Virus record (IMG/VR): IMGVR_UViG_3300038393_000909
Coordinates: 1 to 64,000 of that record
Source: a virus
Reading direction: 5' to 3' (one strand)
DNA length: 64,000 nt
Shown here: one piece after another, positions 1 to 64,000 of the stretch
Numbering within the stretch: position 1 is the stretch's first letter
How the letters are laid out: each line of letters opens with the position of its first letter
Program-made: the position numbers and the translations under genes
The notes under the pieces: generated by a model
Databases searched by the model: none
What the model was told of the DNA's origin: nothing
Seen by the model: the letters and a program-made list of their open reading frames with translations, nothing else

Positions 1-10
1 TATCCGGCAT

Positions 11-63
11 GGGGTCAAAACCGCACTTTCGCAACCTGAGATAGGTAAATGGGGGTCAAAACC
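11..63 (+). repeat. 12-bp direct repeat GGGGTCAAAACC x2 at the left edge of the window
   Basis: Copies at 11-22 and 52-63 in a non-coding leader. Confidence 0.6.
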
Positions 64-339
64 CCTGTAGGAAGCGAAATTTTCTTACTTGCGAGGGGTG
101 GTCGGGATAGCGCAAGCCTATCAGAGCGTCAGCGAATGATAGATGGCGCCTATCGAATGGCGTACCCGGACAGGGTGCTAAGCCCCTAAGTCCTTCATTT
201 CCTTAGGGAAGCCCCGGACACGCTCTCAAGTCCGTGTCTCTTTCCCCTTATACAGTCTGTCTCTCTCTTAGTTGTCCAGCCAGTGATGGGACATGCGGTT
301 TCGGACCCCATTCCCTGCACATTTCCCGGAGATTTCGAT

Positions 340-621
340 ATGTCCGACGATCCAGCCCTGTACCGCCGCAAGGGCCTGTTCCTAGCTCACCTTGCCGACA
401 GCATAACGGCCGACGGGTTCGACAACGAACGTGCCCGCGAGCTGGCCCTTGAGCTAAAGGCTGCCGCCTCGGAGCTGAAGCAGTTGCAGGAGCTACTGGC
501 CTCCCTGAGCGACGAGAGCCGCGAGGCCGTCCAGGCTGCCCAGAAGTCCGACGACTACGACGGCGCCTATGAGGGCTTCTGCGACGGTATGCGCGCCCTT
601 CGATACGCCGACGACTACTGA
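340..621 (+). CDS. hypothetical early protein
   Basis: ORF with GGAG RBS; first of a tightly packed co-directional series. Confidence 0.6.
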   Translation: MSDDPALYRRKGLFLAHLADSITADGFDNERARELALELKAAASELKQLQELLASLSDESREAVQAAQKSDDYDGAYEGFCDGMRALRYADDY

Positions 622-635
622 CCGGAGGATTCGAT

Positions 636-833
636 ATGCGCTCCACAACCCGTGACGCCCTGTCTGAGGGGCTGTCTCGACACTTCGCATACCGTTGGGC
701 GGATGGGTCCGTTCAACGGGCTCGGCTTACCCCTGAGCAAGCGGCGGAGCATGCGGCTTGGCTCCGCTCATATCCGCTTGTCGCCCGACGCCTCTACGTT
801 CGGGACGTTCTAACCGGTCGCTTCTGCGCCTAA
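636..833 (+). CDS. hypothetical protein
   Basis: GGAGG RBS, packed ORF. Confidence 0.55.
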   Translation: MRSTTRDALSEGLSRHFAYRWADGSVQRARLTPEQAAEHAAWLRSYPLVARRLYVRDVLTGRFCA

Positions 834-850
834 CCCGGAGGATTCCAGCC

Positions 851-1075
851 ATGGGACAGACACGGACTGTCGAGGAAGAGCGCGCGAGCCGGTACGGCGG
901 AACGTATACGGCCTTCGTGAAGGAGGTCCGTTGCTGCGGGCAATGGCTCCGGTGCGACCGCTTCACCGTCACCTGTGACGGGTGCGGTACCGACTACAAC
1001 CAATCCGGCCAAGCCCTCGCTCCGCGGGAATTCTGGGGCGAGGAAACCGGCGAGCATTGGTCTGAGTGCTACTAA
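851..1075 (+). CDS. small Zn-ribbon-like protein
   Basis: CC..C and CxxC motifs, GGAGG RBS. Confidence 0.55.
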   Translation: MGQTRTVEEERASRYGGTYTAFVKEVRCCGQWLRCDRFTVTCDGCGTDYNQSGQALAPREFWGEETGEHWSECY

Positions 1076-1086
1076 GGGAGCCAGCC

Positions 1087-1368
1087 ATGGATGACAGCCA
1101 CATCACGATAACCGACAACGGCGGCATGTCGTTTGTCGGCGCCGATGCGGTCGACCTGTACCGCGTTATGACGCTGCGCAGCTCGATCGATCTACACCGC
1201 AAGTGCGGGCTCATCCCGACGCGCGGCGTCACCATAACCAAGATGTTCAAGCTGGCCGGGCAATACACCGGGCAGACGTACAAGCGCGGGCAGCACGAAC
1301 GCGCCATAGCGGACCTGACCGTCTGGATTGAGACGATGAAGTCCGCCCTTCCAATCGAGAAGCGCTAA
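1087..1368 (+). CDS. hypothetical protein
   Basis: GGGAG RBS followed by CCAGCCATG start. Confidence 0.6.
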   Translation: MDDSHITITDNGGMSFVGADAVDLYRVMTLRSSIDLHRKCGLIPTRGVTITKMFKLAGQYTGQTYKRGQHERAIADLTVWIETMKSALPIEKR

Positions 1369-1877
1369 GGGGCCAGCCATGAGACAGACACTAGCCGAAC
1401 GCCTCGCATTCGAAGCGCAACTGGCCGCCGACCTGGAAGCCCTGGTTGCTGAGTTCCGAGGCTACTTCGCCGCACTCGAGGCTGAGTACGGCCCGTACGT
1501 TTCCCCTCGCCTACCACTCGAAAGGATCTAACCGTGGCTAACGGAGCCATATCGCAACACGTCGCCAACGTCATTCGCCGCGCCATCCGCGCCAACCAAA
1601 GGGAGCTAACGCCCATGAACGATCACGACGCCATGCTCGCCATTCAAGAGTTGATGGACGGGGTTGAATGGTCCCCCGACACGCTGGACGCAATCGCACA
1701 GATCATGGTCGCGGCCGGGTATCGGCTCCGCGATCTGAACGAAGTTGATATCGAGGAAAGCGACGCATAAGGAACCGCACGTGCAAAGCATTCGCGATCC
1801 ACCACGCGCGGACTAAGAGAGATTCACACTGTCAAATAACCTGCGTATCATAGTCCATATTAGGCTGGAGGTCAACT

Positions 1878-2177
1878 ATGTCTTTGTCAAGTCACGCGAA
1901 AACCGCACTCGACGCCTGCTATTCGACGCGCGGAACAAGCAAGGGCATGCTGAAAGCCAAGGCCCCGCCATCGAACACGCTCGAATATGCCGCTTGGCAA
2001 GGCGCCATGCTCAGCGTCAACCCCTATAAGGCCAGCATTGCCGGTCTGATCTTTATGACACCGGAGCAGCGCGCCATCGCGGATGAGGTGACCGCCTACT
2101 TCGACAGCCTGCCCAAATCGCAACGCATCGCCGCCCAACGGGATCGCCGCTCGCTCGAAGCGCTTGGCGTCTGGTAG
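1878..2177 (+). CDS. hypothetical protein
   Basis: GGAGG RBS, ORF track. Confidence 0.6.
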   Translation: MSLSSHAKTALDACYSTRGTSKGMLKAKAPPSNTLEYAAWQGAMLSVNPYKASIAGLIFMTPEQRAIADEVTAYFDSLPKSQRIAAQRDRRSLEALGVW

Positions 2178-2464
2178 GAGATTCGCAATGACCGTAGCAG
2201 AACTGATCAGGGAACTTGAGCGCTTCCCGAAGAATATGCCTGTCGTCAGACTCCGGCATGGCGAGTACGTCACGCGATGGGAAACCATGGACGGCCACTG
2301 GTTTCAAACCGTTCTCGTTAGGCGGTCTGACAGCCCCTTGAACGCCGGATCGTACTATGAGGCGAGGTCGAAGGATGAGGCCGAAGGGACGGCAATCGAG
2401 GCGCTAGAACTCTAGCCTCGCGTCTGATTACTTGCCAATACATTCGAATTACTTGTAAGGAGGA

Positions 2465-2704
2465 ATGCAAATGGCCCTAACAACGATCGGTGTGCACCGG
2501 CCCACGCGGATGACAGCCGCGGTGCGCGAGTTCCCGAACTCTCTCAACCCGTTCTGCACGATCGAGATGAAGTTCCACGACGAAGGGGATGAGCGATTCG
2601 AGCTGTGCGTCTACCTCGCGCCTGAGCAGGCCGCATACGCCCAACGGATCGCAGCTGCGATCAACGAAGCTGTCTCCGCCGATACCGTCCCACAAGCTGC
2701 CTGA
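2465..2704 (+). CDS. hypothetical protein
   Basis: AAGGAGG RBS, preceded by a copy of the 20-bp motif. Confidence 0.6.
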   Translation: MQMALTTIGVHRPTRMTAAVREFPNSLNPFCTIEMKFHDEGDERFELCVYLAPEQAAYAQRIAAAINEAVSADTVPQAA

Positions 2705-2714
2705 GGAAGAAACC

Positions 2715-3107
2715 ATGTCCGCTTTCATCGTGAGCAACAAGCACATCAACGCTATCGTGTCATGGTCTGCGGCTAATAACTATGGGCGCCGACCGTCCCT
2801 TGAAGAATGCCATGATGCCGGTCGCATGCTGATGGCTGAGAACTGCAAGTCGGTTGGATACCGATACGCGCACATCCCTGGCATGGTTCAGGAATGCGCC
2901 GACGCGCTAGAGGGTTACGCCTTCAAGCCCGATACGACGAAGCGCAGCGCAGTCGAGATCATCAAGGCGTGCGAGTGTCTGGCCTACCAGAGCAGCGAGC
3001 ACGATGAGTGGGAGAGCAGCGAGGCTAAGCGGCTCCTCGATACGGTGAAGGATCGCGCTATCGACAAGCTCCCCGGCTATGACGCCGCACCGTGGGGCAT
3101 CAACTAA
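2715..3107 (+). CDS. conserved-looking phage hypothetical protein (MSAFIVS... YQSSEH..W)
   Basis: RBS and coding-like composition. Confidence 0.65.
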   Translation: MSAFIVSNKHINAIVSWSAANNYGRRPSLEECHDAGRMLMAENCKSVGYRYAHIPGMVQECADALEGYAFKPDTTKRSAVEIIKACECLAYQSSEHDEWESSEAKRLLDTVKDRAIDKLPGYDAAPWGIN

Positions 3108-3149
3108 CCGCGCACCGTCACACTTTACTCAGCCCAATGGAGGTAGGCA

Positions 3150-3512
3150 ATGGACATCAAGATAATGCAAGCTGACCAAGTCGAGCGCAACGGTTACGCC
3201 ATGTTCAACGGCAACGATCACTTGTGTGTCGACGTTCCGGATGGCAACTTCACTATTACGGCGAGGACATCTGAAGGCAAGCGGGTGACATTTGCCTTCC
3301 TGTGCTACGAGAATGACAAACCCCCGAAGTGTGTAGACGTGACATACCACGATAACGGTACGACGCGGACTAACGGCGATAAAGTACTGCCGACCTTCGA
3401 TGTTATCTCGTTTGGTAAGGGTGGGAGGTTCCTCTACGACTCTCGTAAGGAGCAGCCTGATGGCGACCAGAAGCCCGGCATCGTCACCCTGTTGATGGAT
3501 GACAAGAACTAA
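3150..3512 (+). CDS. hypothetical protein
   Basis: GGAGG RBS, ORF track. Confidence 0.6.
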   Translation: MDIKIMQADQVERNGYAMFNGNDHLCVDVPDGNFTITARTSEGKRVTFAFLCYENDKPPKCVDVTYHDNGTTRTNGDKVLPTFDVISFGKGGRFLYDSRKEQPDGDQKPGIVTLLMDDKN

Positions 3513-3561
3513 TCACGCCTACGTATTCGAATAAAAGCAAACAGCCTCAAGGAGTTGAACC

Positions 3562-4353
3562 ATGTCTAACGCCTACATCATCTGGGAAGGTGAGTCGCAG
3601 ATCGATGGCTCCCCAATCTTCGCCGTCGTCACCGGGCTAGAGACGGGCGGCAAGAACACCAAGATCGGCAAGATGGCAGCGGTCTACATCCTGCGCGCCG
3701 ATATGAGCCCGATGCAGGCGTCGCAGACCGGCGCCGACTATGCAATCTGCGGCGACTGCAAGCATCGTGGAACGGTCGAAGTGCGCGACGGTGTGCACCG
3801 GAACGTCGGACGGTCTTGCTATGTAACTTTGTTTCATGGTCCGCGCGTCGTCTACAAGGCATATAAGGATGGCGTCTATCCCCGTGCTGGCCTGAGCGTG
3901 ATCGCAGAGGCGATGCGCGGCGCCCTGGTACGGCTCGGCGCCTACGGTGATCCGGCCGCCGTCCCGCTCCACGTCTGGCAGACCGTGCTGGCGCATGTGA
4001 AGGATGCGACCGGCTACACGCACCAATGGCGTGAGCATCCCGAACTGGCCGCGTACTGCATGGCCTCCTGCGATACCAGCCAGGAACGAGAGGAGGCGAA
4101 GCGGTTAGGCTTTCGTACCTTTCGCATCCGCACAGCTGAAGCGCCGACGCTGAAGGGCGAGGGCAAGTGCCCGGCCAGCAAGGAGATGGGCAAGGTCACC
4201 CAATGCAACGCCTGCATGCTGTGCTCTGGCACGAGCAAGGGGCACAAGTCTGACATCACAATCGTCGCGCATGGCCCTGGCGCCAAGCACTTCAACCCGG
4301 AGCCGATCAAGATCTTCCCCTGGCCCGGCAACGTCAATCCGATTGCAGCCTGA
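3562..4353 (+). CDS. Cys-rich phage protein, possibly Fe-S/radical-SAM-like fold
   Basis: CGDC, CYV, RLGAYGDP, GYTHQW, CPA..CNACMLC motifs. Confidence 0.6.
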   Translation: MSNAYIIWEGESQIDGSPIFAVVTGLETGGKNTKIGKMAAVYILRADMSPMQASQTGADYAICGDCKHRGTVEVRDGVHRNVGRSCYVTLFHGPRVVYKAYKDGVYPRAGLSVIAEAMRGALVRLGAYGDPAAVPLHVWQTVLAHVKDATGYTHQWREHPELAAYCMASCDTSQEREEAKRLGFRTFRIRTAEAPTLKGEGKCPASKEMGKVTQCNACMLCSGTSKGHKSDITIVAHGPGAKHFNPEPIKIFPWPGNVNPIAA

Positions 4354-4363
4354 TGGAGCCCCC

Positions 4364-4642
4364 ATGATGAGCACGAAGCATACACCTGGACCTTGGTCGG
4401 TCGAACGTGACGGCAACGGAGAGTTGGCGATCTACGCCTATCGCACTCACCTTACTCACGGAGATAGTCCGCTCTCACTGGAGACGCGAGAGGCGAACGC
4501 CCGGCTTATGGCCGCAGCCCCGGAGATGCTGGCAGCTCTTCGCGAGGCTTACCTTTCGCTGGAGTGCCGACATCATACCCAGGTCACAACGACAATAGTG
4601 AAAGCCGCGATCGACAAAGCAGAGGGCAAGACCAATGGCTGA
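4364..4642 (+). CDS. HTPGPW...ANARLxAAAP family phage protein
   Basis: Characteristic motif pair; paralog at 25586-25927. Confidence 0.7.
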   Translation: MMSTKHTPGPWSVERDGNGELAIYAYRTHLTHGDSPLSLETREANARLMAAAPEMLAALREAYLSLECRHHTQVTTTIVKAAIDKAEGKTNG

Positions 4643-5018
4643 ATTCTATCTCGTGATGTGCAAGGACACCAACGGCGAGGTGTTCTCCTGGGAGACACAG
4701 CAAAAGGACGCATCGCACGCATCGACCGTCAAGTTCATCGCCGACGGCAATTGCGAATTCGAAATTCACCGTGTCGTCGCGATCGATCTCGAGGCCGGGA
4801 CGTCACGCGATGCGAGTGAGGAAATCGCCCAACACATTCACTGGCTCTCACATGAGAACGCGGAGGAGATGACGGAGGAGGTCGTCGCCTTCTGCGAGCG
4901 GCATGGGTTCGACACCCATAAGGACCCGGAGCCTCACGAACTCTGGGATGATCCCGATCACTACTACTACAGCGGCCGTGCCGACCATGAGCGAGCGGCC
5001 TATCGCGGCTACTTCTAG
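4635..5018 (+). CDS. hypothetical acidic protein
   Basis: ORF overlaps the upstream stop codon. Confidence 0.6.
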   Translation: MAEFYLVMCKDTNGEVFSWETQQKDASHASTVKFIADGNCEFEIHRVVAIDLEAGTSRDASEEIAQHIHWLSHENAEEMTEEVVAFCERHGFDTHKDPEPHELWDDPDHYYYSGRADHERAAYRGYF

Positions 5019-5037
5019 GACCAACAGGAGGAACATC

Positions 5038-5373
5038 ATGAAGAAGATCGTTATCGCCACCGTCGCCCTCGCCTGCCTGACGCTGCCGGCCAGGGCAGAT
5101 GAGAAGCTAGACCTCGCCGTAAGGCTTATCGCGGCCAGTGCCTTCGTCAAAGACTACTGCGCCGGCATGAAGCCGAACCTGTTGCTGGTCAACGCAGCGG
5201 TCAACAAGCTCGGCGTCGATATCGACCGGCTCAAGAAGAACTCCGGTAAGATGATGCAGGGCGAGATGATCATTGGCGCCCTGGCTAACGACACCAAGTC
5301 GAACTGCAAGGCCATGTGGGGCATGTTCGGTGACGACGGCACTGTGATCGCCGGCATCGTCGAGAAGGAGTGA
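5038..5373 (+). CDS. secreted/periplasmic hypothetical protein
   Basis: Signal peptide MKKIVIATVALACLTLPARA. Confidence 0.65.
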   Translation: MKKIVIATVALACLTLPARADEKLDLAVRLIAASAFVKDYCAGMKPNLLLVNAAVNKLGVDIDRLKKNSGKMMQGEMIIGALANDTKSNCKAMWGMFGDDGTVIAGIVEKE

Positions 5374-5644
5374 GCGCACATGAGCCATGAGGGGCCACAC
5401 GACAACCCAGATGCCTGCTCCTACCCCAGGCCGCCACCATGTACAGCAGACTACATACCCAATCGTTTGCATTTATTCGGAGGATTAAGGCGTGCGCTAC
5501 GTCGTGATGGTGATCTGCACCACGGAATGGAAATTTGTTCCTATCACCGGCCTGCTCTCGAGGGAGGAAGCCGAGATCGAACTCAAGAAGCAGCGCGGCC
5601 CGGCCTTCATCGGTCGGTGTTCCGTACAGTGAACAGGCCTGATC

Positions 5645-5986
5645 ATGAATTGGTCAACCACGGCGCAGAATGCGTGGTATGTTGTGACCGCGCACCGCGC
5701 GCTCTGCCAGAAGAACGACAAGCACAGCAAGGCCTTAGCCGATCGATGTGAACAGACGCTGATCGACGGTCTGCTATCGGATTACCCTCTGCCAGAGGGC
5801 GCCGACATCACTGACAAGCCAGATGCGAATCAGATAACGCTCACAGCCGAGAGGCTGGCGACCGTGCCGGAGGCCTGGGTGCCGATGGTGGTGATCGAGC
5901 ACCTGATCACGCAGCACCATGTCCGCTTCAACCGTAAGCTAGGAGCGTGGCAGCGGTTCCAGAGGCGCTACCTCATGGACTTCTAG
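5645..5986 (+). CDS. hypothetical protein
   Basis: ORF track. Confidence 0.55.
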   Translation: MNWSTTAQNAWYVVTAHRALCQKNDKHSKALADRCEQTLIDGLLSDYPLPEGADITDKPDANQITLTAERLATVPEAWVPMVVIEHLITQHHVRFNRKLGAWQRFQRRYLMDF

Positions 5987-6018
5987 ACCTGGAGGAGAGA
6001 ATGCAACCTGCGGTGTAT

Positions 6019-6090
6019 GCAACCATGGCTACGCTTGTACGCGGTCATGAGCGTTGACAGACACCGACCGCCAAGCCATAACCATGGTTA
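6019..6090 (+). promoter_or_regulatory. sigma70-type promoter with flanking AACCATGG(C/T)T palindromic operators
   Basis: TTGACA (6054-6059), N17, CATAAC (6077-6082); GCAACCATGGCTAC at 6019 and perfect TAACCATGGTTA at 6079-6090. Confidence 0.6.
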
Positions 6091-6130
6091 CGGAGTGGGC
6101 CGATAAGGAATTTATCCACAGGCCGCTTGC

Positions 6131-6730
6131 GTGGATCGCGAGCGCGGCCTAACTCTGTCTGACGAGAACGAAGGGGGAACGTCCGTGTGCTGCGCCAATC
6201 GGAAAGCACAAGATGTGCCAGCGGAGACGGCCAAGTCTCTCACATGGCTGGTCGGTGTGGCACCGTACCAGATGGATGCCCTCTGTCTCGAGTCTGCGGC
6301 GCCGAGCAAGGTCGAAGCCTGGAAGCGCCAGCACGGTCACAGCTTCAACGTCATCGTCACGCCAGCGCATCTGAACTGGCTTAACCTGCCACTCTCCCGT
6401 GAGAAGCGCCACCTGATCAATATGGGTATCAAGCGCAACGCCAACGCGGTACTCAAGCCACGCAAGGGGCGACCACAGAAGCAGGAGGTGCCAACCTTCG
6501 AGGTCAACGCCATCATCCGCCGGGTAGCTCGGATCCACGAGCTGACGGCCGAGGAGATCCTTATACCGAACCGGACCCGGACCGTCGCCAGGGCGCGAGC
6601 GCACGCGATCTTTCTCCTGAGGAAGGAGTTGAGCCTGTCACAGCCAACGATCGCGCAGCTGCTTGGCTATAAGGACCCAAGCACGGTAAGAAGCGTTCTC
6701 ACGAAGACGCTGGATGAAATTCTGAGGTAG
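6131..6730 (+). CDS. protein with C-terminal DnaA domain IV-like HTH (start uncertain)
   Basis: RVARIHELTAEEIL..RTRTVARARAHAIFLLRKELSLSQPTIAQLLGYKDPSTV. Confidence 0.7.
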   Translation: MDRERGLTLSDENEGGTSVCCANRKAQDVPAETAKSLTWLVGVAPYQMDALCLESAAPSKVEAWKRQHGHSFNVIVTPAHLNWLNLPLSREKRHLINMGIKRNANAVLKPRKGRPQKQEVPTFEVNAIIRRVARIHELTAEEILIPNRTRTVARARAHAIFLLRKELSLSQPTIAQLLGYKDPSTVRSVLTKTLDEILR

Positions 6731-6732
6731 AC

Positions 6733-6990
6733 ATGGATGAGGGCGAGCGCCGGAACGCGACGCGGAAGGTGCTATCCGGCCGCGATGTTGAGGTGTGGCG
6801 TCTCAGTCGAGGACTCGATTACGGATCAATGGGTAGAATGCTCGGCGTCACGGCGCAGTCCGTCAAGAAGTACGAGAGCAGCGGCATGTCGAGGAAGGAT
6901 GCTCTAGCCCTTGCAGCCATCGACGAAGGCCTAGAACCATACAAGCCGACCGAGGAAGATATACAACTCGCAGAGGAGGCGAAGAAATGA
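6733..6990 (+). CDS. XRE-like HTH protein
   Basis: WRLSRGLDYGSMGRMLGVTAQSVKKYE. Confidence 0.7.
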   Translation: MDEGERRNATRKVLSGRDVEVWRLSRGLDYGSMGRMLGVTAQSVKKYESSGMSRKDALALAAIDEGLEPYKPTEEDIQLAEEAKK

Positions 6991-7379
6991 GACCGAGAGC
7001 CATCGGTACTGCGCATGGCCCGTTCGATATAAAGCTCAACCCGCGATTTGATAAGCGCCTCGATGGATTGATCAACGACTTGGCGACGATCGCGCTACAG
7101 ATTCAGGAGCCGCTGCAGGAAGCGCGGGATCTCTTGGAGGAACTGCAGAGCCACATCGAGGCGGAGACTGAGCGTACGCAGGTTCGTAAGGAACTGGGCG
7201 AGCTGCGGTCGAACCCGGTCGAGGTCGATGGTGCTACCATCTGGCTGGGAAGCCTCGCCGTCCTTGCTGAGGCGTCCAACCCGCGTGGCGTGATGCGATC
7301 CCTCGAGACGGTCAACGAGGTGATCGATGCGATCAAGTACGGCCTCCAGGGTAAGGAGGTCGGCCACCCCGAGGAGTGA
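6987..7379 (+). CDS. hypothetical coiled-coil protein
   Basis: ATGA overlap with the upstream gene. Confidence 0.55.
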   Translation: MRPRAIGTAHGPFDIKLNPRFDKRLDGLINDLATIALQIQEPLQEARDLLEELQSHIEAETERTQVRKELGELRSNPVEVDGATIWLGSLAVLAEASNPRGVMRSLETVNEVIDAIKYGLQGKEVGHPEE

Positions 7380-8549
7380 CCGACCCAAGTCTCAAGGAGG
7401 AAAGCGCCACTAAGCAAAGCGCGCATCCTCTATGCCACGCCGTTTGCAATCGTGCAAGCGGTTCGATTCGATTTCTCGAGAGCCAGCCATGTACGAGAAG
7501 ACGGTGAGGTATGGCGAGTCGGGCGTCATGAGCGACGAGCGGTTCGAGATCAAGGCCGTGACCCACGACGAGGAAGGGATCCACTGGGGCGCCAACAGCT
7601 TCGTTCGCCTACGCGATGAGGATAGCGGCGAAGAGTGGACACTCGACCAGGAGAAGGCTCAGAAGCTGGCGAACGCCCTGCTCGGAGCCGTGCGTTACCT
7701 TAAGAGATGGAGCTGATCATGAACCCCGACATCGACCGCCTGTGCTCAGCCGCACAGCAGCCCGCCTATGCCTACGCCCTCAAGGTTACCTCAGAGGGTG
7801 CCGGTGGATGCGGGGCTGAACTCGAAGCCATCGTCCGCGCCATCCTGACCGAGATGAAGACTATGAGCGTTCACATGCTCCAAGCCAGGGTGTCGGCTGA
7901 GAACCCCGCCTTCATATGGAGCGATGTCATCGACCGGATATTGGAGGGGAACTATGACTGAGACCGCACGCGCCCAGCTGGTGCGCTACCTGCGCCGCGA
8001 GATCAACGCCTTCGATCCCGAGGTGGATGAGGCTGATGCGGGATGTATCGAGTGCACATGCGGCACGGTCCCGATCCACCTGGAGACTGGACTGTGTGAG
8101 CGACATGAGGCCGAGGCGATCCTGCTGAAGATGAAGAGGACGCGATGAACGCAGACAAAAATAGTTTCGGATACCCAGCGCCTGAAGTTCCCTGCCGCGT
8201 ATGCGGTGGGTTTAAGAACAACCAGAGCGAGCCGCGCTTTGGGTACGTGGTCTGCGAGGATCACCAGGACGTACAGCCCATACACATACCACTCGAGGCG
8301 CCGAAGAGAGGCAAGAAGGATTGAGATGAACGTAGACATGACACGGCTGTGTGAGGCAGCCAAGAGGGCTCAGCCCGGTCTTACGCTGCCTGGATGCCGC
8401 GACGTCGTGCATGCCGTGCTCACCGAACTGCGGGCTATCTACAGCGAACGCCGGGACGACGACGTGGCGGACTTTGTGGCGTCGTTCCTTCTCGATAAGA
8501 TAGTGATGCTGCTCATCACGGAGCCGCTGGTGGTTCACAGCAACGACAA

Positions 8550-9173
8550 GTGAGAGGAGATGAGACGATGGGCACCCTACGCTTTGCAGAGATCCCTGAA
8601 GGCCGCGCACCGCTCTTCCTGAAGTACCAGGGTGAATTCCGCGAACAGCCTGGCTACCTCGATCTTGATGAGAACGGAAACGTCGAGGTCGGCACTAATC
8701 CCGAGATCGGCAGAGCCATCCCCGTAAGCGTGTGGAACCGTCGCACGGTTCGCTGGACCATTCCAGGCACGGCCAAGGGCGTCAGCCTCTCCGTCCTGCT
8801 CGAGCAGCTCAAGCCGCTACTGGAGCGCGTGCACGCCGGCCACTCCGTCGACTGGGACGGCAGCAACCACGTTGGCACATTCACGGACGATGCCAGCGAT
8901 GCGATCGACGCGGTTGAGGCCGAGATCGAACAGTTTTTCCAGGACGGCGACAACTGCGTCACCCTGTGGGACGCAAGCGACTGGCTGTTCACCGGCCGCA
9001 ACGACGAGCAGGACGCGCGCAACCTTGGTGTGAAAGCTGACATGACTGACGGGCAGCTTGAGACGCTGGCCGAGCAGTTCGGGCGAGAGGCCGAGGCCGA
9101 CGACGCATTCTTAGATGGCGATATCGCCAGCATGCTGCGCGATCTGCGTGACCGCCTGCGCGACGCGGCCTAA
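8550..9173 (+). CDS. hypothetical acidic protein
   Basis: ORF track, RBS. Confidence 0.6.
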   Translation: MRGDETMGTLRFAEIPEGRAPLFLKYQGEFREQPGYLDLDENGNVEVGTNPEIGRAIPVSVWNRRTVRWTIPGTAKGVSLSVLLEQLKPLLERVHAGHSVDWDGSNHVGTFTDDASDAIDAVEAEIEQFFQDGDNCVTLWDASDWLFTGRNDEQDARNLGVKADMTDGQLETLAEQFGREAEADDAFLDGDIASMLRDLRDRLRDAA

Positions 9174-9214
9174 TTCACCACCCCCACACGCGCATATCTA
9201 ACTGGAGAACAGCG

Positions 9215-9574
9215 ATGCCGCTCAATCTTTCAGAGCTTGAACAACATGGCCTGGGCTACGTGGCGCAGCTGGTCCGCGGCGGGCGCTACATTCCCGACAG
9301 CGTCCTGGTCCCGGCAGGCGAAGGTCGATACACGGAGGCGCGCGAGGCGTATCATGAATGGTGCCTGACGGACGCGTGCCGCGAGTTCACCAACGACGTG
9401 CTCGACAACGTGGCTGAGTATGGCGGCTGGAAAGATCCGACCGATCCGGCAGAGGTTCATGCCTACCTCGACAGCGCCTGGGCAGACCACGAGAACTGGC
9501 GCGAGTTGACAGAGGACGAGAAGCAGGCAGCCGCGCGCATCACGGCAGAGAAGGTCAAGTCCCGACTTGCATAA
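9215..9574 (+). CDS. hypothetical protein
   Basis: GGAG RBS. Confidence 0.6.
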   Translation: MPLNLSELEQHGLGYVAQLVRGGRYIPDSVLVPAGEGRYTEAREAYHEWCLTDACREFTNDVLDNVAEYGGWKDPTDPAEVHAYLDSAWADHENWRELTEDEKQAAARITAEKVKSRLA

Positions 9575-10097
9575 GCTGCGGCGCTGAGGCGGCGAAGTCA
9601 CAGGAGCCTACGAGTTCGAACCCGTAGGCCACGCACACCCCATCCACGATCGACGCGAGCGCCCGCCTGCACATCTGCTGCACAGCCCGGCGGGTGATCT
9701 TCTCGTCGGGGCTCAGGATCCTCCTGAGGGCGTCGTCTGGGTATCCACGCAAGTGACCAGCCAGGGTCTGACGCTTGAGGCCGACGCGGTTCCCATCGAC
9801 GAACCGCAGCCACGACAGAATCGTCAGCACCCGTTCCCATTCCGTTAGGTCGAGGACGCAGGTTGCAGGCGGTATGTCCCGCAGCATCGAGGGGTGCTGC
9901 TTCAGGGCAGTGCCGAGACCGGTGACGCGGTCGTTCAGCGCCATGACATAGCGGGACGGACGCGCGTCGAAGCTCATCAGCGCGGCACCCAGTAGCGCCT
10001 CGACCACATCCTCATGGCTGCACTGGCCCTGCTTCTCGGCAGCAACCACGAGCGCGGCGCGCTGCAACCATTCCAGAACCATATCTGTTTGCGACAT
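9555..10097 (-). CDS. hypothetical protein, possible transcription regulator; probable paralog of 16172-16735
   Basis: Shared L(S/D)WLRF motif and C-terminal HTH-like segment. Confidence 0.5.
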   Translation of the reverse strand: MSQTDMVLEWLQRAALVVAAEKQGQCSHEDVVEALLGAALMSFDARPSRYVMALNDRVTGLGTALKQHPSMLRDIPPATCVLDLTEWERVLTILSWLRFVDGNRVGLKRQTLAGHLRGYPDDALRRILSPDEKITRRAVQQMCRRALASIVDGVCVAYGFELVGSCDFAASAPQLMQVGT

Positions 10098-10107
10098 GGA
10101 GGAGACC

Positions 10108-10992
10108 ATGATTCGAATCGAGATCGGCCAGCACGGTGGAGCACCGGCCACGATGGACATCGAGGAGCTGCTCGCGACGCGGCTCCTGGTTCAGGGCAAC
10201 TCTGGCTCGGGCAAGAGCCACCTGTTGAGACTCGTGATGGAAGGCAGCGCCAACAAGGTGCAGCAGGTCATCATCGATCCCGAGGGTGACTTCGTGAACT
10301 TCGTCCAGTTCGGTCACGCCGTGATCGACGCATCCAAACCCGATCGTCCGCTTGCCGAGCTGGCCCGCTGCGCTCGTGAGCAACGGGTGAGCTGTGTGCT
10401 AAACCTCGAACACCTGGACGTCGGTTCCCAGGTCAAGGCGGCGGGTGAGTTTCTCGAGGGCCTGTTCGATGTTGACCGGGAGCACTGGCACCCCATCCTG
10501 GTCGTGGTCGACGAGGCCCAGCTGTTCGCGCCCCAGGTGAGCGCCGGCCTCGGAGAGGGGGAACAGCGGGCGCTGCAGGCTATGACCAACCTGATGTGCC
10601 GTGGACGTAAGCGGGGTATGGCCGGCGTAATAGCCACGCAGCGCCTCGCCAAGCTGCACAAGAACGTCGCCGCAGAGGCGACCAACTTCCTGATGGGCCG
10701 GACCTACCTCGACATCGACATGCGCCGAGCCGCCGACCTGCTGGGCATCAGCCGGCGTGACGCCGAGATGTTCCGCTCCCTCAACACCGGAGAGTTCTAC
10801 GCGCTCGGCCCCGCCCTCACCCGATCGCCCACCAAGGTCCGGGTCGGTGCCACCCAGACGCGCAGCCGTGCGCAGAACGCCAAGCTGAATTCCGGCTGGT
10901 CGCCCAAGCCCCTCGTCGTAGAGGCCAAGACCCATGCCGGTATCCTGGGGCGGCTGGTTCGCCCCCGTGCACTCGAGGACCTGAGGAGCTGA
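10108..10992 (+). CDS. HerA/FtsK-superfamily (DUF87-like) P-loop ATPase
   Basis: Walker A GNSGSGKS, IIDPEGDF, Walker B VVVDEAQ, RGRKRG, ATQR. Confidence 0.85.
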   Translation: MIRIEIGQHGGAPATMDIEELLATRLLVQGNSGSGKSHLLRLVMEGSANKVQQVIIDPEGDFVNFVQFGHAVIDASKPDRPLAELARCAREQRVSCVLNLEHLDVGSQVKAAGEFLEGLFDVDREHWHPILVVVDEAQLFAPQVSAGLGEGEQRALQAMTNLMCRGRKRGMAGVIATQRLAKLHKNVAAEATNFLMGRTYLDIDMRRAADLLGISRRDAEMFRSLNTGEFYALGPALTRSPTKVRVGATQTRSRAQNAKLNSGWSPKPLVVEAKTHAGILGRLVRPRALEDLRS

Positions 10993-10996
10993 TGTC

Positions 10997-11227
10997 ATGC
11001 GCTTACTCTCCACCTTGATCCTGCTCGCCGTCTCTGGGCCCGCTCTCGCCCAGGGCGCCATGCCGATCCGCAAGGAGAAGGGGCAGACCTGTCCCACCGG
11101 CTACTACGCCAGCGGGGACTTCTGTGCGCCCTTCAAGGACGCCAAGCCAGCGGTCGCTCGGCGTAAAGGCGAGAGCTGCCCGACCGGAACGTACGCGTCG
11201 AGCGGCGGCTGCGTATCGTTTCGCTGA
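10997..11227 (+). CDS. small secreted Cys-repeat protein
   Basis: Signal peptide plus two CPTGxYAS repeats. Confidence 0.7.
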   Translation: MRLLSTLILLAVSGPALAQGAMPIRKEKGQTCPTGYYASGDFCAPFKDAKPAVARRKGESCPTGTYASSGGCVSFR

Positions 11228-11248
11228 TCGACTCACCGGTTCGGCGCC

Positions 11249-11620
11249 CTACTGGACGGACGACGGGGCGCCGGCCATGGTCTTGAGGATGTCGTCGACC
11301 AGGGAGTCGTCATCCTCACCTGCGAGATGATCGCGCATGCTGGCGGCGGTCATCTTGAACGCCTCGGCGAAGATCTCGAACACGATCTGATCCGCCTCGC
11401 GAAAGCCTTCCTGGAACACGGTCGCGAGCGCCAGGAGAACATCGCCGTTTGATGCAGGGCGGTGGCGCTCGATGACGTCCATCAGCTCATTGCACATGCT
11501 CGAGACCTTGGCGGTGTCGCAGGTCTCGGCGATCTCGGTGACGACGAAGCCGGCGCGCTCCACGATCTCGAGGGCGAGCGACATGGTCTCAGGGTTCGGT
11601 GCGTCGGCTGGGCCCATCAT
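11249..11620 (-). CDS. hypothetical acidic protein
   Basis: ORF track. Confidence 0.5.
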   Translation of the reverse strand: MMGPADAPNPETMSLALEIVERAGFVVTEIAETCDTAKVSSMCNELMDVIERHRPASNGDVLLALATVFQEGFREADQIVFEIFAEAFKMTAASMRDHLAGEDDDSLVDDILKTMAGAPSSVQ

Positions 11621-11745
11621 ATCCACGGTCTCCTGATGGGCTTCGGCCCGTTGCACGTTTGCATTAATTGGAGTAGCATTCGAATTGCGCGCCGTCAAGA
11701 GCGGACAGCTCCGGCCGCCAATGACCAACAGCCTAACTCAAGGAG

Positions 11746-12312
11746 GTGTTCATGGTTTCGAAACCATGGTTCCGTCTGTACCACGACCTCGCCGACGACC
11801 CGAAGGTGATGCGTCTGAAGCCCGCTGCGTTCCGGTCGTGGATCGTCCTGCTCTGCCTCGCTTGCCGGAACGATGGCCGCCTTCCGCCCGTGGAGGACAT
11901 CGCCTTCACCCTGCGCACGGACGAGGATGCGGTGGAGAGGATCATCGCAGAGCTGATGCTCGCCGGCCTCATCGACGAGATCGACGGCATCCTTCGCCCG
12001 CACAACTGGGACGGTCGCCAGTACCAATCCGACGTCGACAAGACGGCAGCGGAGCGGAAGCGCCGCCAGCGTCAGCGTGACCGTGAAGCGGCTGACACGC
12101 GTGATACCGACCGTGACACCAACCGTGATGTGGAGCGTGACATGAACTTGGATGACACGCGTACAGAGCAGACCAGAGCAGACACAGATCCAGAGGCAGA
12201 AAGAATCACCAGCCAGGGGAGAGCTGAAGGTTTAAGGGTTAGCTCTACACGCGAGGGTCCGGCCAAGCTCCAGGCCTGGGAGATGCGCGCTCCGTTCAAG
12301 GGAGCCGCGTGA
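11746..12312 (+). CDS. phage replication initiator/replisome-organizer-like protein
   Basis: PWFRLYHDLADDPKV N-terminus, wHTH, HNWDGRQY..AERKRRQR; lies upstream of the helicase. Confidence 0.75.
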   Translation: MFMVSKPWFRLYHDLADDPKVMRLKPAAFRSWIVLLCLACRNDGRLPPVEDIAFTLRTDEDAVERIIAELMLAGLIDEIDGILRPHNWDGRQYQSDVDKTAAERKRRQRQRDREAADTRDTDRDTNRDVERDMNLDDTRTEQTRADTDPEAERITSQGRAEGLRVSSTREGPAKLQAWEMRAPFKGAA

Positions 12313-13796
12313 TGGCGCTGCGTTATAAGCTCCACGATCATCAGGGTCAGGCGCTGAGCGAACTCAGATCCTCACTCCTGGCTGGTTTCCGTCGGCCGAT
12401 GCTCTGCGCTCCGACCGGGAGTGGCAAGACGATCCTGGCCGCGTCGCTGATCGACGGCGCCCTGTCGAAGGGCAAGCGCGTGATCTTCACCGTCCCGAAC
12501 CTCTCGCTGATCGACCAGACGGTGGAGCGGTTCGTCGACCAGGGGATCACCGACGTCGGTGTGATCCAGGCCCAGCATCCGCTCACCGACCTCTCGCAGC
12601 CGGTGCAGATCGCCTCGGTGCAGACGCTCATGCGCCGCAAGATTCCGCCGGCCGACCTCGTGATCGTGGACGAGGCGCACAAGTGGTTCGATTTCTACGA
12701 GCGCTGGATGAACATGGCGGACTGGCGCAACGTCCCGTTCATCGGGCTGTCGGCAACGCCCGGCACCAAGGGGTTGGGCAAGCACTACAACAACCTGATC
12801 CACGTCTCCTCGACGGCCGAACTGATCGAGAAGGGGCTCCTGTCCCCGTTCAAGGTCTATGCGCCGTCGAGCCCCGACCTGTCGAAGGTGAAGATCGTGG
12901 CGGGCGACTACGACGAGGGTGAATTGTCGGAGGCGATGCAGCCGCTGGTCGCCGACGTGGTCGAGACCTGGATGAAGCTCGGCCGGGGGCGTCCAACTCT
13001 GTGCTTTGCGGTGGACCGGAACCATGCGAAGAAGCTGCAGGTCCAATTCGAATCGCATGGCGTGCGTGCCGGATACGTCGATGCCTTCACCGGGCCCGAC
13101 GAGCGCAAGCGCTTGATGCAGGACTTCCGCTCCGGTGCGGTCGAGGTGATCTGCAACGTCGGTGTGCTCACGACGGGCGTTGACGAGGATGTGCGGTGCC
13201 TGATCCTGGCTCGACCAACCCGTAGCAAGATGCTGTTCGTGCAGATCATCGGTCGTGCCCTGCGCACGGCCAAGGGCAAGGACTATGGTCTGATCCTCGA
13301 TCACTCGGACACCCATCTGCGACTCGGGTTTGTGACCGACATCCACTTCAACGAACTGAACGACGGCACCAAGCCATCGCAGGACACGGTGGCGGGTGAG
13401 GAGCCGAAGCCGAAGAAGTGCCAGCAGTGCGGGTTCGTGCGCCCGCCCAAGACGAAGACCTGCCCGGCCTGCGGGTTCGAAGCCAAGCCCAAAGGCAGCG
13501 AGATCGAGTGCGAGGACGGGGAGCTGATCGAGATCACCCCGAAGAAGAGCGCCCTCCCCTCTCGCGAGGAGCAGCAGCGGTGGCTGTCGATGCTGATGCA
13601 CATCGCGCAGGAGAAGGGTAAGCCACCGGGCTGGGCGACGGGGCGCTACTTTGACAAGTGGAAAGTGTGGCCCAACGGCTTGGATAAGAGTAAGACGATG
13701 GAGCCCACCGCAGACGTGAAGGGTTTCGTCCAGCACATGAACATCAAGAACTTTCACCGCAGGAAGAAGGAGGGCAACCGTGCCGCGAGTGCATAA
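12309..13796 (+). CDS. SF2 DEAH-box helicase with C-terminal Zn finger (RadD/YejH-like)
   Basis: APTGSGKT, DEAH, SATP, QIIGRALR, CxxC..CxxC. Confidence 0.92.
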   Translation: MMALRYKLHDHQGQALSELRSSLLAGFRRPMLCAPTGSGKTILAASLIDGALSKGKRVIFTVPNLSLIDQTVERFVDQGITDVGVIQAQHPLTDLSQPVQIASVQTLMRRKIPPADLVIVDEAHKWFDFYERWMNMADWRNVPFIGLSATPGTKGLGKHYNNLIHVSSTAELIEKGLLSPFKVYAPSSPDLSKVKIVAGDYDEGELSEAMQPLVADVVETWMKLGRGRPTLCFAVDRNHAKKLQVQFESHGVRAGYVDAFTGPDERKRLMQDFRSGAVEVICNVGVLTTGVDEDVRCLILARPTRSKMLFVQIIGRALRTAKGKDYGLILDHSDTHLRLGFVTDIHFNELNDGTKPSQDTVAGEEPKPKKCQQCGFVRPPKTKTCPACGFEAKPKGSEIECEDGELIEITPKKSALPSREEQQRWLSMLMHIAQEKGKPPGWATGRYFDKWKVWPNGLDKSKTMEPTADVKGFVQHMNIKNFHRRKKEGNRAASA

Positions 13797-14406
13797 GGAT
13801 CTTACCGGCTCTGCGATAGGAGTTCTTCGGGTGATCGAGAGGCTTCCGAGCAATGACAGACGGCATGTCATTTACAAGGTGATGTGCAATAATTGTAACC
13901 GATCTAAGAACATGATCGCTGACAATATCAGAAGGTCTGCAAAGTCTTGCCAGAATGGATGCTGGTGTAAATCATCCAGTTACAAGAATGGAGCAACATT
14001 GCATCCATGCAACAAGGTCTGGGAAGGAATGATGCGTCGCTGTTATAGCGATAAGCACGAAGCGTATCATCGATATGGCGGTCGTGGTATAAGCGTATGC
14101 GAGACGTGGAGATCGGACCCGTTCAAGTTCTTTGCTTGGCTTGAGAAACATGGTTGGCATGAAGGTCTGCAGGTTGACCGTATAGATAATGACGGAGATT
14201 ACAGTCCAGGAAATTGCAGACTGGTAACTTCCATTGTAAATAACAATAATAAGTCTACTAACGTTAGGGTGAGCGTAAACGGCATAGAGATGACTGTTTC
14301 TGAAATATCAAGAGCGTACGGCATTTTGCCATCGACCATTAAGTATCGCATCGATCGTGGCTACAATCCAATTGTGAGACTCAGAGCGGAGCGTAGAAGT
14401 GTCTAA
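13780..14406 (+). CDS. HNH-type homing endonuclease
   Basis: YGGRGISVC..W, VDRIDNDGDYSPGNCR; AT-richer than flanks; overlaps both neighbours. Confidence 0.85.
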   Translation: MPRVHKDLTGSAIGVLRVIERLPSNDRRHVIYKVMCNNCNRSKNMIADNIRRSAKSCQNGCWCKSSSYKNGATLHPCNKVWEGMMRRCYSDKHEAYHRYGGRGISVCETWRSDPFKFFAWLEKHGWHEGLQVDRIDNDGDYSPGNCRLVTSIVNNNNKSTNVRVSVNGIEMTVSEISRAYGILPSTIKYRIDRGYNPIVRLRAERRSV

Positions 14407-15448
14407 GGCAGCTGATCTTGCTCGAGGAAGATGGAAGGATATCCTCCTTACTGCCGGCGTTCATTCTAGCCAACTCACGGGAAAGCACGGCCCATGCATC
14501 ATCTGCGGCGGCAAAGATAGAGCGAGGTTCGACAACATCGAAGGTCGTGGCACTTTCTTCTGTTCGAATTGTGGTAGTTTCGATGGCTTCCAGGCGATCA
14601 TGAAGCTCAAGGGGATCAGCTTCAAGGAGGCCGCCCGCATGGTGGAGGATAACCTTGGGGACGCCGAGTTCGAATCCCCGAAGGCGAAGATCAGCGAGGG
14701 GCTCCGGCGGAGCAAGCTCAACAACCTCTGGGGCCGGAGCTACCCGATCGAGCGTGGTGACCCCGTCGGGCGCTATCTCACGACCCGTCTCAACGGGCTC
14801 GAGGTGTTCCCGGACTCGCTGCACACGGTGGACGAGCTAGAGTACTGGGACGGCTCGACCTGCGTCGGGACTTGGCCAGCCATGGTGGCGATGGTGATGG
14901 CTCCTGCGCCCTCCAAGGCACAGCTCAAGGCACTCAGGTCGGACGGCTCCAACTGGGAACACACGCCGGTCACGATCCACCGGACCTGGGTGACCAAGGA
15001 CGGGCAGAAGGCACCGCTCGACGATCCCCGGCGGCTGATGCCGGGCGACACGCCGGTCGGCTCCTACATCCCGCTCTCGCCATCGGAGAGTGTGATGGGC
15101 ATCGCCGAGGGTATCGAGACCGCGCTCGCTGCGACCAAGCTGTTCGGCATCACATGCTGGGCAGCGATCAACGCGCGCAACCTCATGCACTGGAACCCAC
15201 CACCACGCACCGAGCACGTCGTGGTGTTCGGGGATGCAGATCGTAGCTACACCGGACAGGCGGCGGCCTACGAGCTGGCCCGGCGCCTGTCGCTGCAGGA
15301 GAAGATCGAGACCCAGGTGCGGATTCCGCCGACGCTGGGCACGGACTGGAACGACGTGCTGCTGAGCACCGGGGACAAGCTCGTGTCGATCGAACGTGAG
15401 AAATCTGCGGCGGCTCGCTTGCATAAATTGGAACAGGGCTGTAGATAA
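14399..15448 (+). CDS. DNA primase (Zn ribbon + TOPRIM)
   Basis: HGPCIICGGKDRARFDN..C..CG, AEGIETAL, FGDAD, DWND. Confidence 0.88.
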   Translation: MSKAADLARGRWKDILLTAGVHSSQLTGKHGPCIICGGKDRARFDNIEGRGTFFCSNCGSFDGFQAIMKLKGISFKEAARMVEDNLGDAEFESPKAKISEGLRRSKLNNLWGRSYPIERGDPVGRYLTTRLNGLEVFPDSLHTVDELEYWDGSTCVGTWPAMVAMVMAPAPSKAQLKALRSDGSNWEHTPVTIHRTWVTKDGQKAPLDDPRRLMPGDTPVGSYIPLSPSESVMGIAEGIETALAATKLFGITCWAAINARNLMHWNPPPRTEHVVVFGDADRSYTGQAAAYELARRLSLQEKIETQVRIPPTLGTDWNDVLLSTGDKLVSIEREKSAAARLHKLEQGCR

Positions 15449-15511
15449 TTCGAATGGACGGCGCGGGTACGGCCCTGGCGCGCCTCATCCTATCGTCTCA
15501 GGAGGTATGAC

Positions 15512-16012
15512 ATGGCCAACAGCATCAATAAGGCGTTCGTTCTTGGGAATCTTGTGCGGGACCCCGAGGTCCGGCGCAGCCAGAGCGGTGAATCCATCGT
15601 CAGCCTTACCGTGGCGACGAACGAAAGCTGGAAGGACAAGGCGTCTGGCGAGTGGAAGGAGAAGTCTGAGTTCCATCGTGTCGTGATCTTCAACGAAAAC
15701 CTCGCGAAGCTTGCCGAGGATCGTCTTCGCAAGGGATCGAAGATCGCACTGGAAGGGCAGCTCCAGACTCGTAAGTGGACTGACAACGCTGGTGTGGAGA
15801 AGTACTCCACCGAGATCGTGCTGCAGCGATTTCGCGGCGAGCTGGTTATTCTCGACGGCGCCGGCAATGGCGAGCGAGCGGAGAGCGGCAGCAACGCTGG
15901 CTTCAGCGGCCGTCGTCCGAGCCCGGCAGGCGGTGGACGCCCGAGCGGCAACCGCAACCAGGACGCGTTCGACTTGGACGACTCCATCCCCTTCGAAATG
16001 CCGTGGAAGTAA
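15512..16012 (+). CDS. ssb: single-stranded DNA-binding protein
   Basis: NKAFVLGNLVRDPE, EGQLQTRKW, C-terminal DDSIPF. Confidence 0.95.
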   Translation: MANSINKAFVLGNLVRDPEVRRSQSGESIVSLTVATNESWKDKASGEWKEKSEFHRVVIFNENLAKLAEDRLRKGSKIALEGQLQTRKWTDNAGVEKYSTEIVLQRFRGELVILDGAGNGERAESGSNAGFSGRRPSPAGGGRPSGNRNQDAFDLDDSIPFEMPWK

Positions 16013-16171
16013 CGGCTGAGGATTAAGATTCCGGCCTGGAGAACACCTCGCTCAGGGGTGGGGCCGGATCGGGCCGACACGCAGGATCCACGCGGACGCT
16101 TTGGGGTGTGTGCAATCCTGTCCGTGCTGCGTGTCGGCCCGTTCGAATTCATGCAAGCCAGTAGATGGGCG

Positions 16172-16735
16172 ATGTCAGAGGCTGACCAGCAGTTACGGTG
16201 GCTGGCTCGAGGAGCCGAGCGGGCGCAGGCGATCCACGGTGACCGGGCCCGGCACACGCATGCCGTCTGGGAAGCCATACGCGAGGGCCTGGAGCTGGTC
16301 GAGCAGACCGAGGACCAGGAGAAGCGCTGGCTTTCGTCGGGCTCCCGGTGCTCCCTGGCCGCGCTCCAGGGAATGAACACGCAGGAGGCCCTCGAGCTGG
16401 AGATCGAGCAGCTGATGGCCGCCATGGGCACGCAGCCCACGCGCGTCGACCGCAGGCCGGCGACCGGTGACCACGCCTACATGATGGACGTGCTCGACTG
16501 GCTGCGTTTCTGCGTCTCGAAGAACGACCCCGACAATCGCCTGGGCAAAGCCGCAGCTGCGATGATGAAGGGCGCAGGTCCCGAGACGGTATCCAAGATC
16601 ATAGGGCGCAAGGTTAGCCGGCAGACGGCGGCCGACATGCGCGACGTTCGAATCCCGCGGGCGATCCTGAAGGGGTTGCGCGAGAGCTACGGCATCGTGC
16701 CGGGCGACGGGGTCACATTCGTAGAGCTGACCTAG
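16172..16735 (+). CDS. hypothetical protein, possible regulator
   Basis: LDWLRF motif shared with 9555-10097. Confidence 0.55.
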   Translation: MSEADQQLRWLARGAERAQAIHGDRARHTHAVWEAIREGLELVEQTEDQEKRWLSSGSRCSLAALQGMNTQEALELEIEQLMAAMGTQPTRVDRRPATGDHAYMMDVLDWLRFCVSKNDPDNRLGKAAAAMMKGAGPETVSKIIGRKVSRQTAADMRDVRIPRAILKGLRESYGIVPGDGVTFVELT

Positions 16736-16745
16736 GAGGATATCA

Positions 16746-16924
16746 TGTTCGACATCAAAGCGATTCAGAAGGACGCCGAGGAGGAGCTGTACGCCGAGCG
16801 TGCCGAGCGTGCCAAGTCTCGCATCAAGGCGAAGCTCATCGAGATCGAGCGGGCGAAGAAGATCGTCGCCAACCTCGAGGCCGAGTACGCCCTGCTGCTC
16901 AAGGACCTTGGCAGCGATGGCTGA
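16746..16924 (+). CDS. small coiled-coil protein
   Basis: AGGAGG RBS; MFDIKAIQKDAEEELYAERAERAKSRIK... (below the ORF-track cutoff). Confidence 0.6.
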
Positions 16925-17498
16925 CCTCTACGGCTCGCCACGCCACGAAGGCTTCCTCTCGCAGCCGGTGCGGGTCTACTTCGCCGGCTTCGAGAGCGAC
17001 ACCTGGAAGCTCCAGGAGGCGGGTTGGTCCCTCTCGGCCGAGCAGGACATCATGAGCATGTCCATGCGGCTGGCGATGCGCCACGAGGGCCTGCAGCTCT
17101 ACGGAATCTCGGACCACCAGCGATGGGACTACTGGGATCGGATGGGCAACCGGATGCCGCCGCTGTTCGTGCGGCACATGGCGGCCCGCATGTACGTCCA
17201 GATGGTTGAGTCGTCGCCGTTCAGCTTCGAGCCGATCGACGCACGGCCGATGTACGCACCGAGTAAGACCTCGCGCATCGAGGATCTCATCCACTTCGCA
17301 CCAGCCATGGTTCGAACCAAGGAGATCATCCTGCCTGAGGCGACCGTGCCACAGCTCATGGAGCAGATCCTGAAGATGCAGGAGCCCGGCCGTCAGGAGC
17401 GTCTCAAGGCACAGCTCGCCGAGGAGCGGGAGGGCATCCGGCTCGACGCTATCCCCCGCCAGAAGTTCCACGCCCAGATCCTGAGCATCGCCGCATGA
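16917..17498 (+). CDS. hypothetical protein
   Basis: ORF track. Confidence 0.6.
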   Translation: MADLYGSPRHEGFLSQPVRVYFAGFESDTWKLQEAGWSLSAEQDIMSMSMRLAMRHEGLQLYGISDHQRWDYWDRMGNRMPPLFVRHMAARMYVQMVESSPFSFEPIDARPMYAPSKTSRIEDLIHFAPAMVRTKEIILPEATVPQLMEQILKMQEPGRQERLKAQLAEEREGIRLDAIPRQKFHAQILSIAA

Positions 17499-17867
17499 AT
17501 GTCGAACCCCAGGTCTGGCACGTCTTCGTGTTCATCACCCTCGCCATCGCCTGCTGGGGAGAGTGGATGGTGCGGTACCTGAATCCCTATGGCGGGATCG
17601 GTGCGAAGGCCGACGCCTACGTGTGCGGCGCCATCTGCGTAGTCCTCATCCTGCTTTTGTGGGGTGTCTACTTCTCGACAATGGGAGCGGCGCGATGATC
17701 GCCGGGATCGTAGTCGGCATGGGGATCCTGTTAGCCATAGGCATTGGTGTCGGTCTCGGCTTCATCATCGATGCGGCGTCTCGCCGGTCGCCACTGCTCG
17801 GCCTTGCCGTGTACTGCGTCGCCTTCTGCCTGTTCTGCGGGTGGATAGGCGCAGGTCTTGGGTACTG

Positions 17868-18560
17868 ATGCGCGAGATCGTCCTCGACACCGAGACCACC
17901 GGCACCGATCAGAAGAACGATCGCATCGTAGAGATCGGGGCGGTCGAGCTGCGGGACGGCGTCAAGACAGGACAGACGTATCACAGTTTCGTGAACCCCT
18001 CACCGCGTCAGGTCCATCCTGGAGCGCTGCGGGTTCACGGTCTCAGCAATACATTCCTGGCTGGTCACCCCCGGTTCAGCCAGATCGTGGATGAATTCCT
18101 CGCCTTCATCGGAGAGGATCAGCTCGTCATTCACAACGCCCCGTTCGATATCGGCTTCCTCAACGCGGAGCTGGCGCGGCTCGGACGCGGACCTCTAAAC
18201 AATCCCGTGCACGATACACTTGCGCACGCGCGCAAGGTGAAGCCGGGCGGCAGACACAACTTGGATACGTTGTGTCGCCATTTTGCCATAGACGTATCGC
18301 ACAGAGTACTGCACGGTGCACTGCTCGATGCCGAGATCCTGGTCGACGTATACATCGCCCTGCAAGGCGGTCGTCAACGTGCACTGGAACTGTCTTTGAG
18401 CGGCAGCGTTACGATCGAGAGGCAACATTCCGCCGTGGGCGTACAGCGAAGGCCTAACAGACCCTTGACGGATAATGAATTCAAAGCGCATGAAGCGTTC
18501 GTGAGCGCCGCGATCGGCCCGCACGCTATCTGGCACAGCTACGCCACCACTGCAGCCTGA
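17868..18560 (+). CDS. dnaQ: DNA polymerase III epsilon-like 3'-5' exonuclease
   Basis: REIVLDTETTG, HNAPFDIGFLN, HGALLDA. Confidence 0.92.
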   Translation: MREIVLDTETTGTDQKNDRIVEIGAVELRDGVKTGQTYHSFVNPSPRQVHPGALRVHGLSNTFLAGHPRFSQIVDEFLAFIGEDQLVIHNAPFDIGFLNAELARLGRGPLNNPVHDTLAHARKVKPGGRHNLDTLCRHFAIDVSHRVLHGALLDAEILVDVYIALQGGRQRALELSLSGSVTIERQHSAVGVQRRPNRPLTDNEFKAHEAFVSAAIGPHAIWHSYATTAA

Positions 18561-18849
18561 GGGTTGTTTCCAGCCATGGTTCGGTTTGAACTCAGGTACC
18601 GGGATTCGATTATCCGGTACGAGCATAACCTGTTCGTCGCCGAGTCCATCAGGCCGGACAAGTACACCCTCGAGCTGGCCTCGAGCCGGATCGATCCGGT
18701 GCAGGACGCTATCGACACGATCAACGCCGCCGCCATGGGCCTTGTCCCAATGCCGGAGTGGCTCGCCTGCTGGGTGAAAAGGCCCCGGCACTGCCGCATC
18801 GTGTTCGAGCGCGGAAGCTACACGATCCTGTCGGCCGGTCTGGTCGGCG

Positions 18850-19230
18850 TTACAATTCCGTCACTGGCACAAGCGTGACTCGAATCCCGAGCGGCGCCTC
18901 ACCCCAGAGGCAGCCGCCCGCTTTGTTACTCTTGTCGTTCTCGATCACGCCCGTGCGCTGGCACAGGTCGAGGATCGCCTTCATCGTGTAATTGTCGAGA
19001 TCCTTCTGTCCCCGGCCGTTGGGGGACATGCGCGAGATGACCATGAACGGGCCTGTGATCTTCATCCAGCCCTTGCCTCGCGCCTGAGACCTGACCAGCA
19101 GCGTCGCGGCCTCGATCCACTTCTCATACTCGGTGCGCTTCACCAAGGCTGGCTTGCCCCGGATGATCGCCGGCCTCCAGATCTTGTTGAGGCTCGGCGG
19201 GAGCGGCAGGTCGAGGGTGATCGGTTGCAT
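18850..19230 (-). CDS. rusA: RusA-like Holliday junction resolvase
   Basis: LPLPPSLNKIWR, DLDNY, GVIENDK. Confidence 0.8.
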   Translation of the reverse strand: MQPITLDLPLPPSLNKIWRPAIIRGKPALVKRTEYEKWIEAATLLVRSQARGKGWMKITGPFMVISRMSPNGRGQKDLDNYTMKAILDLCQRTGVIENDKSNKAGGCLWGEAPLGIRVTLVPVTEL

Positions 19231-19661
19231 CTCTATACAGTTTCCACCCAGGGTAGATCACCCTGGGCCCATGGTGATTACTGTTATCGTCCCCGGATCC
19301 GAATCACTCGTCCGCAAGGGCCTCGACGACGGGGCCCCACAGCGCTTCGAAGGTTTGCATTACTTCCTCGATCACGAAACCGTTGCGTCCCGCGAGCAAG
19401 AATGCCGCACCCATCAGATTGCAAATGGACATCTTGACGAGGGCCTTGTCGCCCTTGGTGCTGGCCTGAATTTCGTCAGCAATCAGAGACACTTGGCTCT
19501 TGATGTTGATACCGAACTGCTCGTTCATAAGCCCTTGCGCCCCTCAGAACCGCGCAACCGGCTGCGCGATTTTCGTTGTACGAAATTGCTAATTCCTACT
19601 TGCATCGCGTCTGCTCACCCCATATGAGTGAATAACCCCAGGCTGAAAATTTTAGCAGGGG

Positions 19662-19687
19662 AATTGGAACTCGTAATTGGAACTCGT
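19662..19687 (+). repeat. 13-bp tandem repeat AATTGGAACTCGT x2 in the divergent control region
   Basis: Exact tandem copies containing the AATTGGAAC half of the genome-wide motif; upstream of the repressor. Confidence 0.7.
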
Positions 19688-19809
19688 AGGGGATAGATGC
19701 GTAGACGCAGGTGCGAAGCGGGCTGCCGTTCCGCATACGTTTCAGCGCGCCGGAAGTCAATCATTAATGCGCATGAGATACAGGGGATCGACCCCGCGTG
19801 GAGCTTGAT

Positions 19810-20784
19810 ATGAGCGTGCAACTGACAGCCGAACAGGAGATCGTCCGCAACAGCATCCGTCAGTGGATTCGCGGCATCTGCGATAAGAAGGGCTACAAGC
19901 CCGCCAACCTCGCGAAGGAGAGCGATTTGTCCGCATCGACCGTGCTTCGTCTCCTGAACGATAGCGATTATCGTTGCACGCCAAGCATGACGACGCTGCA
20001 GAAGATCTCCTCTGCGACTGGGTACGCTCTTCCTGACTCCCTTCTTAATTCGAATGCGCCGTTCACGATCTACACCGGGGCGCAGCCGGGTCGTAAGAGC
20101 AACGCCGAGAAGGCGGCGCGTGAGACGCTCCATCTTCCCCGAGCTAAAGAGGCTCAGAGCGAGGAGGAGGTGATCGCGCAGAACGTCGAGCGCCTGAACA
20201 AGGGCATCGCCGAGCTAATGCCGAACAGAGATCGGACTGAGGTCTCCCATGGCACGGGTGCTGGCAAGGCTAAGGCCTTCGCTGACGCGGTCGTGAGCAG
20301 GGCGCGTCCGGCCGAGCGGGAGAATCCGGTCGAGGAACCCGCTCGGTTGAAGGCAGAGGTCGAGATCGAGCCTCAGCCGAGGGTATCCAACTCCGGTGCG
20401 CGCATGATCCCGCTCTACACCACGTCGGCGTTCCCGGCTTCGTTCCAGGCACGTCGAGGTGATACGAAGTCTCCGGTCACCGAGTGTCCTGAGATCCTTG
20501 GCGAGGACACCACGGCGTTCGCCGTGAAGATCGGCGACAACACCCTTGGCCCGGTGATCAAGCCCGGCTCCCTGGCGTTTGGTTCTCGGTATCGAGATCC
20601 TGCGGCGGGCGACACGGTCTATATACGTCGGACGGACGGGCGATCGTTCGTGCGTGTCTGTGCCGACATCAATGAGAACGGTGTCGTTGTCGTAGACGGG
20701 AGTCGAAACGAGACGCTTATAGCTTTCGATGACATCGAGGATGTGGGTGTGATCGGACTCGTCGAGATGGTCGGGTTCTTCTAG
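19810..20784 (+). CDS. CI-like repressor: XRE HTH + long linker + degenerate S24 domain
   Basis: ANLAKESDLSASTVLRLLN HTH; FAVKIGDNTLGP..PGS..DPAAGDTV C-terminal domain. Confidence 0.75.
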   Translation: MSVQLTAEQEIVRNSIRQWIRGICDKKGYKPANLAKESDLSASTVLRLLNDSDYRCTPSMTTLQKISSATGYALPDSLLNSNAPFTIYTGAQPGRKSNAEKAARETLHLPRAKEAQSEEEVIAQNVERLNKGIAELMPNRDRTEVSHGTGAGKAKAFADAVVSRARPAERENPVEEPARLKAEVEIEPQPRVSNSGARMIPLYTTSAFPASFQARRGDTKSPVTECPEILGEDTTAFAVKIGDNTLGPVIKPGSLAFGSRYRDPAAGDTVYIRRTDGRSFVRVCADINENGVVVVDGSRNETLIAFDDIEDVGVIGLVEMVGFF

Positions 20785-20864
20785 GCCGTTTGCATGTTTG
20801 CTTGAATTCAAGCGCGTCGCAAACGGAGTTGCGCTACTGCAAACGCTGAGCGCAAATGCGCAAA

Positions 20865-20896
20865 GCCCTCGCCCTAACCGGCGGGGGTTTTTCTTT
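20865..20896 (+). terminator. rho-independent terminator
   Basis: GCCCTCGCC-loop-GGCGGGGGT followed by TTTTCTTT. Confidence 0.75.
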
Positions 20897-20962
20897 GTCC
20901 ACAGGGTTGGAACGGCTTGCTGCCTGTTTGCATTAGTTGTAACGAAGGGGAGGAGGTGGCCG

Positions 20963-21826
20963 ATGCAAATCAACATGCGCCGTTTGGTCGGCGTCGGTAT
21001 GAGCCAGGAGGTTCGCGAGGCACGCCAGGGCTGCATCGGTGGCTCGGACGCCCGTATCATCATGTCGGGCGATCAGAAGGCGATCGAGACCCTGTGGCGT
21101 GAGAAGCGCGGTGAGAAGGTGCCCAAGGATCTCTCCGAGGTCATCCTCGTCCAGCTCGGCAACGTCACCGAGAACCTGAACCTCGCCGTGTTCGAGGGGC
21201 AGACCGGTTCATTCGTTGCGGGCGAGCAGACACGGCCGGCGTACGAGGAATGGCCTATCGCCATGTCGACGCTCGACGGGCTCAAGTTTAATTCCCAGGA
21301 TGAATTCCTGGCTGGTGTCTCGCCGCTTGCAATCGTCGAGGCGAAGTTTGCCTTGCCGTTCCGGTGGACGCTGCAGACATCGATAGACAAGCACTACGCA
21401 CAAGTACAACATAACATGATGGTCACCGGTCTCAAACGTGGCTGGTTGTCTATCATCACGGGCGGTGGCCAGTACGCAAAGGTTGAGATCGAAGCTGACT
21501 ACTTCTACCAGATGGCGCTGCTCGATGCTGAGCAGGAGTTCTGGAAGTGTGTCGAGACTGGCCGGCGTCCTGGTGCACCTGAGATCGATGTACCTGTCCT
21601 TGAGGTCGTCGACGAACCGATAGACATGAGCACTAACAATGCCTTCGTTGATTTGGCTATCACTCTGCAGGAGACCTGTAAGTTCGCAGCTCAACATGAG
21701 AAGGCCAAGAAGGACATTAAGGAGTTGATGCCTAAGGGAGCCAAGATTGCGTTCGCAAGGGGCGTGACGATCTCCAGGGCTGTTAACGGGCGCATGACGG
21801 TCAAGGTAGACGGAGAAGCTGCGTGA
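20963..21826 (+). CDS. YqaJ/lambda-exonuclease-like recombination nuclease
   Basis: IGGSDA, LWREKRG, STLDG, EAK, YAQVQHNMMVTG. Confidence 0.88.
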   Translation: MQINMRRLVGVGMSQEVREARQGCIGGSDARIIMSGDQKAIETLWREKRGEKVPKDLSEVILVQLGNVTENLNLAVFEGQTGSFVAGEQTRPAYEEWPIAMSTLDGLKFNSQDEFLAGVSPLAIVEAKFALPFRWTLQTSIDKHYAQVQHNMMVTGLKRGWLSIITGGGQYAKVEIEADYFYQMALLDAEQEFWKCVETGRRPGAPEIDVPVLEVVDEPIDMSTNNAFVDLAITLQETCKFAAQHEKAKKDIKELMPKGAKIAFARGVTISRAVNGRMTVKVDGEAA

Positions 21827-22024
21827 TCCTGCCCCTGATCGTTTGCATTTCCGCATACATGGCTCTTGCTTTTGCCATGGCATTGGCATTAATTGGAATG
21901 GCAGGCGTCGCAGCGGACGCTGTCGGTATCCTCCCCTCCTCCCTGGTGGCGCCCTTCTACGGGTCGGCACTCATCGGAACGGCAGGGGCAAACATCATCG
22001 CACACAGTCTCTAAGGAGGACGCA

Positions 22025-22897
22025 GTGGCAGAGGTCAATTCCAACCTGAAGATCTGGGAGAAGGTCCAGCGCACTGACCCGAAGCGGACTAAGCCGTTCA
22101 AGGGTGCTGGTGGTTTCTCGGGTACAGCGATCAATGCAACCTACCTCGCACAGCGTGCGACCGAGGTGTTCGGTCCCATGGGCCTTGGCTGGGGCATGAA
22201 CATCATCGAGGAGAAGATCCTCGACTTCGGTGATGACAAGATCCACTCTCTGCGTGGCGAGCTGTGGTACGTTCTAGACGGCAAGACAGGATCGATCCAG
22301 CACTTCGGTCAGACGAAGATCTGCGGAAAGAACAAGCACGGTGCCTTCGTCGACGAGGATGCTCCGAAGAAATCACTCACCGACGTGATGTCGAAGTGTC
22401 TTAGCCTTCTCGGCTTCGGAGCTGACGTTCATCTTGGGCTCTATGATGACAACCGGTACGTGACGCATATCACGAACCAGATCGCTGATGAGCGCAGGGC
22501 TGCCCGTGAGGAATCTAAGGCTTCCAAGGATGCTGATGCCGAGCCCAAGGAAGATGCCAGCCAGGGTGATGGTGAGCAGCAGGCCAGCGACAACGTTGTC
22601 CCCCTGCAGCGCAAGGCCAAGGCTGAACCCGAGGTCCAGGCCGACCCGCAGACCGGTGAGATCGGGTCCGAGCCTCTCGACCTCGATGCCGAGATGACGG
22701 CGGCCGACGTGATCAAGAAGAAGATCGACGCCTACGACGATGCCAAGGCGCTCGGTGAGTACATGAACGATCGCGAGACCCAGGCGGACATGTTCCGTCT
22801 CGGCAAGGAAGTCCGTGAGCAGGTTCGTGACTACGCGATCAAGCGTCACGTCGAGCTGCGAGCCAAGGCGAAGGCCGCCGCCATCCCGGCCGAGTGA
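22025..22897 (+). CDS. single-strand annealing protein (Rad52/Sak-like)
   Basis: ATEVFGPMGLGWG, DEDAPKKSLTD..K..S.LGFGADV; lies next to the exonuclease. Confidence 0.7.
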   Translation: MAEVNSNLKIWEKVQRTDPKRTKPFKGAGGFSGTAINATYLAQRATEVFGPMGLGWGMNIIEEKILDFGDDKIHSLRGELWYVLDGKTGSIQHFGQTKICGKNKHGAFVDEDAPKKSLTDVMSKCLSLLGFGADVHLGLYDDNRYVTHITNQIADERRAAREESKASKDADAEPKEDASQGDGEQQASDNVVPLQRKAKAEPEVQADPQTGEIGSEPLDLDAEMTAADVIKKKIDAYDDAKALGEYMNDRETQADMFRLGKEVREQVRDYAIKRHVELRAKAKAAAIPAE

Positions 22898-23277
22898 GGA
22901 GACCTGACATGTCCAAGCCAACCGCAGAGAACCTGATCGCCGCCGAGGTGGAGCGCCAGCGCGCCATGTGGGGCGAGAGCAATGAGCGGGCCGATGCCAG
23001 CCAGGGTGAATTGATGCATGCCGCCATGGCGCAGCTCGACGCCCTGTACGACAAGCAGGCCGGCATCGGTGATGCCTTCGACGCCCCGCCGGCTGTCTAC
23101 CCGCTGAGCTGGGGTGGTTTCCGGGACTACGGTAGCGACATCGCCAACCTCGTGGTCGCCGTCGCCTTCCTGACCAACGAGATCGCTCGGAAGCTGCGGG
23201 CCGGCGAGGACTACACCCGCAAGTCGCGTAACCCGGATACGCAGCCATACACGGCCGACCAGCCGGCAGCGGTCTGA
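22894..23277 (+). CDS. hypothetical protein
   Basis: ORF track. Confidence 0.6.
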   Translation: MRRPDMSKPTAENLIAAEVERQRAMWGESNERADASQGELMHAAMAQLDALYDKQAGIGDAFDAPPAVYPLSWGGFRDYGSDIANLVVAVAFLTNEIARKLRAGEDYTRKSRNPDTQPYTADQPAAV

Positions 23278-23776
23278 GGCAGTTATGGGCGCACCGGTCC
23301 TTACGGGAAGGCGGCGCTACCGGATTCAGAAGCGGGTGTTTCGCCATCCGCTCCTGGTCCTGCAGCTCGAGGTCCAGGGCCTGCGGTGCCGCTACGCAGG
23401 CTTCGTCGACTGTGAGTACGAGCGCTGGTGGATCGATGCGGGTCCAGAGCACATCACCATCACCGGGGAATCGAAGTGACACCGCAGTCGGAGATCATCG
23501 GGTTCGAGCGGAAGATCGAGCTGATGCGGGAGCTGGGAGATCTGAGTGTGGAGCCGGTTGCCCCATTCCACTGGCTGGTAAAACACGTCTACGTGATCAT
23601 CGACCATCCCGACGGCTCGAGTACCGTGCCACAGGGGCAGGATACGAATCCGTATGGGGCGATCGAGAACCATTTCGCGATCCTCACGCAGCCCGGTGTG
23701 CATGTCATGACAGGGAAGCCGGACCGCTTGGTCGAGTGGGACCGGATCGGATGGCGAGACATCATCTAGATGCCAA

Positions 23777-23804
23777 GCGCAAGATAATGCGGCTTAGCTT
23801 GCGT
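23777..23804. other. 11-6-11 inverted repeat, dif/Xer-core-like site
   Basis: GCGCAAGATAA-TGCGGC-TTAGCTTGCGT shortly after a stop codon. Confidence 0.35.
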
Positions 23805-23829
23805 TCGGAATGACCCCGAGGAGGATGAG

Positions 23830-24096
23830 ATGAGCGAGTTATCCGAGATCCCCGACAACCCGCCCGGCTACGGCGACACCGTAGGACGCTGCATCTCGTT
23901 TGACCTTGGCAAGGTGCTCGCGGATGCGATGCGCTTCTGTGACCTAGCTGCCGGCGAGGGCCTGATGCTCAGGCATGATGCGGGCTTCTATCTGGACGCT
24001 GCCGACATCTGCGTGGAGTTCGCCAAGGCGTCGGGTGTTGAGCTTGGCTCACCGGAATACGAGGCGGCCGTCGCGGCGCTTGCGCGCAGCGCATAG
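23830..24096 (+). CDS. hypothetical protein
   Basis: GAGGAGG RBS. Confidence 0.6.
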   Translation: MSELSEIPDNPPGYGDTVGRCISFDLGKVLADAMRFCDLAAGEGLMLRHDAGFYLDAADICVEFAKASGVELGSPEYEAAVAALARSA

Positions 24097-24104
24097 GCCC
24101 GGCC

Positions 24105-24132
24105 TGTCGGCAAAACGGTCCTTATGCCGACA
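24105..24132. repeat. 28-bp res-site-I-like palindrome A1
   Basis: TGTCGGCAAAAC-GGTC-CTTATGCCGACA. Confidence 0.7.
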
Positions 24133-24153
24133 CAGAGGGGCATCGAACTTTTT

Positions 24154-24207
24154 TAGGGCAAATGGCCCTCATGCCCGTTGACAGGGTAGGGCAGATGGCC
24201 CTATAAC
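24154..24207 (+). promoter_or_regulatory. sigma70 promoter overlapped by two TAGGGCA(A/G)ATGGCCCT operators
   Basis: TTGACA 24178-24183, N18, TATAAC 24202-24207; operators at 24154-24169 and 24187-24203. Confidence 0.8.
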
Positions 24208-24251
24208 AGGTTCATCAGCAAGGGCGAATGAGCCCGGCGATGGAGAGCAAG

Positions 24252-24479
24252 ATGACCAAGCGCACTTTCCGGGTCGAGCAGGCTTTCGAATACGGGATCG
24301 GCAACGGCGTCAACGGCGCGGGCCGTCGCCCGAAGGTCACCGGCTTCTACGTCATTGAGAACGAGACCGGCCGGAAGGTGATCGGCGTCACCGCTTCCAG
24401 CATGAAGCCCGCCGCCGTTGATTGGGCTCGCAACAAGGCCGAGCAGCACCTCGACCATATCAGCCGGATGTACGCCTAA
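24252..24479 (+). CDS. hypothetical protein
   Basis: First gene after the promoter, GGAG RBS. Confidence 0.6.
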   Translation: MTKRTFRVEQAFEYGIGNGVNGAGRRPKVTGFYVIENETGRKVIGVTASSMKPAAVDWARNKAEQHLDHISRMYA

Positions 24480-24534
24480 CCACGCAACCGGGCGGGCTCA
24501 GACCCGCCCAACCTCTCATTCGAGGAGATGCGAA

Positions 24535-24732
24535 ATGCCGATGGATCGGTGGGGCTACTACGACGAGCAGGAGGCGCAGGCGCTCGACGCGCGAAACAAG
24601 CGCCTCGTCGAGCGGCTGAAAGCCGGCCTGCCAGACGACACGGCCGAACGGCTGGAACTCGCCAGACAGCGGGCCGCCGGAAACGAGTTCTACGCCCAGG
24701 CGCAAGCGGACAGTGAGATCCCGCTTGATTGA
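24535..24732 (+). CDS. hypothetical protein
   Basis: GAGGAG RBS. Confidence 0.55.
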   Translation: MPMDRWGYYDEQEAQALDARNKRLVERLKAGLPDDTAERLELARQRAAGNEFYAQAQADSEIPLD

Positions 24733-24907
24733 TGATCAATGGCACGTCGAAGTTGAGCAACTCCGCGCCGCGCACCGGGCCGCCGAGGCGCTGATCTATT
24801 CCCTGTTGGGCGACGAAGACGACGAGGACGAGCAAGCCAAGAAATTGCTCGCTTGGTCTAACGCCGCAGCAGCGCTCGACCACTCTACCACCGAGGAGAA
24901 TTAGGCG

Positions 24908-25102
24908 ATGGGCCAGATTGATCGAACCAAGCTCGCGAAGCTCGATGGGCTGATCCAAGACCTGCTCGACGAGATCGAGGACGCGGGCGAAGACGATGTG
25001 GCGGCCGAAGCGCTGTTCGAGCCGCTGAGCCAAGCAAGCGCGGCCCTGCATGCGGTCCTGACAACCTACGCAGTTCTGACGATGCCGCCCGCCAATGGCT
25101 GA
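24908..25102 (+). CDS. hypothetical protein
   Basis: GAGGAG RBS. Confidence 0.55.
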   Translation: MGQIDRTKLAKLDGLIQDLLDEIEDAGEDDVAAEALFEPLSQASAALHAVLTTYAVLTMPPANG

Positions 25103-25316
25103 CCGGCGCATCTACAGCCTCGACGAGCTTGAGGCCATGGCCGCACCTGACGGCACGCGCGGCGACTACCGCAGCGCCTCCGCCTGCCGAGCCCATCGCG
25201 ACGGTGACTGCTTCTGGGCGAAGTGCCCGCAGATTGCCGACGACGAGCCGAACGCTACTGGGCGCCACTGCCCTTTGGACGAGCCGCCGTTCCGGGCGGG
25301 GGACGAGGACGAATGA
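25095..25316 (+). CDS. small Cys/His-rich protein
   Basis: CRAHRDGDCFWAKCPQ..GRHCPLD. Confidence 0.6.
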   Translation: MADRRIYSLDELEAMAAPDGTRGDYRSASACRAHRDGDCFWAKCPQIADDEPNATGRHCPLDEPPFRAGDEDE

Positions 25317-25555
25317 CCGCCGCCCAGCTCCGCGACGCCCTCAAGTCGCTCGGGCTCTCGCAATCAGCGGGAGCCCGCCTCCTCGGCGTGGACGGCAGGA
25401 CCATGCGCCGCTGGTGCGCCGAGCCCGGCCCGAGCGCCCGCGAGGTGCCGCCGCCCGTCGCCCGGTTCCTCTGGCTCATGCAGGCCGCCGGGATCGGCCC
25501 CGCCGAGGTGGAGCGGCTTCTGGAGCCGTTCCTTCGCGAAACCGAAACCCCGTGA
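25313..25555 (+). CDS. XRE-like HTH regulator
   Basis: MTAAQLRDALKSLGLSQSAGARLLGVDGRTMRRW. Confidence 0.8.
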   Translation: MTAAQLRDALKSLGLSQSAGARLLGVDGRTMRRWCAEPGPSAREVPPPVARFLWLMQAAGIGPAEVERLLEPFLRETETP

Positions 25556-25575
25556 AAACGGCCGAATACCCGACA
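25548..25575. repeat. 28-bp res-site-I-like palindrome A2
   Basis: CCCCGTGAAAAC-GGCC-GAATACCCGACA, overlapping the HTH stop codon. Confidence 0.65.
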
Positions 25576-25585
25576 TCAGGAGAAG

Positions 25586-25927
25586 GTGATGAGTGAGCAC
25601 ACGCCGGGGCCTTGGTGCAACATGATTGGCAACGCCATCGGGGCCTATGGCAGCGTCGATACCTATGGCGGCGCAGTGCTGATCCCCGTCGCGCGCGTCG
25701 AGCAGACCGGAGAACAACAGGATAGCGACGGGCGCGTCTTCACGCTCGGCGGCTCCAGTGAGGCAAACGCCCGGTTGATCGCTGCCGCGCCCGATCTGCT
25801 CGCGGCGCTCAAATCCGCCCGCGCTCAGCTTGAGAGCTACGAGGAAGCTCGCAGCGGCGAAAGCTACAACGACACGCAGATCAATGCCGCCATCGCCAAG
25901 GCCGAGGGCAGCGACCACAACATCTAG
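25586..25927 (+). CDS. HTPGPW...ANARLIAAAP family protein (cassette between A2 and A3)
   Basis: Motif pair; RBS directly after site A2. Confidence 0.75.
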   Translation: MMSEHTPGPWCNMIGNAIGAYGSVDTYGGAVLIPVARVEQTGEQQDSDGRVFTLGGSSEANARLIAAAPDLLAALKSARAQLESYEEARSGESYNDTQINAAIAKAEGSDHNI

Positions 25928-25929
25928 TG

Positions 25930-25957
25930 TGTCGGGATACTGGTCGTTTTCACGACA
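25930..25957. repeat. 28-bp res-site-I-like palindrome A3
   Basis: TGTCGGGATACT-GGTC-GTTTTCACGACA, 2 bp after a stop codon. Confidence 0.7.
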
Positions 25958-25977
25958 TCGAAAATGGAGGCCAAGCT

Positions 25978-26268
25978 ATGAGCGATCATAATTATGTCGT
26001 TGGACGTGTCGTGTTCGGCAGCGTCTCGGACAGTCTCTATCGCGAGGCACTAAAGCAGCGTGACAACGAAACGGCACGGGCCAGCGAGAGCGTGGCTGAA
26101 GTGGCTCGCTTGCGCGCCGAGAACGCCCGGTTGCGCGAGGCGCTAGAGGAGGTCCGCGATTGGCATCCGATGTTCAATGGCGGAGTAAAGCGCGACACAG
26201 CGGAAGATCTCGTCGGCTATATCAAGTACCTCCAGGGTGTCGCGTACAACGCGCTAGTAAAACCCTGA
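25978..26268 (+). CDS. hypothetical protein (cassette between A3 and A4)
   Basis: GGAGG RBS after A3. Confidence 0.65.
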   Translation: MSDHNYVVGRVVFGSVSDSLYREALKQRDNETARASESVAEVARLRAENARLREALEEVRDWHPMFNGGVKRDTAEDLVGYIKYLQGVAYNALVKP

Positions 26269-26269
26269 G

Positions 26270-26297
26270 CGTCGGAAAACTGGCCGTTTTCCCGACA
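26270..26297. repeat. 28-bp res-site-I-like palindrome A4 (extra half-sites at 26342 and 26370)
   Basis: CGTCGGAAAACT-GGCC-GTTTTCCCGACA, 1 bp after a stop codon. Confidence 0.72.
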
Positions 26298-26385
26298 TCG
26301 CGCCGGGTCGGTCCCGGAGCCCATCAAAACAGCCCCGATCCTGTCGGGAAAACGTGTCAGCCTATCAAATGTCGGAGAAACGGTA

Positions 26386-26622
26386 ATGGCGAGCAATCCC
26401 GACGACATCTTCGGACCTTGGGATGGGCCGCCCGATCTGGTGAGCGCCATTGCAGCCGAGGTCATGGGCTTGAAGTGGACCCGTGCCGACACCGAGGACG
26501 AACACTGCGACCGCTACGGCGAGGTGCAGGAGGTCGTTGCCGCGACCATCGCCCGGATGCTGGCCGAGCACCCGACGCACGATTTCCTAGCGGCCTTCTC
26601 CCCCGCCCCGGCCGGGGAGTGA
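26386..26622 (+). CDS. hypothetical protein
   Basis: Stop codon abuts empty site S0. Confidence 0.6.
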   Translation: MASNPDDIFGPWDGPPDLVSAIAAEVMGLKWTRADTEDEHCDRYGEVQEVVAATIARMLAEHPTHDFLAAFSPAPAGE

Positions 26623-26647
26623 GACGGAGACGGTATCCCCCATACCA
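26623..26647. other. empty att-like core site S0
   Basis: GACGGA-gacggta-TCCCCCATACCA. Confidence 0.75.
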
Positions 26648-26664
26648 GCAACAGGAGAGCGAAA

Positions 26665-26829
26665 ATGGAACAGCACAAGATCATCGAAGCGGCAGACACG
26701 CCCGGCAGCATTGGCCCCGGCGACATCGCCCTCACGATCCAATGGCCAGACGGCACGGAGACCGTCGAGCACGTCTCAGAGCAGGCCGCACGGGTGCTCG
26801 GGTACACCTATCCCGACGAGGACGAGTGA
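26665..26829 (+). CDS. 54-aa hypothetical cassette gene X1
   Basis: AGGAG RBS; MEQHKIIEAADTPGSIGPGDIALTIQWPDG... Confidence 0.65.
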   Translation: MEQHKIIEAADTPGSIGPGDIALTIQWPDGTETVEHVSEQAARVLGYTYPDEDE

Positions 26830-26835
26830 GACGGA

Positions 26836-27278
26836 TGGGATTGCGGACATTTCGGCAAGTATTGCTGAGGAGCATTAAATGAAAGCGGCGCACCTTGAAT
26901 ATCTGAAACGTATTGCGACCGATTTAGACCAGATTGGCGCCACAGGCAGAGCTAACCAATTACGGTATATCATCGGTCAACTGTCCGCCCAATCCGCCGC
27001 GCATGATAGGGCCGATGTTGGGGCCGGATGGGTGCTCGTTCCAGCGGAACCGATGCCGGAAATGGTTGCCGCATGGTGGCGCGTAAAGAACACCGGCTCG
27101 ACGGAGCCGGGCGAGACCGGCGAGGATCGCAGCGATTGCGCCGCATACCGGGCGATGGTCGCCGCCGCACCTCGACCGCCGGCAAAAGTTGGGGCCTGAG
27201 TTGGGGCCGGGCCGTTATGGGTTATCCCATAACGAAATTACTTCAACGGCTTAGCGAAGATTTCCGATTTCTGGGATT
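26836..27278 (+). mobile_element. mini integrative element E1 (duplicated 7-mer TGGGATT)
   Basis: 7-mer at 26836-26842 and 27272-27278; arm pairs at 27005/27017 and 27188/27200; IHF-like box at 27239-27256. Confidence 0.75.
26879..27199 (+). CDS. E1 cargo ORF (WVLVPAEP..EM..YRAMVAAAP domain)
   Basis: GAGGAG RBS; reads through the arm repeats. Confidence 0.65.
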   Translation: MKAAHLEYLKRIATDLDQIGATGRANQLRYIIGQLSAQSAAHDRADVGAGWVLVPAEPMPEMVAAWWRVKNTGSTEPGETGEDRSDCAAYRAMVAAAPRPPAKVGA

Positions 27279-27302
27279 TCCCCCATACCAAGAGAGGAAG
27301 CT

Positions 27303-27590
27303 ATGACGGCCTTAGAATACCTCAATGAGGCGGCCACGCCCGGCCAATGGTTCGCCGGGCATTGGGGCGGCCAGTGCCATAAGAAGCACAGCCACTCGGG
27401 CCGAGGTGGTGCCGATCCGTGTGTCTATGAACCTGTTCGGTATGACGGCCCCGAGAACGGCATAGCGACAGAGGATGGCAGATCTGTCCTTGCGAGTAGC
27501 TATGACGGGTTCGAGATGCTGCCTGCCAATGTCGAGTTCGTCGTCGCGCTCGTGAATGCTTTCCGATCCGGCAAGCTCGTGGAGCGGTAG
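27303..27590 (+). CDS. hypothetical cassette gene X2 (ATPGQW..NVEFVVALVNA)
   Basis: GAGG RBS after CCCCCATACCA. Confidence 0.7.
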   Translation: MTALEYLNEAATPGQWFAGHWGGQCHKKHSHSGRGGADPCVYEPVRYDGPENGIATEDGRSVLASSYDGFEMLPANVEFVVALVNAFRSGKLVER

Positions 27591-27603
27591 GCAATTCGAC
27601 GGA

Positions 27604-28079
27604 AGCGATCACGGGCAATTCGGCAAGCATTACACGGGAGTGACAAGTTATGGCGGCTGACCTCGCAGAACTCCGAAGGATGTGCGGAGAATTGGACAAC
27701 CGCGGATACAGTGCGGAAGCGCAAGAGTTTCGCGAGGCCATCGCCGAAATCTCCGCCCTACGCGCCGCGCAGGTTGGGGCCGGTGATGGGGCCGGATGGA
27801 AACCGATTGAGACAGCGCCGAAGTGTGGCAAGCGCATCATCGGATGGGTGCCAGGGTGGGAATACGCCCGCTGCTACGCATTCGTCACAGCCGGCGGCGA
27901 ACCGTTCGGGTGGCGCAACGAAGCCGGTCGCGTGATGGAACACGAACAGCCGACCCATTGGCTGCCGTGGCCCGAACCGCCGCCCGCTGTTGGGGCCGAT
28001 GTTGGGACCGGCACTGATCTACCCGCGTCTGCCTCCTGATACTTCAAGGGCTTAGCGGACATTTCAGGAAGTAGCGATC
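27604..28079 (+). mobile_element. mini integrative element E2 (duplicated 7-mer AGCGATC)
   Basis: 7-mer at 27604-27610 and 28073-28079; arm pairs at 27773/27785 and 27989/28001; IHF-like box at 28040-28057. Confidence 0.75.
27650..28039 (+). CDS. E2 cargo ORF with DUF551-like domain
   Basis: WKPIETAPK...PTHWLPWPEPP. Confidence 0.7.
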   Translation: MAADLAELRRMCGELDNRGYSAEAQEFREAIAEISALRAAQVGAGDGAGWKPIETAPKCGKRIIGWVPGWEYARCYAFVTAGGEPFGWRNEAGRVMEHEQPTHWLPWPEPPPAVGADVGTGTDLPASAS

Positions 28080-28103
28080 CCCCCCATACCAAGCGAGGAA
28101 GCG

Positions 28104-28250
28104 ATGAGCGACGAAACGAAGGCCAAGCTGATCTCTGAGCTTGCCCAACTTCTAGAGGCTCTGCGGACAGGCGAGCTGGACCATTTCGATGTCGGAGACT
28201 GGCTTGAGGATAACGGCAGCCGCGTGCTCGCCGCGCTCAAGGCCGAATAG
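28104..28250 (+). CDS. 48-aa hypothetical cassette gene X3
   Basis: GAGG RBS; MSDETKAKLISELAQLLEALRTGELDHFDVGDWLEDNG... Confidence 0.65.
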   Translation: MSDETKAKLISELAQLLEALRTGELDHFDVGDWLEDNGSRVLAALKAE

Positions 28251-28259
28251 TTCGACGGA

Positions 28260-28681
28260 CGGGGCCACGGAAATTTTGGTAAGTAATCAGCGATGGTGGT
28301 AAATTATGATGGTGTCGCGGAATACATTGGTAATGATTGCGCAAGTTGCGGAGGAGCAAAATCGCAGCAGATTAAACACACCTGTTCGGGTTGAGGCGGG
28401 CGAACTGTCCGCCAATCACGAGGGAGGGGTTGGGGTGAATGTTGGGATGGAAAAGAGCATCGAAACCCGCGCAGCGGATGCCCTGGATGCGATCTACGAG
28501 GAGACGATGAGCAAGCACGTCAACATCGCGAGTTGCAGGGATGCACGTCGCGCTATCATCGTCCAAGCTATTCGCGATGCGCTGGCAGATGTTGGGGTAA
28601 ATGTTGGGGTAAGTGCCCCGCAAGCATAGCCCGGAGCCTGATACTTCAGGCACTTAGCGAGCACTTTGCGCGGACGGGGCC
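28260..28681 (+). mobile_element. mini integrative element E3 (duplicated 7-mer CGGGGCC)
   Basis: 7-mer at 28260-28266 and 28675-28681; arm pairs at 28429/28441 and 28591/28603; IHF-like box at 28642-28659. Confidence 0.75.
28306..28629 (+). CDS. E3 cargo ORF
   Basis: Arm repeats are read as VGVNVG twice. Confidence 0.55.
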   Translation: MMVSRNTLVMIAQVAEEQNRSRLNTPVRVEAGELSANHEGGVGVNVGMEKSIETRAADALDAIYEETMSKHVNIASCRDARRAIIVQAIRDALADVGVNVGVSAPQA

Positions 28682-28704
28682 TCCGAAATACTAGGGAGAG
28701 AGCA

Positions 28705-28920
28705 ATGCAGTGGACCGTATGGGACGAAGACGACGTTGACGGCGATCCGCGGTGTGACCCGCTCGCCCGCGCCTGCAAAGAATGGTTCATCGGCATCTGG
28801 CCCGCCGACAAAGACGAGCCGCTAGTTCGGATCTGTGTCGGCGGCCGGGATGGCGAACACACCGCCCATCACCTCGCGGACAGCTTGAACGACGCGAAGG
28901 CATTCCCGCCGGCAGTATGA
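28705..28920 (+). CDS. hypothetical cassette gene X4
   Basis: GGGAG RBS; stop codon overlaps empty site S4. Confidence 0.65.
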   Translation: MQWTVWDEDDVDGDPRCDPLARACKEWFIGIWPADKDEPLVRICVGGRDGEHTAHHLADSLNDAKAFPPAV

Positions 28921-28939
28921 CGGACAAGGGTTCCGCCAT
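28917..28939. other. empty att-like core site S4
   Basis: ATGACGGA-caagggt-TCCGCCAT (7/8 inverted repeat around a 7-bp spacer). Confidence 0.7.
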
Positions 28940-29000
28940 CAGGTGGATGGTGCCATGAATAGGTGATCCGCGGCTTGACGCTGCGGAACTCCCGTGGCAT

Positions 29001-29020
29001 CGTTTGCATTAATTCGAACG
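29001..29020 (+). promoter_or_regulatory. consensus copy of the genome-wide 20-bp motif CGTTTGCATTAATTCGAACG
   Basis: Exact reverse complement at 47641-47660; about 15 degenerate copies elsewhere. Confidence 0.8.
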
Positions 29021-29281
29021 AGGCGATCATGTCGGAAGCGGACGAGTTCACACGCGTCGCACTGGAGGTGATCGAGCTGTTCCCATCAACACCGGACGAG
29101 CTGCGTGAGTGGTTCATGCTCGAGGTCGGGACGCATCGGAAGCCAGGGCGTGCCCAGCTCGAGTATGGGCTGAAACCGATTCAGGTCTACCGACTTGAAC
29201 AGGCATGCCGCCGCAAGGTCGAAGAGTATGACGCATGGTCCGCCATGCTCGACCGCGCATTCGCATAGGAGAAAGCCAGCC

Positions 29282-29737
29282 ATGAGTAGCGAGTGCCCTC
29301 CCCTGATGCTGAGCGTGATGCCCAACGGCCTGCTCAAGCCGCTCAACCGCTTCGACCAGGAGCACATCTCCAGCCGTTACGCCGTCGGCTCCCGCGTTCG
29401 CGCCAAGATCACCCAGCCGCGCTCTGTTCCCCGCCACAGGCTGTACTGGTCCGTGCTCGCCGAGGTGGTGACCGCCACGGGCGACAGGTGGTGCGACGTC
29501 GAGGACCTGCACGAGTCGGTCAAGATCCGGCTTCGCATGCTGCGCGGTGTCTCGATGCTCGGTGGTGGCGTTCGCTACGTCACCCAGTCAATCAGCTTCG
29601 AATCGATGGACGAGGGGCAGTTCAAGACCTTCTTCGACAAGGCCATGGCCGTGATCACCGAGGACACCGGCATCGACACGCAGGCGATCCTCAAGGAACT
29701 AACGTCTAAGAGTGAGACCCGTGAAGCAGTCGCATAA
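29282..29737 (+). CDS. DUF1367/NinB-like recombination-associated protein
   Basis: PRSVPRHRLYW, SISFESMDEGQFKTFF. Confidence 0.7.
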   Translation: MSSECPPLMLSVMPNGLLKPLNRFDQEHISSRYAVGSRVRAKITQPRSVPRHRLYWSVLAEVVTATGDRWCDVEDLHESVKIRLRMLRGVSMLGGGVRYVTQSISFESMDEGQFKTFFDKAMAVITEDTGIDTQAILKELTSKSETREAVA

Positions 29738-30042
29738 GAACCACGCGCAGCGCAACCCAATGCACTTCAAGGCTGCCATGATACGGGCGGCCTTCGTCGT
29801 CAGGACAGACGCGCGCATGATCGGCCTGCCCAAGGTCCGTGAGCCGGTGATCGAGGCTGCGGCCCTGAGGGCGATCGGCATCGACGAGGCGACCATCGAG
29901 GCGCGCCACTACAACAAGCTCTACAAGGATAGCCAGGACGTGGTGTTCGAGGTGTTCGAGCGCGCGATCTCCGAGGCACGCGAGGAAATTTCTGCGTTGC
30001 CGCCTATCCGTTTCGCTTGACGGTCCATTCGAATTAATTGTA

Positions 30043-30540
30043 ATGAATGAGCAGCCACAGAGCAGCGCACCGCCAGTCGGGTTTCGGAAAGCGATCCCCA
30101 CCAAGGTAAAGCTGCAGGTCGTTTTGCGTCAGGGTGGCATCTGCAAATCATGCGGACAACGGATCGAAGAGGTTGAGAACTGTCGATTCGACCATGTCCC
30201 TGCGATTCAGCTTAGAGCCTGGGATCCTATCGCAAACGATACCACGCCGAGCGTAAACAACCCGGATTTTATCAACGCTCTTCACGAAGATTGCCACGCG
30301 ATCAAGACAACTGGCCGCCGCGGTGAGAGCCGTCTGAGTGCCCGAGACGGAGACGTCGCCGCCATCGCCAAGGTGCGGCGCCTGACCCGGAAACAGGAAG
30401 CCTACCGTCAGCGCCTGCTGGCCAAGGACGATCCTGACGCCGAGGAACCAGAGACCAAGGCGAAGCCGAAGTACCGGTGGCCGAAGAGAAGTTTCAGTTC
30501 GAACCGCAAGAAGGCCGAGGCGCGGCCTGAGGAAGGATAG
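30043..30540 (+). CDS. HNH endonuclease
   Basis: RQGGICKSCG, FDHVP, NNPDFINALHEDCHAIKT. Confidence 0.8.
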   Translation: MNEQPQSSAPPVGFRKAIPTKVKLQVVLRQGGICKSCGQRIEEVENCRFDHVPAIQLRAWDPIANDTTPSVNNPDFINALHEDCHAIKTTGRRGESRLSARDGDVAAIAKVRRLTRKQEAYRQRLLAKDDPDAEEPETKAKPKYRWPKRSFSSNRKKAEARPEEG

Positions 30541-31275
30541 ATGTTCGATATCTTAGCCCCGCTTCGGCGACTTGGAATCCTGCCATCCAAACCTGCAGCG
30601 GAGGCCGAAGAGCCTGTGCCGTTCAGCGTCTCCTGGATGACGATCAACGAGATCATCGAAGGCACCGACATCACCAACGCGACCATGAACCTGCGACTGC
30701 GTCGCCTCGGTGCGACCCGGCGCAAGAGCGACGTCGTCAACTCCCGTGGTCTGCGGATGAACGAGTACGCCGTGACCCCTGCCATGTTGCGGGCTCTGCG
30801 TGGATCGACCGCCGAGTGGGCGAACCACCTCACCACCGTCGTCATCCCCCAGGACAAGCAGCAGGCCAGCCATGGTTAAGATCACGGCAAATCTCCGCAA
30901 CGCCCAGATCCACCGCCAGTTCAACGGCGACGAGTTCATCAGCGGCAACGTCTACGGCGATACCTACGATCGCTGGCCGGACGGCACGCGGATCAACACC
31001 AGCAAGATCATGGGACGTGATGGCGACGTGTTCAGCACCCGCCCCGGACACAACTACCGCGTCGAGAACTGGGTGAGCACCGATGTCGTGGCCTGAAGCA
31101 TTCGCAATCGCGGCAGTCAACGTCTGCCTCGTTGGTATGATCTGGGCATTAGGCCGATGATCGCAGAGATATCCGAGGCTGCAGTCGCTGTTGGCCTCTA
31201 CCTCTTCGTGACATTCGTCGCACTTCGCGTCGGCCGCGCCCGATTCGCATAACACCTAACACTATAAGAGCTATC

Positions 31276-33429
31276 ATGCTGATCCCCCCTGGAACAAAGC
31301 CTGTCAAGTTCACGCTTACGAAGAAGTATCGTGACGAACTTCTCAGCCGTACCGTTGGCTGGAACATTCCCGGCCTGTCCGAATTTACTTTCATCCGTAC
31401 TTACTCGCGCCGCAAGGAGAACGGCAAGCTTGAGTCCTGGAACGAGTGCGTGATCCGGGTCATCGAGGGGATGTTCACCATCCTCAAGACCCACGCCAAG
31501 CTCAACCTGACCCCCTGGGATGACAAGCGCGGTCAGAAGCTCGCCCAAGAGGCGGCCGATCGGATGTTCGTCTTCAAATGGCTGCCGCCGGGCCGCGGAC
31601 TCTGGATGATGGGCACGGACTTCATCTGGGAGAAGGGCGCTGCCGCACTGAACAATTGCGGGTTCGTGAGCACGGACGCGATGGGGGCCTCTGTCGAAGA
31701 GACTGTGCGTCCGTTCACGTTCCTCATGGACATGAGCATGCTCGGTGTCGGTGTCGGATTCGATACCAAGGGCGCCAAGAACGGGATTCGCGTTCTCGGC
31801 TTCAGCGATGACGTCGAGACCTACGTGGTCGAGGATACCCGCGAGAGCTGGGTCGACCTGATCGGTACGACCATCAAGCACGCGATCTACGGTCTGCCCC
31901 GCATCGTCCCGGATACCTACAAGGTGCGCGGCCCCGGTCAGCCGATCCGTGGCTTTGGCGGCGTGTCCTCTGGTCCTGGTCCGCTACTCGAGTGCGCTAA
32001 GGCTGTCGCTGCCATCCTAGAGGCTCGCCGTGGCCAGGATCTGACCACAACCGACATCGTCGACATCCAGAACCTGATTGGCAAGTGCGTCGTCGCAGGC
32101 AACGTGCGCCGTACGGCCGAGATCGCCTTCTCGGATCCCGACGACGAGGCCTTCTTCCAGATGAAGAACTGGTCGACCGCTCCGGTCGAGACCGGTGGCC
32201 GCGCGCCCGACGAGCTGAGGCTGATCTCGGAAGAGGACTACGACGCCTACAACGCCAACCTCTGGAACACGACCAACGGCATCGCCAAGGCGATCGTCGA
32301 GAAGTACCAGGATGAGGACTGGGCGTGGAAGTTCGGTGGCTGGCGCTGGGCATCGAACAACTCGATGTTCGCTACCGTCGGACAGGACTACAAGCCTTAC
32401 GAGGCTTCGATCAAGGAAGCAGGCGAGCCTGGGTTCGCGTGGCTCGATCTCATGCGTTCCCATGGCCGGCTGAAAGATCCTGCCAACAACAAGGACTACC
32501 GCGTCAAGGGCGGCAACCCGTGTCTCGAGCAGTCGCTGGAGAGCTATGAGCTGTGCTGCCTCGTCGAGACGTTCCCGTCCTACCATGAGGATTACTGGGA
32601 CTATCAGCGCTCTCTGAAGTTCGCCTACCTGTACGCCAAGACCGTTACCCTGATGGGTACGCATGACGAGCGTACCAACGCAGTGATGATCCGCAACCGG
32701 CGCATCGGCTGCTCGATGTCCGGCATCGCGGACGCCATCGCTAAGTTCGGCCGCACTCGTTACATGCGAGAGTTCTGTGACCGAGGCTACGAGTACATCT
32801 GCTACGTCGACAAGAAGTACAGCGAGTGGATGGGCGTCCCGGAGTCGATCAAGAAGACGTCGATCAAGCCGTCCGGTACCACATCTCTCGTGGCTGGTGT
32901 CTTCGGTCCTGGTCTGCACTTCGCGAAGATGGCGACGGGCTACCGTCTGATCCGAGTCGCTGCCAATAGCGAACTACTACCGATCCTTGAGGCTGCCGGC
33001 TTCCGCGTCGAGCCGTCTGCTACAGACCCGATTCGTACCGCCGTGGTCTACTTCCCCTGGCTCACGCCCGAAGGGATCGTGACTGAGGACGAGGCGACCA
33101 TCTGGGAGAAATTCAAGATGGCTGCCGATTTGCAATACTGGTGGGCTGACAACCAGACGTCGTGCACCGTCGAGTTCTCGAGGGAGGAAGCCGATCGCGG
33201 TGAGATCGCGCGGTGCCTGGAAGCCTTTGACGGTCAGCTGAAGGGTATCTCCCTGCTCCCGTCCTCGAGCGGTGGTGCGTACCTGCAGATGCCGTTCACG
33301 CCTGCGCCCAGGGCGGAGATCGAGCAGTACGTCACGCAGCTTCTGCCTCTGGACTTCTCGAGCCTGACACAAGAGGGCGAAGGAGCGGATGCAAACAAGT
33401 TCTGTGACTCCAGCTCGTGTGTGATCTAA
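31276..33429 (+). CDS. nrdJ: class II (B12-dependent) ribonucleotide reductase
   Basis: PPGRGLW, LNNC, GNVRRTA, GGNPCLEQSL..YELCCL, IKPSGT, C-terminal FCDSSSC. Confidence 0.92.
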   Translation: MLIPPGTKPVKFTLTKKYRDELLSRTVGWNIPGLSEFTFIRTYSRRKENGKLESWNECVIRVIEGMFTILKTHAKLNLTPWDDKRGQKLAQEAADRMFVFKWLPPGRGLWMMGTDFIWEKGAAALNNCGFVSTDAMGASVEETVRPFTFLMDMSMLGVGVGFDTKGAKNGIRVLGFSDDVETYVVEDTRESWVDLIGTTIKHAIYGLPRIVPDTYKVRGPGQPIRGFGGVSSGPGPLLECAKAVAAILEARRGQDLTTTDIVDIQNLIGKCVVAGNVRRTAEIAFSDPDDEAFFQMKNWSTAPVETGGRAPDELRLISEEDYDAYNANLWNTTNGIAKAIVEKYQDEDWAWKFGGWRWASNNSMFATVGQDYKPYEASIKEAGEPGFAWLDLMRSHGRLKDPANNKDYRVKGGNPCLEQSLESYELCCLVETFPSYHEDYWDYQRSLKFAYLYAKTVTLMGTHDERTNAVMIRNRRIGCSMSGIADAIAKFGRTRYMREFCDRGYEYICYVDKKYSEWMGVPESIKKTSIKPSGTTSLVAGVFGPGLHFAKMATGYRLIRVAANSELLPILEAAGFRVEPSATDPIRTAVVYFPWLTPEGIVTEDEATIWEKFKMAADLQYWWADNQTSCTVEFSREEADRGEIARCLEAFDGQLKGISLLPSSSGGAYLQMPFTPAPRAEIEQYVTQLLPLDFSSLTQEGEGADANKFCDSSSCVI

Positions 33430-33990
33430 TGGTTGCTAGAATCGACCTTGCCGGCAATCGATATGGAATGCTGCAAGTAATTGATCAAGCGCCAACCAGC
33501 AGAGGATCCACAATGTGGAATGTCATCTGCGATTGCGGGAAGAAGGGAGTCGCTTATGGCTCCCACCTTGTCCGTGGGAATACAAAATCCTGCGGATGCG
33601 GCATGGGAAAAGGCCGGAAACGCGAGTCGATTCTGGTCTGGATGTGGTGGACTAAGCGGCGCAAAATGGGCGGTTATTAGGAACAGGTACAAATACCGTA
33701 AGTCTAGATCATTCCATGACTTCGATATCACCGTCGAATATGCATGGGCTCTTTATGAGAAGCAGGGTGGTAAGTGCGCCCTTACTGGTCTGCCAATCGA
33801 GTTGGGTCACAAGCAGACAGATCCATCCACCGCATCTCTTGATCGTATCAACTCGAAGATCGGCTACGTCGAGGGCAACGTCCAGTGGATACACAAGGAC
33901 ATTAATAAGATGAAGAACATATTCGATCAGGATTACTTCATCGAGATGTGTAAGCGCGTCGCTGATCATTCTGCAGGCTGTCAGCTCTGA
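33429..33990 (+). pseudogene. frameshifted HNH homing endonuclease
   Basis: N-terminal part (WNVICDCG..TKSCGC) in the frame of 33429; C-terminal part (QGGKCALTG, ASLDRINS..GYVEGNVQW) in the +1 frame; junction near 33605-33620. Confidence 0.7.
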
Positions 33991-34419
33991 GGTGCTCGAC
34001 CTCGCCTACATCGCTTCCGTGTCGGTCATCCTAGTGATGGCCGGCGCGGTCCTACACACCGAGTACACCCTCAAACACAACCAGCCAGGGAGGAAGCTAT
34101 GAACATGAACAAGCCGACTGAAGTGATGCCGACGCTCGCCGAGGCCATGGCGCATTTCACCGCCGTGGGCCCGCTCATGACTGAGCGCGTGTCGTCCCAG
34201 GCCGAGTTCGAGGAAGCCATCGGGCGCCACTGGATCGAGGGCCGCCGGCTTGTGGACGTGAACACCGCCGGGCTGCCGGCCGGGTACTATCGTATCGTGT
34301 TCGGGCCCTATAACGCCTTCAAGGCCTGAGCCGCTCGAGCCCAATCGATCGGAGAATTCGAATGGCCGGGCTTGCTGCGCTCGGCCGTTTGCATTAATGA
34401 GAACGAAGCGGAGGACGCG

Positions 34420-34878
34420 ATGCTCATCGAATTCAAACACCTCACCGAGACCAGCCGGGCGCCGACCAGGGCTACTGAGGGCGCTGCAGGTTTCGATCTC
34501 TACGCCGACCTGATGCAGCACGGCCAGAGCGAGGCCGTCATCGAAGCCGGATTCCGCGGCTTGGTTCAGACAGGTATCGCGATTGCCCTACCGAAGGGCT
34601 ATGTCGGAATGGTTTGCCCGCGCTCGGGCCTAGCGCTCAAGCACGGCATCACCGTCCTCAATGCCCCCGGCATCATCGACAGAGATTATCGCGGCGACGT
34701 CGGTGTCATCCTGCACAATGCAAGCCCGAACCCGTTCGTGCTCAAGCACGGCGACCGCATCGCCCAGCTGGTTCTTGGCATCATCCCGTACGAGCCTGTC
34801 CTATCGTCTGTGGATGACCTAGACGCGACGGCGCGCGGCGCTGGAGGGTTTGGTAGCACCGGAATGGGTGCGAACTGA
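34420..34878 (+). CDS. dut: dUTPase
   Basis: AAGFDL, PRSGLA, PGIIDRDYRGD, RGAGGFGSTG. Confidence 0.95.
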   Translation: MLIEFKHLTETSRAPTRATEGAAGFDLYADLMQHGQSEAVIEAGFRGLVQTGIAIALPKGYVGMVCPRSGLALKHGITVLNAPGIIDRDYRGDVGVILHNASPNPFVLKHGDRIAQLVLGIIPYEPVLSSVDDLDATARGAGGFGSTGMGAN

Positions 34879-35438
34879 TGGGCCTGGGATCAGCCATGGC
34901 TGGGGGCAATCCCCAGGACGAGCGGCAGGCGAATGACTTTTATGCCACGCCGCCTAGCGTGACCGTAGCACTACTGCAGCAGGAGGAATTCGGACCCAAG
35001 ATCCACGAATGCGCGTGCGGAAACGGAGCCATGTCTATGGTCCTCCAGCTGGCCGGCTACGAGGTGGTCTCGACTGATATCCGCCCGCTCGGGTTCGGCT
35101 CAAAGCAGGATTTCCTCACGCTCGAGAAGCCCTTAGCAGATACGGTGATCACCAACCCGCCCTTCTCGAAGGCTGCGGCGTTCATCGAGCATGGTCTCGG
35201 TACGCTCAAGCTTCGAAAAATGGCTCTTGTGTTGAAGAGCACGTACTGGCATGCAGCCGGGCGCCGCAATTTATTCGAACGGTTCACCCCGTCCGCGGTT
35301 TACCCTCTGCTATGGCGACCCGACTTCCTCTCGAAGGGGCGGCCAACCATGGAGATCATGTGGTGTGTGTGGGACGCGGCGCATACCGGCGCCACGATCT
35401 ACAGGCCCCTCCCGCATCCCGACAAGGTGAAGCCATGA
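34878..35438 (+). CDS. N6-adenine/N4-cytosine DNA methyltransferase-like protein
   Basis: DFYATP, ECACGNGA, ITNPPF. Confidence 0.8.
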   Translation: MGLGSAMAGGNPQDERQANDFYATPPSVTVALLQQEEFGPKIHECACGNGAMSMVLQLAGYEVVSTDIRPLGFGSKQDFLTLEKPLADTVITNPPFSKAAAFIEHGLGTLKLRKMALVLKSTYWHAAGRRNLFERFTPSAVYPLLWRPDFLSKGRPTMEIMWCVWDAAHTGATIYRPLPHPDKVKP

Positions 35439-35562
35439 CCGCTGCGATTGCACTCATCTCCGCTTCTATCGGTGGCAGCCTCGGCGCCCTGACCATGGCT
35501 CTGATCATCGGCGGTGGTCAGCGCAAATCGAATTCGAACGACTAGCCGATCGAGGGGGTCCG

Positions 35563-35937
35563 ATGCCGTTTGCCAAGCGTGAGGGTACCGACAGGAATGT
35601 CCGCGAACCCTACACCGAGGAAGAGATCCTCAAGGCGATCGACATGAAGTATCGCCTGAAGCTTACGTGGCCGATGATTGCAGATCGCCTGGGTCGATCA
35701 CCGGCCTCGCTTGCCGTTTATACATCCCAGTATCGCAAGGGGAAGCTGACCTTCGGCCGCCACAAGTCGCGCCTGATCTATGAGGAAGTTGCTCAGGCTC
35801 TGATCGACGGAGCGAAGATGCAGGACTGCGTGGTCCAGTTTGGCGTCAAGCGCACGACCCTTGTCATGGGTCTCAGGCGCTACGGCTGGGATCAGGAGAC
35901 GATCGAGGAAGCTCGTCAGTACAGGAAGGCAGCATGA
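35563..35937 (+). CDS. double-HTH DNA-binding protein
   Basis: WPMIADRLGRSPASL. Confidence 0.6.
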   Translation: MPFAKREGTDRNVREPYTEEEILKAIDMKYRLKLTWPMIADRLGRSPASLAVYTSQYRKGKLTFGRHKSRLIYEEVAQALIDGAKMQDCVVQFGVKRTTLVMGLRRYGWDQETIEEARQYRKAA

Positions 35938-36818
35938 CGACGATCACGGCCAAGGTTATCGAGCACTCGGTCTCACGCCACGGTATCGAACTAGCGACTC
36001 TGCAGCTCCGCTTCCCACGATTCGTGCTGGCAGAGTTCAACACGCACCGGGTTTTCTCGCGCAATGCTCGGTCGAGTCGAGCAGTGCCGGTCGAGCGTAT
36101 GATTCAGGAGATCGAGACCGACCCGGTGATCCCGCTCCACTGGGGTGCGAACCAGAAGGGCATGCAGGCCAGCCAGGAGTGTGATGCCGAGGTCGAGGCC
36201 TGGAACTACCTGGGTTGCCCATCCGGTCCGTTCTTGGAGGAAGTTACGAACCGTGAGGCTTGGCTTCTCGCTCGTGACTGGGCCGTCGACTCAGCAAAGG
36301 CATTTGCAAAAGCTGGCTACCACAAGCAGGTCGTGAACCGGCTGCTCGAGCCGTTCATGCACATTGACGTCCTGGTGTCGTCTACGAACTGGTCGAATTT
36401 CCTCGCACTGCGCGATCACCCGGACGCCGAGCCGCACATCGCCATCCTTGCCCGTGAGATCAGGGCGGCACTCGATGGCTCGACGCCCTGGCTGCTGCAG
36501 CCCGGCGACTGGCACCTCCCCTACATCTCGACCGAGGAGCGCAACGCTCACGACCTCGACACCCAGCGTAAGCTCTCTGTCGCTCGGTGCGCACGGATTT
36601 CCTACACGCCGTTCGATGGAAACGGATCGATCGATGCCGAGCTGGCCCGGTACGAGTCCCTAGTCGGGTCTGCGCCGATACACGCGTCTCCTTGCGAGCA
36701 TCAAGCAACGCCGGACTACCGTATTCCCTATGCACCGCACTGGAAGCATGCAGACCAGCACCGCAACTTTAGGGGCTGGCGACAATTTCGTGCCATGATT
36801 CCGTGCGATACTCTCTGA
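35934..36818 (+). CDS. thyX: FAD-dependent thymidylate synthase
   Basis: AEFNTHRVFSRNARSSRA, HKQVVNRLLEPF, SVARCARISY, HASPCEH. Confidence 0.9.
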   Translation: MTTITAKVIEHSVSRHGIELATLQLRFPRFVLAEFNTHRVFSRNARSSRAVPVERMIQEIETDPVIPLHWGANQKGMQASQECDAEVEAWNYLGCPSGPFLEEVTNREAWLLARDWAVDSAKAFAKAGYHKQVVNRLLEPFMHIDVLVSSTNWSNFLALRDHPDAEPHIAILAREIRAALDGSTPWLLQPGDWHLPYISTEERNAHDLDTQRKLSVARCARISYTPFDGNGSIDAELARYESLVGSAPIHASPCEHQATPDYRIPYAPHWKHADQHRNFRGWRQFRAMIPCDTL

Positions 36819-37154
36819 TGTACTGATCCGAGTTCTCAATGATCACCCTGACCAAGACCCAGCGCGAGAACGCTGACCAACTCAGAACCATCCTCGATCA
36901 GGTGATCAAGGGAAACCAAGCCACCACCATACCTGTCGAGGGTGGCATGGTCATGTACGATGTCGTGGTTGTGATGGATGCTCTGGCGCGTACCGTCGCG
37001 AACATCCTCGACATCTCATCCACCGAGGTGCGCCGCCAGCAACGGCTCAACTACTTTGAGAAGGTGCTCCTCGACACTCTGTATGCGAGCGACAAGAAGA
37101 ATCGACCAACTGATTCTACCTAGTCGTTTGCATTAATTGGAATAGGAACCCTCC

Positions 37155-37631
37155 ATGCGACCCAAGACCTACCTCGCCGCCCTGGCTCTGGCCATGGTGG
37201 CTGGCACGGCACAGGCCCATGTGGTCAAGCACCGCCATCATCGTCACCATCACCACGCCTACAGGCACCAGGATACCGGAGCAATTCAGCAGCAGGTCAC
37301 CAGCGCAGCGCTCCGTCACGGTGTCCCCGTCGCCCTGGCGCACGGCATCGTCCGCGCTGAGAGCAACTACCGCTGCCACGTCAAGGCTTCAGACGGCCTC
37401 AGCCAAGGCATCATGCAGGTTCGGCCACAGACGGCCCGCAGCGTCGGGGTCTACGGCTCCATGAACGACTGCGCCAATAGCCTCGAGGCCGGCATGCGCT
37501 ACCTCAAGCAGGCGTTGATCAAGGCCGGTGGTAACTGGGGCTGGGCCGCCACAATGTACAATCGCGGAATCGCAGCCAAGGCTACGATGTCTAGCTACGC
37601 TGCCCGCGTCCTGCGCCTCGCCCATCAATAG
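37155..37631 (+). CDS. secreted SLT-family lytic transglycosylase
   Basis: Signal peptide, His-rich linker, AESNY, GIMQV, YNRG. Confidence 0.85.
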   Translation: MRPKTYLAALALAMVAGTAQAHVVKHRHHRHHHHAYRHQDTGAIQQQVTSAALRHGVPVALAHGIVRAESNYRCHVKASDGLSQGIMQVRPQTARSVGVYGSMNDCANSLEAGMRYLKQALIKAGGNWGWAATMYNRGIAAKATMSSYAARVLRLAHQ

Positions 37632-37703
37632 CTCCACCACTGGCTGGGAACAATTCGAACAGCCCTGCGATTTCCCGTTTGCATTCCTCGTCACGGCGGG
37701 CTA

Positions 37704-38282
37704 ATGCAAACGGGTCACCCAATACCGACGGAGGGATCTGTGGTTCCGAGCCAGGACCGCCGGAAGCCGCGCAAGCCGCCCATCGGCGCGCTCACGCAGG
37801 ACGCGAAGAACGCCATCATCCGCGATCGGATCGCCGGACGTCCCGCCCGCGACATCGCGAAGGACTGGTTGATCAGCCAGAACTACGTCTGGGTGCTGAC
37901 CCGGCACGTCGCTCACTTGGTGCCGAAGAAGATCCCGCGCGGTAAGAGGGCCGCCATCAAGGCCGCAGAGAAAGAGGAACAGGATCGCGCCATCCTCGCC
38001 AAGCTCCTGGCCGGTGTCCCGCGCAAGAAGGTCATGGCTGAGTTCGGCGTCTCGCGCATGAAGCTTGTCCGTGTGATGCGGCAGTACGGAGACGGTGTCG
38101 TGCTCGGCTATGAGAATCCTCTCGAGGAGGAGATCCTCAATGCCTACGACGCTTGCAAGAAGCCGCACCGCGTGGCGATCCAGGTCGGCGTCGATCCCAA
38201 GACCGTCTACCGCGTCATCTATCGGCGCAGGCGGCTCCAGAATGCGGCGAACAACAACGCGTTCCTGAGGGCGGCGGCATGA
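37704..38282 (+). CDS. multi-HTH DNA-binding protein
   Basis: Three HTH-like segments. Confidence 0.6.
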   Translation: MQTGHPIPTEGSVVPSQDRRKPRKPPIGALTQDAKNAIIRDRIAGRPARDIAKDWLISQNYVWVLTRHVAHLVPKKIPRGKRAAIKAAEKEEQDRAILAKLLAGVPRKKVMAEFGVSRMKLVRVMRQYGDGVVLGYENPLEEEILNAYDACKKPHRVAIQVGVDPKTVYRVIYRRRRLQNAANNNAFLRAAA

Positions 38283-38948
38283 GCACGGCTGCGATCCAGC
38301 GTCTGGAGATGCTGCGGAGGTTTAAGAGCCGTGAGTGGGAGGTGCTGGCGCAGCTGGGGCTGACGAAGCCGCAGGACTTCAGGATCGTCAACTGGCTGGT
38401 CGACAAGGGCTGGCTCGAGACACACCCGGTGAGGTTCCTGACCCACGCGCGCATCACCGACACCGGCTTCGATATCCTCGCCCAGGCCGGGGGCGATGTA
38501 ACTGGGTGGGGCTGAGCCGTGAAGCAGTCTGAGATCGAAGCCTACATGGAACAGAAGCGGCGCGACCGTGAGGACATTGAGGTCGCCAAGGGCGAGCGCA
38601 TCTTCGATGTCATCAAGGCGGCGCTGGTAGCCGAGTCTCAGCACTACGAGTGGGAGCGTCCGCCGCACTACCGCGAAGCGATGATCAAGCTTCGCGAGGT
38701 CTTCGAAGAAGTCGTGCGCGAGGTGCTCGTGGATGATCGCGTCATGACTCGTGTCGATTGGGATTAGTGACCAGCCATGGATAAGTACGACACCACCGAC
38801 ATCCTCCACCGCCTCAAGGCACAAGCCCGCACCGCCCAGGTCGAGGGCCGCTTCGTGCTCGCCAACACCCTGACCCTGGCGGTGGCCGAGATCGATCGCC
38901 TGCGCGCCGAGATCGAACGCCTGAAGCGGATCAGCGCTGAGGTGAGCC

Positions 38949-39302
38949 ATGTCTGCGGCCATGACGATTACTGACGATACCCCGCTGCGTCTGGCGGACG
39001 CGGTTGTAATTGCATTTCCCCATGGAGGCATGACTGAGGCCGGGCTGCGCAGGGAGGCCAAGCGCGGGCGCCTTGAAATCGAACGGATCGCCGGTAAGGA
39101 CTTCGTCACCCTTGCCGCGATCCGAGAGATGAGAACCCGATGCCACGTCCAGCGAAGGGCGCAAGACTCTGGCTCAGGCCCGAGCGCCTCGACGATCAGG
39201 GACGCGTGCGTGAGCGATCGACATGGATCATCCGGGATGGATCAAAGACGGTCAGCACGGGATGCGCTCCTGAAGCGCGTGCGGACGCTGAAAAGTGCCT
39301 GA
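38949..39302 (+). CDS. excisionase (Xis-like)
   Basis: PLRLADAV..AFPHGGMTEAGLRREAKRGRLEIERIAGKDF; overlaps the 5' end of the integrase. Confidence 0.75.
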   Translation: MSAAMTITDDTPLRLADAVVIAFPHGGMTEAGLRREAKRGRLEIERIAGKDFVTLAAIREMRTRCHVQRRAQDSGSGPSASTIRDACVSDRHGSSGMDQRRSARDALLKRVRTLKSA

Positions 39303-40441
39303 GCGCCTACATTGAGCAGAAGTACCGCCCGGCGCGCAGGCGGCGTGAGATCGAGGAGATCGGGATCGCTGACGTCCTGGCGATCTACCTCGAGGATACC
39401 CGCGAATCCCAGGCCAACAAGCGCGCCTTCGACGGGCGCATCGAGCGCCTCGCTGAATGGTGGGGCGAGAAGACGCTGTCCGAGGTCACGGGCGAGACGT
39501 GCCGGGCCTATGTCGAGCACCGCGCATCCGCCGAGCGACAAGCGGTCAGTGGCAAGCGCGGAGCCGTCGGGAGAAAGGGCACCAGCGGCGGAGCGCGCCG
39601 CGACCTTGAGGACCTGCGCGCGGCGATCAATCATCACCACGGACAAGGACTCCACCGCGAGGCCATCCGCGTGATCCTGCCCGAGAAGGGGGCGGCCCGC
39701 GATCGATGGCTGACCCGGTCCGAGGCCGCGCGCCTCGTCTGGTTCTGCTGGCGCTACCGCGATACCCAGACCTGGAACAAGGGCACGCGCGCCGGCAAGA
39801 GCGTCGTGACCAACAAGCGGTCGCTGCGCCATATCGCGCGCTTCATCCTGATCGGGCTCTATACCGGGACGCGGGCCGGGGCCATCGCTTCAGCCTCGCC
39901 CTATAAGAGCGCCGGTCACTCTTGGGTCGATCTCGAGAGCGGGCGGTTCTACCGGCTCGCCGAGGGCAAGAAGGCGACGAACAAGCGACAGCCGACCGCG
40001 CGCATCCCATCGCGCCTGCTCGCCCATCTCAGGCGATGGTCCAGAGCGACGCAGGGCAAGGACGGGCCGCCCGTCATGCGGACCCATTTCGTCGAATGGA
40101 GGGGCAAGCCGGTCGGGTCGGTGAAGGTCGCTTTCGGCCGGGCCGTGCGCGCGGTCGGCCTGGGCGATGACGTGTCGCCCCACACCCTGCGGCACACCGC
40201 CGCGACGTGGCTCATGCAGCGCGGCGTCGACAAATACGAGGCGGCCGGATTCCTCGGCATGTCGCTCAAGATGATCGACGAGGTCTACGGCCACCACCAT
40301 CCCGATTTCCAGGACAGCATCGACGCGGCGTTCGCGACCCGCAAGCCGGCGAATCAGGGTCCGCACCGCTTCGCCGGACGGCACGTTTCTGTTGGCATAA
40401 CTGTGGGCGTAGAGGGTGACGCCGCCAAGGATATGGTGTAA
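39140..40441 (+). CDS. int: tyrosine integrase
   Basis: YTGTRAGAI (R), KR, SPHTLRHTAATW, VYGHH (Y). Confidence 0.93.
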   Translation: MPRPAKGARLWLRPERLDDQGRVRERSTWIIRDGSKTVSTGCAPEARADAEKCLSAYIEQKYRPARRRREIEEIGIADVLAIYLEDTRESQANKRAFDGRIERLAEWWGEKTLSEVTGETCRAYVEHRASAERQAVSGKRGAVGRKGTSGGARRDLEDLRAAINHHHGQGLHREAIRVILPEKGAARDRWLTRSEAARLVWFCWRYRDTQTWNKGTRAGKSVVTNKRSLRHIARFILIGLYTGTRAGAIASASPYKSAGHSWVDLESGRFYRLAEGKKATNKRQPTARIPSRLLAHLRRWSRATQGKDGPPVMRTHFVEWRGKPVGSVKVAFGRAVRAVGLGDDVSPHTLRHTAATWLMQRGVDKYEAAGFLGMSLKMIDEVYGHHHPDFQDSIDAAFATRKPANQGPHRFAGRHVSVGITVGVEGDAAKDMV

Positions 40442-40620
40442 GTACTTGAGAATGTTGGTGGGCCCGGCAGGACTCGAACCTGCAACCAGACCGTTATGAG
40501 CGAGACGGTGATACGTTAAGTATTTGAAATCATTCGATCGATTGCGTGCAATCAATGCCGATTGGCGCGTTTTGTTCTCATTCTCAGCGATCGTTTCTGT
40601 GGGATAACTGTGGGCGTAGA
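40384..40620. other. attP: arm repeats - IHF-like box - tRNA core - IHF-like box - arm repeats
   Basis: CGTTTCTGT(TGGC/GGG)ATAACTGTGGGCGTAGA at 40384-40413 and 40592-40620; TAAGTACTTGAG at 40439 and TAAGTATTTGAAAT at 40517. Confidence 0.85.
40456..40502 (-). other. 3' half of a CAT-anticodon tRNA (tRNA-Ile2/Met-like) = attP core
   Basis: Reverse complement CGCTCATAACGGTCTGGTTGCAGGTTCGAGTCCTGCCGGGCCCACCA; no 5' half present. Confidence 0.85.
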
Positions 40621-41550
40621 ACGAATGGACACCGAAGAAAACGACACCCTCTACGCCGACGCGCTCCTCGGCCGCGACCCAAACTGGAACATGATCGACG
40701 AGCTTGAGAAGCGCGGGCTCGGTCGATGGACAGGCGGCTTCCATGACCGTTGGGACTGGAACCCTGGAGCGGTCAGGGCTCTGCCGGTCGATGAGCAGAA
40801 GGCCCTGTACGAGCGGATCAAGGAGGCATGGGGCCGATGACCGACACAATCCGTCAGACCGTGGAAGCCTTCATCGACGGCCTGCGTGACCGACATCCCC
40901 TCACCATCACCGACGACGTCGACATCGCCGTCACAGCGAACCTTGAAACGCAGGAGCTATTCGTGAAGCTGAGCGGCAAGACGCCGTATGGGAATGCGTA
41001 TCTAGCTAAGGTGCTGGAACGGATGGGAGAGTTGGAATGACCGCGGCAGGCAGACTGTTTACGATCGCAGCAGCAGCTGCATGGATCGGGTTATCCGTCT
41101 GGACGCTCTTGGCTCTCTACCGCGCGGAAGACACAGTGCAGCCACTGCCACCCGGTGCGACCCTGGTCGCCATCGTCGGGGTCATGTCCTGGGCTCTTGA
41201 GTGCGGCAATCGCCTGATCAAGGCCGTGCGAAGCCTGTGTTCTGGTCTACCGGAGATGCCAGCATGACCGACACGAGAGACCGCACCGCCCTGAAGCGCG
41301 AATCCGTCGACCAGATGCTCGCGGTTATCAGATCCGGCGGCCAACCGTTCCCTGGTTATCGGGTCGAGCTGCCGGCTGACTTCGACCTGGAGGAGGCCTA
41401 CCGCACGGGTGCAGTGGAGGTGATGGTCACATTGCCGCCTACGCTGGATCGATTCGAGTTCGACACAGGATGGCTGGAACCAAAGGGCGCTTGACGCCCA
41501 CCCTCCGTGCAGATATTAGCCAATTGGCTACGATCGAATCGGAGAAACCC

Positions 41551-41928
41551 GTGGAGCCGCCACCAATGCACGATGCCGCAGCAGACCGCGTCGTCAAGAT
41601 CATCGAGACATTCCGGTCCGTGGATCACCTCATGGGAACGGGATCGATCATGGTCTTCGTGGCGGTGGCCAGGGAGCCAGGGCTGACGGCCGATGACTAT
41701 ACCAAGCGGACCGGCTCCATCCGCCCAGTGATCTACAGGCTGCTGGCCGAGCTTGGCGGATCGACGCGCCGAGCGGATCAGGAAATCGGGCGCGGCTTGG
41801 TCGATGTGATCCCGCACCCAGAGGACAAGAGGCAGAACCTCTACCGTCTAACTCCACGTGGTGAGATCCTGTGGAGGAAGGTGCTGCAGGCTGCGAGCCT
41901 CGAAGAAGCCAGCCAGGAAGGAGCTTGA
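41551..41928 (+). CDS. MarR-like winged-helix protein
   Basis: GLVDVIPHPEDKRQNLYRLTPRG. Confidence 0.75.
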   Translation: MEPPPMHDAAADRVVKIIETFRSVDHLMGTGSIMVFVAVAREPGLTADDYTKRTGSIRPVIYRLLAELGGSTRRADQEIGRGLVDVIPHPEDKRQNLYRLTPRGEILWRKVLQAASLEEASQEGA

Positions 41929-41973
41929 CCGTATCCTCCCTGGCCCTACAGCCTAGCAGGCCCACCAGGGAGT

Positions 41974-42486
41974 TTGATGATGTCGTGGCAGAAGGTTCGC
42001 AACAGGCGCATGCTCATGCTGGCGCCGTTCCTTCTTGGCGTGGTCGTGATCGGCCAGCTCTATCCCGCAGACTGGAGCGAGGCGAACGCGCAGGGCGCTC
42101 AGCCTGCAGCCGCCAGTGGCACTCCAGACCTTGAGGCCGCAAGCAGGGATGCGAGGGTGGTATCCCCTGACGTCTTCACTGACAACTTCGAGCAGTATGC
42201 CGGCTCCTGGGTGCGCTTCCAGGACCACAGCCTGCACTGTGGCCAGACGCGGGACCGAACGAAGCAGTGCTTCAATACTGACGGGACAGCGGCCGTGCTC
42301 GTCTTCTTCGACAAGCTCGCGACTCTCGAGGCTAACGGCTGGACATCGCCGAAGGAGTTCGGTCAGTACGATCGCAGCCTCGCGTGCCCGAACCCTCTGT
42401 TCTATTTCTCAGGCGCGGTACCCACGACCAACCCGCACGCTGTCGGGGTCTCGGTCGAGACATTGTACTGCGCCTCTCCGCACTAA
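41974..42486 (+). CDS. membrane-anchored/periplasmic hypothetical protein
   Basis: N-terminal TM segment, Cys pairs. Confidence 0.55.
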   Translation: MMMSWQKVRNRRMLMLAPFLLGVVVIGQLYPADWSEANAQGAQPAAASGTPDLEAASRDARVVSPDVFTDNFEQYAGSWVRFQDHSLHCGQTRDRTKQCFNTDGTAAVLVFFDKLATLEANGWTSPKEFGQYDRSLACPNPLFYFSGAVPTTNPHAVGVSVETLYCASPH

Positions 42487-42489
42487 GTG

Positions 42490-42765
42490 TCAGTCCTCGA
42501 ATCCGAGGCGATCCAAATAGCCCTGGAGATCCTCGTAGCCACCGACGTGGTCGCCCTTGTGCCAGATCTGAGGAACCGTCTTGAAGCCGGCGTCGATGAG
42601 GCGCTGGCGCTCGTCGGGGTTCTGGCTCAAGTCGACATAGGCATGTCCAAGTCCGCGCTCGTCCAGGAGCCTCGTGGCCAGCACACAGAACTTGCAGCTC
42701 GGACGGCCGACCACCACGAAGGCATGGCCGCGCTCGCTGACGTAACGCAAGGGCTTGTCGGTCAT
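42490..42765 (-). CDS. glutaredoxin
   Basis: CKFC, TVPQIW, VGGYEDL. Confidence 0.9.
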   Translation of the reverse strand: MTDKPLRYVSERGHAFVVVGRPSCKFCVLATRLLDERGLGHAYVDLSQNPDERQRLIDAGFKTVPQIWHKGDHVGGYEDLQGYLDRLGFED

Positions 42766-43014
42766 ATCACTCTTCCATCGCCGCCGTGATCACAGCCGGC
42801 CAGCGTTCGATCATCTCGTTGTTCATCTCGGCAGCCATCGACCCGGTGATGTCGAACATCGCCTCGAGCGCACGCAGGGCGGCGTCGACAGACTTCTCAC
42901 GGCGCTGGCGCATCACGATCGCCTTGACCCGGTCGGTGGTGTTGATGGCGAAGTTCGTCCAGGCATCTGGATCGATCACCTCAGCGAGGTGACGGACCTT
43001 CTCGGGGATTCGCA

Positions 43015-43506
43015 TCATGTGGTCTTCGCCTTGGGGATGGTCTCGCTCCATTCCCGCTTGAGCGCCATGACCTTCTTCATGACCTCCTGGTATCCGTCGA
43101 TCTTGTAGCGATCGTCGATCAGTGATCCAAAGGCTTCGGCGTCGAGGAGGATGATGGCGCTCGCTGCGATGTGAGCGAGGTGAGGGATCTTGCTGTCGTC
43201 GGCGAGGTCGATGCCAGACTTGTACTCGTCGAGGTGCCTCTCCATTGCGGAGATGTACGTGTTTGTCGGGATAGGAACTGATCGCCAATTTACGGGCCCA
43301 TATTTCCAGGCCCCCTGCTCCAGCGCCGCAAGGATCCAGAGCTTGGCGATCGGCGACATCAGGTGCGGCTCAGGCTTCAGGCGCCCTGCCCCGGTCTTCG
43401 GGTTCTCGGCAGGCTTGGTGCTCAGCTCGAACCGCTGCTGCTGGATCGGTGGATCTTTTGGTCGATCTGCCCAGCACCCTATCGTCTCGAAGCCGTCCAT
43501 GAACAT
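43015..43506 (-). CDS. dATP/dGTP diphosphohydrolase-like (DUF5664-type) protein
   Basis: NPK..G..K, GAWKYGPVNWR, AMERHL, DSKIPHLAH. Confidence 0.75.
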   Translation of the reverse strand: MFMDGFETIGCWADRPKDPPIQQQRFELSTKPAENPKTGAGRLKPEPHLMSPIAKLWILAALEQGAWKYGPVNWRSVPIPTNTYISAMERHLDEYKSGIDLADDSKIPHLAHIAASAIILLDAEAFGSLIDDRYKIDGYQEVMKKVMALKREWSETIPKAKTT

Positions 43507-43577
43507 GCGAATTACCCTTGCCTTCTGGCTGGTTCTTCATTAGCAATAATGCAAACGGAGAGCAAGGCACAATTCGA

Positions 43578-43994
43578 ATGGACACCCTCAAGCGCCGAGT
43601 TCGTGACGCGGCATGGTGGCTCCGGTACCGGGTTCAGCCAGAGCATCGCTACCACGTCGTCGACACCGGTCTGAAGCCGGGGTTCCACGACATCGTCGAC
43701 GTCATGCTTCACGCCAACATGGCGCTGCTCGACCGGTACATCGGCGAGTGCGGCGGCGCGATGGATGTCCAGGACAAGATCGAGTCTCTGCGCAAGGAGG
43801 CCGACTACCTGGAGAGTGAAGGCTTCGACGATCAGGCGCTACTGATCTACCGTCAGGCTGACTGCATGGAGGACGCGCTCGCGATTCACCTGTGGTGGAA
43901 CCTGCAGCGTCCTATCGATGGACGTGCTGATCATAAGACTGACCAGAACATGCTGCACCGTCTGATCGATCTGCGCCTCACGCTCTGGACCTGA
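43578..43994 (+). CDS. hypothetical protein
   Basis: ORF track. Confidence 0.6.
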   Translation: MDTLKRRVRDAAWWLRYRVQPEHRYHVVDTGLKPGFHDIVDVMLHANMALLDRYIGECGGAMDVQDKIESLRKEADYLESEGFDDQALLIYRQADCMEDALAIHLWWNLQRPIDGRADHKTDQNMLHRLIDLRLTLWT

Positions 43995-44263
43995 TGTGAG
44001 TGAGGTCCACGACCTGGAGGCATTCTTCCGCGCCAAGCTCGCCGAGCTGACCGAGAAGGTATCGCCCGACGGGATGGCTGGGATGATCGCGAAGCTGCAA
44101 GCCGAGTACGTCAGGCAGTTTCATATGCGATGGGGGATCGCCATGGTACAACAGGGCGACGAGATCGTGCCAGCCAGTTATGCGGATGCTGAGAAGCTCG
44201 AGGCACTGCACGACACCGACGAGCGCGACTGGATGTTCGATCCGCGCACGCTCGGACGGTTCG

Positions 44264-44614
44264 TCAAGTGACTGGATTGCTCCACGCGCTGGTGACGACA
44301 GGGACGGTCCCGTCGTTCTGAATCGTGAACCGCCCATCCGACAGGGTGGCGCGCACGCTATAGGTGTAGCCACCATGTGTCGCGTTCGCAGCGACCTGCT
44401 GCTGCGGCGTGACCTGGAAGACATAGCGGTCACCCGTGAGCGTACCGTCCTCCGGTGTCGACAGGTCGAGGACGACCTGCCCGCCCTTCAACAGTCTAAG
44501 CGAAACCAACTGAACCGTGACGCCGGACACCGAGATGGGCACGCCATTCTCGTCGTTGACGACGCCACGGATTTCCCAAGTCTCTCCGATCCTCAGCCGT
44601 TCGTTCATCTTCAA
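44264..44614 (-). CDS. putative virion accessory (beta-sandwich-like) protein
   Basis: Late-operon position, beta-rich sequence. Confidence 0.5.
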   Translation of the reverse strand: MKMNERLRIGETWEIRGVVNDENGVPISVSGVTVQLVSLRLLKGGQVVLDLSTPEDGTLTGDRYVFQVTPQQQVAANATHGGYTYSVRATLSDGRFTIQNDGTVPVVTSAWSNPVT

Positions 44615-46869
44615 GCCTGTCTTCGTGATGGTGTAGGTCTCAGGCTGAGTACGTTCAGCTTACCGTCGAGGTCTGAGATGTTCATCGTGCCGCTCAGATC
44701 TGTGACGTGTAAGCGGCCGTCGAGTTTGGCCACCTTCAAGCGGCCGATCAGCTCAAGCATGGACATGCGCCCGTCGAGTTCGACCGCCGTCGCCGAGCCC
44801 GTCGCGGCATCCGGGAGGCGCCGGGTCGACGTGATCTGGGAGATGGCCGCGGACAGAACCTGGGCTGCCGAAGCCGTGTCTCCCGTGGAAGCGCTGCCCT
44901 CGGTGATCAGTGTCAGGACTTGGTGAGCATCCACATTGGCTGGCAGGAACTCACCCAGCGTGGCTGCAGTGTCCTGAGAGATCGCATCGAGGATCTGCGC
45001 GGCCGTGACGCTGATTCTTGCCCGGTCGACACCAGACGTGCCGCACGGTGACAGAACCGCGGTGACTGCCGCCGAGGCTGTGATCTTGATGCCACCGACT
45101 TGGACCGTCGACAGAGCGCCCTGCGTCGCGGCTGCGCTGGACGAGACGCTCGCCGAGCCGGCGGTCGTCGCCCTGCCCATGACCTGAGACGCGTAGGTGG
45201 ACGAGACCGCGGCTCCTGAGGCTGTGCCATCGGCAGCCTGTTGCGCCTCGAAAGCGGTAACACCGGCCACCGCCTTCAGAGTGCCGCCAGAGATGGCCTG
45301 CGCGGTGGTCTGGGCGGCTGAGACGGCGCTCGTCGGTACATCGCCAAGGCTGACGCTACCGGCCGTCACAGGCCCGCTGAGAGCCTGGGAGGTGGTGATC
45401 CTGTCCGGCGTCTTGGCCGAGGCCGCCTGCGTTGGTGCGCTGGTCGCCTGAGCGGCGTTCGCCCCTACCCCGCCAGCCAGGGATGCGGACTGACTGCCCG
45501 GGAGCGGCTGGTTCGCGCTCGCGCTGGAAGCGACACTGGCCGTAGCTGCTGACCCGGCGGCGCTTGTCTGCTGGGACGCGCTGACGTTGCGATCGAGGAC
45601 GGCGTTCCCGATGGCACCGGAAGTATGAACCTCGGGCATCGCCTGGGCTGCGCTGGTCTCGCTTGCGACGACCGAGAGGGTCGCAGCGTTCGCGATAGCG
45701 CCCGTCGTTCCAGCAGCCACACCCATGCCGACGACCGTTGCGGTACCGGCAGTGGCCGGAGCACTGAGGATCTGACCGGCGCTCGCCGTGGCCTGACCAC
45801 CAACCGCTGCGATCTGTCCGGGGCTCGACAGGGTCTGGCTGGACGTCTCGGTTTGGACAGCCGATGCCGTCGCGCTCTGACCGGGTGCGTTCGTGACCTG
45901 AGACGCGGATAGCTGCTCACTGGCGCTGGCGGTCGCGGTCTGCGCTGGACTCGACCCGATCTGTGTCGCGTCACCCTGCGCCACCACGGAGCCAGAAGCC
46001 GCGGACGATGCCGCGCTCGTTGTCTGCGATGCGCTCAGACCGGCCTGCGGGATCCCGGCGTTCTCCGCGGACGCAGTTTGCGTGACCGCGTTGGTCGACT
46101 GGGCCGCGTTGCCGGTGACCGAACCTGCAGCCGTTGCAGACTGAGAGGCCGCGCTCGCGCCCTGGTTCGCAGTCGCCGCCGGCCTGCAGGAAGCCGTCGC
46201 GCTGGTAATCGGGCTCCGGAGGATCTGAGTGGCCGACGTCTTCACGCCAACCGAGGTGGACGCGGCCTGGATCACCGCGCTCATCGTCTGCGCAGCGGAT
46301 TCGTTGGCCGGCTGCCCAGATGATCCGCTGGCCGCCGGGTCGAACGAGATCATCTGCAGCCACGTACCGCCATCGGTCGTTACCGTAGCGGTCGGGCCGT
46401 TAGAGAATATGCCGTACCCTTCCGTGTACCACTGACTCTCTTTTACGAAATTCGTGATACCGGATGTAAAGTTGACCGGCGAGTCGGCGTCCGACGAGGC
46501 AAAGACGATCCCGCCATCCGCGACAGCAATCGATCCCGATGTAACGTTGTCGGGACCATTACGAAAATAGACTGCGCGGTGACTTGTCTTGATGCCAGTG
46601 GCAACCCAGACGCCGTCGACTTCGATGCTGGAATCGCCTGTGATCGCTCCCGACGTTCCAGTTGGAATGTTCGCGTAGGCGATGAAGTAGCCGTTGTTGG
46701 CTGGATCCATCAGGACAGTCGGAACGACGCCAGCGATCTTGAGATTCTTCTCGTTCGCGCTGCAGATGCCTAGCACGACGACCATGCGGTCCGCAGATGG
46801 AGTACCCATCTGGAACGTGCCGTCGCCGTTCCAAGCGCTGTAGACGAGCGTGGCCGTCGGAAGAGGCAT
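44611..46869 (-). CDS. Ala/Ser/Thr/Gln-rich repetitive fibre-like protein
   Basis: About 25-aa quasi-repeats (SASQ...ATAS); globular N-terminus. Confidence 0.7.
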   Translation of the reverse strand: MPLPTATLVYSAWNGDGTFQMGTPSADRMVVVLGICSANEKNLKIAGVVPTVLMDPANNGYFIAYANIPTGTSGAITGDSSIEVDGVWVATGIKTSHRAVYFRNGPDNVTSGSIAVADGGIVFASSDADSPVNFTSGITNFVKESQWYTEGYGIFSNGPTATVTTDGGTWLQMISFDPAASGSSGQPANESAAQTMSAVIQAASTSVGVKTSATQILRSPITSATASCRPAATANQGASAASQSATAAGSVTGNAAQSTNAVTQTASAENAGIPQAGLSASQTTSAASSAASGSVVAQGDATQIGSSPAQTATASASEQLSASQVTNAPGQSATASAVQTETSSQTLSSPGQIAAVGGQATASAGQILSAPATAGTATVVGMGVAAGTTGAIANAATLSVVASETSAAQAMPEVHTSGAIGNAVLDRNVSASQQTSAAGSAATASVASSASANQPLPGSQSASLAGGVGANAAQATSAPTQAASAKTPDRITTSQALSGPVTAGSVSLGDVPTSAVSAAQTTAQAISGGTLKAVAGVTAFEAQQAADGTASGAAVSSTYASQVMGRATTAGSASVSSSAAATQGALSTVQVGGIKITASAAVTAVLSPCGTSGVDRARISVTAAQILDAISQDTAATLGEFLPANVDAHQVLTLITEGSASTGDTASAAQVLSAAISQITSTRRLPDAATGSATAVELDGRMSMLELIGRLKVAKLDGRLHVTDLSGTMNISDLDGKLNVLSLRPTPSRRQA

Positions 46870-46936
46870 CGCCGATCCTTAAGAGAAGGCCCCGGCGGCA
46901 CCGGGGTTATTGTTCGAAGGGCCGGGCGCCGCGATC

Positions 46937-47341
46937 TTACGGCTCAGTCTTTGTGAACGAGTTCAGGTTGACCGTCTGGTTCTGGGCGATGTTCGGGTTG
47001 TCGATGGTCATGTCGGGCGAGCCGGTGTTGCCGACCGTTCCCTGCTCGTGACAGGTCGTGCCGGACGAGTCGTAGACCCGGTAGAAGGTCGCAGTCGTGC
47101 CGGTACCGGCCGCAGCCGTACCCGTGCCGGACTTGGCGCCGCCGAGCATGTCCTTGGTGCCGTTCGAGGCAGCGGCCGGGGCGATGGTCACCTCGACGAG
47201 GAGGTTATTGCCCGACAGGGCGGTCGCGGCGTTGGTCGGCATCGTGCCGGAGTAGAGACGGAGCTTGGGCGAGGCACCCCAGGTCGTGGAGATGGCGTCG
47301 AGACGTGCGTTCTTGACGGCGGTCGTGGTCGTAACAGACAT
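46937..47341 (-). CDS. putative virion structural protein
   Basis: KNARLDAI..LRLYSGT.P..A; Thr/Gly-rich. Confidence 0.65.
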   Translation of the reverse strand: MSVTTTTAVKNARLDAISTTWGASPKLRLYSGTMPTNAATALSGNNLLVEVTIAPAAASNGTKDMLGGAKSGTGTAAAGTGTTATFYRVYDSSGTTCHEQGTVGNTGSPDMTIDNPNIAQNQTVNLNSFTKTEP

Positions 47342-47661
47342 GGTTCTCTCTGTTGATCAACGAGACGAACACCAGCCATTCCAGCCAGTGTTGGTGAAGG
47401 GGTCTGTGTCCCGCGTCAGATGTCGCGGCCAGCGTGCTCCATATCCACGCACTTGAACCGGTGGTCAGGCGAGATGAAGCGGAAGGGATTCTTGCGCACG
47501 TAGTCGGCCATGAGTTGCTGAGCACCGATGGCGCAGCCGACAGGTAACCGAGCGGCATCGTCCATGCTGATGTTCTGCTTGGAACAGTCGGCAGGCGACA
47601 GCAGCAGGCACGAGACGAACACGAGGATCATGGCGGGCTCCGTTCGAATTAATGCAAACGA

Positions 47662-48732
47662 CTAGGCGAAACGACGGGCGAGTTCGAGCATCGAGATGAA
47701 CTTGGTGCCGAGGACACGGCCGCCGTGGACATCGATCTCGTAGACGCCGTAGCTCCAGCCAGTGGTTGCGAGCCGGGCATACTGCGCGACGTACCCGTGC
47801 GGCATGGCGGAGCCGAGGTTCAACACCGTGACGTTGAAGTTATGGATGCCGATCTTCGGGACAGTGATCTCGTTGCGTCGGTGCGTGTGGCCGAATATGA
47901 TGGAACAGGCCGCATCGTTGGCGATTGTCCGCTCAACGTTCTTGCCGCCCATGGGCAGGTTCATCACGTTCAGCGGCACATGAACGAAAGAGCACCCCTC
48001 GATATGCGCGTACTCGCCGTAGTCGTAGGTCTGCCAGCCATGGTTGTGAAACAGCCCGGTGACGCGGGACCACAGAGCATTCTCCATCTCAGGCGTCGCG
48101 TTCTCGAACTTCAGGACCCTGGCCTCGTGGTTGCCGAAGGTGATGTGATGCGGCGGCATCTCGGCGAGTGGCACCTCCTGGGCGATGAGGTCCAGAGACT
48201 CCTCGACCGCCTCAAGGTCATCGAGGAATGACGGCTTCTGCCGACCCTTGAGGGTATCGTTCTTGTCGTGAGTCGAGCACGAATCCCACGATCCCCAGTC
48301 GCCGATCTGCACGACGTGGTCGTAGGCCCCCTCCCCGATCAGACGTCCGATCCAGGTGAAGCGGGACAGGTCGGAGTTCGGCTGGACGTGGGTGTCGCCG
48401 ATGGCCAGGATCCGCTTGGGGCGATCGACGCCAGCCTTGATGCGGACGCGCGGCTTCTCATCCAGCACCACCCGTGGCTGGCTCTTCTGGGCCGGGTTGT
48501 ACAGGTCCCAGTCCGGCACGTAGCTCTCGAGGAGGTTGTCGTTAAACCACAACTCCTTGCGCACCCATTTGGCGTAGGTGGATGTGGCCACACCGTCACG
48601 ACGGCAGGCTTCTTCGAGCGCGGACCCTTGCCCACCCGCAACTCCAGGCGGTGCGAATCCTGCACGCAGCAGACCTTCGACGAGGGTCTTCCTGCGCCCG
48701 CGCTCATCGCGCGAGAGCGTACCTGCCGCCAT
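47662..48732 (-). CDS. calcineurin-like metallophosphoesterase with N-terminal HTH
   Basis: IGDTH, IGDW, GNHE, FGHTH. Confidence 0.88.
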   Translation of the reverse strand: MAAGTLSRDERGRRKTLVEGLLRAGFAPPGVAGGQGSALEEACRRDGVATSTYAKWVRKELWFNDNLLESYVPDWDLYNPAQKSQPRVVLDEKPRVRIKAGVDRPKRILAIGDTHVQPNSDLSRFTWIGRLIGEGAYDHVVQIGDWGSWDSCSTHDKNDTLKGRQKPSFLDDLEAVEESLDLIAQEVPLAEMPPHHITFGNHEARVLKFENATPEMENALWSRVTGLFHNHGWQTYDYGEYAHIEGCSFVHVPLNVMNLPMGGKNVERTIANDAACSIIFGHTHRRNEITVPKIGIHNFNVTVLNLGSAMPHGYVAQYARLATTGWSYGVYEIDVHGGRVLGTKFISMLELARRFA

Positions 48733-48735
48733 ATC

Positions 48736-49239
48736 TCAGCCTCTACTCTTCTTTGTCGGGACCAGGACGTGGTCCTCACCGGACGGGGCGACGGCATCGG
48801 CTGGGCACATCGGCACCAGCTGCTCCATCTCTCCACCGCCCAGGATCTTCCAATCGTGCGTCATGCCACCCTTGGCCTCGAGCCAACCGGCGACCTTGGG
48901 CGGGAGGTTGACCATGATGGCGCTCGTCCAGCCACCGTCATCCTCGTAACCCTCGGTCCCCTTCCGGCCGCTGTAGGCCCGGTGGAACGCGAAGAAGGCC
49001 CGAGGTGTCGCGCACATCAGGCCTTTCTTGGCGAGCATCAGGGTCAGCGTGCAGGCCGAGTAGCATGGCCCGTCGACCACGATCTTCTCGCCGCGCATCT
49101 CGTGCGATTGGATCTCCACCCAGAACTCTTCGACGACGCCGCCGCTGTTGTAGGTGATGACCGTCGTTGCCTCGGCCGTGCTGGAGACCAGCGCGGTGGC
49201 TAGGGCGAGAGCGTGGAGAGCAGACCGGGTCGGGCTCAT
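48736..49239 (-). CDS. secreted ClpP/crotonase-fold-like protein
   Basis: Signal peptide, SGG, GPCYSACT, FAFH. Confidence 0.55.
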   Translation of the reverse strand: MSPTRSALHALALATALVSSTAEATTVITYNSGGVVEEFWVEIQSHEMRGEKIVVDGPCYSACTLTLMLAKKGLMCATPRAFFAFHRAYSGRKGTEGYEDDGGWTSAIMVNLPPKVAGWLEAKGGMTHDWKILGGGEMEQLVPMCPADAVAPSGEDHVLVPTKKSRG

Positions 49240-49288
49240 GGCAGCCTCTATAGCATGGCGTTCGAATTAATGCAAATGGATAGGCGTG

Positions 49289-49792
49289 TCAACGGTGCGC
49301 CGGCAGGATGCGGAAAGGGACGTCCGGGGCGACTACGACCTTCGGGGTGTACTGCTGGAAGATGTTCGGCACGGTGATGGGACCGACATGCAGCGGGCAC
49401 TCGTAGGACAGGATAACCCGGTAGGCAGCCTTGCCGGGTTCCATCTCTCGGGTAATCGGAACCTTCACGTCGATCTCTTCCGGCTGACCGGGGAACGTGA
49501 TCGGACCCGTCGCTTCCTTGTAGTCGCGCGATACTTCATGCCACGCCCCAAGGCCGTCGATGATGACGCGCAGGCGGGTCAGGGCGCAGACGCGCAGACG
49601 GTCGAAGGTGTAATGGATCCGTAGGTCCTTATCCTGCCGGACGACCGGTGTCTCGGTGAATGAGGCGTGATACCGAACCGGGTCGCCGTAATCGAGACCG
49701 CAGAGCAGCATGTACCCGAAGATGAGGATCACCGTTACGGGATAGATCAGCCAGAAGGCTCTAGAGAGTCGACACGCTTGTTCGGATGGCAT
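49289..49792 (-). CDS. membrane-anchored protein in the lysis region
   Basis: N-terminal TM segment. Confidence 0.55.
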   Translation of the reverse strand: MPSEQACRLSRAFWLIYPVTVILIFGYMLLCGLDYGDPVRYHASFTETPVVRQDKDLRIHYTFDRLRVCALTRLRVIIDGLGAWHEVSRDYKEATGPITFPGQPEEIDVKVPITREMEPGKAAYRVILSYECPLHVGPITVPNIFQQYTPKVVVAPDVPFRILPAHR

Positions 49793-49801
49793 GGTGCAGT
49801 C

Positions 49802-50146
49802 CTAGGCGTTTGATCCAGGCCTCATGAGGCCCACGATCTTCATCGGGATCTGGCGGACTTCGTGCTCGACCGAGGCCATGCGCTGGGTGATCCGCGCCTC
49901 CAATTCCCGCATGTCGTCCTTCTTGACGTAGCGGTCGGCGATCGTGAGCTGGAACGAACCATGGTCGCGGTCGCCCTCGTCCTGCTTCTCCTCAACGGAT
50001 CTGAGCCGCTCGACGAGGCTGTCGACGCGAGCCTTGAGCGAGTAGAAGCTGCCGATGTGGCCAATCACGACAACGATGCCGACAACAATCGACGTTATAT
50101 TAACCTGCCAGTCGATACTGACCGGTGGAATACCTGAGGTGGCCAC
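49802..50146 (-). CDS. TM + coiled-coil lysis-region protein
   Basis: One TM segment followed by a coiled coil. Confidence 0.55.
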   Translation of the reverse strand: MATSGIPPVSIDWQVNITSIVVGIVVVIGHIGSFYSLKARVDSLVERLRSVEEKQDEGDRDHGSFQLTIADRYVKKDDMRELEARITQRMASVEHEVRQIPMKIVGLMRPGSNA

Positions 50147-50161
50147 GGCATATCTTTCTGA

Positions 50162-50575
50162 TTATCTAAAAACGCGTTTGATCACGCTCGAGACGCCGCT
50201 GACGCCGATTACCGAGCCGATGATCGTCCACTGTAGTTGGTCATAGGGCGGCGGAAGTTTGGCGATGCCCCAGCCGAACCGGAACACCGAGTCGAGAACG
50301 ATCATCGCGAAGTGAAAGAGCGCGAACCCGAAGGCGGTCGGGATCATCCAGGCTGTCCAGAGCGACTCCTCGATCTTCGCACGCTCGGCGGCGATAACCT
50401 TGCGCTCCTCGACGTAAGCCGTGAGCTGGGCCTGGGTGATGCTCACATCCCCGGTAACGTTCTGGCCGTTGACCGTCACGGCGTCGGAGGACTTCTGTTT
50501 GAAATACTCCAAGACGGGGGTGACGATTCCGGATCCGAGGAGCTTGATCAGGAAGGAGCCGATCAGAGCGAGCAT
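50162..50575 (-). CDS. holin-like membrane protein
   Basis: TM segments, downstream of the endolysin. Confidence 0.55.
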   Translation of the reverse strand: MLALIGSFLIKLLGSGIVTPVLEYFKQKSSDAVTVNGQNVTGDVSITQAQLTAYVEERKVIAAERAKIEESLWTAWMIPTAFGFALFHFAMIVLDSVFRFGWGIAKLPPPYDQLQWTIIGSVIGVSGVSSVIKRVFR

Positions 50576-50829
50576 CAGTTCCTCTCCTGGCTGGTTTCCT
50601 CAGGCGGCGGTGGCAGACGACGAATGGTGATGCCGACGAAGATCCGAGCCAGCGCCAGCCACGCGGAGAATTTGGCACCCGGCATCCAGTCCGGGAGAAT
50701 CGCGTTGACGTCGACACCAGCCAGGGCATCGAGCATGTCGGGCAGCGCCAGGAGGACGGCGACCACGTAGATCCGCCAGCCCTTAGCATAGGCGTACCAT
50801 GCCCTGAGATGATCGTGGAACCGGTTCAT
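50575..50829 (-). CDS. holin-like small membrane protein
   Basis: Two TM segments, adjacent to the lysozyme. Confidence 0.55.
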   Translation of the reverse strand: MNRFHDHLRAWYAYAKGWRIYVVAVLLALPDMLDALAGVDVNAILPDWMPGAKFSAWLALARIFVGITIRRLPPPPEETSQERN

Positions 50830-51419
50830 CGCGCGAACCTCTGCTTGATGAGCGCCCAAATTCCCGGAGACGGCGCGGGAGCAGGAGCGGGAGCGGCTGC
50901 GGGCGGGACCGGGATCACACCACCCTTGGGCAGGGCGATGGGCTTGGCATCGCTGTCACGGCCCTTGGGCAGGCTGACGCTATAGGGCGTAAGGAACTGC
51001 AGGCGCTCGGCCCGGCGCCGGGTCAGGATCGACGCGGGCTTGTTCCACTGGAGGATCGCTTCAGCGCACCCAGCCTTGTCGCCAGCCATGAACTTACGCA
51101 GGAAGGTGGAGTGTGCGAAGTTGACGGGCCCGATGTTATAGCAGATCGACACGAAGGCATCGAACTCGTTCTGGGTGATCGTGTTGATCTTCGGACCGAG
51201 CGCGTCAACGACGGGCTTGACGTACTTGAGTACGGCCTTGGCAAACAGTTCGTCCGACTGAGCGGCGGTGATCTTCAGACCGGGCGTTACCTTAATCAGG
51301 CCGGATGCCGTGGTGACCCCCACTGAGATCGTCCAGACTCCGACAGAATCTTTATACGCGGTCAGCACATTGCCCTCACGCGACTCGAGTGCCGCGCGAC
51401 CGATCGCTGAGAGTTCCAT
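50826..51419 (-). CDS. endolysin, GH24 lysozyme
   Basis: REGNVLTAYKDSVGVWTI, QNEFDAFVS..YNIG, RRRAE. Confidence 0.92.
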   Translation of the reverse strand: MELSAIGRAALESREGNVLTAYKDSVGVWTISVGVTTASGLIKVTPGLKITAAQSDELFAKAVLKYVKPVVDALGPKINTITQNEFDAFVSICYNIGPVNFAHSTFLRKFMAGDKAGCAEAILQWNKPASILTRRRAERLQFLTPYSVSLPKGRDSDAKPIALPKGGVIPVPPAAAPAPAPAPSPGIWALIKQRFAR

Positions 51420-51452
51420 GGTTGCCTCGTGTGAATTAATTCGAACCTGTCA

Positions 51453-52499
51453 TCACGAAGCAGAGAGCGTCGTTGCCTCGATGCTTGTGACGATACCGGT
51501 TGTCTTCCTGTAGCTGTGCGTCACGGTCTGGATGATGTACGCCCCATCGATGGCGTAGCGCATGCCGGAGATGTTCATGTTCTGATGAACACGGATCGTC
51601 GGGTCACCCTTGGCAAGCGTGAGTGTGATCTGCGCCCTGAGCTGCTCAAGGAAGTTGATCCGCGCCTCAGCCGCCGCCTTCGCCTGCTCCTGTGTCTGGA
51701 ACGTACCAGGGAGTGTGAAGAACTTGTCCGGGTTCGAGAACTCGTTGCCGATCAACGGAAAGTTTGACAGGCTCGAGCCACTCGCCTGCGCCTGCTCGTA
51801 CTTGCGCGTGACGTTGTCCTTGTCATACCACGCGGCCTGTGCGCCAGAGTAGGCGGCGCGCGACTGGATCCAGACATCCCACTCGCCGAAATCTTCCGGC
51901 GTGAGGTTGACGCTACCCGACTCGGAGCCGGACGTGGTCGACGCCGACCCGCGCTTCACGACGCTGACCCGGCCATTCTGGTAGACCGCAGATGCCCCGT
52001 AGGTGCGCGCCAGTTGATCGATGATGTGAAAGCCGGACTGGTTGTTCTGATTGAATGCCGGGACCTTGATCGAGCCGATGCTCGGATCGACATCTGCTGT
52101 GATACCGCTCTGTCCAGCGATCTGCTTGATGATGTCCCCGACCGTCTGGTCGAGGTAGTTGGTGATCTTCGGAACCTTGAGCGCGCTCGACTGAGAAACG
52201 CTGGTACCGACAACCTTGATCGAGCGCGGTGGGCCGATCAGGTGAACTTCGTTGATCGTGAACTCACCGAAGTCCGAGAGCCCCGTCTCCTTGTAGCCCA
52301 AGAGGAACGAGACCTTGTCCTCGATCTGAGGCAGAGCAAGCGCCCAGTCGCGGTCGTCGAAGATGAATTCGATACGACCCATCTCGCTCGCCTCCGTCTG
52401 CTGAACCTGAACCTGGACGAGCCTGTCCTGGAACTTCGACGTGACATCGACCCCGTCCTTCACAACCTGAAAGATCGGTGTGTAGCCGGTGGTCAGCAT
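51453..52499 (-). CDS. P2 GpD-like baseplate hub / late control protein D
   Basis: LGYKETGL, QSGFHIIDQLA, IDGAYII.TVTH; synteny. Confidence 0.85.
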   Translation of the reverse strand: MLTTGYTPIFQVVKDGVDVTSKFQDRLVQVQVQQTEASEMGRIEFIFDDRDWALALPQIEDKVSFLLGYKETGLSDFGEFTINEVHLIGPPRSIKVVGTSVSQSSALKVPKITNYLDQTVGDIIKQIAGQSGITADVDPSIGSIKVPAFNQNNQSGFHIIDQLARTYGASAVYQNGRVSVVKRGSASTTSGSESGSVNLTPEDFGEWDVWIQSRAAYSGAQAAWYDKDNVTRKYEQAQASGSSLSNFPLIGNEFSNPDKFFTLPGTFQTQEQAKAAAEARINFLEQLRAQITLTLAKGDPTIRVHQNMNISGMRYAIDGAYIIQTVTHSYRKTTGIVTSIEATTLSAS

Positions 52500-52502
52500 G
52501 GA

Positions 52503-52730
52503 TTATCCCCAGAGGTTGATCTGCGGAAGGATCCGCGGCTGGCTGGATGTGACGGGAATGTCGGGAATCGTAATCGTCAGGCCGGGATCAAGGAGGATGC
52601 CTTGCTTCTCCAGGCCTGGATTGGCCTCGAGGATCTTCTCGACCTGACGGTTTTCGAGGGTGCCATAATAGTCCCAGGCGATCCGGGACAGTCGGTCCCA
52701 CAGCTTGGTGATGTAGGTCGTGGTGGCCAT
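52503..52730 (-). CDS. P2 GpX-like tail protein (LysM-like)
   Basis: D.L..IAWDYYG, ILEANPGL, INLW. Confidence 0.88.
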   Translation of the reverse strand: MATTTYITKLWDRLSRIAWDYYGTLENRQVEKILEANPGLEKQGILLDPGLTITIPDIPVTSSQPRILPQINLWG

Positions 52731-52738
52731 GTGAATCC

Positions 52739-53212
52739 TCAGAGGAAGGATGAGAGCGGGCCACCCGTGTTGAGGTCGTCGCCGTAGAGCTGCAGGTCGA
52801 GCTGGAAGTCGACGCGGTGACCGGTGCCGTCTGGAGAGATCTTCTGCTCGGCCCGGCTGAGCTTCATGATCACGTACTTGTTTGACGACACAGTACCGGT
52901 GACGACCATGCCGTTTGTATTGGTCAGGGCATTCGTGTACCGGATCAGCGACAGCGGTTTGCCGTCACGGATGGCGAGCTTGATCGCCTCGAGTGTCTTG
53001 ATGCCGCCGAAGATTTTGGGGTAGACCCGACCAGCCAGGGTAAGGGTCTGTGCGCCTGGGCCGGTGAACTGCATCGCAGGATCGCGACTGAGCCTCCCTT
53101 GAGAGACCCAGCCGCCGGTAAACTCTTCCTGCAATGTCTCGAACCCGAGGCTATCGCCTCCGAGAGTGGGACTCTCGAAGATGATGTTCCCCAAGCTGAT
53201 GAGCTGGGACAT
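52739..53212 (-). CDS. P2 GpU-like tail protein
   Basis: PAMQFTGPG..TLTLAG..YP. Confidence 0.85.
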   Translation of the reverse strand: MSQLISLGNIIFESPTLGGDSLGFETLQEEFTGGWVSQGRLSRDPAMQFTGPGAQTLTLAGRVYPKIFGGIKTLEAIKLAIRDGKPLSLIRYTNALTNTNGMVVTGTVSSNKYVIMKLSRAEQKISPDGTGHRVDFQLDLQLYGDDLNTGGPLSSFL

Positions 53213-53221
53213 GGGGTTTCC

Positions 53222-56200
53222 TTACGCGTAGTCGAACTCGACGTCGTGAGCACGACGGTTCATCGACTGTTGCAGCGTCTTGTTGAGCGCCTTGGCGTTG
53301 GCTTCTGGATCGCTGACCGGGTTCTGCATGTGGATGTGCACGTCACCGTGATGGTTGTGCGTGGCACCCATCATCGAGTCACCCATGCGCGAGCCAACGG
53401 AATCGGCCAGCGTAGTCGGGGTCGTGATCTTCTTCTGCTCCTCGAGCCACGGACGGGTGCCGTTCCACTCGAAGTGCATCGGATCCTTGCGGCCCTTCCA
53501 GTCCATGCCCCAGATGAGGCCGTACTTCTTGGCCAGAGCCCGCACGTTCTCAGGCATGTCGGTGATCGTCGTGCCCAGCGGGTTGTTGCCGGGGTTGAGA
53601 TCGATCGCATTGCCGTAGGCGTGCTGCGAGAGCCTTGAGCCGCCCCTGATATTCCGGGGGCTGAAGCCGCCCAGGGACTTGATGTTATAGCCCTGAGCCT
53701 CAAGCTCGCGGATGAACCCCTGGAACGACGGCAGAGCCGCGTTGTTCACGCGTGTTGCCTTGCCGTTGGCCGCAACGAGCTGACCGAGGTTCTGCCCGAC
53801 GCCGCCGTACTGTCCGTTCATCAAGTTGGCGCGGACCGGTCCAGCTGTCGTGTCACCACCAGCGACGCCCGGTTGCCAGCCCTCGCGCTTCTGCATCGCG
53901 TCGAGGATCGCGACCCGTTGCTCCGGCGTCATGTTCTCCATGCGGGTGTTGACGTCGACACCAGCCGCACGAGCGAGTTCCGCCGCGTAGGAATCCGGGT
54001 CATTGCCATCACTACCTGGAGCCCAGCGCGCGATGGCACCCGCCAGGGTCTTGTGCTTGTAGCCTTCCGAGTTGAAGAGCAGGCTCTCCTGAGCCTTACG
54101 GCCCACGTCGTATGACGGGAAGACTGCGAAGCCTTTGTCGTCAGCTCCCGTGGCGCCCATGGAGCGAGCGTAGGCACCGAACTTGATGTTGCCGGGGTTA
54201 TTGTTTCGCCAGCTGCGGGAGCCGTTGCCAGAAGCGCCACCGCTACCGCCGCCAAGTCCAAAAGCACGAGCGATACGATTGCCGACACGACCGAAGAACC
54301 CTGGGCCGGATCCGTTTGAGCCTGGAGGATTATAGCTACTCGGACTAGCCTGGATCGTCGATCCATCTGGACCGGTATTAACGCCCGGCAAGTCATCCTG
54401 GACGTTCGATTGGCCCTTCGGCTTGGCACCGTGAACGATGCCATCGCCCCTGTAGTAGTAGAGCAGGCCTGTCAGAACCGCGCCTGCGAATGCAGCAACA
54501 GCTCCTGCCGAGATCGCGGCGATGCTGACAGCAAGCGCGCCATCCGTGATGAGGCTGGCAAGGACACCACCTTCAACAGAACCCGCTAGAGCGCCGCCAG
54601 CAGCCTTCGGAACCCAACCGAACATGGTCGATAGGGTCTTGAACCGATTGGCCAGAAACAGGAACTTGCCGATCTGCCAGAGAAAGCCGCCCGTTCCCGC
54701 CAGGATACCCATGATACCAGCCAGTGGGGCTAGAGCATGGAGCGCGAAGGTAAGCGCCAGGAAGGCGCCCGCTATGAACGCGATCTTCTTCCCATCAATC
54801 TTTCCGACGAACAGCTCAAGAACCCACTTGAACGGGGTGAGTATGGTAGCGGCCCACTTGAACGCAGTGAATACGGCCTTGATACCCTCCGTGAACGCTG
54901 TTCCGAGCTGGCGCCACCAGATGATCGTGCTTCCGTCAAAGTCCTTCGGCTTACCGAACAGGCCCTCAAGAAGCTCACCGAATGTGTCGTAGCCGAGCCC
55001 CTTGATGAGACCGCGGGTGAACGCTCGGAAGTTTTCCTTCAGACTGCCTGCGTTCTTCGCCCACTCAGCCATGAAGTTCGCCAGCGGACCGATGATGTCG
55101 TCCTTGAGAACGTCACCAATCTCGTAGAAGAACTTATGCGTCGACTCGGTGATCTGACCGAGCTTGTACTCGAGGCTCTTCTGGTATTCTTTCTCGAGCT
55201 GCTTGCGCAGGTCGCCGTTGTCCTCGCGTCTGGCGTTCTCCATCGCCTTCTTGAGGATCTCGGGATTGTCGATCAGATTGTTGATCGCCCGCGTATACTG
55301 AGGACCGAGGACCTGAGCGATGGCGTAGTTGCGGTCGTTGATGTCGGCGATGTTTCCGAAGCTCTGAATGAGATTCGTGAACCCCTCGTTGGGGTTCGCC
55401 TTCATCGTCGCCTGAAGGTTGGAGTACGATCCATACCCGAGCTGGCGCGGGACGCGCAGCCACCGGTCACGCTCGTACGAGAAGTGCTGCCGGCGCTTGT
55501 CCTTCTCCTCGACGGCGAGGTCCGAGAGGTGCTCGCTCGAGAGCTGCAGCATGCGTGACGCCATCGAACCGGACAGACCGGAGGCCGTGAGCGCGGCACC
55601 GAGGCCGAGGATGGTGTTGTTGTTCGTAATGCCAAGCGAGCGGCCAGCGCCAAGACCGCTCTGCATGAACGCCATCATGCGGTCGGGGGTGGTGCCGATG
55701 CCTGAGGTCGAGAGACGCTCCAGGGTGCCGACGAGGTTGCCGGCCTTCTCCATTGCATCTGGCTGGCCGTGCCACGGGCCGTGGAACTCCTGGGCCAGGG
55801 CGTAGCCGACCTGACCGGCGACGTGCTCCATCTTCTCGCCGAACACCTTGGCGGTGCTGAACATCATCTCGGCGAACGGCTTTGACATCGCGTCCGGGAT
55901 GCCGTGCGCCATGGCCTCGGCCGCACCATCCAGGAGGTGATCAGACGGGGCGCCGAGAGCGACACCGCGATCCATCGCCCAGTTGCGATCCGAGCGCGCG
56001 TTACTCTCAGCAGCCGAGACCGAGTAGCCACGGCTCAGGTAGCGGAACCGAGCGTCCGTCTCAGCGCGATCGAGATGCTCTGCAAGCTCGACAGCCTTGT
56101 GACCACCGCGCTCGACGAGTGCAGCACCAGCTGTGGCAGCGAAGAGCGGCGACGAGAAGAACGGGTGGGAGAAGCTGCGGATTGCGTGACGGCCGGAGTT

Positions 56201-57022
56201 GTACGCACCACCGAGCGCCCCGAGCATCTCCTTAGGCAGGCGCGCGTGCTCCTGACGCAGAGCATTGAAGCGCTTGGCGACGCCTGCGACGAACCGCTGG
56301 TTGGCCCGCTCCTGATCCTTCTCTTCCTCAACAGCACGAGCCCGGTTGATCCGCCGGCCGCGCTCCATGAGGTTGTCCCACCACTTGTGGGATGCCTCCT
56401 TCTCGGCGTCCTGCTTCTTCCAGACAGCCTTGGCGGAATTGAACTGCTGATCGCGCAGGCGGTCCTCGGCTCGGCCCGCTTTCGCCGCGGCCTTGACCCG
56501 CTCCTCGATATTGTCGAGACCTGTTTTGAAAATATCGCTTTCGAACTTGCGCCAGAATTGCTGGGTATGAACCTTCTCATCGGCAAGCTTTCTCTCGGCG
56601 AGTCTCAGCTTCTCCTTGGCTTTCAGTTCATCAGCAGAGATATCGGCCGCCACCTTACGATAGGCATTGGCATCCCTGACGCGAGCAGCTGCAGTCTTCG
56701 CACTGCTCTTGGTGAGTTCCTTCTCGCTATCGAGATATTTAGAAAGTCTATTTTCCGCTATGCGCCAGCCATCGGAAACGTTGCGTCCGTGCTTGACCGC
56801 ATCCTTCAGAGACCCAGCTAGAGAATTATTTATCTCTCTAAAGCCGGTGTTGAACTTCCTGATGTCGGCAGCTAGGCTGTCTGGAATAAGCTTCTTGGGT
56901 CCGTTGCCGAGGTTCTTGAGCTGCTGACCGAGCTTGTTGACTTCACCTTGAAGTTCTTTGACGACTTTACTGGCATCGTCTTCCGCGCGTAAGCGGATTG
57001 TTGCGTCCATCTCACCAGACAT
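53222..57022 (-). CDS. tape measure protein with lysozyme-like and M15 peptidase domains
   Basis: Helical repeats; RNNNPGNIK; SQHAYGNAID..DPMHFE. Confidence 0.88.
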   Translation of the reverse strand: MSGEMDATIRLRAEDDASKVVKELQGEVNKLGQQLKNLGNGPKKLIPDSLAADIRKFNTGFREINNSLAGSLKDAVKHGRNVSDGWRIAENRLSKYLDSEKELTKSSAKTAAARVRDANAYRKVAADISADELKAKEKLRLAERKLADEKVHTQQFWRKFESDIFKTGLDNIEERVKAAAKAGRAEDRLRDQQFNSAKAVWKKQDAEKEASHKWWDNLMERGRRINRARAVEEEKDQERANQRFVAGVAKRFNALRQEHARLPKEMLGALGGAYNSGRHAIRSFSHPFFSSPLFAATAGAALVERGGHKAVELAEHLDRAETDARFRYLSRGYSVSAAESNARSDRNWAMDRGVALGAPSDHLLDGAAEAMAHGIPDAMSKPFAEMMFSTAKVFGEKMEHVAGQVGYALAQEFHGPWHGQPDAMEKAGNLVGTLERLSTSGIGTTPDRMMAFMQSGLGAGRSLGITNNNTILGLGAALTASGLSGSMASRMLQLSSEHLSDLAVEEKDKRRQHFSYERDRWLRVPRQLGYGSYSNLQATMKANPNEGFTNLIQSFGNIADINDRNYAIAQVLGPQYTRAINNLIDNPEILKKAMENARREDNGDLRKQLEKEYQKSLEYKLGQITESTHKFFYEIGDVLKDDIIGPLANFMAEWAKNAGSLKENFRAFTRGLIKGLGYDTFGELLEGLFGKPKDFDGSTIIWWRQLGTAFTEGIKAVFTAFKWAATILTPFKWVLELFVGKIDGKKIAFIAGAFLALTFALHALAPLAGIMGILAGTGGFLWQIGKFLFLANRFKTLSTMFGWVPKAAGGALAGSVEGGVLASLITDGALAVSIAAISAGAVAAFAGAVLTGLLYYYRGDGIVHGAKPKGQSNVQDDLPGVNTGPDGSTIQASPSSYNPPGSNGSGPGFFGRVGNRIARAFGLGGGSGGASGNGSRSWRNNNPGNIKFGAYARSMGATGADDKGFAVFPSYDVGRKAQESLLFNSEGYKHKTLAGAIARWAPGSDGNDPDSYAAELARAAGVDVNTRMENMTPEQRVAILDAMQKREGWQPGVAGGDTTAGPVRANLMNGQYGGVGQNLGQLVAANGKATRVNNAALPSFQGFIRELEAQGYNIKSLGGFSPRNIRGGSRLSQHAYGNAIDLNPGNNPLGTTITDMPENVRALAKKYGLIWGMDWKGRKDPMHFEWNGTRPWLEEQKKITTPTTLADSVGSRMGDSMMGATHNHHGDVHIHMQNPVSDPEANAKALNKTLQQSMNRRAHDVEFDYA

Positions 57023-57045
57023 CGCGCGCCCTCAAGGTGAAGCCC

Positions 57046-57222
57046 TTAGTGTTGTTGCGGATTGTTCTTGCGTTCGTTCAGCTCCTTGACCGCATCCGCG
57101 AAGAGCCAGAACTCATCGACCTCCAGATCCCAGATCTCGGAGGGAGGCCACTTCAGGCACTCGGCGATGAGGAACGTGTCGGTCAGGATTCCTGAGAGGC
57201 GGGGAGCATGAGTTTCAAAAAA
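57046..57222 (-). CDS. GpE' extension via -1 programmed frameshift
   Basis: Slippery TTTTTTG at 57216-57222 (minus strand); the -1 frame encodes ...KWPPSEIWDLEVDEFW. Confidence 0.8.
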   Translation of the reverse strand, partial: FFETHAPRLSGILTDTFLIAECLKWPPSEIWDLEVDEFWLFADAVKELNERKNNPQQH

Positions 57223-57458
57223 TCCTCAGCCCATGCCTTCATCGGGATGAAGTCCTCGAAGTCGATCTGGGACACGACCAGGGGGTCGATCTGCATCAGG
57301 TCGGCGAGCATGTTCTCCATCGCCTGGACGCTGTCCTTGTCGACGCCCTTGATGAACTTGCGCACGTCGAGCACCTTGGGGCGACGCGCAGTGAATTCCT
57401 TGTACTCCTTGCCCCGGAACTCGAACGGGTACTGGAGAACGAAAACCTTGTCAGCCAT
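57183..57458 (-). CDS. tail assembly chaperone GpE
   Basis: LQYP, RRPKVLD, IDFEDF; lies between the tube and tape-measure genes. Confidence 0.85.
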   Translation of the reverse strand: MADKVFVLQYPFEFRGKEYKEFTARRPKVLDVRKFIKGVDKDSVQAMENMLADLMQIDPLVVSQIDFEDFIPMKAWAEDFLKLMLPASQES

Positions 57459-57539
57459 AGTTATTCACACCGTTTGTTTTAATTGGAAGGGATGCCCAGC
57501 CAGGGGTCAGACCGAGGCTGGGCGTTGAGGGTCAGGCGA

Positions 57540-58118
57540 TTAGGCGCGAAGCGGCGCGGCCTGCGAGACCGTGTTGGTCGTCGAGGCGTTGGTCGCGATG
57601 TTCAGGGCGCGGCGGGCGCCGGCCGTGTTGTCGACGTTGCCGGTGAAGCGCTTGCCGAACGCGTCGATCGCCACCACGGGGGTGCCACCGACCGTGTGGA
57701 CGTACTTGTAGACCGACATCTTGACGGTCTGCTTCGGGGGCTTGCCCGGCGCGACCTGATCGGTCTTCACCGAAGTGATGCCGCCCCACACGTCGATCTC
57801 GACCGTCGCCTCGGCGCCGTTGGCGGTGAAGGTGTAGCCGTAGAACTGCAGGTTAGTGTTCATCGAGTTGGCGTCGTAGCCAACCGCCGCCCAGGTATCG
57901 TCATCCCAGGACAGGAGGTCGAAGGACAGTTCCATCTTCTCCAGACCCACCGGGATCTGGACGGCCATGTCCATGCCGCCGCCACGGAACTCTTCCGTCT
58001 GGACGTTCAACTCGGGGAGCTGGATGTTCGCGACCGTACCGATCTTGCCGACACCGTTGAGGAAGACAACGAAGTCCTGCAGAATCGAAGCGTCGCGCAG
58101 GTTACCGTAATTTGCCAC
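57540..58118 (-). CDS. major tail tube protein (P2 FII-like)
   Basis: LPEL...EEFRGGGMD...GLEKME. Confidence 0.9.
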   Translation of the reverse strand: MANYGNLRDASILQDFVVFLNGVGKIGTVANIQLPELNVQTEEFRGGGMDMAVQIPVGLEKMELSFDLLSWDDDTWAAVGYDANSMNTNLQFYGYTFTANGAEATVEIDVWGGITSVKTDQVAPGKPPKQTVKMSVYKYVHTVGGTPVVAIDAFGKRFTGNVDNTAGARRALNIATNASTTNTVSQAAPLRA

Positions 58119-58200
58119 TGTGTAAATCTCCACGCGGAACGAGAGAAGCCGCGCAAGGTCAGGCGACCCAGGCGGCTTCCGTTGTGCTGACGATCAGCGA

Positions 58201-59643
58201 TTAGGTGCTCGAGGCGAGCGTCGTCAGGGACGCGAATTCCTCGATGAAGTCGTTGTAGTAGTTGATGTTCCGGCGGGTGCGGAAGATCATGTGCTCGATC
58301 GAGGCCGGCGGCTCGAGGTCGTAGTCGATCGTCAGCTGGCCGGTCGAGAAGGTCGCCGGGGTGTTGACCGACGGGTCGACCCAGCAACGGCCACCGATGA
58401 GCGCGCCGCGGGCGACGAGGAGATCGATGTAATCCTGGACCGAGGACTGGATGTTCTTCAGCAGCGGGATCGAGAACGGCTTGTCCATCGCCTCGACCTC
58501 GGCGGCCTCGACGGCCTCGTAGATCATGTCGGCGGTGCGGCGGACCGAGAGCTGGGCCCACAGCGGATCGGAACCGGTGCCGCGCAGGCCCCAGAACTTG
58601 TAGCCGTTGTTATGGATCACCGGGGTGATCTGGTTCTGGTTGAGGAGGTTGGCCTCGCAGTTCGGGTCGTTCGGCATCCAGTCGATCGGGCGGGCAGCGC
58701 CACCGATGTTCTGGATCAGACGGTTCGAGAACGAGTACCAGAAGCCGAACTGGTCATCGACGCGGGCCTGGAGGCCGGCAGCGTAGGCGGAGGCCGGACG
58801 GGTCACGTAGCTCGAGCTGGTCGTGTCCCACTTCAGGACGCCGGGATCGAGGAAGGCGAGGCGCTGCGAGCCGTAGTCACTGCGGGCCGCGATTGCCGCG
58901 TCGTAGTCCGTGCCGGGGCCGTCGATGAATGCCACCGCGCGCAGGCGGTCGACGATCGAGGACAGGGCCATGCCGACCGGGTTAGCCGCGTAGCCGACGA
59001 CAGCCTCAGCGGTCGCGCCCGTGCCGGCGCCCGTGATGGTCACGGTCGGGGTGCCGGTGTAGCCGAAGCCGGGATCGGTCACGACGATCGCCGAGACCTT
59101 GCCGCCGACGATGGTGGCGATACCCTGCGCCTGACGACCGCCGTCAGCGGGAGCGCTGAAGGTCACGGTCGTGGTGGCGTCGACGTAGCCGGTGCCCTGA
59201 TCCGTGACGTGCGCGGAGGCCACGGCGTTGGCCGGGCGATCCGAGGTCAGGCCGGGGGCGATGAGCAGCTTGGGCACGACGCCGAGCAGCGGCCGGGCGT
59301 TGAGCAGCGACCACAGGCCGGTCTTGCCGACGCTGGAGCCGACCGTGTTCGACCACGTCTCGGCGGCGGTGTCACCCTCGGCGACGCGGGTGACGACCAC
59401 CACGGAGGCCTGCTGCGAGTAGATGCCGTCGATGGCATCGAGCAGGGTACCGTCGGTCTTCAGGCTCGCGGCCTTCAGGGTGTTGGCGAACACCGCGACC
59501 GGGGTATTCAGCGGGAAGACGGCCGGGTCGGCGTTCGGGGCGGTGCCCACGAGGCCGATGACGTTCGACTTGCCCGTGGTGACCGGACCGGCGCCGTCGT
59601 TCAGTTCGACGGTCTCAAGACCGTGGAGGTAATTCACGCTCAC
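58201..59643 (-). CDS. tail sheath protein (P2 FI-like)
   Basis: YLHGLETVEL, VIGLVGTAP, GYKFWGLR, VRRTADMI. Confidence 0.95.
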   Translation of the reverse strand: MSVNYLHGLETVELNDGAGPVTTGKSNVIGLVGTAPNADPAVFPLNTPVAVFANTLKAASLKTDGTLLDAIDGIYSQQASVVVVTRVAEGDTAAETWSNTVGSSVGKTGLWSLLNARPLLGVVPKLLIAPGLTSDRPANAVASAHVTDQGTGYVDATTTVTFSAPADGGRQAQGIATIVGGKVSAIVVTDPGFGYTGTPTVTITGAGTGATAEAVVGYAANPVGMALSSIVDRLRAVAFIDGPGTDYDAAIAARSDYGSQRLAFLDPGVLKWDTTSSSYVTRPASAYAAGLQARVDDQFGFWYSFSNRLIQNIGGAARPIDWMPNDPNCEANLLNQNQITPVIHNNGYKFWGLRGTGSDPLWAQLSVRRTADMIYEAVEAAEVEAMDKPFSIPLLKNIQSSVQDYIDLLVARGALIGGRCWVDPSVNTPATFSTGQLTIDYDLEPPASIEHMIFRTRRNINYYNDFIEEFASLTTLASST

Positions 59644-59657
59644 GTGTTTGTTCCTGC

Positions 59658-59691
59658 AAACGAAAAGAGCCGCCCCGGTTGAGAAGCGGCT
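59658..59691 (-). terminator. rho-independent terminator
   Basis: Minus strand: AGCCGCTTC-loop-GGGGCGGCT followed by CTTTTCGTTT. Confidence 0.65.
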
Positions 59692-59728
59692 GCGGGAAGG
59701 CGGTGGCTGTTCGAATTAATTCGAACGA

Positions 59729-60226
59729 TCAGACGAGCTGAGACGCGGCGGTCCAGAGCGCCTTCATCTGGTCCTCGGTGCGAGGCGGGCTCAGCGCGGC
59801 GGCGAGCGCCATCGTCAGGGGGTTGGAGAAGTTGAAGGTGGTTGCACCAGCCAGGAGCATCTTGGCATTGAACTGATCACTGGCTGGAAGCTCGGCGATC
59901 ACGCTCTCGAGCTTCGCAGGGATAGCACCGGTCTGGACGGCGGCGAGCGCCTCGTCCTGGGTGATGTCGCCCTCGATCGCCAGCTGCTGGAAGAACTGCC
60001 GGTCCGAGATCGTCTCCGGTACCGGCGCGGGCGGCGCAACGTAGTCCGCGATCACAGCCTTGCCGGAAGCGACGAGCGCGAACAGCGCATCGTGTTCCTT
60101 GTTGCCGGGCGCCATGCCGACGAAGAACTCGACCGGGCCTGAGAAATTGCCGAGCACGTCGCCGGCCTCAAGGATGACCTTGACCTGCGTGTGCGCGGCG
60201 TCTGTGTATTGGGCTTGCATGGTCAT
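59729..60226 (-). CDS. tail fibre assembly/chaperone-like protein
   Basis: PVPETISDRQFFQQL motif; follows the fibre genes. Confidence 0.65.
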   Translation of the reverse strand: MTMQAQYTDAAHTQVKVILEAGDVLGNFSGPVEFFVGMAPGNKEHDALFALVASGKAVIADYVAPPAPVPETISDRQFFQQLAIEGDITQDEALAAVQTGAIPAKLESVIAELPASDQFNAKMLLAGATTFNFSNPLTMALAAALSPPRTEDQMKALWTAASQLV

Positions 60227-60229
60227 AGG

Positions 60230-61291
60230 TTACATTCTCGCGTTGAAGCCGTAGAGGTAGCCCACGCCGCCTATATCTCCTGCCCCGTTCGAGCTGAGAA
60301 CGAAGCGGACATAAGTATTAGACGACGTTCCTACCGGTTGTGGATAGCCGCTTGCATTGCCGAACTGCGTTCCGGCCGCAACCAGCGCGGTGGAAGGAGC
60401 GACACGCATCTGCACGGGCGCGTACATCGGGGTCTCCATGACCTGACTACCGCCCGATGCGCTCCACCGAGCGTTGCCATAAACCAGGGCATAATACCGC
60501 TGGCACAACCGCAGCTCATCGTCGTACCGCCGCGCGAGCAGCGGCAGCATGCTCTGCGAGATCGGGATGACGCCGGGGAACATGACCGCGCCCGAGATCA
60601 CCACGTTGTTGCCGACCGTGGCGGCGAGGTTGGTCACGTCGGAGCCGGCGAGGATGTTGCTGCCGGACCAGACGCCGGCCGTGCCTTGGTAGGTCGCGCC
60701 CACGCCGAAGCACCAACGAACCTGCATAGACAGGGCATTGGTCGTCAGCAGCGACTGCGCTGTGTCGCCGGGGATCGTCAGGTATACGAACTGGTCCGTA
60801 TTGGCAGACGCCGTAAATCGGGCCGCGTAACTGCGGACAACCGCTGGCGTGCTGTTGACGATGGTCAGCCCAACATACCCGGTGATCGTGATGCTCGGCC
60901 TGATCATGAACGCCAGCGTCACCGTCTTGGCATTAGCGCTCCCGTAGGCCAGACGGGCTAGGTTGGTCCCTTCAAGGGGCTGCACGATCTGGATATTGTC
61001 GCCAGCGCCCAACGTGGCTTCTGCGGTTGTGATGGCGAGTTTCAGGCCGTTGGGAATGTCGGGCTGGCTCGGAAACGGGCTTTGGACCTGCTGGAAGGTG
61101 GCGGCCCATGAACCGGCGCCAGAGATCTGCCACTGATCCGTTGCATATGCGCCGGACGACGGGGCTACCGCCGTCGCCGTCGTCCCGTACTGCTGCGAGA
61201 CGTTGTGAAAGCCGTTGATCAGGAGGCTGTGCCCCTGCATCGCGGACAGGTCAGCGCCCTGAAGCAGGGCCTGTTCTAAGGAACGGGTCAT
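60230..61291 (-). CDS. tail fibre/receptor-binding-like protein 3
   Basis: LING.H..SQ, ELRLCQRYY. Confidence 0.7.
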   Translation of the reverse strand: MTRSLEQALLQGADLSAMQGHSLLINGFHNVSQQYGTTATAVAPSSGAYATDQWQISGAGSWAATFQQVQSPFPSQPDIPNGLKLAITTAEATLGAGDNIQIVQPLEGTNLARLAYGSANAKTVTLAFMIRPSITITGYVGLTIVNSTPAVVRSYAARFTASANTDQFVYLTIPGDTAQSLLTTNALSMQVRWCFGVGATYQGTAGVWSGSNILAGSDVTNLAATVGNNVVISGAVMFPGVIPISQSMLPLLARRYDDELRLCQRYYALVYGNARWSASGGSQVMETPMYAPVQMRVAPSTALVAAGTQFGNASGYPQPVGTSSNTYVRFVLSSNGAGDIGGVGYLYGFNARM

Positions 61292-61294
61292 GGT

Positions 61295-62599
61295 TCAGAG
61301 CCTCGCGTTGGCAGCAAAGATACCGAAGGCGTAACAAGTAGTGTTGGCCGCGTTCGCTTGTATAGTAGAATTGAAGCCGTCTGCGTAGTTGACGCTACTA
61401 TCGACGTAGATATTGCCGGCGACGTTACTATTGGTCACAGGGGAAACGAGCGAAACACTCGGGGCAACTCGCTTTGTGGCCTTGTAACAGACGCGGCTAC
61501 TGTAGAAGCCGCCCACGCCCCCAGTAGTGGCAACAACGCCCGCGCCGATCTGCTCATAGTACCGCTGGCACTTCAGCAGATCTTCGGCGTAGCTTCCCAA
61601 CTCAAACGGCGGGATCACGCCGCTCTGCAGCCCGGTCACGTCGTAGAGCCCGACGTCGAACAGGTCGAACGTGGCGCCGTTGGTCGCCATGAGGTTGGTG
61701 CACGAAGCAGTGGCGATAACCGCCCCGGCCTGCCAGCCAGCAACGCCTTGCACGCCACTGCCCGCGCACAGGGTGACATAGACCGACAGGCCGCGGCCGT
61801 TGGAGCTATCCCAAGTTCCAGTCTGGTCGGCTTGAAGGGTTACGGACTTAATGACGTCCTGGCCGACTTCGCCTTGAGCAATCGTGACACTGCCAACCCA
61901 CGAACGGGTCCCGACACCGTTCAGGACGGCCACGCCGAAAGTGCCGGCTACGCTGGATCGGCAACCGAGCCGGATAGCGACTGTCCGAGGCGTGATGGTG
62001 CCAAGCCGCAGATCTGCGATATCGACACCTTCAATCATCGTCTGGAACACGAGCTGATCTGTCGTGCCAGGGCTGGCGTTCGCCGCGGTGACGGTCATGC
62101 GCAGGCGGTACGGCGAACCGCCTGGGGTCTGGACCGCTACCCGCTGCGCCGTAGCCCCACCCGTGGCACCCTGCCGATACGCAAGGAAGCCGTCACTCGG
62201 GAACTGCGGTGACCCGCTCGCCAGCGTCAGCAGGTTGTTGCCGTTCTCCTGCGACACCCGCATGCCGGGGTCGATGATCCGGTTGCGGCGCTTCGTGTAG
62301 AGCGCGTCCGCTTGGCTCATCGTGTACGTATTCGCGGGGCTGAACGGCGCCTGCGCGAGGATCTGTACTTCGTCGTCGCTCGACAAAGCCCTGTTGAACA
62401 CGATGGTCGAGCCATCGGTTGCCGTGTAGTTCGGCGGCGAAACCAGTCCGCTGTTGAGGAACACGTCGACCATGCCCGGCGTGTAGCCGAGCGGGTAGCC
62501 GTTGGCGTCCGGTCCCGAGAACGTGGTCTGCCCTGCGGACGCGACAAAGCGGTTGAGGCTCCGCTGGCCGAGGCCGGGAGCCTGTCCGATATACGACAT
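61295..62599 (-). CDS. tail fibre/receptor-binding-like protein 2
   Basis: MSYIG, AGQTTF repeat, DLLKCQRYY. Confidence 0.7.
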   Translation of the reverse strand: MSYIGQAPGLGQRSLNRFVASAGQTTFSGPDANGYPLGYTPGMVDVFLNSGLVSPPNYTATDGSTIVFNRALSSDDEVQILAQAPFSPANTYTMSQADALYTKRRNRIIDPGMRVSQENGNNLLTLASGSPQFPSDGFLAYRQGATGGATAQRVAVQTPGGSPYRLRMTVTAANASPGTTDQLVFQTMIEGVDIADLRLGTITPRTVAIRLGCRSSVAGTFGVAVLNGVGTRSWVGSVTIAQGEVGQDVIKSVTLQADQTGTWDSSNGRGLSVYVTLCAGSGVQGVAGWQAGAVIATASCTNLMATNGATFDLFDVGLYDVTGLQSGVIPPFELGSYAEDLLKCQRYYEQIGAGVVATTGGVGGFYSSRVCYKATKRVAPSVSLVSPVTNSNVAGNIYVDSSVNYADGFNSTIQANAANTTCYAFGIFAANARL

Positions 62600-62602
62600 G
62601 GA

Positions 62603-63676
62603 TCAGAACTCCGCGGTGGCCGTCCAGTTGCAAGCCCACCAGTAATTATAGTTTCCGGAAGCCAACGTGGCGTCAAAGTAAATGCTCTGGTTATTTGCGG
62701 CAAACATCCCACCAGCGGTGGGTTGAACACCGTTATTGCCACCGGCAGTGATGCGGCCAGTATTTAGGGCATAGTCACTATACGACATGGTTGGCTGTAT
62801 ACGCATTGCCACCGGAAGAGTTTGCGGTGCGCCGACATAGCTTCCGGTATAACCATTGGAGCCGTTGTCGCCTCCGATGCCGCCGCGCATATGCCCGGTC
62901 GCAAAATACCGCTGGCACCGCAGCAGCTCGATCTCCCGCGGCACCCGCTCGAAGCCGGGAAACTGATCGCCAAACCCAGGGATCACTTCCTTGACCTCAA
63001 GGTCTGCGAACTGAACCGTGAGGGTTTGCAGGCCGAGACTGTTGGTGCGGGCATTCCAGTTCGAGCCGGCCGATAGCCAGAAATTGACGTTGACCGCGTC
63101 GTTGGCTGTGCCGATGATCTTGCCGGCAATTGACGGAACGTTCACAACAACCTGAAACGGCGCCCAGGACGCTGTGAGAGCGATGGTTCCGGCATAGGTA
63201 TCAACTTCAGCAGAACCGGATGTTCCAAAGGCCTGCGCAAACTCTACGGCAACGTTGCCAGATCCGGAGATGCGACGCGCCATGCCACGCACGACAACTC
63301 GCTTTCCAGCGAAGCGCCGCACACCTTCGATCGCTTGCGAGAGAATGGCGTAATCACCGGCCGAACTTTGGCCAGCGACACCGAACTGACCAAAGAATTG
63401 GCTCTCGGACGCGATGTCGCCGATCGCGAAGGCTTGCCGGCTGTGCGCCATCGAGCCGCTGGTAGCAGTGTAGATCCAGCGGTCAGCTCCGTACCCGCTC
63501 CCCGAGAACGACGTGCCGCGCTGCCAGTGATCGAACGCGCCGTTGATCAGCGCATTCGAGAAGCGGTCGAGGGCGACGTTGCCCCCGTCGAGGCGGCGAT
63601 ACATCTGATCGCCGAGCGGCTTGATCTGGTCAGCCGTGAACGGGACCGTGGCGGGCTTATAGCCGACGTAAGACAT
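62603..63676 (-). CDS. tail fibre/receptor-binding-like protein 1
   Basis: NALINGAFDHWQRGTSF, ELLRCQRYF. Confidence 0.7.
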   Translation of the reverse strand: MSYVGYKPATVPFTADQIKPLGDQMYRRLDGGNVALDRFSNALINGAFDHWQRGTSFSGSGYGADRWIYTATSGSMAHSRQAFAIGDIASESQFFGQFGVAGQSSAGDYAILSQAIEGVRRFAGKRVVVRGMARRISGSGNVAVEFAQAFGTSGSAEVDTYAGTIALTASWAPFQVVVNVPSIAGKIIGTANDAVNVNFWLSAGSNWNARTNSLGLQTLTVQFADLEVKEVIPGFGDQFPGFERVPREIELLRCQRYFATGHMRGGIGGDNGSNGYTGSYVGAPQTLPVAMRIQPTMSYSDYALNTGRITAGGNNGVQPTAGGMFAANNQSIYFDATLASGNYNYWWACNWTATAEF

Positions 63677-64000
63677 CAGCTCAGCTCCAGCACGCTCATG
63701 AGGGCGTCGGCCGTGGCTCCGCCGTTGACAACAGCAACGATGTAATCGTTGTACTGAAGGACAACCTTCTGATCACCGCCGACGGCAACAAGAGTTCCAG
63801 CAACTGGAAGTGGAGCACCTTTGACCAAATAGCTGATAATTGTGTTTCCTACGTTGCCGATATATAGATCCACAGTTCCAGCAACGTTGGACGTATTTGC
63901 GACGCTTAAGCCGATGACAGTTCCGGTCACGCCAGCAGCAACCGTATATCCGCCGATTCCGACAGCAGTCGTGACGTTGCGGCTTGCGAGCCGCTTGAAA
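63676..64000 (-). CDS. virion structural protein (5' end outside the window)
   Basis: The frame stays open to the window edge. Confidence 0.6.
   Translation of the reverse strand, partial: FKRLASRNVTTAVGIGGYTVAAGVTGTVIGLSVANTSNVAGTVDLYIGNVGNTIISYLVKGAPLPVAGTLVAVGGDQKVVLQYNDYIVAVVNGGATADALMSVLELS

What the first reader, a model, noticed from the sequence alone, without database searches (positions are those of the whole stretch)
23770..28945. A 5-kb region punctuated by three classes of recombination-like sites
Seen: in order, one 11-6-11 dif-like site, four res-like sites and five att-like sites, each at the end of a small co-oriented gene. I noticed no such sites in the other small-gene regions. 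Inference: this is a dedicated plasticity locus that recruits several host or MGE site-specific recombinases to acquire or drop accessory (possibly anti-defence) genes.
Basis: inference. Interest (0 to 1): 0.7.

Follow-up and report, generated by a model that had tools for sequence, protein, structure and literature searches.

The report
Shuffling small-gene array with conserved spacers
This 5-kb stretch of a temperate phage is a hyper-variable array of small genes whose spacers are kept almost unchanged in seven otherwise distant phages while the genes between them differ; the sites are real, but nothing shows that dif, res or att recombinases act on them.

Summary
The repeated sites exist, are far above chance, and occur only in 23.77-28.95 kb of this 98-kb phage.

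Seven IMG/VR phage contigs carry homologous arrays. Their backbones are distant (sheath 58% aa; other shared proteins 37-61%). All 78 DNA matches to them (72-97% identity) fall inside 23772-28952. Intergenic bases are matched by 2.38 relatives on average, coding bases by 0.45. About half of the match ends lie within 12 nt of a stop codon, a start codon or a GTTGGGG edge, against about 10 of 78 for random placement. Most cargo ORFs have no homologue in any related array.

The recombinase reading is not supported:
- This phage has no serine recombinase, and its one tyrosine integrase lies 10 kb away.
- Array-bearing relatives carry different recombinases.
- The 28-bp palindromes show no arm covariation.
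- Crossovers fall at several points inside single spacers.

Best reading: conserved regulatory spacers serve as portable homology for homologous recombination, as with PeSL cassettes of T4-type phages. I class it as a new variant of a known kind. The scan had noted this same stretch before under other titles.

The parts
20798..22897 (+). Left backbone flank: YqaJ-type exonuclease (20798-21826) and Rad52-like annealing protein (21893-22897)
   Evidence: Pfam YqaJ. The homologues include one that a source names 'RAD52 pathway protein'. In distant relatives these two genes are directly followed by homologues of 29029-29268 and 29195-29737.
23777..23804 (.). 11-6-11 palindrome, the 'dif-like' site. 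It is the leftmost element shared with related arrays.
   Evidence: Sequence. It is conserved in L199 (perfect 11/11 arms), L187 and L202, with a variable central 6 bp, and homology to relatives starts at its left edge. As an RNA hairpin it is weak (z -1.1).
24105..24132 (.). 28-bp palindrome, class A copy 1
24155..24207 (+). Two copies of a 15-bp palindrome (24155-24169 and 24188-24202) bracketing a promoter-like site: TTGACA, 17 nt, CTATAA (24178-24206)
   Evidence: The palindrome occurs only here in the genome. The hexamers were read from the sequence. The consensus scanner did not list this site because its second hexamer lacks the required final T.
24252..24509 (+). Moron-like unit: 75-aa ORF (24252-24479) followed by a G+C-rich terminator hairpin (24490-24509)
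   Evidence: Hairpin -16.2 kcal/mol, z -3.3, matched by 0 of 200 shuffles. The ORF has no family above cut-off.
24535..25555 (+). Tightly packed run of five small ORFs. The last (25313-25555) is a helix-turn-helix regulator.
   Evidence: Coordinates checked. HTH_31 and Xre-like hits are below cut-off. PHROG transcriptional-regulator families match. A homologue in L199 is likewise followed by a class A site.
25551..25577 (.). Class A site, copy in the opposite orientation
   Evidence: inverted pairs I6, I8
25589..25927 (+). Cargo ORF of 112 aa (phrog_1273, function unknown)
   Evidence: among related arrays a homologue occurs only in L187
25930..25957 (.). Class A 28-bp palindrome between a stop codon and the next ribosome-binding site
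   Evidence: matched at 81-87% identity in L171, L199 and L187
25978..26268 (+). Cargo ORF of 96 aa
   Evidence: no homologue in related arrays
26270..26382 (.). Class A palindrome (26270-26297) plus two direct half-sites (26342-26354 and 26370-26382) in one 117-nt spacer
   Evidence: this spacer is matched in 5 of 7 relatives at 77-84% identity
26386..26829 (+). Cargo ORFs of 78 aa (26386-26622) and 54 aa (26665-26829)
   Evidence: the second has a 63% homologue only in L162
26830..26878 (+). Spacer cassette upstream of gene A1
   Evidence: 30 nt are 97% identical in L162 and L187, and up to 6 of 7 relatives match here
26879..27199 (+). Gene A1: conserved 41-aa N-terminal part, GTTGGGG pair (27005-27028), variable insert, then a second pair (27188-27208) interrupted by a TGA stop
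   Evidence: L191 has CGA where this copy has TGA
27213..27234 (+). 9-bp-stem hairpin after gene A1
   Evidence: -14.7 kcal/mol, z -2.1
27239..27302 (+). Spacer cassette upstream of gene B1, running up to the start codon
   Evidence: 78% identical to 28040-28107. Matched in 5-6 relatives, and the match drops to zero 4 nt before the ATG.
27303..27590 (+). Cargo gene B1 (95 aa)
   Evidence: No DNA match in any relative. The only protein homologue is in L187, where it follows a class A spacer instead.
27591..27649 (+). Spacer cassette upstream of gene A2
   Evidence: 94% identical in L162
27650..28039 (+). Gene A2: N-terminal part, GTTGGGG pair (27773-27796), DUF551-like insert, second pair (27989-28011), then a 16-aa tail
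   Evidence: 27600-27794 is 96.4% identical to L162, where the insert is unrelated and the tail is homologous again. The DUF551 assignment rests on leads only.
28040..28103 (+). Spacer cassette upstream of gene B2
28104..28250 (+). Cargo gene B2 (48 aa)
   Evidence: No homologue in related arrays
28251..28305 (+). Spacer cassette upstream of gene A3
28306..28629 (+). Gene A3: GTTGGGG pairs at 28429-28450 and 28591-28612; a TAG stop falls four codons before the ancestral TGA
   Evidence: L193 has GAG where this copy has TAG
28630..28704 (+). Spacer cassette upstream of gene B3, a hybrid of two cassette types
   Evidence: 84-89% identical in L162, L199 and L193, and matched in up to 6 relatives
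28705..28920 (+). Cargo gene B3 (71 aa)
   Evidence: No homologue in related arrays
28908..28967 (+). Last shared cassette, a 7-bp-stem palindrome plus ribosome-binding site, followed by a three-codon ORF remnant. This is the right end of the array.
   Evidence: 85-91% identical to two cassettes in L162 that precede full genes there
29001..29268 (+). Right backbone flank: a copy of the genome-wide 20-bp motif (29001-29020) and a conserved 79-aa gene (29029-29268)

Best explanation
The region is a hyper-plastic array of about 17 small early ORFan genes. It is inserted between the phage's exonuclease/annealase genes and a conserved backbone gene.

The genes are separated by short, orientation-specific composite spacers. 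Each runs from just after one stop codon to the next ribosome-binding site and start codon. I infer that these spacers carry expression signals of some kind: ribosome-binding context, operator-like palindromes and an occasional terminator.

Because the same spacers recur within the array and in other phages, they act as portable stretches of homology. Homologous recombination or gene conversion between spacers swaps, adds or deletes the ORFs between them.

A second layer works inside one gene family (genes A1-A3). Two in-frame GTTGGGG repeat pairs flank a variable central insert, so inserts can be exchanged while the N-terminal part and the C-terminal tail are kept.

Shown: conservation of spacers against turnover of cargo, breakpoints at the sites, and re-assortment within spacers. 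Inferred: that the spacers are regulatory, and that the exchange is homologous rather than site-specific.
For: - All motif families are real and confined to the region.
- Seven IMG/VR contigs hold homologous arrays.
- All 78 blastn matches to them (72-97% identity) fall within 23772-28952.
- Intergenic bases are matched by 2.38 relatives on average, coding bases by 0.45. 41 of 78 left ends and 40 of 78 right ends lie within 12 nt of a stop or start codon or a GTTGGGG edge. Random placement gives about 10 +/- 3, with a maximum of 23 in 2000 trials.
- 9-10 of 17 cargo ORFs have no homologue in any related array. Another four have one in a single array, and one of those sits behind a different spacer type.
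- The backbones are far more diverged than the spacers: sheath 58% aa in G006, and other shared proteins 37-61%.
- The closest backbone relatives (sheath 63-66%) lack the array entirely.
- The array sits in different genomic contexts in different phages.
- In L162 the copy of gene A2 has a 96% identical spacer and N-terminal part, an unrelated insert, and then a homologous tail. The breaks fall at the GTTGGGG pairs.
- Tail type, 4-nt core and downstream type of one spacer family are re-assorted among 12 copies.
- Inside the window, three tandem two-gene units share spacers but not cargo.
- The same logic has been shown experimentally for PeSL cassettes (PMC2839356, PMC4122927).
Against: - No sigma-70-type promoter is detected in the spacers: the scan found 1 site in 9 kb, on the wrong strand. 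I could not derive a -35/-10 pair from the aligned copies.
- Only two hairpins, at 24490 and 27213, fold better than shuffles. The 'promoter plus terminator' content that defines PeSLs is therefore not shown.
- RecT, ERF and AAA_24 families have no match in the seven array-bearing relatives. This phage's Rad52-like protein has none in four of the five searched, and only a marginal one in G006. A phage annealase cannot be the common agent, and host RecA would have to be assumed.
- The conserved words flanking the re-assorting 4-nt core are only 7-12 nt long, which is short for classical homologous recombination.
- No read-level evidence of excision or circles could be obtained.
Confidence: 0.6

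Rival explanations
1. The spacers are purely regulatory signals (operators, promoters or translational operators of a shared early programme), kept by purifying selection. They play no part in recombination. Cargo turns over by illegitimate recombination, and only products that leave the signals intact survive.
For: - The spacers always end in a ribosome-binding site and start codon and are strand-specific.
- The right half of class A is conserved by sequence, not by pairing, as expected for a protein- or ribosome-binding site.
- A helix-turn-helix gene directly precedes a class A site in two phages.
- A clear operator/promoter/terminator unit exists at 24155-24509.
Against: - Spacers are 80-97% identical between phages whose core proteins are 37-61% identical. 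Selection on short signals alone would not keep about 200 nt, including synonymous sites of the N-terminal part of gene A2, at 96%.
- Re-assortment of sub-motifs inside one spacer shows that recombination does occur there.
Confidence: 0.2
2. One reading: the palindromes and spacer cores are true site-specific recombination sites. Host XerCD or an unrecognised recombinase uses them to insert and excise gene cassettes.
For: - The 11-6-11 palindrome has conserved arms and a variable 6-bp centre in four phages, and it marks the left edge of shared sequence.
- One spacer family has two conserved words flanking a 4-nt core that takes only four values in 12 copies and is never repeated within one array.
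- The ORFs are co-oriented and cassette-like.
Against: - This phage has no serine recombinase, and its one tyrosine integrase lies 10 kb away.
- Relatives with the same sites carry different recombinases, more than 20 kb from the array.
- The GTTGGGG words occur only as direct repeats, with no inverse core nearby, so the attC geometry is absent.
- The left arm of class A decays without compensation.
- Five candidate host genomes hold no dif-like match.
- By my own rough estimate, the non-repetition of cores within arrays would arise by chance about one time in five.
Confidence: 0.08
3. The repeats are only the residue of recent tandem duplication of a two-gene unit within this phage. They have no function and no role in exchange.
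For: Three tandem units share blocks at 62-79% identity with no indels. The 'exact geometry' is explained by descent: the GTTGGGG-to-stop distance is a conserved 48-nt tail-coding stretch, and two copies merely acquired early stop codons.
Against: The same spacers occur in seven other phages with other cargo and in other genomic contexts. Cargo genes of the three units are unrelated and of different length.
Confidence: 0.05

Closest known systems
PeSL (promoter-early stem-loop) mobile regulatory cassettes in the hyperplastic regions of T4-type phages (Arbiol et al. 2010, PMC2839356; Comeau et al. 2014, PMC4122927)
   Same: Repeated composite intergenic cassettes of about 50-100 nt run from a stop codon to the next Shine-Dalgarno sequence and start codon. 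They are concentrated in a region of small ORFans. Indels and replacements between related phages are bounded by them.
   Different: - The hosts here are G+C-rich temperate myoviruses and phage-plasmid-like elements, not lytic T4-type phages.
- No sigma-70 consensus is present, and few stable stem-loops.
- Several unrelated cassette classes are arranged in a conserved order.
- Cassettes are shared between phages with very diverged backbones.
- An added in-frame repeat allows swapping of a protein insert.
- Mini-circles were not tested.
Morons and boundary (linker) sequences of lambdoid phages; mosaicism by relaxed homologous recombination through Rad52-like recombinases (De Paepe et al. 2014, PMC3945230)
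   Same: The unit at 24155-24509 has promoter-like, ORF and terminator parts, as a moron does. Short conserved sequences lie at module borders. This phage encodes an exonuclease and a Rad52-like annealase immediately upstream.
   Different: The borders here form a dense, ordered series of repeats. The other array-bearing phages lack a detectable annealase of the families searched.
Integron gene-cassette arrays (IntI, attI, attC)
   Same: Co-oriented small ORFs, each followed by a conserved site; cargo varies between relatives.
   Different: There is no adjacent IntI-type integrase, and no attC-type imperfect palindrome with inverse and direct core sites. The sites include the ribosome-binding site of the next gene, and crossovers occur at several positions.
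Junction motifs of polymorphic toxin genes (for example VENN in CdiA), recalled from my own knowledge
   Same: A conserved N-terminal part, a short conserved junction, a variable C-terminal part and a variable small gene directly downstream.
   Different: The proteins are tiny (about 100-130 aa). The variable part is an internal insert between two repeat pairs, with a conserved tail. There is no evidence of toxicity or immunity.
Chromosomal dif sites (XerCD) and res sites of serine resolvases
   Same: 11-6-11 and 12-4-12 palindromic geometry.
   Different: No cognate enzyme is nearby, the res sub-site organisation is absent, only one arm of the 28-bp site is conserved, and candidate host genomes hold no match.

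Membership tests
PeSL-type regulatory cassette | Intergenic position, upstream of ORFans, concentrated in a hyperplastic region | tested here: met
PeSL-type regulatory cassette | Contains a sigma-70-like early promoter | tested here: not met
   The consensus scan found no + strand site in 22-31 kb. No -35/-10 pair emerged from the aligned copies. The only good candidate is the separate site at 24178-24206.
PeSL-type regulatory cassette | Contains a stable stem-loop acting as terminator or attenuator | tested here: inconclusive
   Only 24490-24509 (z -3.3) and 27213-27234 (z -2.1) beat shuffles; the other cassettes do not. The class A helix shows no covariation.
PeSL-type regulatory cassette | Indels and replacements between related phages are bounded by the cassettes | tested here: met
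PeSL-type regulatory cassette | Excised cassette mini-circles | not testable with these tools
XerCD dif site | 28-bp site with 11-bp arms and a 6-bp centre | tested here: met
   23777-23804
XerCD dif site | Arms match the host's dif / XerC-XerD binding consensus | tested here: inconclusive
   Five candidate host genomes gave no match better than the control pattern, but the true host is unknown. Against E. coli dif, recalled from memory, only 5/11 and 6/11 arm positions agree.
Serine-resolvase res site | Cognate resolvase gene in the element | tested here: not met
   PF00239 is absent from the 98-kb record. Where it is present in relatives it lies more than 20 kb from the array.
Serine-resolvase res site | Inverted-repeat dimer-binding site conserved on both arms | tested here: not met
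   15 copies were aligned. 64% of cells are paired, the same as in shuffles; one compensatory change was seen; only the right half is conserved.
Integron cassette array | Adjacent IntI-type tyrosine recombinase with attI and Pc | tested here: not met
   The integrase lies 10 kb downstream. Three complete array-bearing phages have no tyrosine recombinase at all.
Integron cassette array | attC: imperfect palindrome with inverse core RYYYAAC and core GTTRRRY | tested here: not met
   GTTGGGG occurs only on the + strand in the array, with no inverse core nearby.
Moron | Own promoter, ORF and terminator inserted between backbone genes | tested here: met
   24155-24509: the promoter-like hexamers were read from the sequence, the operator pair is unique in the genome, and the hairpin is strong. 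Function was not tested.
Polymorphic-toxin-like junction architecture | Conserved N-terminal part, conserved junction motif, variable distal part | tested here: met
Polymorphic-toxin-like junction architecture | Toxic variable domain with a cognate immunity gene | not tested
   The inserts resemble DUF551 and other small phage domains of unknown function.

The most novel reading that the evidence does not exclude
The array is a phage-borne cassette system that runs on true site-specific exchange. The 11-6-11 palindrome would be the entry or anchor site. The spacer cores (two conserved words around a 4-nt variable centre) would be heterospecific crossover sites used by a host or unrecognised recombinase. 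That would make it an integron-like gene-capture platform without an IntI integrase, shared among unrelated temperate phages.
Probability: 0.07. Interest if true: 0.85.

Novelty: new variant of a known kind. Interest (0 to 1): 0.55.

Why it matters
How phages gain and lose the small early genes that often decide host takeover and counter-defence is still understood in only a few model groups.

This locus offers a second, independent example of gene shuffling guided by spacers, outside T4-type phages. It occurs in G+C-rich temperate phages and phage-plasmid-like elements of environmental Proteobacteria. Spacers are exchanged between backbones that share only 37-61% protein identity.

It also shows an in-frame repeat that allows insert swapping inside a small protein family.

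The eight arrays give a ready set of natural variants. They can be used to map exchange junctions, to test whether homology or a recombinase drives the exchange, and to mine ORFan cargo for function.

Tried and rejected
- Megablast of 23-30 kb against 50,697 phage records: no match.
- Single-protein locus searches with the annealase and the sheath in IMG/VR: no close relative.
- Relatives of a virus record cannot be drawn.
Read-level junctions and circles could therefore not be examined.
- Rfam at E<=1: only a chance 5.8S match. No tRNA in the genome.
- RNA hairpin reading of the dif-like site, the class A sites and the spacer cassettes: not better than shuffles, with no covariation.
- Sigma-54 and ECF-type promoter readings of the spacers, checked by eye: spacing or boxes do not fit.
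- attC reading of GTTGGGG: rejected, since the words are direct repeats only.
- 'Base-exact geometry' as evidence of a structured site: rejected. It is a conserved 48-nt tail-coding stretch with two secondary stop codons.
- Host dif mimicry: no match in five candidate host genomes.
- Phage annealase as the common agent: RecT, ERF, AAA_24 and this phage's Rad52-like protein are not found in the other array-bearing phages.
- Distant Rad52-anchored loci (161 loci) carry none of the motifs.
- The exact-pattern scan of IMG/VR gave 27 loci, about the number I expected by chance. Only those that also carried the other motif families were accepted.

Full report
CONTEXT

The window is the first 64 kb of a 98,228-bp single-contig IMG/VR virus record with about 61% G+C. 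It encodes:
- a contractile-tail sheath, a tape-measure-like protein with an M15 peptidase domain, a class II ribonucleotide reductase and one tyrosine integrase at 39140-40441;
- a YqaJ-type exonuclease and a Rad52-like annealing protein at 20798-22897.

It has no serine recombinase and no tRNA. Prophages with the same annealase occur in Bradyrhizobium and Methylobacteriaceae, so a Hyphomicrobiales-type host is likely but not shown.

THE OBSERVATION

Region 23770-28945 holds about 17 co-oriented ORFs of 48-129 aa, with coordinates checked. The site classes are all present.

- The 11-6-11 palindrome is at 23777-23804.
- The 28-bp palindromes (class A) are at 24105, 25551, 25930 and 26270, with two direct half-sites at 26342 and 26370.
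- From 26830 onward every spacer is built from a few recurring sub-motifs.

Each family is well above chance and is found nowhere else in the genome.

Eight of the 12 genomic copies lie in 27017-28609, always on the + strand and in frame.

By contrast, a genome-wide 20-bp motif sits at about 17 gene starts, including 21881 and 29001 on either side of the region.

INTERNAL ANATOMY

23.8-26.4 kb is heterogeneous. It contains:
- a moron-like unit: two copies of a unique 15-bp palindrome bracketing TTGACA-17-CTATAA, a 75-aa ORF, and a strong terminator hairpin at 24490-24509 with z -3.3;
- a packed run of five ORFs ending in a helix-turn-helix gene;
- ORFs separated by class A sites.

26.83-28.92 kb is three tandem two-gene units. 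Each unit has this order: spacer, gene A, spacer, gene B.
- Genes A share a 41-aa N-terminal part, a GTTGGGG pair, a non-homologous insert, a second pair and a short tail.
- Genes B are unrelated to one another (95, 48 and 71 aa).
- The homology blocks between units stop at the repeat pairs and at the start and stop codons.

COMPARATIVE TEST

Backbone relatives:
- The closest ones found are three proviruses with sheath identity of 63-66% aa. They have the exonuclease and annealase directly followed by homologues of 29029-29268 and 29195-29737.
- They contain no DNA match to the array.
- The whole 22.9-29.0 kb block is therefore an insertion relative to them.

Finding related arrays:
- A protein search with gene A2 found two homologues that keep the N-terminal part and the tail but carry unrelated inserts.
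- Fetching their contigs and scanning IMG/VR for one spacer word gave seven contigs from two metagenomes. All of them carry all the motif families together.

Backbone divergence of these seven contigs:
- Sheath identity is 58% aa in the 122.9-kb phage, and other shared proteins are 37-61% identical.
- Three are complete phages of about 70 kb. They have a small serine recombinase and no tyrosine integrase, and the one examined (L199) carries a ParA-like ATPase gene. Others have a tyrosine integrase.

Position of the array:
- In this phage it lies after the annealase.
- In one relative it lies after a DnaE-like polymerase.
- In the others it lies between the integrase or partition side and the late genes.

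Where the DNA matches fall:
- All 78 blastn matches between the window and these contigs (72-97% identity) lie inside 23772-28952.
- Coverage is concentrated on the spacers: 2.38 relatives per intergenic base against 0.45 per coding base. It falls to zero within a few bases of start codons.
- 41 left ends and 40 right ends of the 78 matches lie within 12 nt of a stop codon, a start codon or a repeat-pair edge. Random placement gives about 10 +/- 3, with a maximum of 23 in 2000 trials.

Cargo:
- 9-10 of the 17 cargo ORFs have no homologue in any related array.
- Four have one in a single array.
- The homologue of 27303-27590 follows a class A spacer in L187 rather than the spacer type it follows here.

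The clearest single case is 27600-27794, which covers a spacer plus the N-terminal part of gene A2. It is 96.4% identical in L162. Homology ends at the last base of the repeat pair and resumes 11 nt before the second pair.

They coincide.

WHAT THE SITES ARE NOT

The 11-6-11 palindrome:
- It is conserved in three relatives, and its arms are perfect in L199. Its centre varies, and it is the leftmost shared element.
- This is compatible with a protein-binding site, but nothing ties it to XerCD. Five candidate host genomes have no match beyond the control, and as an RNA hairpin it is unremarkable.

Class A:
- I aligned 15 copies. Only the right half is conserved.
- The proposed helix is paired in 64% of cells, the same as in shuffles, with one compensatory change.
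- It is therefore neither a maintained hairpin nor a symmetric dimer site.
- It sits 8-25 nt upstream of ribosome-binding sites.

Other points:
- GTTGGGG has no inverse partner, so an attC-like fold is excluded.
The distances are 51 nt from the second repeat pair to the next spacer word and 114-115 nt to the next ATG.
- This follows from a conserved 48-nt tail-coding stretch followed directly by the spacer.
- Two of the three window copies merely have secondary stop codons: TGA for CGA in one, TAG for GAG in the other.
- No single recombinase type is shared by the array-bearing phages.

MECHANISM

Within one spacer family of 12 copies, three adjacent segments of 40 nt or less occur in many combinations:
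- the tail type;
- the 4-nt core between two conserved words;
- the downstream type.

Exchanges therefore occur at more than one point inside a spacer. Hybrid spacers are also seen in the window, at 26623, 28040 and 28630.

Taken together with spacer identities of 80-97% between diverged backbones, this fits recurrent homologous exchange or gene conversion at conserved spacers. This is the mechanism shown for PeSL cassettes of T4-type phages (PMC2839356, PMC4122927). In this phage it would plausibly be helped by its own exonuclease and Rad52-like annealase (compare PMC3945230, listed).

Weak points:
- No sigma-70 promoter and few stable stem-loops are seen in the spacers, so their regulatory nature is inferred from position only.
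- The other array-bearing phages lack a detectable annealase of the families searched.
- The conserved words are short.
- No reads could be examined.

A site-specific mechanism therefore cannot be excluded. I give it about 7-8%.

CARGO

Nearly all ORFs lack Pfam families above cut-off. Exceptions and leads:
- PHROGs place 25589-25927 in phrog_1273, of unknown function.
- The inserts of genes A1 and A2 match the C-terminal parts of larger phage proteins.
- A2's insert looks DUF551-like, on leads only.
- Related arrays hold DUF551 proteins, zinc-ribbon proteins and an HNH_3 endonuclease.

The anti-defence idea was not tested.

VERDICT

- The plasticity reading is supported by an explicit pangenome test.
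- The recombinase reading is not supported.
- The closest known system is PeSL-mediated modular shuffling. This locus differs from it in host group, in cassette content, in the ordered multi-class layout, in being shared across diverged backbones and in the in-frame insert-swapping repeat. I class it as a new variant of a known kind.

Noticed in passing
window 2441-59727 (for example 21881, 29001, 59708): A genome-wide 20-bp A+T-rich pseudo-palindrome lies just upstream of about 17 gene starts on both strands. It flanks the array but is absent from it. It is probably this phage's own promoter or operator element.
   Followed up: partly
G000:C1 95100-95500 (outside the window): A non-coding stretch holds several TTTGGAAT repeats, four copies of an 11-nt G+C-rich word, and two copies of the reverse complement of GTTGGGG, each followed by a TTAGCG word. 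These are the same short words as in the array, in another arrangement. It may be an origin or a regulatory region.
   Followed up: no
L171 9062-9430: An HNH_3 homing-type endonuclease gene (32 bits, above cut-off) sits inside the related array, followed by a low-G+C stretch. It may be a local driver of gene conversion.
   Followed up: partly
L199 (G013), L171 (G012), L187 (G014): Three complete array-bearing phages of about 70 kb have a small serine recombinase and no tyrosine integrase. One has direct terminal repeats. L199 (G013) carries a ParA-like ATPase gene near the array. Together this looks phage-plasmid-like.
   Followed up: partly
window 22894-23277: This 127-aa gene lies right after the annealase here. 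In relatives its homologue lies 4-9 kb further downstream, and in G006 it lies about 18 kb from the array. It is a backbone gene that changes position.
   Followed up: partly
window 28956-28967: A three-codon ORF remnant follows the last shared cassette, where L162 has full-length genes. It marks the junction between the array and the backbone.
   Followed up: partly
window 23853-23885; L171 7838-7870: A 33-nt stretch coding for an N-terminal peptide is 91% identical between two otherwise different genes. In L171 it is joined to a DUF551-like domain. This is another possible in-frame junction.
   Followed up: no
L003, L004, L007, L098, L101 at about 5.5-6.1 kb: Distant relatives have tandem repeats with a period of about 60 nt some 4 kb upstream of the exonuclease gene. 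They may be iterons inside a replication gene.
   Followed up: no

Follow-up and report, generated by a model that had tools for sequence, protein, structure and literature searches.

Res-like palindromes bound variable gene cassettes in a phage that encodes no resolvase

Four 28-bp palindromes, A1 to A4, delimit an array of small genes in the phage DNA studied here (a stretch of 64,000 nucleotides, called the window, from a 98-kb record), and the last of them opens a region that is homologous to DNA directly upstream of plasmid resolvase genes. The res-like nature of the sites, the absence of a recombinase in cis and gene exchange at the sites are largely supported by our analysis, and we infer that a resolvase acts in trans. 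We put at roughly 55% the probability that the palindromes are sites of the type on which a clade of small serine resolvases from Methylobacterium/Methylorubrum plasmids acts, and that a resolvase supplied in trans recombines them.

A series of 28-bp palindromes delimits small genes in the window

The array comprises the following features.

23830-24096, plus strand: gene of 88 aa that precedes A1 and lies between two conserved junctions (23798-23837 and the left flank of A1)
24105-24132, no strand assigned: A1, 12-4-12 site of 28 bp, similar to res site I, TGTCGGCAAAAC-GGTC-CTTATGCCGACA
24154-24207, plus strand: promoter/operator module, -35 TTGACA at 24178-24183, -10 TATAAC at 24202-24207
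24228-25555, plus strand: 1.4-kb module of six small genes, the last an 80-aa Xre-type HTH gene (25313-25555)
25548-25575, no strand assigned: A2, degenerate site-I-like copy, CCCCGTGAAAAC-GGCC-GAATACCCGACA
25589-25927, plus strand: single-gene cassette, 112 aa, phrog_1273
25930-25957, no strand assigned: A3, site-I-like, 12-4-12, TGTCGGGATACT-GGTC-GTTTTCACGACA
25978-26268, plus strand: single-gene cassette, 96 aa, ORFan
26270-26407, plus strand: orphan res-like region with A4 (site I), the half-sites H5 and H6, and a further half-site in inverted orientation as their partner (26396-26407)
26270-26297, no strand assigned: A4, site I of the res-like region, 12-4-12, CGTCGGAAAACT-GGCC-GTTTTCCCGACA
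26342-26353: half-site H5, TGTCGGGAAAAC
26370-26381: half-site H6, TGTCGGAGAAAC
26386-26622, plus strand: 78-aa gene that begins inside the last accessory site, at the place where plasmids carry the resolvase gene

The initial annotation had placed four palindromes at these coordinates and extra half-sites at 26342 and 26370. The whole series is confirmed in the sequence, the two half-sites are real, and an additional inverted partner half-site was found at 26396-26407. The 12-4-12 plan is common to 20 copies from six sequences, and the half-sites follow the pattern TGTCGG, an A/T-rich segment and C, which resembles the TGTCTGATA-type motifs of Tn3 res oligonucleotides (10.1101/2021.12.07.471667). 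A1, A3 and A4 are strong palindromes with dimer scores of 33-36 bits, whereas A2 is degenerate and scores 27. With a weight matrix, A2 was the best non-training dimer in the 98-kb genome (14.2 bits versus 6.6 for the runner-up). Allowing up to three mismatches, the consensus matches A1 and A4 in the real sequence and nothing in 100 shuffles. The entire 98-kb genome contains eight strong half-sites, every one within the 2.3 kb from 24105 to 26407, and the A sites all have one polarity within one array. A search of IMG/VR with the exact consensus gave no matches; it was too strict, because the window's own sites fail that consensus.

As the initial annotation had claimed, the sites abut stop codons (at most 8 bp after the stop, with A2 overlapping one) and bound one 1.4-kb module and two single-gene cassettes. 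A1 begins 8 bp after the TAG at 24094-24096, A3 2 bp after the TAG at 25925-25927 and A4 1 bp after the TGA at 26266-26268; the TGA at 25553-25555, which ends the HTH gene, falls within A2. Downstream of A1 lies the promoter TTGACA-N18-TATAAC (24178-24207), ribosome-binding sites and start codons come after A2 and after A3, and a conserved non-coding stretch of 110 bp lies 3' of A4. The array is one-directional, sits in the accessory early region and reads junction, promoter-led operon, junction, gene, junction, gene, res.

The layout of the 1.4-kb module resembles an operon with its own autorepressor. Its promoter module contains two operators, TAGGGCA(A/G)ATGGCCCT, at 24154-24169 and 24187-24202, and the same TTGACA..TAGGGCC-N4-GGCCCTATAT module precedes homologues of the HTH gene in about 20 metagenome loci and a Bradyrhizobium prophage. 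Five HTH homologues (P0003-P0007) are 64-86% identical. Homologues of the 112-aa phrog_1273 gene are widespread among phages and prophages, and no such palindromes were found in their flanks in 160 viral and bacterial loci (1.5 Mb); the site therefore does not travel with that gene. For the 96-aa gene, a search of 5.8 billion proteins returned only the gene product itself.

The A4 region is homologous to DNA upstream of plasmid resolvase genes

The region 26270-26407 has homologues on plasmids of Methylobacterium and Methylorubrum, where they immediately precede genes for small serine resolvases (PF00239). Five plasmid loci were examined; in four, exactly 134 bp separate the first base of the 28-bp site from the resolvase start codon, and the fifth shows homology to the accessory part only. 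This geometry is preserved to the base in the window, where 26270 + 134 = 26404 is the aligned position of the plasmid start codon. Compared with the resolvase-upstream DNA of the M. bullatum and M. fujisawaense plasmids, whose resolvase genes each match PF00239 with at least 140 bits and also match HTH_7, the A4 region shows 72% column identity. In three more plasmids of the clade, a site of this type and length (28 bp) begins at the identical distance of 134 bp from the ATG, and half-sites like H5 and H6 come next. The clade is common: Methylobacterium or Methylorubrum accounts for 26 of the 36 plasmid records that match it at E <= 1e-60. One plasmid resolvase gene adjoins TniA- and TniB-like genes.

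Accessory sites stand next to site I only at A4, where H5, H6 and the half-site at 26396-26407 are conserved in seven aligned sequences; A1-A3 are simple sites. The plasmid homology and the preserved 134-bp geometry indicate that the window holds an orphan res and that A1-A3 are copies resembling its site I. On this alignment, A4, H5, H6 and the inverted partner appear to be a complete res that lacks its gene. A region of this type lies next to its cognate resolvase gene in the five homologous plasmid loci and nowhere in the 98-kb record. Of the initial label, a Tn3-family res, the res-like part stands, with the A4 region homologous in base-exact geometry to DNA upstream of PF00239 resolvase genes, but Tn3 is too specific; the closest relatives are found in the plasmid resolvase clade.

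Junctions are conserved and cassettes differ among five phage records

The array is present in five phage records: the window phage (G000), G403, G406, G407 and G408. These phages are otherwise unrelated, and their genomes have almost only junction DNA in common. Sites are restricted to one array per record, and all five arrays end in a res-like region. Between phages, the junctions are conserved at about 77-95% nucleotide identity, with flanks of 30-170 bp beside the sites conserved at 77-95%, and the genes between the junctions differ. Invariant gene content, which the initial annotation had linked with sites that are operators only, was not observed: content between the sites is wholly different in the four other records. 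A comparison of cassette presence and absence, which it had proposed, revealed extra cassettes between duplicated sites and the same cassette with different neighbours.

G403 illustrates these rearrangements. At its locus L253, the A2 junction is duplicated (~6238 and 6815) around an extra two-gene cassette, and A3 occurs as two copies (7290 and 7547) with an additional gene of 67 aa between them, the left flank of A3 being on one copy and the right flank on the other. The Xre-type HTH gene is 94% identical in this phage and is preceded by different genes, other genes replace the 112-aa gene, and the ribosome-binding site of the 96-aa gene is retained and followed by a different gene. Another gene lies between the same two junctions that bound the 88-aa gene (23830-24096). 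Copies of A1 with the same flanks were found in G403 (L253, 5255) and at locus L176 (1347), and G408 shares the left flank only. The resolvase position is occupied by a different gene in each phage.

Sites that share only their right flank are alike in the right half (0.79-0.83 identity) and unlike in the left half (0.43-0.64), and the opposite holds for sites with only their left flank in common. Because half-sites are co-inherited with the adjacent genes, the homology breakpoints map near the site centres, which is indirect evidence for a putative crossover at the central dinucleotide. Some mosaic breakpoints lie outside the sites, at the start codon of a gene or within its final codons; the ending ..HNI* is common to three unrelated genes. 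One gene body is 97% identical in G406 and G407, yet its junctions differ.

The closest cultured relative, Bradyrhizobium phage BDU-MI-1, has a sheath protein that is 65% identical; the whole 23.4-29.2 kb block is missing from it, and it contains no such sites. A host repeat or operator as the origin of the palindromes was rejected, as no match was found in 401 genomes of the Xanthobacteraceae, one family of the Hyphomicrobiales. This is probably the wrong family, because later matches point to the Methylobacteriaceae.

Recombinase genes of the array-bearing phages

No serine recombinase is encoded in the window, in agreement with the initial annotation, nor in the rest of the 98-kb record (PF00239, PF07508). 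Our search for phage resolvases covered G000, G403, G406 and G407 and yielded none in G000, G403 and G407. G406 encodes a resolvase 24 kb from its array, with no such site beside it; this protein is only 36% identical to the plasmid clade and has a different recognition helix. It was rejected as the acting enzyme because there is no cognate-looking site nearby and the DNA-binding helix differs. At the resolvase position, G403 encodes a protein of 210 aa that lacks the catalytic domain but has two HTH_7 domains of the resolvase type; one of these two is 56% identical to that of the M. bullatum resolvase (E 4e-18). The sole tyrosine recombinase of the window phage (39140-40441) is encoded 13 kb away from the array, and array-bearing G403 and G406 have none. 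The array is preceded at a short distance by genes for a YqaJ-type exonuclease (20798-21826) and for what is probably an annealing protein (21893-22897).

Proposed mechanism and alternative explanations

In the mechanism that we favour, a resident plasmid or transposon would supply the cognate resolvase in trans, and the enzyme would bind the sites. It would occasionally recombine them within or between co-resident genomes, so that the segments between recombined sites could be excised, inserted or swapped. Several observations speak against this proposal. Classical resolvases require a full res on both partners within one supercoiled molecule, and A1-A3 have no accessory sites. The central dinucleotides vary between sites (GT, GC, AC), and many site pairings would therefore be blocked. 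Furthermore, some breakpoints fall at start codons or last codons, away from the sites, and G000, G403 and G407 encode no resolvase.

The main rival to the resolvase reading is short-homology recombination at the same sites, which we regard as unlikely without being far-fetched. The sites would then be kept for some other reason, e.g., binding of a host or plasmid protein, and the 28-130-bp junctions would recombine by general or phage homologous recombination, much like the PeSL of T4-type phages. The conserved 30-170-bp flanks alongside the sites and the breakpoints beyond the palindromes fit this explanation, and a very similar pattern would be expected from the exonuclease and the probable annealing protein that the phage itself encodes. 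Relaxed recombination by phage recombinases (PMC3945230) and PeSL-mediated gene shuffling (PMC2839356, PMC4122927) are documented. Moreover, the longest identical run between non-allelic sites consists of the centre and a T-tract, and crossovers would therefore map there regardless. Short homology leaves unexplained, however, why the shared element is homologous to res, why a full res-like region ends every array, why sites occur in a single array only and in a single polarity, and why conservation is best at the centre. In addition, a PeSL is a promoter plus a terminator stem-loop, whereas the A2 and A3 gaps are too short for a promoter and hold no selected hairpin.

It is improbable, in our view, that the sites are purely regulatory, serving as operators or roadblocks for a resolvase-type DNA-binding protein, and that the mosaicism is ordinary and ends at gene boundaries. 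Resolvases repress their own promoters via res, and the binder could be a plasmid resolvase that serves as repressor or, as in G403, a phage protein reduced to the DNA-binding domain. That derivative is encoded right beside the res-like region of G403, and the sites lie in short gaps of a co-directional gene block in the manner of stoperators (PMC9283540). Stoperators differ in that they are asymmetric 13-mers, spread genome-wide and bound by the phage's own repressor; the sites described here are confined to 2.3 kb, and neither a regulator common to the array-bearing phages compared nor any other shared DNA-binding protein was found in their records. The co-segregation of half-sites with flanks and the duplicated sites that bracket cassettes point to exchange at the sites.

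Least probable of all, and by a reading we can scarcely credit, the sites are RNA-level hairpins, i.e., intercistronic terminators, processing sites or mRNA stabilisers. They come directly after stop codons, folding is possible for A1 (-20 kcal/mol) and A4 (-16 kcal/mol), and H5 and H6 could each pair with the right arm of A4, which makes alternative pairings possible. Against this, the fold predicted for A2 and A3 is not that of the palindrome, z-scores reach only -0.8 to -1.9, no U-tract lies 3' of the sites, there is no Rfam match, and the same sequence occurs in res fashion upstream of resolvase genes. Among 17 aligned copies from five sequences we detected no pairing covariation (69% of cells paired versus 71% in shuffles), and in these copies the centre CGGYCG is the best-conserved part of the site. 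The lack of covariation and the conserved centre fit a protein and crossover site rather than a hairpin, and RNA structure in the A4 region was rejected for want of covariation.

Other candidates were also rejected: a ParB centromere, as no ParB is encoded; a phage sigma factor, as the protein with the Sigma70_r4 match (209 aa) contains an AP2-like domain and two HTH domains and is no sigma factor; and ECF, sigma-54 or sigma-70 promoters within the sites, as their spacings do not fit. The Xre-type HTH protein (25313-25555) was dismissed as binder of the palindromes, since its family instead co-occurs with the TAGGGC-N4/5-GCCCTA promoter/operator module and is also absent from G406, G407 and the examined G408 locus.

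Implications for gene flow among phages

We offer, tentatively and with some doubt, a further interpretation of the array as an integron-like, resolvase-driven phage cassette system, in which the orphan res would be the docking site, the site-I-like copies the boundaries, and the enzyme would come from host plasmids or transposons. If so, phages infecting plasmid-bearing Methylobacterium-like hosts would trade small accessory genes, possibly with anti-defence functions, site-specifically, exploiting a recombinase encoded elsewhere. The fast turnover of phage accessory and anti-defence regions is usually ascribed to illegitimate or homologous recombination of no specified kind. In the present case the junctions have an identity, as homologues of the sites of a known recombinase, and are 77-95% identical across otherwise unrelated phages. 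If the plasmid-borne resolvase acts on them, they would define a testable route of gene flow among phages, phage-plasmids and plasmids. An orphan res together with repeated site-I-like copies also offers a search handle for cassette arrays and their cargo in other phages.

Comparison with known systems

PeSL of T4-type phages (PMC2839356, PMC4122927) are likewise short conserved intergenic elements that flank ORFans in a hyperplastic region, with gene insertion, deletion and replacement between elements in related phages and chimeric elements at the junctions. They differ in combining a promoter with a terminator stem-loop and in recombining by homology, whereas the phage sites are res-homologous palindromes of the protein-site type, carry no promoter or selected hairpin and are common to otherwise unrelated phages. 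A scan of the A sites gave neither a promoter-like sequence on the plus strand nor a terminator-like one; visual inspection revealed a single promoter, which follows A1 and belongs to a module of its own.

The array also resembles integron cassette arrays in being one-directional, in consisting mostly of single small genes that are each bounded by a recombination-type site, in having one more complex primary site at one end, and in sites that are hybrids of neighbouring cassette ends. Unlike integrons, it has no IntI tyrosine recombinase, its sites are conserved in sequence and not in folded structure or pairing, and its complex site is at the downstream end. The A sites are not known to resemble the dif consensus of proteobacteria. 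On Acinetobacter plasmids, pdif modules (PMC6449649) are similarly bounded by 28-bp recombinase sites, include toxin-antitoxin-like pairs, do not encode the recombinase that moves them and have one arm better conserved; their XerC/XerD sites are arranged 11-6-11 with a variable centre, whereas the phage sites are related to serine resolvase sites, vary little at the centre and all point the same way.

With the res sites of small serine resolvases (Tn3/gamma-delta; TniR of Tn5053/Tn402-like elements), the phage sites share a 28-bp crossover site whose half-sites are inverted and 12 bp long, the outer motif TGTC.G ahead of an A/T-rich segment, further half-sites of the accessory kind within about 140 bp, and homology to DNA directly upstream of PF00239 + HTH_7 genes. 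They depart from these in having no neighbouring resolvase gene, a G/C-rich (GGYC) rather than AT centre and accessory half-sites that include direct repeats, and in the extra site-I-like copies that stand, free of accessory sites, at the gene junctions.

The array and its genomic context

The window covers the opening 64 kb of IMG/VR phage record G000 (98,228 bp), which encodes a contractile-tail sheath, a helicase, a primase and a ribonucleotide reductase. Its nearest cultured relative is Bradyrhizobium phage BDU-MI-1 (65% identity in the sheath protein). Synteny with this phage shows that 23.4-29.2 kb is an extra block of small genes amid conserved replication and recombination genes, and the array of A sites falls within this block.

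Features of the window
19798-20784, CI-like repressor
20798-21826, YqaJ-type exonuclease, just 5' of the array
21893-22897, probable annealing protein, just 5' of the array
24105, A1, strong 12-4-12 palindrome
25548, A2, degenerate; top-scoring G000 site among those outside the weight-matrix training
25930, A3, strong 12-4-12 palindrome
26270, A4, strong 12-4-12 palindrome
26342 and 26370, half-sites H5 and H6, both real
26396-26407, inverted partner half-site
39140-40441, tyrosine integrase

Re-examination of coordinates and palindromes confirmed the four A sites and two extra half-sites of the initial annotation. No strong half-site of the 98-kb genome falls outside 24105-26407. The A sites start 1-8 bp 3' of stop codons, A2 having a stop codon inside. 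A1 is followed by a TTGACA-N18-TATAAC promoter bearing two TAGGGCA(A/G)ATGGCCCT operators, A2 and A3 by ribosome-binding sites, and A4 by a 110-bp non-coding stretch. Comparing the genes between A sites with one another revealed no paralogues. Elsewhere, the most strongly over-represented 10-mers of G000 include an AT-rich motif (..TTTGCATTAATTCGAA..) found genome-wide, e.g., at window 21881, 29001, and 30026; a related word, TTGAATGCAAA, is over-represented in BDU-MI-1.

DNA sites rather than hairpins

A palindrome fold was predicted for A1 and A4 only, no terminator-like tail was found 3' of any A site, and an Rfam search gave no match. In 17 aligned copies from five sequences, pairing cells amounted to 69% observed vs 71% after shuffling, with no excess of compensatory change. 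Each arm holds the consensus TGTCGG + A/T-rich + C regardless of the other arm, and the CGGYCG centre is the most conserved part of the site. The alignment thus indicates that A sites act as DNA sites rather than as hairpins.

Within the array, one gene alone codes for a DNA-binding protein, of the Xre-type helix-turn-helix (HTH) family (80 aa; 25313-25555). Homologues of this protein occur in a Bradyrhizobium prophage and some 20 metagenome loci, preceded there by the window's promoter and operator module (TTGACA..TAGGGCC-N4-GGCCCTATAT). This makes the module, rather than the A sites, the likely target of the HTH protein. The small genes between module and HTH gene differ among these metagenome loci. 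In the window, 24154-25555 starts with the promoter and its pair of palindromic operators, continues with five small ORFan genes and ends with the HTH gene. This layout is like that of anti-CRISPR operons with Aca repressors, in which a strong promoter with palindromic operators precedes small genes and the HTH gene comes last (PMC9410906); we regard the resemblance as a lead only.

The A4 region resembles a plasmid resolvase site

In plasmids searched with the A4 region, intergenic matches in M. bullatum and M. fujisawaense lie directly 5' of genes annotated 'recombinase family protein'. Both genes match PF00239 (at least 140 bits) and HTH_7, and TniA-like and TniB-like genes precede one of them. 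A seven-way alignment begins at site I, the 28-bp crossover part of a resolvase recombination site (res), takes in H5, H6 and the inverted partner half-site, and reaches the resolvase start codon. In pMPOP01, pMRAD05 and a leaf-isolate plasmid, a site of this 28-bp type begins exactly 134 bp before the resolvase ATG and has H5-like and H6-like half-sites 3' of it; M. bullatum shows the same spacing. In the window, 26270 + 134 gives 26404, the position aligned with the start codon. This equally spaced alignment to DNA 5' of plasmid resolvase genes indicates that 26270-26407 is a res homologue lacking the resolvase gene, and argues firmly for A sites as res-type protein sites. Methylobacterium and Methylorubrum account for 26 of the 36 plasmid records of the resolvase clade (E <= 1e-60). 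As far as we searched, the literature describes no phage gene cassettes that are bounded by site-I-like copies together with an orphan res.

In G403, another array-bearing phage record, the protein in the resolvase-gene position (locus L253, 7959-8591) has 210 aa and two HTH_7 domains, one of them at 56% identity with the DNA-binding domain of the plasmid resolvase; the protein lacks the catalytic domain. Its N-terminus looks HNH nuclease-like. Two more G000 proteins (about 90.1-90.8 kb, minus strand; window 37704-38282) carry resolvase- or homeodomain-type HTH domains with recognition helices unlike those of the plasmid resolvase clade; one is 209 aa long with an AP2-like C-terminus.

Gene content differs between conserved junctions

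G403 (55.7 kb, estimated complete; six A-type sites; HTH protein identity 94%) was found by an HTH-family profile search. Three more array-bearing records, G406 (70.4 kb), G407 (59.4 kb) and G408 (34 kb), came to light when conserved junction strings and the site pattern were used as queries; G403 and G406 may be phage-plasmids. Each genome has one array, in a single orientation relative to the genes, and A-type sites occur nowhere else in any of them. The five phage genomes have almost nothing else in common: the DNA common to all five is junction DNA only, foremost the A4 region. An A1 homologue lies on the plasmid-like soil contig L176, whose ParA gene and adjoining intergenic DNA are 74-82% identical to Methylobacterium and Methylorubrum plasmids. 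A winged-helix, Rep-like gene lies directly 5' of the array in several elements (L176 2-1338, L253 3141-3822, L273 5773-6288) and adjoins the ParA gene in L176. Integrase is absent from G403 and G406.

Window and G403 share 79-95% nucleotide identity in conserved stretches only (23798-23837; 24090-24260; 25313-25567; 25531-25592; 25895-25959; 25931-25980; 26282-26403), and every gene body between them belongs to a different gene. Two cassettes are extra in G403: one is a divergent two-gene unit flanked by two A2-type sites, the other a 67-aa gene flanked by two A3-type sites, of which one carries the left and the other the right flank of A3. G406 has the two-gene unit as well, joined there by an A-type site to another left neighbour. 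A gene body is 97% identical between G406 and G407, yet the junctions differ. Three unrelated genes (window 25916-25927, L253 7277-7288 and 7790-7801) share their final codons, ..(D/N/H)HNI* (CACAACATCTAG), of which a G406 gene carries the variant ..DHKI*; an A-type site follows immediately in three of the four, and 22 bp later at L253 7790-7801.

Among 20 sites, pairs sharing only the right flank had a right half-site identity of 0.79-0.83 and a left one of 0.43-0.64, and left-flank-only pairs the reverse (background, 0.51-0.71). Since half-sites co-vary with their own flank, homology breaks near site centres, though some breakpoints lie elsewhere, as with the G406/G407 gene body and the shared ..HNI* ends. 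Taken together, these comparisons argue firmly that A sites mark junctions where unrelated phages exchanged gene content.

Window 23798-23837 (95% identity with G403) represents a second junction type without palindrome (..GACCCCGAGGAGGATGAGATG); a shortened version of its ribosome-binding-site and start motif (GGAGGATGAGATG) also stands ahead of a further gene in G403. In the neighbouring repeat array, G406 and G407 match junction segments 26844-26995, 27734-27794, and 28589-28681 at 86-95% identity, which makes this array part of the shared cassette region; an N-terminal domain is common to genes 26879-27199 and 27650-28039. Beyond the window, G000 84065-84130 and 86171-86239 (66-69 bp) match G403 7939-8004 and 9563-9631 (95-97% identity). 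Apart from junction DNA and such short stretches, G000 and G403 are unrelated.

Resolvase in trans or short homology

PF00239 serine recombinases are absent from G000, G403 and G407. The one in G406 lies 24 kb from its array, has no adjacent A-type site, shares only 36% identity with the plasmid clade and differs in its recognition helix. PF00589 tyrosine recombinases were found in G000 and G407 and not in G403 or G406. Because these four phages encode no fitting recombinase, any site-specific action must come in trans, and we infer that a plasmid- or transposon-borne resolvase would exchange genes at A-type sites. Against this stand the absence of accessory sites at A1-A3, the differing central dinucleotides (GT, GC, AC) and the breakpoints that fall off the sites. 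The main rival explanation is that the conserved junctions serve as short homologies for recombination, and the exonuclease and probable annealing protein genes directly 5' of the array favour it (PMC3945230). The initial reading of res-like sites, gene exchange and no enzyme encoded in cis largely holds, and its resolvase mechanism is putative. Short-homology exchange at the junctions would be akin to the PeSL elements of T4-type phages (PMC2839356).

Follow-up and report, generated by a model that had tools for sequence, protein, structure and literature searches.

A row of dyad sites with three small inserts in a rhizosphere phage genome looks like an undescribed cassette-insertion system

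The locus described here lies in the window, by which we mean the whole stretch of 64,000 nucleotides of phage DNA that was analysed, and comprises a non-coding leader, small genes that we call slot genes, two empty recombination-like sites and three inserts (elements E1 to E3), placed as follows.

26268 to 26385, + strand: array leader, non-coding and conserved, in which TGTCGGGAAAA / TTTTCCCGACA motifs recur
26386 to 26622, + strand: slot gene A, 78 aa, no known family
26623 to 26647, + strand: empty site 1, GACGGA / GACGGTA / TCCCCCATACCA
26665 to 26829, + strand: slot gene B, 54 aa
26836 to 27278, + strand: element E1, TGGGATT copies at 26836-42 and 27272-78, ORF 26879-27199
about 27005-27025 and about 27188-27208, + strand: repeat pairs of E1; conserved box at 27240-27256
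27303 to 27590, + strand: slot gene C, 95 aa
27604 to 28079, + strand: element E2, AGCGATC copies at 27604-10 and 28073-79, ORF 27650-28039
27773-27793 and 27989-28009, + strand: repeat pairs of E2; box at 28041-28057
28104 to 28250, + strand: slot gene D, 48 aa
28260 to 28681, + strand: element E3, CGGGGCC copies at 28260-66 and 28675-81, ORF 28306-28629
28429-28447 and 28591-28609, + strand: repeat pairs of E3; box at 28643-28659
28705 to 28920, + strand: slot gene E, 71 aa
28919 to 28939, + strand: empty site 5, GACGGA / CAAGGGT / TCCGCCAT; a CAAGGGT site is also present in the related contig L059

The motif GACGGA is found at 26623, 26830, 27598, 28254 and 28919, in each case starting 0-7 nt past a stop codon, and the five positions, the two uninterrupted sites and the three recurring 7-mers described in the original prediction all check in the sequence. 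The left arm, which had been given as GACGGA and is present at every one of these positions, is nevertheless better written (AT)GRCGGA, being part of a dyad intergenic site with the consensus (AT)GRCGGA-N7-TCCSCCAT that holds all three elements. In relatives the inverted arms surround a 7-bp overlap as an 8-7-8 dyad, ATGGCGGA-N7-TCCGCCAT, with eight of eight pairs in L264 and L274, whereas the dyad of the window is degenerate; site 5 taken with its two preceding bases (ATGACGGA) yields an 8-7-8 dyad with one mismatch. Every site has the same orientation and none of the sequence is dif-like. An Rfam search of 23500-30000 returned nothing credible, that is, no intron, tRNA or known RNA, and slot gene A has no Pfam or PHROG match. 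Five relatives retain the leader at 77-85% identity but have different genes on both sides of it; it is probably a promoter/operator region.

The three elements have repeat units of 436 bp (E1), 469 bp (E2) and 415 bp (E3), and in each the second copy of the 7-mer directly precedes a right half-site (TCCCCCATACCA, CCCCCCATACCA and TCCGAAATACTA, respectively), which is followed by an RBS and the next gene. They are homologous to one another at both ends and over the first ~40 codons of the ORF, and no other copy occurs in the 98-kb phage genome. The heptamer GTTGGGG is present ten times on the + strand of the genome, with eight of these copies inside the inserts; in E1 the second copy of repeat pair 2 falls past the stop codon. 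Across 11 elements from seven phages the GTTGGGG pairs are placed at +169/+181 and -84/-72 and a TCAA-N4-TTA box at -32, so that the layout foreseen from the window, a 7-bp core with paired arm repeats and an IHF-like box, is kept throughout and may be called attP-like on sequence grounds. This geometry is base-exact even though the N-terminal modules are just 30-67% identical: the start codon lies at an offset of 31, 43 or 46 and the coding length compensates. E2 shares 96% identity with an element of L059 over its left 195 bp, the middle of its ORF resembles, weakly, a DUF551 domain, and the structure model of the protein is confident solely for an N-terminal two-helix hairpin, with no hint of an enzyme. 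The left end of the elements, RCGGACAT, and the site arm TCCGCCAT have xCxGxCAT in common. On the right, the 5-8 nt to the left of the second 7-mer vary with the site type (CCGATTTC, CAGGAAGT and GCGGA), and GCGGA alone among these resembles the left arm of the site, which leaves no common core-binding site evident on that side.

A 7-mer following GACGGA recurs 300-700 nt downstream 1.4 times per simulated window, so that such a recurrence is not rare in itself. Once the right half-site (.CC...ATAC) must follow directly, the expectation falls to an estimated ~3e-4 per window, compared with three observed, and the three observed recurrences occupy homologous alignment positions.

In relatives, the left arm of site 1 and its 7-mer read as the 3' end of tRNA-Ser in reverse complement, with identity along 14 nt, extended to 15 nt by the preceding T (GGCGGAGACGGTAG); the aligned tRNA-Ser genes are those of unrelated phages, and in L264 the similarity extends into the T-loop. 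The type-1 block GTTCGATTTCTGGGATTTCCGCCA is built exactly like a tRNA 3' end but matches none of the tRNAs in plasmid and phage collections. Tyrosine integrases classically target tRNA 3' ends and sites formed by a stem and a 7-nt loop. Rhizobiophage relatives of the integrase of the window phage integrate into tRNA genes (PMC11476347).

The same array is present in six related IMG/VR phage contigs, which were picked by BLAST, matches to short patterns being mostly chance; one further candidate, L235, had three pattern matches and was rejected as an unrelated repeat. A single order of 7-mers is observed, namely GACGGTA, TGGGATT, AGCGATC, CGGGGCC, CAGGGGA, CCGGGGC, CAAGGGT and GGGGGCA. The empty/filled polymorphism that the original prediction had proposed to seek in relatives is found, as the same addressed sites are empty or filled with base-exact boundaries. 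The CGGGGCC site is filled in the window, L051 and L274 and empty in L264 and L093, the empty site of L264 reading GACGGA-CGGGGCC-TCCGAAATACC with flanks that match those of the window; at the AGCGATC site an element is present in the window and L264, while L236, L093 and L051 have the empty form. Identical 7-mers bound nine of the 11 complete elements. The two exceptions, TGGGATT...AGCAATC and AGCGATC...CGGGGCC, combine neighbouring addresses in the array order, as expected if two adjacent elements had recombined with loss of the intervening gene, and from their sequences they look like element-by-element recombinants. Over the four main site types there is one substitution in 36 copies of the 7-mers, while the 14 nt on each side have pairwise identities of 41-88%, which argues for selection on the cores and not for neutral target-site duplications. 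The genes between the 7-mers are mostly unrelated from phage to phage, and unrelated genes occupy the position of slot gene B in the six relatives. An HNH gene and a coiled-coil gene are each found between different 7-mers in different phages, so a strict rule of identical overlaps is insufficient. As for wider occurrence, a BLAST of 25500-30500 against 50,697 GenBank phages gave no match and two further viral scans gave no new arrays; the elements are divergent and limited to a handful of contigs. Assembled contigs of four soil and rhizosphere runs contained mosaic relatives but neither a version from which an element had been precisely lost nor a circle junction, a result with no bearing on excision.

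A gene for a recombinase was sought and none is found within or beside the array or the elements, nor is there one recombinase common to all the phages. Integrases of family PF00589 are present in four of the six genomes tested (G000, G001, G002 and G005), a set that left out the contig of L093, and are absent from G003 and G004, which carry a small serine recombinase alone, though both are rated 100% complete and have three elements. The integrase of the window (39140-40441) lies 10 kb from the array beside its own attP, a tRNA-Met anticodon-loop site whose arms differ from those of the array. The arm repeats of the phage attP, readable in three genomes (window, G001 and G005), differ from one another and from GTTGGGG. 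We rejected the identification of GTTGGGG as arm sites of the phage integrase, as the window arms (CTGTKGG twice, with 12-bp spacing) are similar and those of G001 and G005 are not.

Because related phages have the same sites empty, the locus looks, as far as sequence can tell, like a small, undescribed cassette-insertion system. The explanation that we favour, and on which our own judgement is evenly balanced, is that the inserts are att-only mini integrative elements that entered by Campbell-style insertion through a tyrosine-type recombinase acting in trans. Each would be a miniature non-autonomous integrative element composed of an att region and one cargo gene. We infer a circular form with an attP-like region in which the 7-bp core lies between a conserved left arm (RCGGACATTTCGGCAAGTA) and a right arm that contains the IHF-like box at -32, the core being flanked in each circle by the paired GTTGGGG repeats at their fixed distances. 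Each element would enter through one Campbell-type crossover in the 7-bp core of a dyad site; for E1, the circle junction would read ...CGATTTC-TGGGATT-GCGGACATTT and the restored empty site GACGGA-TGGGATT-TCCCCCATACCA. The arms of the sites would be tRNA-Ser 3'-end sequences in both orientations, and having its own 7-mer would make each site a separate address, an inserted element ending up between two copies of that address. The putative enzyme would be a tyrosine-type site-specific recombinase acting in trans and encoded by the host, by a resident island or by another phage. Once inserted, elements would change internally as modules are exchanged at the GTTGGGG pairs, and neighbours may recombine with each other. 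The phage-borne att cassette system originally proposed thus agrees with the observed anatomy, empty and filled sites, core conservation, geometry and single orientation within non-palindromic cores, and is weakened by the lack of a cognate recombinase in the elements or array, by the differing arm repeats of the phage attP regions, by the varied sequence at the right-hand ends and by slot genes that recur between different 7-mers. The wording that elements are loaded into landing pads may overstate recent activity, as three ancient insertion events with later modular recombination would be compatible with the data and require no present mobility.

Other explanations were weighed against the same observations. 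One that we consider unlikely is modular shuffling akin to that of the T4-type PeSL cassettes: the motifs would be conserved signals for regulation or RNA processing that separate early genes (a hairpin with ACCA and an RBS after it would be one such signal), the elements would form an ordinary paralogous early-gene family with conserved untranslated regions at both ends, and short-homology recombination at the repeated motifs by general phage or host functions would drive gain, loss and swapping, possibly stimulated by HNH endonucleases of the array and possibly with re-insertion of mini-circles at the short identical core. In its favour, repeated motifs between genes enclose hypervariable slots of one gene each, which recalls the T4-type hyperplastic regions and their mini-circles formed by PeSL recombination (PMC2839356); the slots hold unrelated genes from phage to phage, the phages share no dedicated recombinase, and HNH_3 genes lie inside two arrays. 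Some junctions also have longer shared cores (an imperfect repeat of 14-16 nt, CGAT..C+TGGGATT, in L093, 10-11 nt in L236, and the 11-nt CGGACGGGGCC), and mosaic joints at conserved blocks are frequent in soil and rhizosphere contigs (four runs, assembled contigs). However, the junctions of the window and L264 are identical over just 7 bp, which is too short for general recombination, and with identical arms at all sites a homology-driven exchange should preserve neither element-specific pairs of 7-mers nor a universal order. The arms are, moreover, less conserved than the 7-mers; a consensus scan of 25800-29400 detected no sigma-70-like promoter and no terminator on the + strand; and a YqaJ exonuclease is limited to two of the six genomes. 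A selected RNA hairpin is argued against by GACGGA arms that are never compensated on the opposite side, and the element ends AAGTAT / ATACTT, considered as an RNA pairing, have no covariation across the three copies.

A transposition of MITE or MPME type, in which a transposase in trans would cleave a favoured dyad target with a 7-bp stagger and so leave the 7-mers as target-site duplications, appears quite improbable to us. It has the merit that three distinct duplicated 7-mers arise most simply from staggered cleavage and fill-in, the size of ~0.45 kb, single small ORF and phage location recall the MPMEs of mycobacteriophages (439 bp; PMC3029335), and there is a weak subterminal inverted similarity (left CGGCAAGTA, right TACTTCAA..G). 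Yet conservation of the 7-mers far above their surroundings is unlike that of neutral duplications, just three of the eight site types are ever filled, the right-terminal 5-8 nt change with site type, true terminal inverted repeats are absent, and all insertions have one orientation. Five genomes contain no rve-type transposase, and beyond the arrays no copies occur in the phage genome, nor did a 21-base element-specific pattern give more than chance matches in 241 million metagenome records or 185,579 species genomes. Absence of any mobility, with the 7-mers as leftovers of the tandem duplication of a two-gene unit that later diverged, would account for an element plus slot gene unit occurring three times at a similar period; we regard it as very improbable, as independent drift would not retain nine perfect 7-mer pairs of three kinds, relatives have clean empty sites and the slot genes of the window bear no relation to one another.

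Counterparts among known systems include the integrative elements of lambda/P4 type and those of their derivatives that have lost the integrase and use a borrowed one (cis-mobilizable elements, mobilizable genomic islands). The elements described here share with them a dyad core whose 7-bp crossover region is duplicated at both junctions, a tRNA 3'-end-like target, the lack of their own recombinase and, judging from motifs, paired arm repeats at fixed distances with an IHF-like box. They differ in being 10-100 times smaller (~0.45 kb), in residing in phage genomes and not in chromosomes, in occurring in several copies along a tandem row of sites with differing 7-mers, and in having arm repeats within the cargo reading frame. 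As in integrons, promoterless single-gene cassettes of hypervariable content form a one-directional row at recombination sites; unlike integrons, which use one attI, the array has neither an adjacent intI or attI nor attC-type imperfect hairpins, and offers many distinct docking sites in fixed order with a 7-bp duplicated core. The PeSL cassettes (PMC2839356, PMC4122927) are likewise phage-borne, with a repeated intergenic motif bounding ORFan genes of a hyperplastic early region, modular shuffling and plausible circles. PeSLs are, however, promoter and terminator stem-loops that recombine by homology (PMC2839356, PMC4122927), whereas here neither signal was detected, the 7-mer of each site is invariant and inserts carry duplicated 7-mers. 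MPME1 and MPME2 are similar in size (~440 bp), single small ORF, restriction to phage genomes and presence/absence polymorphism, but have 11-bp inverted repeats, varied insertion sites including some inside genes and an unexplained 6-bp sequence at one end (PMC3029335); the present elements have no terminal inverted repeats and are confined to three addressed dyad sites. In the pdif / Xer modules of Acinetobacter plasmids, short dyad sites also bound gene modules and serve a host recombinase whose gene lies elsewhere (PMC7399989), yet those sites are 11-6-11, 28-bp, dif-like and alternating, while ours are 8-7-8, tRNA-Ser-like and of one orientation.

A bolder version, which we offer tentatively and think somewhat unlikely, is that of a new cassette platform in which ordered, mutually incompatible docking sites derived from tRNA-Ser capture att-only mini-circles of ~0.45 kb through a hijacked recombinase encoded neither by the element nor, in some phages, by the phage. 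Each element would then be a two-level cassette, because an in-frame, swappable middle domain of the cargo protein sits between the arm repeats. If a site-specific recombinase does move them, no smaller integrative elements would be known, each consisting of an att region and one gene, and they would be the first to form an addressed tandem array within a phage genome. This would provide a concrete mechanism for the acquisition and swapping of ORFan genes in phage early regions, as well as natural mutually incompatible recombination sites that may be useful for cassette exchange. Even on a modest reading, two findings are new to the anatomy of rhizosphere phages, namely the fixed order in which invariant 7-mers separate unrelated genes and the derivation of the arms from tRNA-Ser.

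On re-reading the sequence, the coordinates of the original prediction were all correct: five small plus-strand genes end 0–7 nt ahead of GACGGA, which at 26623 and 28919 belongs to uninterrupted sites (GACGGA, seven nucleotides and a right arm), and at the three remaining positions the 7-mer after GACGGA recurs further on, its second copy abutting TCCCCCATACCA, CCCCCCATACCA or TCCGAAATACTA, followed by an RBS and the next gene. The inserts thus delimited are:

26836-27278: insert E1, 7-mer TGGGATT after GACGGA at 26830, recurring 436 bp on
27604-28079: insert E2, 7-mer AGCGATC after GACGGA at 27598, recurring 469 bp on
28260-28681: insert E3, 7-mer CGGGGCC after GACGGA at 28254, recurring 415 bp on

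The three are alignable at both ends and across the first ~40 codons of their ORFs, and the 98-kb genome contains no further copies. A recurring 7-mer is by itself not rare, averaging 1.4 per simulated window, but since a right arm and a homologous position are also required, a chance origin of three such cases is negligible.

Pattern scans followed by BLAST filtering yielded six related viral contigs, namely L059 (genome G001), L051 (G002), L264 (G003), L236 (G004), L237/L274 (G005) and L093. These phages, of 34 to 123 kb and with differing recombination genes, are otherwise unlike, a conserved leader and the array being common to all of them. The leader (26268-26385 in the window) repeats TGTCGGGAAAA / TTTTCCCGACA motifs, is kept in L051, L093, L236, L237 and L264 despite different flanking genes, and probably serves as promoter/operator for the array. 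An unrelated viral contig, L235, was rejected as a candidate; its small genes are separated by a G+C-rich palindromic repeat of ~50 bp (GGCGCCTCCGGGCGCCCC...GGCCCTCCGGGCCGCC), present three times (12900-13660, minus strand).

In all seven phages the sites have the same format, that is a stop codon, (AT)GRCGGA, the 7-mer, TCCSCCAT(ACCA) and an RBS. Every phage carries a subset of 7-mers in one universal order (GACGGTA, TGGGATT, AGCGATC, CGGGGCC, CAGGGGA, CCGGGGC, CAAGGGT, GGGGGCA), the sole exception being an additional TGGGATT site in G001. Only three site types hold elements:

TGGGATT: filled in the window, L093, G003 and G004; an element left end without right end in G001; the start of a hybrid element in G005; empty in G001, at the additional site upstream of GACGGTA, which has an element-type left arm (GTTCGATTTC)
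AGCGATC: filled in the window and G003; empty in G004, L093 and G002
CGGGGCC: filled in the window, G002 and G005; empty in G003 and L093

The polymorphism between empty and filled sites, proposed as a check of the original prediction, is seen in relatives: in G003 the empty site, GACGGA-CGGGGCC-TCCGAAATACC, consists of the window left flank, one 7-mer and the window right flank. No empty TGGGATT site with a generic left arm was found among the seven phages. The same 7-mer bounds both ends in 9 of 11 complete elements; the other two, TGGGATT...AGCAATC (G005) and AGCGATC...CGGGGCC (G001), pair addresses adjacent in array order and most plausibly arose when two adjacent elements recombined and the intervening slot gene (the small gene between sites) was lost. 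G001 has a twelfth element, which is truncated on the right and joined in-frame to a coiled-coil slot gene.

Among 36 copies of the 7-mers of the four main site types there is a single substitution, whereas the 14 nt on each side are only 41-88% identical within junction classes. Neutral target-site duplications would instead diverge together with the sequence around them. Right of the 7-mer, xCxGxCAT is common to the site arm TCCGCCAT and the element left end RCGGACAT. The paired GTTGGGG repeats noted in the inserts lie at set distances in all 11 elements, at +169/+181 from the left 7-mer (+168/+180 in one element) and at −84/−72 from the right one, as does a conserved ACTTCAAGGGCTTAGCG at −32, whose TCAA-N4-TTA core resembles IHF sites. 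The distance of 169 is held while the start codon offset is 31, 43 or 46, N-terminal length compensating, and pair 2 of E1 has its second copy beyond the stop codon; elsewhere in the genome GTTGGGG is not enriched. The middle segment ranges in length between about 120 and 315 bp, and mosaic breakpoints coincide with the repeat pairs: an L059 element is 96% identical to E2 up to pair 1 and matches again from pair 2 on, and the L051 element combines an E1-like left part, E3-like linkers and right end, and a middle domain of its own. Conservation and fixed geometry suggest that the 7-mers and the element layout are functional.

The element ORFs encode four-part proteins of 92-166 aa. An N-terminal two-helix hairpin (predicted confidently for residues 5-45) is followed by a VGxxVG linker, for which the first repeat pair codes, then by a middle domain that varies between elements, and by a second linker. 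The middle domain matches DUF551 weakly in E2, and in E1 and E2 it matches PHROGs of unknown function; neither these matches nor the structure model suggests an enzyme.

Slot genes are nearly all unrelated across phages, only an HNH_3 endonuclease gene and a coiled-coil gene recurring, in differing slots. The HNH_3 homing-endonuclease genes (L236 8297-8937, apparently split by a frameshift, and L274 1229-1834) are 82% identical. The coiled-coil gene, ending ...ENARLQAELETARHTI..HIN.P, occupies three different slots (L051 6709-6882, minus strand; L327 ~2830-3030; L059 7444-7722, minus strand), the L059 copy being fused in-frame to the N-terminal module of an element. In L264 non-coding DNA of ~190 bp fills the slot ahead of the empty CGGGGCC site (3050-3240, minus strand); within it a ~30-bp inverted repeat (GCGCAGATCGAACCGGACCAATGCGG ... 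CCGCATTGGTCCGGTTCGATCTGCGG) encloses a ~120-bp spacer.

A scan with ATGGCGGAGACGGTAG found the arrays and, in reverse complement, tRNA-Ser 3' ends in three unrelated phages. Alignment shows identity across GGCGGAGACGGTAG, extending as similarity into the T-loop in G003, G005 and G001, so that the arms TGGCGGA / TCCGCCA correspond to the tRNA-Ser 3' terminus (TCC, G, CCA) in both orientations. The block GTTCGATTTCTGGGATTTCCGCCA has the exact tRNA 3'-end format (T-loop 7, stem 5, acceptor 7, G, CCA); searches of plasmid and phage collections gave no tRNA match for it. Classical targets of tyrosine integrases include tRNA 3' ends and stems around 7-nt loops.

The window covers the initial 64 kb of an IMG/VR viral contig of 98,228 bp (G+C ~61%, completeness rating 81%) and encodes a helicase, a primase, RNase T-like and YqaJ exonucleases, a class II ribonucleotide reductase and ThyX. 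The source runs of its DNA or its relatives are soil and rhizosphere metagenomes. The integrase of the window shares 36-39% identity with integrases from Rhizobium, Sinorhizobium and Ochrobactrum phages (e.g. 16-3, phiLM21); the host probably belongs to the Hyphomicrobiales. The phage's own attP directly follows the integrase stop codon:

39140-40441: tyrosine integrase
40384-40620: attP, with a tRNA-Met fragment starting in the anticodon loop
40456-40500: reverse complement of tRNA(CAT), anticodon loop to CCA
40384-40413 and about 40592-40620: two ~29-bp direct repeats, CGTTTCTGTKGG.ATAACTGTGGGCGTAGA, flanking the fragment, likely arm-type integrase sites

If a circle and a site shared a 7-bp core and underwent one crossover within it, the duplicated core, the clean empty sites, the single orientation, the confinement of elements to three addresses and the selection on the cores would all be explained. 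A tyrosine recombinase is suggested by the dyad geometry, the tRNA-like arms and the attP-like layout. Against this reading, the phages share no recombinase (four of six genomes have a tyrosine integrase and the remaining two a small serine recombinase), the attP arm repeats identifiable in the window, G001 and G005 are unlike each other and unlike GTTGGGG, and the element flank left of the right-hand 7-mer varies by site type, with no common arm; the enzyme would thus have to come from elsewhere, or the insertions are old. To this reading as a whole we give about even chances. In its main rival, clearly less probable, a repeated intergenic motif would be shuffled through homology or microhomology, perhaps with help from the resident HNH endonucleases, by analogy with the promoter and terminator stem-loop cassettes (PeSLs) of T4-type phages (PMC2839356): it accounts well for slot turnover, but not for invariant, ordered 7-mers or duplications of 7 bp only.

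Target-duplicating transposition in the manner of MITEs or the 439-bp MPMEs (PMC3029335) seems improbable, no rve transposase being found in the five phage genomes searched, and simple duplication with no mobility at all is the least credible account. The structural claims of the original prediction are backed by anatomy and comparison, while the recombinase and the present-day mobility of the elements are what we still infer.

The element protein family is tiny, with 11 members in 5.8 billion proteins by profile search, all from JGI samples; an element-specific pattern gave no genuine hit among 241 million metagenome records or 185,579 species genomes, and the searched literature held no published description of such a feature. 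The array with its elements is real and conserved. Array pieces with many joints at conserved blocks (window 26000-29600) also occur on contigs of runs X2-X4, which belong to three further soil or rhizosphere studies, so this group of phages, with its mosaic elements, extends beyond the seven contigs.

Follow-up and report, generated by a model that had tools for sequence, protein, structure and literature searches.

One of the closest described systems to the phage array considered here is that of the dif modules of Acinetobacter Rep_3 plasmids (pdif, acted on by host XerC/XerD), where small-gene modules are likewise arranged in arrays, delimited by short sites that consist of two arms and a variable spacer, and likewise encode no recombinase. 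Events in the dif system join sites with identical spacers, and the duplicated spacers and conserved order of the phage array are consistent with this. While dif sites have 11-bp XerC/XerD boxes and a 6-bp spacer, the array has GC-rich 8-mer arms unlike these boxes and a 7-bp spacer, and while dif modules lie on plasmids with pdif sites in alternating orientation, the array lies on phages with all sites in one orientation and the order of spacers conserved. Another example is found in the PeSL cassettes of T4-type phages, where hyperplastic regions have short intergenic motifs flanking orphan genes and where, as in the array, conserved motifs mediate insertion, deletion and replacement. Mini-circles carrying one PeSL motif and a gene have been demonstrated (PMC2839356). 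However, PeSL are promoter plus stem-loop units of ~70 bp that undergo homologous recombination and have no slot-specific core, whereas the repeat identity in the array is just 7 bp.

In the lambda system, the choice of partner by Int is set by spacer identity, and the canonical overlap of lambda-family tyrosine integrases is 7 bp. Spacer identity also sets partner choice in exchange between heterospecific lox or FRT sites (PMC1479339). The array resembles lambda att sites and lox/FRT exchange in that a 7-bp overlap is duplicated at both insert junctions, but its inserts carry no integrase and their inner half-sites are poorly symmetric. To our knowledge, no natural phage array of several heterospecific sites has been described. 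Integrons share with the array the arrangement of tandem promoterless single-gene cassettes at recombination sites in one transcription unit; the array, however, is without IntI, attI, attC hairpins with paired core sites or attC-like imperfect palindromes, and its sites have distinct addresses where integron sites share one core. In mycobacteriophages, MPME elements of ~440 bp carry one small ORF and are present or absent between related phages. Their inverted repeats are 11 bp long and their ORF is conserved, whereas the single-gene inserts of the array (E elements) have variable cargo and no inverted repeats; in addition, the target duplications of IS, MITE and MPME elements vary with the target, while E flanks are limited to three invariant 7-mers across seven phages.

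The window analysed here is a stretch of 64,000 bp (positions 1 to 64,000 of IMG/VR record IMGVR_UViG_3300038393_000909), and the array (Table 1) is best read as a series of gene cassettes within the early region of a phage that is probably temperate. Its sites of ~23 bp separate small genes and consist of an 8-bp left arm (ATGGCGGA-like, mostly with a CGGA end), a spacer of 7 bp and a right arm of 8 bp (TCCGCCAT-like), the right arm continuing into the next ribosome-binding site, as at S0, where it runs on into that of X1. Every array position has its own spacer word; the spacers are distinct and asymmetric, and the arms of the best-preserved sites form a dyad. At S4 the two 8-bp arms have near-dyad symmetry about CAAGGGT, which in the related contig L113 lies within a perfect dyad site. 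This type of site is confined to the array, with no other copy in the 98-kb genome.

Table 1. Coordinates of the array, its cassettes and the phage integrase in the window.
Feature	Position	Strand	Details
Site S0	26621..26647	+	Spacer GACGGTA 26629-26635, single copy (empty in the window's phage)
X1, 54 aa	26665..26829	+	No family match; homologue in L113
E1 cassette	26836..27278	+	TGGGATT copies 26836-42 and 27272-78; 436 bp repeat to repeat
E1 internals	ORF 26879-27199; linker pairs 27005-27025, 27188-27208; right box 27239-27256	+	
X2, 95 aa	27303..27590	+	No family match
E2 cassette	27604..28079	+	AGCGATC copies 27604-10 and 28073-79; 469 bp repeat to repeat
E2 internals	ORF 27650-28039; linker pairs 27773-27793, 27989-28009; right box 28040-28057	+	
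X3, 48 aa	28104..28250	+	No family match
E3 cassette	28260..28681	+	CGGGGCC copies 28260-66 and 28675-81; 415 bp repeat to repeat
E3 internals	ORF 28306-28629; linker pairs 28429-28449, 28591-28611; right box 28642-28659	+	
X4, 71 aa	28705..28920	+	No family match
Site S4	28917..28939	+	Spacer CAAGGGT 28925-28931, single copy
Tyrosine integrase	39140..40441	+	Candidate trans-acting recombinase only; homologue in G001

E1-E3 are single-gene inserts within the second, third and fourth sites, so that two copies of the local spacer enclose each of them. As the initial annotation had reported, the two ends of each element share a 7-mer: the TGGGATT, AGCGATC and CGGGGCC pairs are exact, and GACGGTA and CAAGGGT occur singly. 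These pairs lie at set positions, the left box beginning 8 nt past the 7-mer and the right box 33 nt ahead of it, and the chance of three exact 7/7 matches at such predefined positions is ~2e-13. At E3 the repeat is longer than 7 bp, with 11 exact bases or 17/19 (family D17). The converse arrangement, in which X genes were inserted into an array of E elements, was rejected, as neighbouring X genes would then need to share spacers by chance. Homology among the three E elements lies at the ends and in two tandem pairs inside them, and in none of them does an inverted repeat join the ends. The left end of E matches the right arm at 5/8 positions, and of the three classes of right end, two are similar to the left arm and one has no match to it. 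Each E element encodes only a small variable protein, and the modules carry no recombinase; searches of Pfam and PHROGs named no X or E gene, barring weak matches to cargo domains, and the cargo of the E2 ORF is DUF551-like.

Six further IMG/VR phage contigs carry the array. The carriers, drawn from two metagenomes (3300037467 and 3300037419) and the window's own record, span at least three lineages and are otherwise unrelated or distantly related. The 7-mers recur across them with their order mostly kept, and the intervening genes are nearly all different. The carriers G000 and G002 have almost no DNA in common, nor do G002 and G004; G000 and G001 average 70% identity, yet a 195-bp left module of E2 is common to both at 96%, and recent exchange has taken place between unrelated phages. 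When E junctions were extracted by a motif anchor and not by the 7-mers themselves, the 13 left and 11 right junctions were limited to three words, besides a single variant that has two substitutions. Across the seven phages the spacers are invariant, while the adjoining 8-mers differ at 20-46% of pairwise positions. Exact 7-mers flank E1-E3 and seven more E elements in the relatives, and one further pair is 2 bases apart. In the inserts, the identity between the two flanking copies comprises the 7-mer and a few bases at most (7-12 bp), a length that suits an exchange with a 7-bp stagger but falls short of what ordinary homologous recombination needs. Variants of the right arm accompany the spacer and not the downstream gene, which places many breakpoints between the arm and the start codon, and not at the spacer.

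Both empty and occupied states of the sites are seen in the relatives. The GACGGTA spacer is also present in L113, L123 and L143, and the sites that hold E1-E3 in the window are found empty elsewhere (TGGGATT in L113, AGCGATC in L143 and L050, CGGGGCC in L156). In L143, an HNH endonuclease module lies between duplicated GACGGTA copies; L143 and L113 have unrelated genes enclosed by duplicated GGGGGCA, and two-gene blocks of L113 likewise lie within duplicated spacers. Duplications occur around at least five different spacers. The initial annotation had predicted further elements at the two empty sites; the GACGGTA-flanked insert of L143 bears this out, but with an HNH module in place of an E element, and no CAAGGGT-flanked insert was found. 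It had further named movement of the X genes, in place of the E elements, as a result that would refute it, and between phages the variation of the X genes is no smaller than that of the E elements.

E leaders are not tied to one spacer. One leader module adjoins TGGGATT in L113 and AGCGATC in L123, another adjoins TGGGATT in the window and CGGGGCC in L050, and L113 carries hybrid E genes whose flanks are unmatched. The 7-mers are therefore addresses of slots, not of elements, and leaders move between addresses, the likely breakpoint being in the conserved left box. The proposal that each element has its own overlap as an address holds insofar as the 7-mers are distinct, invariant in seven phages and bracket inserts; it does not hold for the elements themselves, since the address belongs to the slot and leaders change address. 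Neither a circle junction nor a tandem E-E junction was present among the sequences compared. A scan of viral contigs with the right-end motif gave mostly chance matches, yet led to L050, L058 and L092; a later viral scan added no carriers, a similarity search against isolate phages returned no match, a metagenome scan gave chance matches only, and none were found in GTDB genomes scanned with the right-module pattern.

A second tier of modularity is present inside the E genes, where tandem GTTGGG linkers are in frame, constrained at the DNA level and flank the variable cargo domain; these linkers are points of cargo-domain swapping. With a period of 12 bp, the tandem pairs are placed at +162/+174 and -84/-72 from the spacer in every E element checked, although the fixed spacing on the right side is for the most part a consequence of the C-terminal tail, whose length is conserved, as is the stop codon that closes it.

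We tentatively favour the explanation that the array is a phage counterpart of the Acinetobacter dif modules, in which conservative site-specific recombination takes place between sites of the same spacer with the recombinase acting in trans. The anatomy of the array, the invariance of its spacers, the empty and occupied states and the heterogeneous inserts are read directly from the sequences compared; from these we infer a reaction that would be site-specific and spacer-dependent, and the kind of enzyme that would perform it. In such a mechanism the spacer would serve as the crossover core for a recombinase supplied in trans, recombination would occur only between sites of identical spacer, and circles with one site could be inserted into, or excised from, the slot that matches them. 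Two phages sharing a cell could then swap a gene between neighbouring addresses without scrambling the order of the array. The broader proposal, that this array of heterospecific sites forms a natural cassette-exchange platform on which unrelated phages sharing a host would trade single early genes in register by means of a recombinase not encoded in the cassettes, together with an in-frame GTTGGG linker code for cargo swaps, is put forward a little more tentatively still. Several observations count against the site-specific reading, namely that the carriers have no recombinase in common, that the sites are unlike dif, that leaders move between addresses, that the inner half-sites of E are weakly arm-like, that a YqaJ exonuclease in a Red-like module could support short-homology exchange, that the right-arm variants place many breakpoints away from the spacer, that no circle or tandem E-E junction was seen, and that the carriers stem from just two metagenomes and the window's own record.

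The enzyme itself was sought among the genes of the carriers. The only tyrosine recombinase of the window's phage lies 10 kb from the array, beside a tRNA-type attP. Tyrosine integrases are encoded by G000, G001 and G004; G002 and G003, both array carriers with a CheckV completeness of 100%, have no tyrosine recombinase and only a small serine recombinase. No recombinase common to the carriers was found, and when all G000 ORFs were compared with G001-G004 no protein was present in all four, a lysozyme-type transglycosylase and a metallophosphoesterase being found in three. Action of the phage integrase on the sites is thus unsupported, given that the sites are confined to the array, the attP repeats are only loosely linker-like and two carriers are without the enzyme. 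The lambda-type recombination proposed in the initial annotation keeps its footing in the 7-mers, which are distinct, duplicated and 7 bp long, and loses it in the enzymology, which is wholly conjectural and has no recombinase common to the carriers behind it.

The main alternative, which we consider unlikely though the most serious of the rivals, is general recombination over short homology, where the junctions would be conserved regulatory or boundary sequences, a Red-type or host pathway would shuffle the genes, and the spacer would matter solely by lengthening the unbroken stretch of homology that sites of the same register share. The phage does encode a YqaJ exonuclease beside a likely annealing protein, the pair lying at 20798-22897, and breakpoints lie in the left box, at the linkers and between the right arm and the start codon, to which the hybrid E genes of L113 may be added. 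It has also been shown that PeSL mini-circles form and re-integrate without a dedicated recombinase (PMC2839356). However, the 7-12 bp shared by the insert-flanking copies are too short for this pathway, and the plus strand between positions 25800 and 29400 yielded no sites resembling the promoters or terminators of PeSL cassettes. Such recombination moreover predicts arms at least as conserved as the spacers, and the opposite is observed.

A stricter form of the lambda scheme, in which each E would be a mini integrative element with its own overlap, moved by the phage integrase with the GTTGGG pairs as arm-type sites, is improbable. The 12-bp period of the pairs and their fixed distances from the spacer would suit it, as would the right box, which bears a weak resemblance to an IHF consensus, and a similar tandem pair was found only at the phage attP beside int (the 98 kb contain 3 where 0.1 would be expected, with a pattern that was defined after attP had been seen). 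The attP repeats nevertheless resemble the linkers loosely and those of G001 attP differ, the right-side spacing largely follows from the C-terminal tail, leaders are not bound to one address, and E elements of the same geometry occur in the two complete genomes without a tyrosine recombinase. Slightly less probable again is target-site duplication, where a transposase-like enzyme would cut the spacer with a 7-bp stagger and insert DNA, and repair would duplicate the spacer; exactly 7 bp are indeed duplicated irrespective of spacer or insert, but E has no terminal inverted repeats, the inserts have no common ends, no transposase was found, and the invariance of the spacers across unrelated phages is left unexplained. 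Least probable is that the sites are pure punctuation (RNA hairpins or operators) with duplications that are old accidents kept by descent, for although two sites in relatives fold well as hairpins (z scores -4.3 and -2.6) and the ribosome-binding site immediately adjoins the right arm, shuffled sequence folds as well as the sites and junctions of the window itself, so that the hairpin reading was rejected for them, an Rfam search gave no match, the loops or spacers that should be least constrained are the most conserved, and the duplications surround several different spacers.

Phage mosaicism is usually ascribed to illegitimate or short-homology recombination followed by selection. The junctions of this array are more conserved than the genes between them, are common to phages that otherwise show no similarity in their DNA, and have an invariant core specific to each position. 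If site-specific exchange is correct and these cores direct the choice of partner, the dif-module system would have in this array its first counterpart among phages, and the array would be a natural analogue of engineered cassette exchange between heterospecific sites, and it could supply orthogonal sites for phage engineering. The DNA-constrained in-frame linkers point, in addition, to a separate route by which small phage proteins shuffle their domains. Host take-over or anti-defence is the typical role of small accessory early genes, and the proposed exchange, if true, would explain how such genes spread between unrelated phages while their operons remain undisturbed.

The window derives from a 98-kb IMG/VR virus and carries an array in which four small genes (X1-X4) are interspersed with three homologous single-gene modules, E1, E2 and E3. 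The initial annotation had placed each E between identical 7-mers that differ from element to element, and this was confirmed by exact pairs at fixed offsets from conserved boxes, so that the chance probability of the three pairs is near 2e-13. A complete site consists of an 8-bp left arm ending in CGGA, a 7-bp spacer and an 8-bp right arm, which runs on into the next ribosome-binding site, and in the best-preserved copies the arms form a dyad. No site of this type was found elsewhere in the 98-kb genome.

Coordinates of the array, its sites and neighbouring features (window positions unless a carrier is named)
Feature	Position	Strand	Remark
Array X1-X4, E1-E3	26621-28939
GACGGTA, single site	26629		one array end
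TGGGATT, flanking E1	26836 and 27272		exact pair
AGCGATC, flanking E2	27604 and 28073		exact pair
CGGGGCC, flanking E3	28260 and 28675		exact pair
CAAGGGT, single site	28925		other array end
E1 stop codon between linker-pair copies	27188-27208
Hairpin in E1	~27212-27233
E right end	28040-28073		final 18 nt resemble E left end
HNH_3 endonuclease gene, GACGGTA slot	L143 5062-5430		spacer copy on both sides
Array ends	L123 7518-7540; L143 ~7830-7920		last site of L123 a perfect dyad
Near-palindromic boxes	26270-26385; L123 4380-4790; L050 ~6960-7620	minus (L050)
YqaJ-type exonuclease and 334-aa ORF	20798-22897
Probable attP	40384-40621
attP direct repeats, ~30 bp	40384-40414 and 40593-40621		either side of tRNA-Met-like part
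tRNA-Met-like gene, 3' part	~40456-40500	minus	anticodon loop 40494-40500; within probable attP
Metallophosphoesterase	47662-48732; G002 ~43.8-44.7 kb; G003 ~36.5-37.4 kb	minus (window)

Protein and motif searches gave six further carriers, all from IMG/VR: the array sequences L113, L123, L143 and L050 (full records G001, G002, G003 and G004), L156 and L092. None were found in isolate phages, a metagenome scan or GTDB genomes, and a corrected viral motif scan added no others. The carriers represent three lineages or more; G002 and G003 share synteny with 77% identity, and the window's own record (G000) shares patches of about 70% identity with G001. Outside the array, essentially nothing is common to G000 and G002, G001 and G002, or G002 and G004, and the fetched flanks have no more in common than the array and roughly 1 kb of sequence upstream.

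Several features lie around the array. Near-palindromic boxes of the GTCGGAAAAC / GTTTTCCCGAC type, just 5' of several small coiled-coil genes, are kept immediately upstream of it in otherwise unrelated carriers and are likely early-operon operators. In the window, 4 kb upstream of the array, a YqaJ-type exonuclease (Pfam) precedes a 334-aa ORF matching no family, and the two resemble a Red-like recombination module. A calcineurin-like metallophosphoesterase, among the very few proteins common to G000, G001, G002 and G003, directly follows the array in G002 and G003. The arrays of these two terminate alike, with a last site, some 60 nt of shared sequence and a terminator-like hairpin preceded by an A-run, which suggests a defined operon end. 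Directly past the integrase gene of the window is a probable phage attP, where ARAGORN called no tRNA; each of its direct repeats contains a tandem TGT(T/G)GG pair.

Across carriers the spacer order is mostly kept, as GACGGTA, TGGGATT, AGCGATC, CGGGGCC and then CAGGGGA, CAAGGGT or GGGGGCA, and nearly all of the genes between these recurring words differ. When junctions were extracted via the E boxes, not via the spacers, the 13 left and 11 right junctions held no more than three different words and, in L123, CGGTACC, a variant that departs by two substitutions. Pairwise differences among the adjoining 8-mers amount to 20-46% of positions, in classes defined by the spacer itself, and for this reason spacer invariance is fairly measured by how few distinct words occur and not by the mismatch rate. 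Empty E addresses are TGGGATT in L113, AGCGATC in L143 and L050, and CGGGGCC in L156. Other inserts are not E elements: an HNH endonuclease module between two GACGGTA copies in L143, unrelated genes between GGGGGCA copies in L143 and L113, and two-gene blocks in L113 bracketed by TGGGATT, and by CGGGGCC and its near-variant. The copies flanking such inserts are identical over the spacer and at most a few bases. A second reading frame appears to follow the HNH_3 ORF.

The E elements share one layout, with a conserved left box 8 nt past the spacer, an ORF, and a conserved right box 33 nt ahead of the right spacer. Every E has two tandem pairs of the word GTTGGG, in frame with a period of 12 bp, at distances of 162/174 nt (left spacer) and 84/72 nt (right spacer) in the elements checked. 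The constancy of the right-hand distance is mostly due to a C-terminal tail that keeps its length and has a conserved stop codon within the right box; E1 and E3 stop earlier, with the same length retained. In long ORFs 17% of Val codons are GTT and 15% of Gly codons are GGG, yet the coding Val-Gly linkers of the window use GTTGGG in 9/9 cases, a tenth copy lying past the E1 stop codon. The linker word is under DNA-level constraint. In E1 the second linker pair is split by the stop codon, leaving its downstream copy intact though non-coding, and a strong hairpin comes after this pair. The final 18 nt of each E right end resemble the initial 18 nt of the left end (16/18 for E2 right against E1 left, other pairs weaker), and each element therefore has imperfect terminal direct repeats inside its spacers.

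Alignment with database homologues divides the E protein into four parts: a leader (about 41 aa), a first linker, a cargo that varies, and a second linker with a short tail rich in Pro and Ala behind it. Cargos occur in combination with different leaders. In the homologue P0009 the E1 cargo (89% identity) is joined to another leader, and the cargo found in one E gene of L113 stands as a gene by itself in L050. The E2 cargo has a weak, DUF551-like match.

Leaders also change address. One adjoins TGGGATT in L113 and AGCGATC in L123 (untranslated part 88% identical, coding part 83%), and another adjoins TGGGATT in the window and CGGGGCC in L050. The differences within the L113/L123 pair are concentrated in the initial 23 nt, a pattern suggestive of crossover within the conserved left box. 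Unlike leaders, E right ends group by address, and right-arm variants go with the spacer across phages whose downstream genes differ. Some L113 E genes have unlike flanks, and the second E of L113 fuses an AGCGATC-class tail to a CGGGGCC-class right box. From these patterns, breakpoints are of several kinds and do not lie at the spacer alone. The proposal of orthogonal addressing by the 7-mers is plausible and in part upheld, with the correction that they label positions in a shared array, not individual elements.

The usual overlap of lambda-family integrases is 7 bp. Across the array, heterogeneous inserts lie in sites whose arms form dyads, each insert flanked by exactly one 7-mer word that is asymmetric, invariant and specific to its slot, as conservative site-specific recombination between sites of equal spacer would be expected to leave behind. 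A precedent from nature is the dif-module system of Acinetobacter. Against this reading, the array sites are unlike dif, and the half-sites on the inner side of E are weak. The sequence data examined contained no circle junction, none of the proteins occurs in all five full records, and no recombinase common to the carriers was found: three have tyrosine integrases, and the other two have just a small serine recombinase.

The chief alternative is short-homology recombination as described for PeSL (PMC2839356), for which the phage's exonuclease module and the breakpoints in boxes and linkers speak; it leaves unexplained both the 7-bp duplications and the greater conservation of spacers than of arms. 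Target-site duplication fares worse, as it accounts for the duplicated spacers but not for their invariance, and E elements have no inverted repeats. An RNA-hairpin role fails at the window's own sites, and action of the phage's own integrase on the array, linked to it through a loosely matching tandem repeat of attP whose pattern was defined post hoc, is contradicted by carriers without an integrase.

Some short segments are far more similar than the genomes carrying them: between G000 and G001 the 195-bp left module of E2 reaches 96% identity, and between G001 and the unrelated G002 segments of 151-287 bp reach 86-91%. Such segments run from a site to a linker pair or to the next site. On the reading by site-specific exchange, with an enzymology that we infer, partner choice in this cassette array may be set by the spacer.
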